19,000 bases of DNA from Promethearchaeia archaeon (GTDB lineage: Archaea; Asgardarchaeota; Lokiarchaeia; Sigyniarchaeales; SOKP01): contig JAHQWL010000082.1 in NCBI GenBank assembly GCA_029856155.1, positions 1 through 19,000 of the forward strand. Reading direction: 5' to 3'. Under the pieces are notes generated by a model. It saw nothing but the letters and a program-made list of their open reading frames with translations. It searched no databases and had not been told where the DNA came from. Shown in pieces: positions 1 to 19,000 of the stretch. The position numbers were made by a program, and so were the translations under genes. The first letter of the stretch is position 1. Every line of letters starts with the position of its first letter.

Positions 1-1
1 T

Positions 2-100
2 TGTACAGGGGGACTTTTTCAAGTAGTTTTTGCCACAGCAGAGGGAGCACGAGCAGGAATAAACGCATGTAAATATCTTCGGCAATTAAAGAAAGAATAG
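2..100 (+). CDS. 3' end of a thioredoxin reductase-like FAD-dependent oxidoreductase (partial, begins before the window)
   Basis: Not in the ORF track. Manual translation from nt 2 gives CTGGLFQVVFATAEGARAGINACKYLRQLKKE* (TAG 98-100). This aligns with the C-terminus of the next gene (VTGGIRQVATAVGEATTAAMNAYLYIK) and with the TrxB GD..Q...A...G..A motif. Confidence 0.8.
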   Translation, partial: CTGGLFQVVFATAEGARAGINACKYLRQLKKE

Positions 101-120
101 GTTAGCCAAATACAAAATTA

Positions 121-133
121 GAAAAAATTTATA
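121..133 (+). promoter_or_regulatory. Putative archaeal BRE-TATA promoter for trxB
   Basis: GAAAAAA-TTTATA: a purine-rich BRE followed by TTTATA, about 60 nt upstream of the TTG start at 194. Confidence 0.45.
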
Positions 134-193
134 CCATTTTTAGGATTACTATTAATATATTTAAATAAAGCTACAATATAATAGGGATTAAAA

Positions 194-1138
194 TTGTCTT
201 ATAAAAATGAATTCGATCTTATAATCATAGGGGGAGGACCTGCGGGATTAACAGCTGCAATTTATGGGGGAAGAATGGGTTTAAAAACTGCTCTCTATGA
301 AGGAAAAGGTTTTGGTGGTTTAGCAGGGACCGCTCCCAAGATTGAAAACTATCCAGGATTTAGTAGCATCAATGGCCTCGAATTAACAGAAATTATGAGA
401 GAACAAGCTGAAAATTGGGGGACTACTTTTTTCTTTAATGAAGTTTCAGCAATCAATCCAAAGGAAATGACAGTAACTACTTATGAAGGAGACACAAAAG
501 GTAGAGCAATAATAATTGCGACTGGGTCAAAACATCTATCACTTGGATTATCTAATGAGTTCGAATTAGTAGGTAATGGAATATCTTACTGTGCTACTTG
601 TGATGGTCCTTTATTTCGAGATCAAGTAGTTGCTACAGTTGGAGGAGGTAATGCCGCTGGTTTAGAGGTAATTTATCTTTCAGGTGTAGCAAAAAAGGTT
701 TATCTTATTCATAGACGACATTGTATGCGAGCAGAAGCATGTATTGTAGATGAAGTTGATTCAATACCCAATGTTGTACCAATGTATAATTGCACTATTG
801 AAGAAGCAATAACTAAAGATAACAAATTGGGACAGTTAAAAATTAAAAATCATAAAACTGGTGAAACTTCTAATATTGATGTGAAGGCTCTCTTCATAGC
901 AATTGGAGTCGAGCCACAGAGTGACTTAGCGAGAAAGGCAGGGATAGAACTTGATGAAGATAATTGTATTAAAGTCAACAGAGATCAAGAAACTAATTTT
1001 CCTGGAATATATGCAGCTGGAGATGTAACAGGTGGAATACGACAGGTCGCTACAGCAGTAGGGGAAGCAACAACAGCAGCAATGAATGCATATCTATATA
1101 TTAAACAAGGATGGTATGGAGAAGGATTAAAAAAATAA
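194..1138 (+). CDS. trxB: Thioredoxin-disulfide reductase
   Basis: FAD-binding IIGGGPAGLTAA, IENYPGF, ATG motif, redox centre SYCATCDG, NADPH-binding VGGGNAA and HRR..R, and C-terminal GIYAAGD. TTG start. Confidence 0.95.
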   Translation: MSYKNEFDLIIIGGGPAGLTAAIYGGRMGLKTALYEGKGFGGLAGTAPKIENYPGFSSINGLELTEIMREQAENWGTTFFFNEVSAINPKEMTVTTYEGDTKGRAIIIATGSKHLSLGLSNEFELVGNGISYCATCDGPLFRDQVVATVGGGNAAGLEVIYLSGVAKKVYLIHRRHCMRAEACIVDEVDSIPNVVPMYNCTIEEAITKDNKLGQLKIKNHKTGETSNIDVKALFIAIGVEPQSDLARKAGIELDEDNCIKVNRDQETNFPGIYAAGDVTGGIRQVATAVGEATTAAMNAYLYIKQGWYGEGLKK

Positions 1139-1232
1139 ATTGAATAAATCGCTTTCTGAAATAAATCATTCTATTTTATGTTACATAGATATTACAATAT
1201 ATTATGTATTATCACGATGATTTCCATATAAC

Positions 1233-2156
1233 ATGGAAAACTATAAAATTTCTGATTTTATAGAAGATTTCTTAATTGCGAAAGAAGTTGAAGAAGGTTG
1301 CGCTTCCTCCACTATTAAGGCATATCGTTATGATCTTCAAAAATTAATTGAACTAGTAGGGGATTTACAAATCAATTCTCCCCTACTACGTCAAAAAATA
1401 CGCTTATTCTTGAAAAAATTAAATGAATTGAACTATACCAAAAAAGGGATTGGAAGAAAAATTGCTTCATTGCGATCATATTTTAAATTTCTAACCTTAA
1501 ATGAGTTTATGGAAAAAGATCCTATGAGTACAATTAAAACACCGAAAATTAAACTTGAAGAAAGTCTGCCCAAATTTTTAAGAATTGCTGATATGCAAGT
1601 GATTTTTAATAAATTGAAAGATCGGGGATTATTCAACTCTCGCAAAAGTGAACGATATTATTTAATTATCAGGTTATTGTATTCGACGATGGCTAGAGTA
1701 AGTGAACTATGTAATATAAGAATTAGAGACATTGATTTTGAAAGAGGTTATATACGACTCCGGGGAAAAGGTAATAAAGAGAGAATCGTACCAGTTGATC
1801 AAAAAACATTAGACATTTTTAAGGAACATCTTAAAAATAGGATCAGTTATGATTCTGAAGATTATCTGTTAGTAAATACAAGGGACCAAAAATTAAGCCC
1901 TCGAGTCGTTCAAACTGATATTAAAACAATTAAAGAAAAATGTGGATTTACAGAGTCTAAAATTATAACTCCCCATGTTTTCAGACATACGGGGGCAACC
2001 CATCTACGACGTTCAGGTATGGATATTAGCGAATTACAAGATATTTTAGGTCATTCAAGTCCAAATACAACACGAATTTACGCTAAAAACGATATCACTA
2101 AATTAAAGGAATCTTATTCTCAGATGCATCCTCTAAACAATTTAGATAAATTATAG
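1233..2156 (+). CDS. xerA: XerA/XerC-D family tyrosine recombinase
   Basis: N-terminal core-binding domain (STIKAYRYDL, RKIASLRSYFKFL) and a complete catalytic set: R (MARVSEL), K (GKGNKER), HxxR (TPHVFRH), H (LGHSS), Y (TTRIY). 307 aa, typical Xer length. Confidence 0.9.
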   Translation: MENYKISDFIEDFLIAKEVEEGCASSTIKAYRYDLQKLIELVGDLQINSPLLRQKIRLFLKKLNELNYTKKGIGRKIASLRSYFKFLTLNEFMEKDPMSTIKTPKIKLEESLPKFLRIADMQVIFNKLKDRGLFNSRKSERYYLIIRLLYSTMARVSELCNIRIRDIDFERGYIRLRGKGNKERIVPVDQKTLDIFKEHLKNRISYDSEDYLLVNTRDQKLSPRVVQTDIKTIKEKCGFTESKIITPHVFRHTGATHLRRSGMDISELQDILGHSSPNTTRIYAKNDITKLKESYSQMHPLNNLDKL

Positions 2157-2208
2157 ATAAAGGTCTAATTTTTTAATTAATAAATTTTTTATAGAAAAAA
2201 CAAAATTT

Positions 2209-2236
2209 AACAAGTATAAGAAAATTTATACTTAAA
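2209..2236. other. Candidate dif-like Xer recombination site (11-6-11)
   Basis: AACAAGTATAA-GAAAAT-TTATACTTAAA: a perfect 8-bp inverted repeat (AAGTATAA/TTATACTT) around a 6-bp spacer, with the ATAA-N6-TTAT core of dif sites, about 50 nt downstream of xerA. It overlaps a possible BRE-TATA (GAAAATTTATA) for cdc6. Confidence 0.5.
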
Positions 2237-2291
2237 TTGTACTTTTATAACTTATACATCACAATTATATACCACGTTTTCTCGATTTACC

Positions 2292-3485
2292 ATGGATGAG
2301 GATGAATTCAGAAAGCAATTTATGAAAAAGTCGGTTTTTAGACAAGCGAGTTCTCTTGATTTAAGTTATGTACCAGAAAAATTATATTGTCGTGATGAAG
2401 CTTTAAAAACATTGATATTTAATTATAGGAGAATTATGGAGGAAAAAGAACAACTCTCTGTTAATTGCTTGATCTTAGGGAAAGGAGGAGTAGGAAAAAC
2501 ATGTACAGCGCGCTATTTTGGAAAAAATTTTAGAACTATAGCAATTGAAAATGATGTTAAATTATTTTTAGAATATTTTAATTGTATTAATTTTCGCTCT
2601 AAGAGTAAGATAATCAGAGAACTCCTCGCTAAATATCAGCATGGTAGCGGACGTGGTTTCTCGGACGACGAGGCTTTAAAATTAATTCTTTCGCAACTAA
2701 TTCGAGAAAAGGGTTATATGCTTTTAATTATTGATGAGATTCACCTTCTTAAACCAGATGAAGTACTTGCATTTTTGGACATTGCAGAAACATTTGGACA
2801 TCAAAATGCGAAATTGTCGCTATTGTTAATTTCCAGAAGTAAAGATTGGATGACAATTGAGAATGAGAGAATATTGAGTAGATTAAATGAAAAAATTCAA
2901 CTTAAACCTTATGATTTTGATGAATCAAAACAAATCTTGAAATATCGAAGTGAACTGGCGTTAAAAGAAAATGTAATCGACGAGGAACTTTTAATAATGG
3001 TTTCACAAATCGTAGTTGATCATAAAAATATGAGACATGGGATTGAAATTTTACGTAAAAGTGGATCTTATTGCGATAAAGAAGGACTTGATCGCATAAC
3101 TGCTGATATTATTAGAGAGGCGTCTAATGATGTTTATCCTACTTTTAGAAATGATATTGTAGATCAGTTAAAAGATCAAGAGCTCTTAGCCTTATATGGG
3201 ATTGTACGTTCATTAATTAATAACGACGAACCATTCACTTTAGTTGATGATGCATTTGAAGAATATAATGCTATATGTGAGAATTACTCTATTGAACCTC
3301 ATGTCAAAATGAGTTTTAGAAAATACGTACGTCAGCTTACTCAGCTAAAAATTATGGCTTCTAAAACAGTAAGAATCGAAGAGGCTACTCGTGGAAGACA
3401 TTTAGAGATAACTCTGTTAGATATCCCTACATTAAAATTAGCAGAATTGTTAGAAGATATTTTACAAAGGAAATTTAATTTTTAG
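2292..3485 (+). CDS. cdc6: Cdc6/Orc1 family replication initiator (AAA+ ATPase plus winged helix)
   Basis: N-terminal L...YVPEKLYCRD, Walker A GKGGVGKT, YFNC, Walker B LIIDEIH, Arg finger RILSRL, F.PY..E...IL..R-like box, sensor-2 NMRHGIEILR, and a C-terminal winged helix ending in RGR. Confidence 0.93.
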   Translation: MDEDEFRKQFMKKSVFRQASSLDLSYVPEKLYCRDEALKTLIFNYRRIMEEKEQLSVNCLILGKGGVGKTCTARYFGKNFRTIAIENDVKLFLEYFNCINFRSKSKIIRELLAKYQHGSGRGFSDDEALKLILSQLIREKGYMLLIIDEIHLLKPDEVLAFLDIAETFGHQNAKLSLLLISRSKDWMTIENERILSRLNEKIQLKPYDFDESKQILKYRSELALKENVIDEELLIMVSQIVVDHKNMRHGIEILRKSGSYCDKEGLDRITADIIREASNDVYPTFRNDIVDQLKDQELLALYGIVRSLINNDEPFTLVDDAFEEYNAICENYSIEPHVKMSFRKYVRQLTQLKIMASKTVRIEEATRGRHLEITLLDIPTLKLAELLEDILQRKFNF

Positions 3486-3581
3486 GTAATAGCTTAATGG
3501 CCTATAAAAATATGACTCTCTTTTTTCCTTAATTCTAAATAGAATTCTCTTATTTTGTGGAATTTCTTACTTATTTCTAAT

Positions 3582-3812
3582 TTAATAACTTTCTTTTTCA
3601 GATTTTGATTTACTATACCATTCAAGCCACTCTTTTCGTCGATTCTTTTTTTGTTGCATGTTATCATCCTCTGTAATATTTTCACTTCTTACTTTTTTCC
3701 AATATCCATCTAACTCATGTCTAGTTAATGAAAGTCCACATGATTGGCATACCATCTGTTTTATGGCTGAATGATATTTCATAAATCCTCCGCATTCGGG
3801 GCAGCGAGCCAT
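3582..3812 (-). CDS. Small zinc-ribbon protein of unknown function
   Basis: CPECGG...CQSCG Zn-ribbon followed by a charged helical tail with WLEWY. ATG preceded by GATGGT. Confidence 0.8.
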   Translation of the reverse strand: MARCPECGGFMKYHSAIKQMVCQSCGLSLTRHELDGYWKKVRSENITEDDNMQQKKNRRKEWLEWYSKSKSEKESY

Positions 3813-3969
3813 TAAAATACCATCTTATTCTAATTTATTATTTTCTGAGCTATTATTTTATTTATATATTATATTAATAGAATTAATTAGCGTTAAAATA
3901 TTTTTTGACTTGCTTATAAATTCTAATTATTTGCATGAATTAAATAGAACTTATTTAAAATAAAGGATA

Positions 3970-5193
3970 ATGAAATCAGACGTTTTTTATTTTACGGCTC
4001 GAACACACGTTCATGAGCAAAGTATGAGCAAATTTAAGGGTCCCTTAGCCTTGAGAAAAATTGGAATTGAGCAAAAGATTAAGAATGGTGATAAAATAGT
4101 AATTAAAACACATTTTGGCGCATTAGAAAACACAAGATACTTGCGTCCAGGCTATATACGATTCTTATGTGATTATGTTAAAGATCTAGGTGGGATTCCA
4201 TCAGTGGCAGAATCTTGTGGGTGGGGTATACCTGAAAGTGTTTCAGGGGTCCATACAGAATACTCTGGTCGATCAAGTGAAGCAGAATATTTAGAAACAG
4301 CTCTAAAGCATGGATTTACAAAAGAAACTATGGGGGCTCCAATTCTGATGTTAGATGGAAAAGTTGGAGCGGATATTGAAATTCAAAAAATTGATGGAAA
4401 GATATTTAATGAAGTTTTAGTGGCAGGACGTTTAAGAGAATTTGATTATATGATATTAGCATCGCATTTTAAAGGCCATGCTGACGGAGGTTTTGGAGGG
4501 TCAATAAAAAATTTGGGAATAGGGTGCGTTTCAAAGGGTGGAAAAGTTGAAGCCCATACAGGAAAAACTTTTGAGATTGATTTTGATAACTGTAATCCAG
4601 AGTGTAAAAGCTGTATCAATATATGCCCTACCAACGCATTATCTAAAGATAAAGACAATAAATTAGTTTTTAATGAAGAAAAATGTAAATTTTGTTACAT
4701 GTGTGCTTCGGTATGTAAAGATAAAGTTATTAATATCGGTAGTGTTCCTCGTGATGTTTTCGCTACACAGATGGTTGATAATGCCAAGGGAGTAGTTGAA
4801 TATTTTGGAAAGGATAAAATTTTTTATATTAATTATGCAATAGATATTACCTACCAGTGCGACTGTACAGGAGGCTCAGACATCCCATTTGTTCCAGATA
4901 TTGGAGTTTTAGCATCTTTAGATCCCGTTGCTTTGGATCAAGCAACTATAGATCTTATACATAAATCTTCGATTAGCCCTCATTCTGTTCTTTCTGATGT
5001 AGAGGGTATCCCAACCCTAGGCCCTCATGAATGGTTTTCTCATACTCCTCGGTTTGACCCTGAGAGCGGAGAAATGGATTTTAGTGGGAAAGAATCAAGG
5101 CACTGGGAATTACAATTAAAGTTAGCTGAAGAAATTGGCCTAGGAACAAGAAATTACAATTTAATTGAAGTGAAAATTGAAAAAAATAAATAA
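3970..5193 (+). CDS. DUF362 family Fe-S protein with inserted 2x[4Fe-4S] ferredoxin domain
   Basis: IKTHFG, SHFKGH, GGSIKNLGIGC, CDC and ASLDPVALDQA motifs. Ferredoxin motifs CNPECKSCINICP and CKFCYMCASVC. Confidence 0.88.
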   Translation: MKSDVFYFTARTHVHEQSMSKFKGPLALRKIGIEQKIKNGDKIVIKTHFGALENTRYLRPGYIRFLCDYVKDLGGIPSVAESCGWGIPESVSGVHTEYSGRSSEAEYLETALKHGFTKETMGAPILMLDGKVGADIEIQKIDGKIFNEVLVAGRLREFDYMILASHFKGHADGGFGGSIKNLGIGCVSKGGKVEAHTGKTFEIDFDNCNPECKSCINICPTNALSKDKDNKLVFNEEKCKFCYMCASVCKDKVINIGSVPRDVFATQMVDNAKGVVEYFGKDKIFYINYAIDITYQCDCTGGSDIPFVPDIGVLASLDPVALDQATIDLIHKSSISPHSVLSDVEGIPTLGPHEWFSHTPRFDPESGEMDFSGKESRHWELQLKLAEEIGLGTRNYNLIEVKIEKNK

Positions 5194-5206
5194 AAATTCT
5201 ATTTTT

Positions 5207-6547
5207 TTATAGTGAAACAGCTAAATTGTTAAAAACCATATAAGGAAAAAAAGTATTCTCAAAATATTCTCGTTCTTTAGAAATATATTGGCAATCTTTG
5301 ATCATTTTGAGCACATTTCCGCTAATATTCCCGAGTTTGATGGGATTTTCATATTCACCATTTTTGATATAGTACCCATTTCTTATTTCTGCTCCAAAAT
5401 CCCCTGTTAGTTTACTTGGATTCAACCAAGAAAATTGTTCAATATAATAACCTTCATTTATTTCTGATATAATATCATCTAAATTCATAGTTCCAGGTAG
5501 AATCTCCAAATTACTTATTCCATTATCAACAGCGCCCATCAAAGTTCTCATTCCGTTTCCAGTTGAGCTTTGATTAGCGAGAAGCGCAAATTTTTGATCA
5601 TAAAGTCTTTTCTGGAAAATTCCATCCTTAATTATTTCAGTTCTTTGATGTGGTGATCCTTCACTATCCCACTTATTAGTTTTTAAACCTCCTTCCAATA
5701 ACCCATTATCAATGAGAGAGAGATTGTTAGTAGCAACCTCTTCATCGGTTTCAAATCTAGAGAGATTTTGAAGATATGCACTCCCAGAAGCGTGTCTTTC
5801 TATTACGGAATTGAGGGCATCTTTTAATACTCGTGGCGAAAAAATCACAGTTGCATAATTATTCTGTAGTGGAACTTTAGCTTTTAAGGAATCTTGAGCT
5901 AATCTAACCCATTTTTCTACTCTTTTTGAAAAATCTAATTGATTTTTTTCTTTAATAAATAAATACGGCCAATATTCTGATAATTTCCCTTTTAATTGAG
6001 CCTTTAATGAGAATTCTATAAAAAAATAAGTCTTTAGAGTGCTAATATCAAGAGCATTACTATTCCTTAAAGAGATTTTATCGATATGAACCCGGAACCG
6101 TCCAAAAGTAGGGTCAACTTCTTTATATTGGTTTATCTCAGAAATTAATTCTTCTACTAAATCATTTTTAATATCAAGGGGAGCCTGAAATACTTTTTTA
6201 TCTAAGATTGATATATCTGGATAAGAAACCTCACCAGGAAAGTGAAATTTTGACCCCAAATTATTTTTTGCAATTAAAACGCATGTATTTATGCTTTTCT
6301 CAATTTCGTTTATATTAAGAGAATTTCCTTTAATAACTCCAATTCCCGTTTTGTCTTTTTTATGAAAGAGAATTCGCAAGATATATTTTAAATCATTCAG
6401 TTCTCTTTCATTATCAACCGTATCCTTCAATAAAATAGACTCATATGCTGTTCCTTCAACAAGGAAAATCTCATAATCTTTAACACCCTTAGATTTCATT
6501 AGGTTTTCTATTACATCTAAATTTTGTTTAGACATATTTAATTTCAC
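5207..6547 (-). CDS. pmbA: TldE/PmbA family protein (non-catalytic partner of TldD)
   Basis: WDSEGSP...IIKDG, STGNG, NLEILPG, G.FGAEI..GYYIKNGE...PIK..NISGN motifs; lacks HExxGH. Abuts tldD (GTGA overlap). The true start may be ATG at 6535, preceded by GGGGTGA. Confidence 0.9.
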   Translation of the reverse strand: MKLNMSKQNLDVIENLMKSKGVKDYEIFLVEGTAYESILLKDTVDNERELNDLKYILRILFHKKDKTGIGVIKGNSLNINEIEKSINTCVLIAKNNLGSKFHFPGEVSYPDISILDKKVFQAPLDIKNDLVEELISEINQYKEVDPTFGRFRVHIDKISLRNSNALDISTLKTYFFIEFSLKAQLKGKLSEYWPYLFIKEKNQLDFSKRVEKWVRLAQDSLKAKVPLQNNYATVIFSPRVLKDALNSVIERHASGSAYLQNLSRFETDEEVATNNLSLIDNGLLEGGLKTNKWDSEGSPHQRTEIIKDGIFQKRLYDQKFALLANQSSTGNGMRTLMGAVDNGISNLEILPGTMNLDDIISEINEGYYIEQFSWLNPSKLTGDFGAEIRNGYYIKNGEYENPIKLGNISGNVLKMIKDCQYISKEREYFENTFFPYMVFNNLAVSL

Positions 6548-7926
6548 CCCGGACTAATTAAAACTTCTTTACATCTAACATAGCTACCGCCATCACTAAC
6601 AGGAACATTATCAGCATTACCCTTTCCACATGTGCCTCCATGCAATTCTGTAGGTTCTTTACTTATTGCATCTATGTTCTGTAAGACCTCCAAAACAAGT
6701 CCACTTAGAGTTATTGCCCTTAATATTTGTGTTTTTTCGCCATTTTCTATTAGATAGCCTTTCTTAGATGTGACCTGTAGAGCCCCTCCTATGGGATCTT
6801 CCATGCCGAAATATGAGTGATTACACATTATCCCCTCTTTAATTTCTGCTATCATTTCTTCTAGATCATAGTCTGCGGGTTCAAAATATGTATTTGACAT
6901 CCTTGGATGAATAACGTGAGCATAACTTTCCCTTCTTCCATTTCCTTGTGGAGCCCCATTTAATACTGAGGCACTTCTTCGATCATAAATGAAATTTTTT
7001 AAAATACCATTTTCAACCAATATGTTTTTGCCTGCTTTTATACCCTCATCATCAAAGTAATAAGATCCTATTTGATTTTCAAGGTTTGGGGTATCACATA
7101 TTACACATATTTCTGAAGCAACTTTTTTATTCAATTTTTCTTTTAAATAACTCCTTCCTCTTAAAACTTGATCAGCTTCTAATCCATGACCAAAACTTTC
7201 ATGAGCAATAGTTCCAGCCATTCCTGGATCTACTATGACGGGAAATTTACCTGCTGGTGGTTTTTTAGCTTTTAACATTTCTAGAGAATTAGTTGCTATT
7301 TGTTCTAACTTACTATCAGACAATTCATCAAAAAGTTCAAATCCCGCTTCACCTTCAATTATAAAATGATCAAAATCAACTTTTATACCTTCTTTAACTA
7401 TCGGAAAAATAAAGAATCTTAATCTTGGTATCACTTGTCTTAATTGACTTCCCTCATTATTTACGAAAATACGCGTAATTTGGGTTTCCAAATATTTTAA
7501 TTGACACATTGCAATTCTCTTATCATAATTTTGAACAAAGTTGAAAATGTGTCTAATTTTTTTTAATTTTTCCTCAATAGGGACTTCTTGTGGATCGATT
7601 TTAGTTTTGAGTTCTTTATTTAATGTCCATCCTTTAAATTCAGCAATTTCTTCCCCTTTATTAACGACTTTAGGTAATTTTTCTTCAATAGTACTCAGAT
7701 TAGAAAAATCAGTAAGTGCAATTTCCTTCCAGGTGCCATCAAAGGTTCTTGCAACAACACCAGAAGTCTTTGAAATGACTGAAATATCCTCCGTAGAGGG
7801 ATCTATATTTATGTATAAAGCCGATAAAGAATCATACAAAATGTCAAAATATTGGTTATTACGATTAAAGCTGTTTGAAACCTCTTCAAAAGATGCAAAG
7901 ATTTGACTATAAGATTGATCAATCAT
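6544..7926 (-). CDS. tldD: TldD metalloprotease subunit
   Basis: HESFGHGLEAD metal-binding motif, FDDEG, GNGRRESY..PRMSNT, and C-terminal CGKG...VPVSDGG. Confidence 0.93.
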   Translation of the reverse strand: MIDQSYSQIFASFEEVSNSFNRNNQYFDILYDSLSALYINIDPSTEDISVISKTSGVVARTFDGTWKEIALTDFSNLSTIEEKLPKVVNKGEEIAEFKGWTLNKELKTKIDPQEVPIEEKLKKIRHIFNFVQNYDKRIAMCQLKYLETQITRIFVNNEGSQLRQVIPRLRFFIFPIVKEGIKVDFDHFIIEGEAGFELFDELSDSKLEQIATNSLEMLKAKKPPAGKFPVIVDPGMAGTIAHESFGHGLEADQVLRGRSYLKEKLNKKVASEICVICDTPNLENQIGSYYFDDEGIKAGKNILVENGILKNFIYDRRSASVLNGAPQGNGRRESYAHVIHPRMSNTYFEPADYDLEEMIAEIKEGIMCNHSYFGMEDPIGGALQVTSKKGYLIENGEKTQILRAITLSGLVLEVLQNIDAISKEPTELHGGTCGKGNADNVPVSDGGSYVRCKEVLISPG

Positions 7927-8005
7927 AAATGAAGAAAATTAATAATAGAATATTACTCTTTTTCTTTATTAAATGAAAATTAAAACTAGGTTTTAGCGTA
8001 CTAAT

Positions 8006-9454
8006 CTATTCTTCAATATCAAGAATCTTTTTAACTAGTTTTTTCTTATCTTCGAAATTAGCTTGTCGCGATATCATAATCCTTTGTGCTTGAGGGCTTC
8101 CCGCTCCATGCATCGATTCAGTTCGATAACTAACAGAAGCAACACCCATTGTTAAATTCTCAATAAATCGTAGTACTTTAAAGCGATCTTCAGCACATAT
8201 TCCCTCACATGTAGTTAAATATTTTTCAATTAACGGTCCTATCTCTTTTGAGTTAATATCTGCTTCAGAGGGCATAGTACAAATCAGTCCACCTGCTAAA
8301 TCTTCAGCTAGTCTTCCTATTTCGTAAGGAAACCGAGTGACATTTTGCTTGCATACATTAGCTAGTAACATATCCATTTCATAATTGCCCGCTTCTCTTT
8401 GGAAGCCTAAAGAACTACACGCTATGCCACAACTATATAAAGTCTCATTTAAATGTGTCATTTCTACAAGTTTATCTTTCACATGAGACGCATTCTGAGT
8501 TCCATTATATTCAGAAATTAGAGCTGTAGCCCCTATAAGTACATCTCCAACTCCAACTTTGCATCCTCCATAAGATTGTCGATGAAACCCAGCAAAACGA
8601 TTAACTAATTCTCCAGAGAATTCAATTTCACCCTTCATAAAGATATTCTCATTAGGAATAAAGACATTATCGAAAACAACAAAGATTTCTTGTCCACCAT
8701 ATTTAAAATTTCCAATGTCTAATTTCTCTTCTTCCAATTTTCTTGTATCACATGATTGTCTTCCATATATTAGGGTTATTCCGTCTGCATTTGTATCAAT
8801 TCCAAAACTAACTGCATATTCCTCTTCACCGGGTCTTAATGAGAGAGTGGGCATAACGATTGCCCTATGAGAGTTAAGAAATCCTGTTTGATGAACTTTT
8901 GCTCCTCGAACTATGACACCCTCATCATTCTCGTCTATTATATGTAAAAAAGCATCGGGATCTGGTTGATCTTTAGGTCTTTTACTTCTGTCTCCCTTTG
9001 TATCGGTCATTGCTCCATCTACCATTAGATCTTGGGTTTGAACGTCGATCCAATATTTCTTGAAACGTTCATGATAATTAGTATTATTTTTTTTATCCAT
9101 TTCATAAGTTACACTGTATAACGCATTCGCAGTGTCAAAACCTACACATCTTTGAAAACAACACGCAGTTTTTTGGCCAAGTAATCTCTGCATTTTTACT
9201 TTTTTTATTAAATCATCAACAGATTGATGAATGTGAGTAAACCTATTTATAGTTTCGCCGGTTAAATGAGATTTGGCAGTCATTAGATCTTTATACTCAT
9301 CCAATTGGGCTAATTCATAGATCTTCATAACAGTATTTATTGATGGTTTGATGATAGGGTGGTTCCAAAATTCATTTACTTTTTCACCAAACATATATAA
9401 ATTAATTGGCCTTTTAATAGAGGTTAGGTATTCTTCTGGTGTTTTTAACGGCAT
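8006..9454 (-). CDS. abfD: 4-hydroxybutyryl-CoA dehydratase / vinylacetyl-CoA isomerase
   Basis: CCFQRCVG and HRQSYGGCK ([4Fe-4S] ligands 3 Cys plus His), GAMTDTKGDRS, RGAKVHQTG, and ESMHGAGSPQAQR. 482 aa. Confidence 0.93.
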   Translation of the reverse strand: MPLKTPEEYLTSIKRPINLYMFGEKVNEFWNHPIIKPSINTVMKIYELAQLDEYKDLMTAKSHLTGETINRFTHIHQSVDDLIKKVKMQRLLGQKTACCFQRCVGFDTANALYSVTYEMDKKNNTNYHERFKKYWIDVQTQDLMVDGAMTDTKGDRSKRPKDQPDPDAFLHIIDENDEGVIVRGAKVHQTGFLNSHRAIVMPTLSLRPGEEEYAVSFGIDTNADGITLIYGRQSCDTRKLEEEKLDIGNFKYGGQEIFVVFDNVFIPNENIFMKGEIEFSGELVNRFAGFHRQSYGGCKVGVGDVLIGATALISEYNGTQNASHVKDKLVEMTHLNETLYSCGIACSSLGFQREAGNYEMDMLLANVCKQNVTRFPYEIGRLAEDLAGGLICTMPSEADINSKEIGPLIEKYLTTCEGICAEDRFKVLRFIENLTMGVASVSYRTESMHGAGSPQAQRIMISRQANFEDKKKLVKKILDIEE

Positions 9455-9594
9455 TTAATTTTCTCCTTAAAATTAGAAATATTAATGATAATTGATAATT
9501 TATATAAATTTCAAAATTTTTAATATTTAATTATAATAAAAAAAAGTACTTCAGTTTCTCTTCGAATAATTAATAATAAGACTTCTTAAATTGA

Positions 9595-10515
9595 TTAAGT
9601 TTCAAAACTTTCCTCTTGATCTGAGGAGGAGTGCATATGTACTTTTGAATTTTTTTCCAAATATGTCATTCGTTTTTCTAAAATGGTCATAGTTTCTATA
9701 ATATTATTCAATACTTTGTTAGTTTCTCTAATTTCATATTGGAGATCACCAAGTTGATTAAGGATAAATGATTTAACCTTAGATTCCTTAACGGGATTTA
9801 TCAACCAATTAATAATATTCTGAATAAATTTTCGATTATCTAATGAATTAATACCTATTCTTGAATTGGAAGTGAATATATCAATATCTCCAATTGCTAT
9901 GATTTTTCCTTGCCCAAATTCTGTATATGCTGCAATAGTATACTGTTTTTCCTCTAGTTTAGACCACTCCTCAGATGCATTATTATAAACTTCTGACCAT
10001 ACAGATCGTTCATTTGATTGCAATAGAGGTTTTACTTCTTTACTTAAAAATAAGGAACATGCGCCTCCAATTATTATTTCTCTTAAATTTTTTGTTATTT
10101 GATGCTTTATAAAATTTTGAATATGTAGTATGCTAGAACAATTTTTATTATTATCATTTATCTCTTTAATTATATTTTTCTCAAAAGAAACGCCAAATTT
10201 TCCAGCAATATCATTTAGATTGGTTTTTTGAAGGTGATCTGCTCCATATTCACTCAATAAGAGTAAACCCCCTCCACTTCTTACATGATCAACAACGAGT
10301 TTTATTTCTAAACTTGAAAAGAAATCATCAATTGGATTACCAATAATTAAAAGATCAATATTTTCTAATGTTTTTTTTGTTATATGTCCATTCTCATTCC
10401 TTTTAATCTTAACATCTAATCGTTTTAGAAGATTTGAGAATTCTTTAAATTCTTGATCTTCGATATTTAACATTTCATTGTGAGTTAAATCAAAAAGTAT
10501 GGTTTTTTTTAGCAT
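9595..10515 (-). CDS. GIFT (GldG/IFT52-like, DUF4350-like) domain protein with C-terminal coiled coil
   Basis: ILFDLTHNE start, L..IDLLIIGNP...F...E...V..GGGLLLLSE.G, TNLN.IA..FG, GKIIAIGD.DIF and DNRKF..NIINWL, followed by heptad-patterned LGDLQYEIRETNKVLNNIIETMTILEKRMTYLE. No signal peptide or TM helix. Confidence 0.75.
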   Translation of the reverse strand: MLKKTILFDLTHNEMLNIEDQEFKEFSNLLKRLDVKIKRNENGHITKKTLENIDLLIIGNPIDDFFSSLEIKLVVDHVRSGGGLLLLSEYGADHLQKTNLNDIAGKFGVSFEKNIIKEINDNNKNCSSILHIQNFIKHQITKNLREIIIGGACSLFLSKEVKPLLQSNERSVWSEVYNNASEEWSKLEEKQYTIAAYTEFGQGKIIAIGDIDIFTSNSRIGINSLDNRKFIQNIINWLINPVKESKVKSFILNQLGDLQYEIRETNKVLNNIIETMTILEKRMTYLEKNSKVHMHSSSDQEESFET

Positions 10516-10746
10516 TATTCCAATATCCTAAGTGAAAGAGATTTTAGCTGTTTTTAAAAAGTGGTTTATTTTTTATTGATTATTTAATAAAATAAGCTTA
10601 TGACTTACAAGAAAATTCAAATATAAAAATCATTACTTATCTATTTTATTTCCGTTCTTGCCTACCAAAAATTTTTTAAACTGTATATAATACTCTTTTT
10701 TGGATCATTTTAAGTGAAGCAAATTTAAAAAAATGTCAAATGGAAA

Positions 10747-12054
10747 ATGGTTATGAATAACACAATTGCTGTTATAGGTTTATCTTGGGGCGACGAGGGA
10801 AAGGGTAAATTTGTTGATTACTTAGCTCAAAAAGCCGACGTAGTTGTAAGGTATAATGGAGGAAATAACGCAGGGCATACGATTATTGCTAATGGAGTTA
10901 AATATAAATTTAAATTAATGCCATCTGGTGCTCCTTTAGAAAAAGAGGGAGTAATAGCTAATGGTTGTGTAGTTGATCCAAAAGTTTTACTTGAGGAAAT
11001 TGAAAATCTAAAGAAATTAAACAAGAGCGTTTATTTAAAGCTGAGTTCTACAGCTCACGTAATTTTCCCCTTTCATCGTATTTTAGATGGATTAGAAGAA
11101 GAATCAAAAGGAAATTATGCCGCAGGAACCACTAAAAGAGGAATTGGTCCTACCTATTCTGATAAAGCAGCTAGGTGGGGTTTAAGAGTCTTCGACTTAA
11201 TAAATCCTGAGATTTTAAAGCCAAAATTGGAAAAATTGTTTAAAATTAAAAAAGAGCTTATAAATATTTATGATCCAAGCTGGAATGTTAATTTAGAAAC
11301 CATTTATGAAGAATACAAAAACTATGGTGAACAATTAAAACCTTATGTAATTGATTCAGCATATTATTTGAATAAAGCTCTTGATGCTGGAAAAAATATT
11401 CTTTTTGAGGCGGCTCAAGGCAGTTTACTCGGTATAGATCATGGGTACTATCCTTATGGTACATCATCTAATGCAAATGCATTGGGTATTTCTGCAGGTA
11501 CTGGAATTCCTCCAAAAAAAATAAATAAAATAATTGGAATAGTAAAGGCATATACTTCTCGTGTTGGTGAGGGAAAATTCCCAACAGAATTGTTTAATGA
11601 TACTGCTGATAAAATCAGAGAACAAGGTCATGAATACGGAACTGTAACCGGAAGACCACGTAGAGTTGGATGGTTAGACCTTTTTAATATCAAATATGGA
11701 ATCATGATTAACGGTGTTGATAAGGTTATAATCACTCTTTTAGACGCCTTAGAAGGGATTAATCCAATTAAAATATGTACCACTTATGAACTTGACGGTA
11801 AAAAACTTGAAAGTTGGCCAATCCAATCAGAAATGATTGAAAATTGTATACCAATTTATAAAACTTTTGAAGGTTGGGAAGAAAAATCTAGAGATGAATG
11901 GTTAGATATTGCCAAAAAAGGATATGATGCCCTTCCAGAGACAATGAAAATTTATATTCAATCTATTAAGGAATTACTTAACATCGATATTGCTATGGTT
12001 TCTATTGGACCAGATAGAAGAGAAACTATAGTATTAGAAGACATAAATTTTTAA
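10747..12054 (+). CDS. purA: Adenylosuccinate synthetase
   Basis: WGDEGKGK, GGNNAGHT, GTTKRGIGPTYSDK, FEAAQG.LL.IDHG.YPY.TSS, KAYTSRVGEG.FPTE, EYGTVTGRPRRVGWLD, and SIGPDR. Confidence 0.98.
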   Translation: MVMNNTIAVIGLSWGDEGKGKFVDYLAQKADVVVRYNGGNNAGHTIIANGVKYKFKLMPSGAPLEKEGVIANGCVVDPKVLLEEIENLKKLNKSVYLKLSSTAHVIFPFHRILDGLEEESKGNYAAGTTKRGIGPTYSDKAARWGLRVFDLINPEILKPKLEKLFKIKKELINIYDPSWNVNLETIYEEYKNYGEQLKPYVIDSAYYLNKALDAGKNILFEAAQGSLLGIDHGYYPYGTSSNANALGISAGTGIPPKKINKIIGIVKAYTSRVGEGKFPTELFNDTADKIREQGHEYGTVTGRPRRVGWLDLFNIKYGIMINGVDKVIITLLDALEGINPIKICTTYELDGKKLESWPIQSEMIENCIPIYKTFEGWEEKSRDEWLDIAKKGYDALPETMKIYIQSIKELLNIDIAMVSIGPDRRETIVLEDINF

Positions 12055-12061
12055 TTTTTTT
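12055..12061 (+). terminator. Putative oligo-T archaeal terminator after purA
   Basis: T7 tract immediately after the purA stop codon in a 24-nt convergent gap. Weak evidence given the AT-rich background. Confidence 0.35.
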
Positions 12062-12078
12062 CCATACTCATTTTTGAT

Positions 12079-12651
12079 TTATTTAAAGCATACTAAACCA
12101 AAACGGTACACAAAATCATTAGGCGGCCATTCTATATTAAACTCTAAATTTTTAACAGTCTGAGTTACATCGATCCCTACAGCTTCCATAGAATATCTTT
12201 TTTTTTTTGGGTAGCGACAAGGTTCACCAGCATCATAAGTACATTCTTTATCTTTCTCATTAAAGCATACTCTACAAAAGCCATCCCATAAGATAAGTTT
12301 ATCTTCATATGAAATTTGTATTTCTTCGATAAAATTTAAAATTTCGTGCCCTAGTTCATCTCGTAGAAGATTTTTCATAAAGAATGCGTTTCGTATATTT
12401 TTTTCATTTCTTTTAGGATGTTTTGCTTTTATTTCTTCAATATATGAATTCAAATCAAATTTGACATAAACAAGATAAAATTTTTTATACGTAGAGACTT
12501 CATATTCTAAATATGGAGCTTCAGGTGGACAAGCCCAGGAATGCCCATAACTAGGGCATTTAAAATTAGGAGTAACACAATAAGATTGCACTTTCGGATC
12601 AAAGATTATATCCCCTAATTTAACTTCTAGAAATGGCAAGTTTAGTTCCAA
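12079..12651 (-). CDS. DUF2284 family predicted metal-binding protein
   Basis: C....CPSYGHSWACPP, GFCRVC, C......CRYP..RYSMEAVGIDV..T. TTG start. Confidence 0.88.
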   Translation of the reverse strand: MELNLPFLEVKLGDIIFDPKVQSYCVTPNFKCPSYGHSWACPPEAPYLEYEVSTYKKFYLVYVKFDLNSYIEEIKAKHPKRNEKNIRNAFFMKNLLRDELGHEILNFIEEIQISYEDKLILWDGFCRVCFNEKDKECTYDAGEPCRYPKKKRYSMEAVGIDVTQTVKNLEFNIEWPPNDFVYRFGLVCFK

Positions 12652-12812
12652 CTATTTTTCTTAAAATGTAAAAAAATTAATAATATAAAATTTTTTTCTT
12701 AACTTTAATTCGGTTCTTATGTGTAGAGATCAAGCCCAAAAAAGGAAATTTTTTTTAAGAAACAAATAATAAATGAGATTAAAAAAATAATTTTTGATTT
12801 TTAATTGTTGGT

Positions 12813-13469
12813 GTGAATTGTATGAAATTATTAAAAGATAAAAAAAGTAAATTATTAGATGTTGCAAATCAATTTTGTACTCAAATTTTGAATGGTTCGG
12901 ACTTACTTCATGCATGTATTAATGATTTAATTGAAGGAAAACTAAATAAGGATAAATTAGACGACGTTATAAAGAGCGAACATGAGGGTGACGTTGCAAA
13001 GGAAAATTATATTACTGTTCTTTATGAGGATAAGAGGTCTCTCCCTTTCTTAGTTGAGGATCGATTTAGAATAATTAAATATTTAGATATTATTTCTGAT
13101 AAATCAGAAGAACTTGCTCGTGGTTTACTAGTTTTTCCATTTGATCTGTACGATGATATAAAGAAAGAAATGAAAAAACTCAATGATACATATGAAGAAA
13201 CTGTGAAATTACTAATTGAAATGATAAACCTAATGGAGACAGATTTTAAAACAGCATATGAAAAATCATTCACTATAGAAACACTAAAGAGAAACGGTCG
13301 TGATTCCAAATTTAAGATCTTAGGAGTGATTTATAAAAAATCAGAAGAAAAATCTCTTCAAATATATTTAACATCAAAAATATGCATTAAATTATTTGAC
13401 ATGATCGAAAGAGCTGAAGAAATTAGTGATTTTCTTAGAAGTTTGATTGTAAAATATCCAAGTAAATAA
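12813..13469 (+). CDS. DUF47 / PhoU-like phosphate transport regulator
   Basis: EHEGD, LPF..EDR, LD.I.D..E and ERAEEISD motifs; all-helical; directly upstream of a PiT gene. The likely true start is ATG at 12822, preceded by GGTGTGA. Confidence 0.88.
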   Translation: MNCMKLLKDKKSKLLDVANQFCTQILNGSDLLHACINDLIEGKLNKDKLDDVIKSEHEGDVAKENYITVLYEDKRSLPFLVEDRFRIIKYLDIISDKSEELARGLLVFPFDLYDDIKKEMKKLNDTYEETVKLLIEMINLMETDFKTAYEKSFTIETLKRNGRDSKFKILGVIYKKSEEKSLQIYLTSKICIKLFDMIERAEEISDFLRSLIVKYPSK

Positions 13470-13484
13470 ATGAAGGCGATGTAA

Positions 13485-14441
13485 ATGGCTTTATCAGTTA
13501 TACTTGTCATATTTTTAGTTATAGCGATAATAATCGCGTTTGGAATTGGTGGAAATGATGAAACATTCGCTGGAATCTACGGTTCAAGAATTCTAAATAT
13601 GAAGCAAATTTTGATTTTAGCTACAATTTTCGCAATAACAGGAGCCCTTATATTAGGTGAAGCTGTAAGTAAGACTGTAGGTAAAGGCATTTTGGCTGAT
13701 CTTAATAATGCAATTGTCATAACAATTTTAGTATCTACTGCTATTTGGTTAATATTATCATCTGCTTTGGGATTACCGATATCAACAACTCATGCAACAA
13801 TCGGAGCTGTTATAGGTCTTGGAATAGCTCTCAATGCTAGTCTTGACTGGTTGAAGATTCTTGAATTGAGCATTTGGTGGGTTTTATCTCCGATTATTGG
13901 GTATATTGTCTCATTTTTTGTTTTCAAACTTATGCGTAAATATAAAGTTAAACATTTAAACGGATTTCAGAGTTTAGAAAAAAACGAAAAAACTTTCACC
14001 TATATTGTTTTAATAGTCATCTGTATCACCGCATTCTCAAGATCAGGAAATGATTGCTCAAATGCAGTAGGAATTGTTGTTGGTATTGGAGATATACAAA
14101 TAAATCTTCTTCTTTTAATAACTGGATTTAGTTTAGCTGGGGGATTAATAGTTTTAGGTCGAGGAGTTATTAAGAGCGTTGGACGAATTACAGAGCTTTA
14201 TCCAAGTACCGCTTTTGCTGCTCAAATTCCTACAGCAGCGATACTTTTTCTTGGTACTGCGCTAGGAATTCCTTTATCGGGATCTCATATGTTAGTGGCT
14301 TCTCTAGTGGGGTTATCTAAAGCAAGTCAGACTCCTACTAAAAAAGGTATGTGGAAAATAGTGCTAATCTGGTTTTTAACATTTCCAATGGCAGCACTCC
14401 TCTCAATAGTGCTATACTTTCCAATCAGTGCTACCATTTAA
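13485..14441 (+). CDS. pit: PiT (PHO4) family inorganic phosphate transporter
   Basis: Multiple TM helices; GGND, V.KTVGKGI, GLPISTTHATIGAVIG, GNDCSNAVG, V.KSVG.IT, GIPLSGSH and W.LT.P motifs. Confidence 0.93.
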   Translation: MALSVILVIFLVIAIIIAFGIGGNDETFAGIYGSRILNMKQILILATIFAITGALILGEAVSKTVGKGILADLNNAIVITILVSTAIWLILSSALGLPISTTHATIGAVIGLGIALNASLDWLKILELSIWWVLSPIIGYIVSFFVFKLMRKYKVKHLNGFQSLEKNEKTFTYIVLIVICITAFSRSGNDCSNAVGIVVGIGDIQINLLLLITGFSLAGGLIVLGRGVIKSVGRITELYPSTAFAAQIPTAAILFLGTALGIPLSGSHMLVASLVGLSKASQTPTKKGMWKIVLIWFLTFPMAALLSIVLYFPISATI

Positions 14442-14512
14442 CTTTATTTTTTTAAATTTTAGATTCTGCTTTAGATTTTAGAAAAAAAAGCTTCCCTGAT
14501 AATTACTAATAG

Positions 14513-17500
14513 TCATCTTAAGATTTCTCTATGAAGTTTTTCAATGAAATTATCAAAATCATCTTTTGTATATTTTACATTTAACAAATGGCCCAAAATT
14601 GGTGGAACATGTCCTTCATCTTCAAAAACAGGAATCATTTTAATTAAGCCTTTTTTTCTACGCTGAAATGCTGCCTGCCACTCATCACTTACTGCTGCAG
14701 AATTAAGTGATCTTTCACTACAAAAAAGAATAAAAACATCACTTTCTTGTAGAGTTCTATCCATAAATTCAACAATATTTTCTTTACTATCCTTTTCCCA
14801 GTATAAAACTTTATCAATATCAGGATATTTTTCCAACTTCTGTACAATTTTATTTATTTGAAAATACTCTGAATCTAAAGTAGAATAACTTATAAATATA
14901 TTATGCTCCTTCTCTTCTACTTTTTCTACTACGGGAGCAATCTGCTTTTCTTCTTCTAAGATTTTTGGTACTAAAGGAGTAATTATTGGTTCTCTCTTAG
15001 CTTCTTCATAAATTCCCGCTTCAATATTCTTGCATTGATCAACTTTTTTCGTTGCTTCATTAAATATATCGAAGAACTCATATTCATCAGCTGTATCTTG
15101 TATTTTACCTAAATTTTTATATGCTAGTTTAATATTCCTTTCCTTAATGAGATAATCAACAAAATCTAATTTTTCTTCTAGTTTTCTTCTTGTTTTTTGT
15201 CTTTTCTTCTCACTAATTTCTTTTTTCTTCAATCCGGATGTAGAAGCTCTCTTCTTTACTATTATAACAGCAATAGTAACCCCAACAACAACTAATCCAA
15301 TTATCAGAACAATAATTAAAATATCAAAAGGAAATCTACTTGTTAAACCAGGTATATTGTTATTAGAACCTATATTGTTTTCACTATCAATTTCTACAAT
15401 TGCTTGATCATTATATAATATAGTATTCCAATCAATGGAATTAAAATTAGATTGATTAAGATATATTCCTATTCCATTGTTATTTATTGTATTATTCGTT
15501 ATATCATTGGAATGACTATTAAATAAATAAATACCATAAAGTTCATTAAAGTTAATTGTCTCTTTATTATTGATAATATCGATATTACTACTATCAATCA
15601 ATACAATTCCGGCTCTCTCATTGTTATTAATTGAATTCTCAGATATGACGATAGATTGACATGAAATTAAGACAATTCCATTTGCGTTATTAAATGAACA
15701 ATTATTATAGAACAATTTTCCATTTAAAGTAGCAATTAGTTTAATTCCTCCATCATAACGGTTGGATCCCGAATTATAAAAACTACAATTCTGAATCTCG
15801 AAATACACACTAGAGCTTCTGATTGTAAGACAACTAACTTGATTCAGACCATTAATTTTAATGTTGTTAATGATATAAGGATCAACTAGGGTTCCAGAAC
15901 CTGTACACCAAGGTAAATTTACAACTTCTAACCACGTATAATCACCAATACCAGTATTATCAATAATTAAGGGGTTTAATATCCAATACCCACTTTCACT
16001 ATCATAAATTAGAACAGTTACACTAATGCAATTCGAAAGCATAGAACCAAAACTATTATTTGCCACAACGATAAAATAATAATTTCCAGTAGATAAATCC
16101 ATAATTGGGTATAATATATTTGTTGTTTCGATCTCAAGGGCAATGAGACTGCTGTTTATATGGGTAATATATCTAGAATACAGATAAATTGAATAATTAT
16201 CCGCTCCTGCGGACTCTGTCCAAGTAAGATTAAAAACTCCATCAGTATCAAAAGGACTATCAGCATCGGAAGATAAATTAAATTGCTTTGGAGATACTTG
16301 AACCTCAATCCAAATGTTATTTGACAAAGTTTCTCCGGTTTCATTATATGCTACCGCTACGAAATAGTATACACCTCTTGATAACCCTATGATCAGAAAG
16401 GGAGAAGTTGCTGTTTGATCTGCAATTATAGTAAGACTGGTGTTTATCATTGTAATTAACCTATCAAAAGAGTAAATGGAATAATTGTCTGCTCCCTCTG
16501 AAACCGTCCAAGTTAAGTTAAACGCACCATTGGTATCAGGATCCCCAGCATCACTAGTTAATGTAAAATTCCCCGGCTTAGGACGTTCTACAGTTATTTC
16601 AACATTATTCGAAAGTTTTTGACGTGTTCCATTATATGCTACTACAGCACAATAATACTTTCCCGTTTTCAATCCTGAGATTTGAAATGGGGATTGTGCA
16701 TTTTTATCAGCTAATAACTGAAGGCTTTTATTTATATATGTAATAGGTTTATCATAAATATATACAGAGTAACCTACAGCACCAGTAGAGTTTGACCAAG
16801 TTAAATTGAATGTCCCATCTTTATCTGGCATGTTAGCATCACTATATAATGTAAAATCCCCAGGTAAAGCCTGTCCGCCTACAAGATTATTAATACCCCA
16901 GTATGGTATTGAATATAGACCTGTAGCAAGGGTATCTGGATAGATCGAATTAAATGAAGGAAGTACTATTTTATCACCATCTAATTGCCATTGACTAAAT
17001 AAAGTAAAAGCATAAGGATAGCCTTCTACTAAATCGTGAGAATTAGTAAAAGCTATATTCCCGGAAACACCCTCAAAAGGATTGCTTGTAGTTATATTTT
17101 CTAAAGCCGCAATATTAGGATCCGGGTTAAAAGTTTGAGTATTAGAAATTACTTCTGCTATAAGTCTAACTGCGTCATAAGATCCAGCTCCAGTATAATA
17201 TGGTTCAATACCAAATGTTGCGATATAAGAATCCCAAAAAGGTATTGTACGGGTGGTCTTATTAGTTCTATGGATACTCTGCATTAAGATCTCGTATTGA
17301 CATTTTCCTTCAGTATCATCCCAGTATGAATCTAATTGGGCTTCTACATTAATACCAGCTAAAAGACATCCTGGTTTTACGGCACTATAAGATTTTACCA
17401 TAGTTATCGCATCGCTACTTGAGATTATTGATATCGTTAATTGGGCACCCGCAGAATCAATATCACTCCAATAAGATGCAAAATCATAACTAGAGGCACC

Positions 17501-18301
17501 AATAGGAAATGCAATTTCCTCTACAACGGTTAACCCATAAATTGGTAGAATGGATTGTAGTGCAGCGCTTAATGGTAGTGACCATGTTAAATCTTCTCTA
17601 ATGATAGCCACTGAATTTATGGTCCCCCCATACATCACCCCTAAAGCAGAAGCAATAGTTAATAGATAAGTTATTAATTCTTTAGCAAGCGAGGTGGAAT
17701 TAATTGGCATTACTCTAAAGAAATATTTATATCTATTATAATTATCAAGAACATTTTGGCAGAAAGCATCAGATGATGCAGCAGTACAAATAAATGGGAT
17801 TTTAGCATCCATTATAACTTCTTGATATGCTACTAGAGCCTCAGTTCTAAATCCTCCTAAAATGAAATGGGGGTCATTATAGGTTATCATTCTATTGGCA
17901 GCAGCCACTCCCTTAGATAAATCCAAAGTTGCGTTAGCTTCATCTGTATCCTCGGAAGTTAATGCTATATAATAAATTGTACCATTAATATCAATACCAC
18001 CAGCTTGGTTAATTTCTCTAGCAGCCAATAACGCCCCTTTCCAAGCGTGATCGCCAGTATAGTCACTCAAATCATCTAATAATCCAATCTTAATTGATTG
18101 GTTTAAGGGAACTGGGAATGTTATTCCTGGAATTGTATAATTGCCTACAATTAGATCAGATTTTTTAGGATCAATATTTTGAGTTTCATTTCTTTCAATA
18201 TTATTAAAATTAAAGTAAGTTAGTCCGATAAAAGTTTGAAGAAATAACAAGGTTAATATCATAAATGTGATATTTTTTCTATTTTTCATTATTTTCGCCA
18301 T
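14513..18301 (-). CDS. Single-pass membrane protein: LivJ-type (Venus flytrap) solute-binding domain + 3 FN3-like repeats + NosD/CASH beta-helix + TM + C-terminal TIR domain
   Basis: Basic N-region and hydrophobic helix (aa ~6-30). Type I solute-binding motifs IKIGLL, GALLAAREINQAGGI, ILGGFRTE, YFFRV.P, YDAV, FEGVSGNIAF (aa ~68-470). Three ~95-aa W/Y repeats (aa 480-763). GSGT..DPYII followed by N/GI.L beta-helix repeats (aa ~800-985). TM aa 994-1015 followed by KKR. TIR aa 1133-1262 (IFISYS, SDVFILFCS..SL.S..V.DEW..A, MIPV, P..L). Confidence 0.9.
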   Translation of the reverse strand: MAKIMKNRKNITFMILTLLFLQTFIGLTYFNFNNIERNETQNIDPKKSDLIVGNYTIPGITFPVPLNQSIKIGLLDDLSDYTGDHAWKGALLAAREINQAGGIDINGTIYYIALTSEDTDEANATLDLSKGVAAANRMITYNDPHFILGGFRTEALVAYQEVIMDAKIPFICTAASSDAFCQNVLDNYNRYKYFFRVMPINSTSLAKELITYLLTIASALGVMYGGTINSVAIIREDLTWSLPLSAALQSILPIYGLTVVEEIAFPIGASSYDFASYWSDIDSAGAQLTISIISSSDAITMVKSYSAVKPGCLLAGINVEAQLDSYWDDTEGKCQYEILMQSIHRTNKTTRTIPFWDSYIATFGIEPYYTGAGSYDAVRLIAEVISNTQTFNPDPNIAALENITTSNPFEGVSGNIAFTNSHDLVEGYPYAFTLFSQWQLDGDKIVLPSFNSIYPDTLATGLYSIPYWGINNLVGGQALPGDFTLYSDANMPDKDGTFNLTWSNSTGAVGYSVYIYDKPITYINKSLQLLADKNAQSPFQISGLKTGKYYCAVVAYNGTRQKLSNNVEITVERPKPGNFTLTSDAGDPDTNGAFNLTWTVSEGADNYSIYSFDRLITMINTSLTIIADQTATSPFLIIGLSRGVYYFVAVAYNETGETLSNNIWIEVQVSPKQFNLSSDADSPFDTDGVFNLTWTESAGADNYSIYLYSRYITHINSSLIALEIETTNILYPIMDLSTGNYYFIVVANNSFGSMLSNCISVTVLIYDSESGYWILNPLIIDNTGIGDYTWLEVVNLPWCTGSGTLVDPYIINNIKINGLNQVSCLTIRSSSVYFEIQNCSFYNSGSNRYDGGIKLIATLNGKLFYNNCSFNNANGIVLISCQSIVISENSINNNERAGIVLIDSSNIDIINNKETINFNELYGIYLFNSHSNDITNNTINNNGIGIYLNQSNFNSIDWNTILYNDQAIVEIDSENNIGSNNNIPGLTSRFPFDILIIVLIIGLVVVGVTIAVIIVKKRASTSGLKKKEISEKKRQKTRRKLEEKLDFVDYLIKERNIKLAYKNLGKIQDTADEYEFFDIFNEATKKVDQCKNIEAGIYEEAKREPIITPLVPKILEEEKQIAPVVEKVEEKEHNIFISYSTLDSEYFQINKIVQKLEKYPDIDKVLYWEKDSKENIVEFMDRTLQESDVFILFCSERSLNSAAVSDEWQAAFQRRKKGLIKMIPVFEDEGHVPPILGHLLNVKYTKDDFDNFIEKLHREILR
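16013..16864 (-). repeat. Three diverged tandem FN3-like domain repeats (period 285-288 nt)
   Basis: Repeats start at P480, P576 and P671 and share P..F.L.SDA..PD.DG.FNLTW..S.GA..YS.Y.....IT.IN.SL...........I.GL..G.YY..VVA.N.....LSN...I.V. Confidence 0.9.
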
Positions 18302-18599
18302 CTAAAGGATATTAAATACTCAATATATCTAATAACTAATAAATAGACAATGATTTCTTTTATTATTTACTAAAAAGTCTAGGCTATCTTTTGATAAAAA
18401 TGTAAGTAATTGACTATCATTACTATATTTATCTTACTAAGTATAATCTAATTCAATAATAAAGCCATTTATTCCTATTTATCAACAAGTATTCCCATAG
18501 TAATTCGGAACTACCATGAGTCTTTGACTATTGAAACAATAAATGAAACCACTAGCTATGATAATCAACTTCTAAATAAGTGTATAAATCCAATTTATT

Positions 18600-18998
18600 T
18601 TATTTTGAATATTTTAAAACGATAAGATTAGCTATTATAATTAGGCTTCCGCCAATTATAGTAAATATGGATATTGATTTCAGAATAATTATATTTAAGA
18701 TTGTAGCTGTAACAGGCTCAATATATGATAGAATTATAATATTCCCGCCTTTATCATTCTTAGTTCCTATATTATATAATAAAAAAGCTAATGCAGTAGG
18801 GAATAATCATAAAATAACAGCAATAATTAAATCAGAAAATGTGAATATCATTAAATCACACATAGTTATTGGTAAAAACATGAATACAATGAATAAAGTA
18901 GGCCACCATGCTAAAAATGTATCGAAATCACCTTGTGCTTTAAATTGGTGTTCCGAATTATTACGTATATTGTAGATCTTCTTCTTGTAAAATATTAA
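18600..18998 (-). pseudogene. 3' part of a DMT/EamA-family transporter with an in-frame TGA at 18807-18809 (partial, begins beyond the window)
   Basis: Not in the ORF track. Manual translation: LIFYKKKIY...FLAWWPTLFIVFMFLPIT...LIIAVIL*LFPTALAFLLYNIGTKNDKGGNIIILSYIEPVTATILNIIILKSISIFTIIGGSLIIIANLIVLKYSK*. PTALAF.LY, SYIEPV.A.I and IIGG.LII are EamA hallmarks. Confidence 0.7.
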
Positions 18999-19000
18999 TA

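Follow-up and report, generated by a model that had tools for sequence, protein, structure and literature searches.

Our analysis of a 19,000-nucleotide stretch of an archaeal contig (the window) identified a gene whose product we regard, with middling confidence, as a one-chain surface receptor, signalling outside-in through an enzymatic domain and belonging to a rapidly diversifying accessory repertoire for immune or self/non-self recognition. The chain runs from a signal peptide or anchor through a LivJ-like periplasmic-binding protein (PBP) head, three FN3-like repeats and a NosD-type beta-helix to a transmembrane (TM) helix, a three-helix linker and a TIR domain. A preliminary description had read this domain order from the letters, and Pfam, hydropathy and predicted models agree with it. 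The receptor apparently represents an undescribed archaeal family that is fast-changing and strain-variable; in a literature search on Asgard archaea or Lokiarchaea and TIR domains, which had most subscription journals outside its scope and is no proof of novelty, the family was not described. The features of the gene are as follows:

14513..18301, minus strand: whole receptor gene, 1262 codons plus TGA
18212..18271, minus strand: signal peptide or signal anchor, residues 11-30, after an N-terminal end of charge +4 (hydropathy)
16892..18121, minus strand: type-I periplasmic-binding/Venus-flytrap head, residues 61-470 (Pfam, AlphaFold, Foldseek)
16004..16879, minus strand: three tandem FN3-like beta-sandwich repeats of about 96 aa, residues 475-766 (self-alignment, model)
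15347..15991, minus strand: membrane-proximal right-handed beta-helix, residues 771-985 (Pfam NosD and Beta_helix, NCBIfam para_beta_helix, model)
15254..15322, minus strand: TM helix, residues 994-1016, then KKR and a +7 stretch (hydropathy, tail model)
14906..15253, minus strand: predicted cytoplasmic linker, a three-helix unit at about 1026-1094, then a low-confidence, poorly conserved segment at about 1098-1128 (tail alignment, model)
14516..14905, minus strand: TIR domain, residues 1133-1262 (Pfam TIR_2, Foldseek, dN/dS 0.08)
14699-14701, minus strand: Ser1201 codon (alignment with Cat1, codon checked)
14681..14683, minus strand: GAG codon of Glu1207, predicted NADase catalytic residue (alignment with Cat1, codon checked)

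The 1262-aa open reading frame begins with ATG, spans 14513-18301 exactly and contains no frameshifts or stops, as had been claimed at the outset. The source is a metagenome-assembled genome (MAG) of 104 contigs with 5.7% contamination, and short-read unitigs break at repeats near nt 16425-16522, both of which would suit an assembly chimera or a mis-called frame; that explanation is effectively refuted already, as independent assemblies contain collinear full-length orthologues (55-67% identity), two of which share the syntenic locus, and both the TIR-TM-beta-helix and the FN3-PBP junctions are bridged at ≥99% by contigs of three separate studies. Logan contig cover is missing for parts of the gene in single runs, which is not evidence of absence. 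An identical protein lies on a contig of another assembly, and a scan of genome contigs with the whole protein, from which records of its own genome may be left out, gave no match. Named homologues come nearly all from Promethearchaeota/Lokiarchaeia and other Asgard MAGs, and the Asgard host that had been suspected stands.

The head was correctly recognized as a LivJ-type Venus flytrap. Peripla_BP_6 covers residues 69-421 (E 9e-26) and ANF_receptor residues 91-201 (26.9 bits, cut-off 25.4); the head is modelled by AlphaFold at pLDDT >90 within an ectodomain model of 90.7, and Foldseek matches it to LivJ/LivK/UrtA-type binding proteins (TMt 0.77-0.84) and also to the GABA-B flytrap. The repeats at 475-572, 573-668 and 669-766 align with one another and are modelled as all-beta modules (pLDDT 86-93); the earlier label "FN3-like" is fair, although the Pfam fn3 model gives faint matches, and in orthologues only. 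The number of repeats varies among orthologues from one to about five. NosD and Beta_helix match residues 810-981 (E 2e-12 and 2e-9). This beta-helix shows no recognised catalytic motif.

There is one strong TM helix (residues 994-1016, Kyte-Doolittle 3.4), with a net charge of 0 before it and +7 across the following 20 residues. Between the two hydrophobic segments lie 26 of the 27 sequons; the other one is not beyond the N-terminal segment, and the tail has none. Shuffled ectodomains carry a mean of 15.3 (P about 0.002). Hydropathy, the positive-inside rule and the sequon distribution together predict a type-I topology with the TIR inside, in keeping with the earlier placement of TIR and binding domain on opposite sides of the membrane.

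The C-terminal TIR also proved right. TIR_2 (PF13676) matches residues 1135-1256 over profile positions 1-121 of 122 (E 5e-16, 59.6 bits, cut-off 28), the TIR blocks of the tail are modelled in a TIR fold at pLDDT about 70-94, and the top Foldseek PDB matches at E ≤ 1e-3 are all TIR or SEFIR domains, among them SPARTA TIR-APAZ, Hydra TRR-2 (TMt 0.79), MyD88, SARM1, AbTir, TLR2, TLR10 and MAL filaments. The eukaryote-type TIR profile PF01582 stays under its cut-off (14.4 against 21.3 bits), as does SEFIR (19.2 against 23; PADLOC bSEFIR E = 0.011), and ThsB_TIR scores close to its own (21.5 against 21.2), far under the TIR_2 score. In a profile search of the PDB, prokaryotic Cat1 was the only sequence-detectable solved relative; the single-sequence search gave marginal matches only (Cat1 E 0.85), among which a PheRS match was spurious. 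The nearest ESM-Atlas clusters are archaeal and bacterial, ThsB-like and TIR_2. E1207 and S1201 align with E74 and S68, the active-site residues of the NADase Cat1 (PMC12162218). Both are invariant in an alignment of 30 tails; across the wider family, 173 of 177 aligned members retain the Glu. The TIR is thus predicted to be catalytically competent and of NADase type. The three-helix linker is kept across differing ectodomain types, and an ESM-Atlas feature search with residues 1017-1132 yielded nothing usable.

At 50% identity, 208 clusters of the tail family score E < 1e-30, many with ectodomains. The family occurs in 59 of the phylum's 301 genomes, with 47 of 68 genomes in the window's own family and 10 of 21 in its genus; the TIR clade is thus concentrated mainly in a single Asgard family. 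An equivalent TM-linker-TIR tail stands behind PBP_6, SBP_bac_5, multi-beta-helix, propeller, PKD and FG-GAP ectodomains, with the beta-helix as the commonest module (33 of 42), and the receptor's head type is also found without a TIR. The host genome encodes several other TIR proteins, and the paralogues include frameshifted ones and ones with Gln at the catalytic Glu position.

The gene lies between PHO4/PhoU and EamA/DAP-dehydrogenase, among housekeeping genes; no PADLOC defence-system model matched it meaningfully, and it has no conserved partner gene at its own locus. The statement that there is no defence island around it therefore holds, but the "resident signalling" deduced from it is not supported, given presence/absence polymorphism in a conserved block, fast ectodomain divergence and head/tail recombination. 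The receptor sits between PHO4 and EamA/DAP-dehydrogenase in four genomes; in two congeners with the same block it is cleanly absent, with no remnants in the receptor-less syntenic loci, and in congeners 95-99% complete it is gone from the locus and the whole tail family is gone from the genome. Compared with the closest genome, the receptor shares 67% identity whereas its flanks share 85-97%; dN is 0.275 for the ectodomain, 0.045 for the TIR and 0.015-0.06 for the flanks, which puts ectodomain divergence at roughly ten times that of the flanks. The TIR has a dN/dS of 0.08. For the ectodomain the overall value is 0.33, so positive selection is not demonstrated; surface proteins are typically under weaker constraint, which could account for the fast divergence. 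The head and tail trees conflict (AU p = 2e-7), indicating head/tail recombination in the family. Elsewhere in the window, the plus-strand frame at 18580-18975 ("orf131") is not a gene, as it is an antisense shadow of the EamA gene, and a search of 3400-4050 beside the Orc1/Cdc6 gene found weak short repeats only.

We infer the ligand, clustering, NADase activity and downstream coupling of the receptor as follows. The glycosylated ectodomain would face outward, holding the flytrap head on the FN3-like/beta-helix stalk. An event at the head, either closure on a small solute or contact with a larger particle, for instance a virus or a second cell, would bring the tails together. TIR active sites form only between neighbouring TIRs; thus, clustering would switch on NAD+ cleavage. 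The outcome would be NAD+ loss or an ADP-ribose-derived signal, and in this genome and its relatives a RelA/SpoT-TPR-SLOG protein could sense the latter through its SLOG domain.

The locus is accessory, the head diverges rapidly while the tail is conserved, heads and tails have been swapped, and several paralogues exist, some of them broken; this pattern points to an immune or self/non-self repertoire and not to a housekeeping nutrient sensor. Plain solute sensing would agree equally well with the head's close paralogy to a transport binding protein. Could the receptor be, in line with the earlier reading, a physiological solute sensor, with an amino-acid-like nutrient as ligand of the flytrap and a second messenger made by the TIR for routine regulation, for instance of uptake, metabolism or syntrophy, and with no role in conflict? 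Its head is 43-44% identical to the binding protein of its own genome's Liv-type ABC operon and has the fold of such proteins, every domain is under purifying selection (dN/dS 0.08-0.36), and synteny with the housekeeping neighbours is conserved. Nevertheless, we find this doubtful, since nearly complete congeners do without the gene and its tail family, the head outpaces the flanks, heads and tails recombine, many unrelated heads share the tail, and paralogues in the genome are frameshifted or carry the Gln.

It is less probable still that the protein is a tethered binding protein or adhesin whose TIR is a non-enzymatic oligomerisation or scaffold module, as in TLR/MyD88, organising surface proteins or recruiting TIR proteins. 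The Foldseek matches to MyD88, TLR2 and MAL filaments, the adhesin-like beta-helix and FN3 stalk, and the other TIR proteins of the genome as possible partners, some with Gln for Glu, would suit such a role; however, pure scaffolds do not require the Glu and Ser that are nearly invariant in the family, and the nearest relatives in sequence and shape are the enzyme-type prokaryotic TIR_2/ThsB-like domains and Cat1. A very improbable arrangement is an inside-out device, in which the cytoplasmic TIR would detect a cue from within the cell and the ectodomain would act as effector, for example as a glycan-acting beta-helix or a regulated transport binding protein. NosD/pectate-lyase-like beta-helices are often carbohydrate-active, and the beta-helix is the most constant ectodomain module, but the one here has no identified catalytic motif, a constant inner tail with variable heads outside is the pattern expected when the sensor is extracellular and the output cytoplasmic, and we know of no precedent for a TIR as input domain.

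For the outside-in receptor that we favour, the RelA/SpoT-TPR-SLOG protein is a candidate downstream effector of the TIR family. The genome has one such gene, unlinked to the receptor. In at least 7 of the 15 genomes that carry an orthologue, it adjoins TIR-family genes or is a few kb away from them, and with the query used the gene is missing from most TIR-family genomes (3 of 28 in genus g4). We tentatively suggest, as a possibility on the unlikely side, that these proteins are the sensors of a new archaeal outside-in signalling or immune pathway: a swappable head acts on a membrane TIR, whose nucleotide product is read by the SLOG of a RelA/SpoT-like enzyme, leading to alarmone-type growth arrest. 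If true, the archaea most closely related to eukaryotes would possess a prokaryotic equivalent of Toll-like signalling that senses at the cell surface.

To our knowledge, the prokaryotic TIR proteins characterised so far are soluble and respond to intracellular events, and ectodomain-TM-TIR receptors are regarded as an animal invention. A large Asgard family with many ectodomain-bearing members shows that this receptor logic also arose in archaea, built there from an enzyme-type TIR and exchangeable extracellular heads. Toll/TLR/IL-1 receptors share with it the type-I layout of recognition ectodomain, one TM helix and cytoplasmic TIR, the TIR fold (Hydra TRR-2, TLR2, TLR10), and a multi-paralogue repertoire with variable ectodomains. 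They differ in having LRR or Ig ectodomains in place of PBP, FN3-like repeats and beta-helix, a eukaryote-type TIR in place of TIR_2, and an adaptor-scaffold output, whereas the retained NADase Glu here points to an enzymatic one. Pfam, the PDB profile search and the ESM-Atlas clusters gave no specific sequence affinity to eukaryotic receptor TIRs. Thus, of the earlier suggestion of a precursor or analogue of eukaryotic TIR receptors, the likeness in layout is sound and the precursor claim is weak, considering the TIR_2 type, the scores under the PF01582 and SEFIR cut-offs, Cat1 as sole solved relative and a clade in one family. The likeness is most likely convergence, and descent of eukaryotic ectodomain-TM-TIR receptors from such an Asgard repertoire is unlikely. 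IL-17 receptors have a SEFIR tail, and the tail here scores under the SEFIR cut-off. If functional, the family would allow TIR signalling from surface to cytoplasm to be tested in prokaryotes, help to show how solutes, viruses or partner cells are perceived by Asgard archaea, and serve for comparison when the origin of receptor layouts in eukaryotic innate immunity is considered.

In NPR-A, a single TM helix links the flytrap to a catalytic domain that is active only in oligomeric form. NPR-A and class C GPCRs share the type-I flytrap head with the receptor (ANF_receptor and GABA-B matches); their output is a guanylate cyclase or 7TM domain instead of a TIR, and they lack the additional FN3-like and beta-helix stalk. 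Thoeris ThsB, Cat1, SPARTA TIR-APAZ and AbTir have a TIR_2-type domain in common with it, Cat1 shares the active-site Ser and Glu, and ThsB-like/TIR_2 clusters and SPARTA are nearest in shape; however, these proteins are soluble and sense intracellular cues, whereas the receptor has a 960-aa ectodomain and a TM helix. The family members linked to a SLOG-domain protein recall ThsB with ThsA-SLOG, but here ThsA is absent, PADLOC gives no Thoeris match, and the adjacent genes are PHO4/PhoU and EamA instead of a SLOG/Macro effector. Rst_2TM_1TM_TIR, going by its name, is presumably multi-component, with short TM proteins and a TIR and without a large ectodomain. It shares membrane-spanning parts and a TIR with the receptor in this comparison by name, and PADLOC did not match the receptor to this defence system, which is named in PMC11291487.

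The Liv-type ABC binding proteins of the same genomes (PBP-FN3 with a C-terminal anchor, "Loki-CTERM") have a homologous head and FN3-like repeats at 42-55% identity and lack the beta-helix-TM-linker-TIR module. One head paralogue leads a LivHMGF-type operon with adjacent ABC permease and ATPase genes, unlike the receptor, whose 19-kb contig contains neither. This transport paralogue of the flytrap head in the same genome provides a tractable route to the ligand.

We propose, with moderate confidence, that the 1262-aa receptor works outside-in, that its output would be an oligomerisation-dependent, NAD+-cleaving TIR, and that it belongs to a rapidly diversifying accessory repertoire; this is the best-supported reading. 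A single unbroken ORF (14513-18301, minus strand) encodes the receptor; it starts with ATG and has 1262 codons. Its contig of 19,000 nt, C81, is covered entirely by the window and belongs to a genome of 4.10 Mb in 104 contigs with 30% G+C. Pfam assigns the following domains:

Residues 69-421: Peripla_BP_6 binding domain (E 9e-26)
Residues 810-981: NosD and Beta_helix
Residues 1135-1256: TIR_2 (59.6 bits against a cut-off of 28)

An ANF_receptor match in the binding domain is barely above the Pfam cut-off. Two other models fall short of their cut-offs in the receptor: the TIR model of eukaryote type, at 14.4 bits, and SEFIR, at 19.2 bits. Three mutually alignable repeats of about 96 residues each lie between the binding domain and the beta-helix. 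Hydropathy marks a hydrophobic segment at residues 11-30, preceded by an N-end of charge +4, and one strong TM helix at residues 994-1016. The net charge around this helix is 0 before it and +7 over the next 20 residues. The protein has 27 N-X-S/T sequons, 26 of which fall in the stretch bounded by the N-terminal segment and the TM helix; the tail, the TM-linker-TIR module common to the family, is free of them. Ectodomain shuffles give an expectation of 15.3 +/- 3.3 (P about 0.002). The sequon and charge pattern is compatible with an outward, N-glycosylated ectodomain and a cytoplasmic TIR. Both the one-ORF layout of the preliminary description and, as a prediction, its placing of binding domain and TIR on opposite sides are borne out.

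The tail was modelled with AlphaFold from an alignment of 30 homologous tails. The model runs from the TM helix through a confident three-helix unit (about 1026-1094) and a low-confidence stretch to a beta/alpha domain, for which Foldseek matches TIR and SEFIR domains only; the TIR matches include SPARTA TIR-APAZ, Hydra TRR-2 (TMt 0.79), MyD88, SARM1 and AbTir. Therefore, the TIR assignment survives the possibility, raised in the preliminary description itself, that the C-terminus folds otherwise. In the ectodomain model (962 residues, 48-row alignment, mean pLDDT 90.7), an alpha/beta domain of two lobes is followed by three all-beta modules and then by a beta-helix. Among PDB structures it is closest to binding proteins of the LivJ/LivK/UrtA type (TMt up to 0.84); the flytrap of the GABA-B receptor is a further hit.

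That the receptor is an assembly artefact we regard as extremely improbable. Two domain junctions are spanned at ≥99% identity by Logan contigs of three independent origins (studies of marine sediment in 2016, of salt marsh in 2019 and of sediment in 2019): TIR-TM-beta-helix by 14300-15703, 15076-16425 and 14650-15280, and FN3-PBP by 16721-17735, 16572-17134 and 16723-17021. An identical protein is present on a contig of another assembly, and full-length orthologues of 55-67% identity, two of them at the same syntenic locus, keep the domain order. The spanned junctions and collinear orthologues answer the preliminary concern about a chimera. Within the FN3-like repeats, short-read unitigs of several runs break or branch at 16396-16607; one of these sequencing runs, X6, has loose ends at 16479 and at 16530 that lead into other sequence and are most likely paralogous repeats or co-existing alleles.

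The surroundings of the receptor are housekeeping genes, with a PhoU-like protein and a PHO4 phosphate carrier as well as DUF2284 and PurA, and further a thioredoxin-reductase-like protein, a Xer recombinase, Orc1/Cdc6, DUF362, two TldD/PmbA, an HpaB-like and a GIFT-domain protein; this block is syntenic in relatives. In the closest genome, the flanks are 85-97% identical whereas the receptor is 67% identical; in a second genome, the values are 73-91% and 56%, and a third carries an allele of 1073 aa with one FN3 repeat only. Two congeners (95% and 99% complete) keep the block, in which PHO4 is followed directly by the next gene with no trace of a receptor; the whole tail family is absent from both. 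Nei-Gojobori estimates against the closest genome gave dN 0.015-0.06 and dS 0.15-0.6 for flank genes, dN 0.275 and dS 0.84 (ratio 0.33) for the ectodomain, and dN 0.045 and dS 0.58 for the TIR, so the outside evolves at about 10 times the rate of the flanks and the TIR at about the same slow rate as they do. The raised ectodomain dS, near saturation and to be read with care, hints at older or exchanged alleles. Head and TIR trees of 18 PBP-headed receptors, those with a LivJ-type binding head, disagree with strong support. When the nine receptors that make up one TIR clade are constrained to monophyly on the head alignment, the log-likelihood drops by 155 units (AU p = 2e-7); therefore, heads and tails have recombined even within this subfamily. 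Absent in congeners and fast-diverging, the receptor behaves as an accessory gene. The preliminary description was right about the housekeeping neighbours, but the resident signalling that it read from them is not supported for a gene with a fast-changing ectodomain that is missing in two congeners.

A whole-protein search returned about 100 relatives, the named ones nearly all from Promethearchaeota or other Asgard MAGs. When the query modules were mapped on them, a constant tail was found behind differing ectodomains: PBP heads followed by FN3-like repeats (between one and about five) plus a beta-helix; PBP heads with FN3 that lack the beta-helix; beta-helix chains; SBP_bac_5 joined to beta-helices; and propellers. 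In other proteins, the PBP-FN3 head has a C-terminal anchor only and no TIR. With clustering at 50% identity, a tail profile search gave 1533 clusters below E 1e-3, of which 208 are below E 1e-30. Among the best 144 representatives, a TM helix lies upstream of the TIR in 70, with more than 150 residues outside in 52; NosD/Beta_helix is found in 33 of 42 of those ectodomains, the other domains among the 42 being SBP_bac_5, PKD, SBBP, TSP3, FG-GAP and Ig. The same TIR clade also sits on soluble LRR, PCI, Band_7, TPR and WD40 proteins, with named sources from Asgard only. Across 301 genomes sampled from the phylum, 59 carry the tail (own family 47/68, sister family 4/7, own genus 10/21, a handful elsewhere). 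The genome itself has five members, the receptor and these:

C82:62352-67522 (minus strand): frameshifted giant multi-beta-helix receptor, with stops between linker and TIR
C79:7665-9700 (minus strand): two adjacent TIR genes
C61:17996-18580 (minus strand): receptor-tail paralogue, part of a 1039-aa receptor

The family representative P0192 (799 aa, the length of the larger C79 ORF) has Gln in place of the catalytic Glu.

Two paralogues encoded elsewhere in this genome share 43-44% identity with the receptor's binding domain: one on C26 (479 aa), the first gene of an operon with two BPD_transp_2 permeases and two ABC ATPases, and one on C50, a 748-aa PBP-FN3 surface protein adjoining a beta-helix protein. 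By its identity to the C26 transport paralogue, the head shares a recent ancestry with a genuine transport binding protein. This kinship is compatible with sensing of an amino-acid-like solute, and a plain physiological solute sensor is a minority possibility; the kinship is also compatible with a look-alike of an exposed surface protein targeted by something else. In the outside-in reading, either a solute would close the flytrap or a particle or cell would engage it, and the oligomerised TIR would cleave NAD+ as the receptor output. Directly upstream of the C26 operon lies a 3288-aa ORF (C26:187298-197164, minus strand).

A non-enzymatic scaffold TIR is unlikely. In a HMMER alignment to the NADase Cat1, S1201 falls on Cat1 S68 and E1207 on Cat1 E74; these Cat1 residues line the active site, and E74A abolishes Cat1 function (PMC12162218). 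S1201 and E1207 are invariant across the 30 aligned tails, the catalytic-position Glu is kept in 173 of 177 aligned family members (Q, V or D in the rest), and the TIR has a dN/dS of 0.08 when compared with the closest orthologue. Together, the Cat1 residues, the conservation and dN/dS favour an enzymatic role over pure scaffolding. Inside-out action seems very improbable.

The layout parallels animal Toll/IL-1 receptors, and natriuretic-peptide receptor A, in which one TM helix joins a flytrap to a catalytic domain dependent on oligomerisation, is closer in logic; however, membership of the animal families fails on ectodomain type and TIR subtype. The nearest domains to this TIR are prokaryotic TIR_2/ThsB-like and Cat1 domains. 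Since the TIR is prokaryote-like and its clade lineage-restricted, a direct ancestor-descendant link to eukaryotic receptors is unlikely (the preliminary description spoke of a candidate precursor or analogue), and convergence is the economical view. The literature searched contains no description of archaeal receptors of such layout, and an Asgard defence survey names TIR solely inside known system names.

In Thoeris, the TIR product is read by a SLOG domain. A single gene of this genome encodes a RelA_SpoT-TPR-SLOG (LSDAT_prok) protein of 867 aa; it lies 68 nt off a contig end and has counterparts at two loci in relatives:

C92:82817-85420 (minus strand): RelA_SpoT-TPR-SLOG gene of this genome
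L013:7613-10183: RelA_SpoT-TPR-SLOG locus
L014:7967-10483: RelA_SpoT-TPR-SLOG locus

As a query, its protein matched in 15 of 301 genomes, and by coordinates the match adjoins a TIR-family gene, or sits within a few kb of one, in at least 7 of the 15. Pfam confirmed the pairing at two SLOG loci: directly upstream at one is a gene for a multi-TM, linker and TIR protein, and convergent with the SLOG gene at the other is a 1689-aa beta-helix-TM-TIR receptor. Within the genus, both occur in 8 genomes, the TIR only in 3, the SLOG gene only in 2 and neither in 9 (Fisher p 0.03, the genomes being non-independent). The analogy suggests a possible chain from TIR product through SLOG to a RelA/SpoT-type output. 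The multi-TM TIR neighbour of about 833 aa expected beside the C92 gene is missing from the assembly and probably falls in the gap. The C81 receptor locus has no partner gene; in a neighbouring genus, the same query found the SLOG gene in 3 of 28 TIR-bearing genomes, the majority being without it.

Other genes on the contig are as follows:

1233-2156: Xer-type tyrosine recombinase
2292-3485: Orc1/Cdc6
5207-7926 (minus strand): tandem TldD/PmbA pair with a 4-nt overlap
8006-9454 (minus strand): HpaB-family protein adjoining this pair
9595-10515 (minus strand): IFT52 GIFT domain / ABC_transp_aux protein, 306 aa, E 6e-11
18603-18998 (minus strand): EamA/DMT transporter gene, 3' part, truncated at the contig end

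The EamA/DMT fragment is 58% identical to a 307-aa congener orthologue and has one in-frame stop at the orthologue's Gly, which may reflect either a pseudogene or a sequencing error; the apparent ORF at 18580-18975 (plus strand) is its antisense shadow and not a gene. Pfam HpaB also spans 4-hydroxybutyryl-CoA dehydratases, and 8006-9454 is assigned at family level. The Xer-Cdc6-DUF362 trio has the same synteny in two relatives. The AT-rich gap of 485 nt directly after Orc1/Cdc6 (3486-3969) is a possible replication origin, with weak short repeats only (an 18-nt direct repeat at 3564 and 3686). Five relatives have the GIFT-domain protein in their syntenic block (58-93% identity), and an Asgard protein of this kind may bear interest for the origins of intraflagellar transport.
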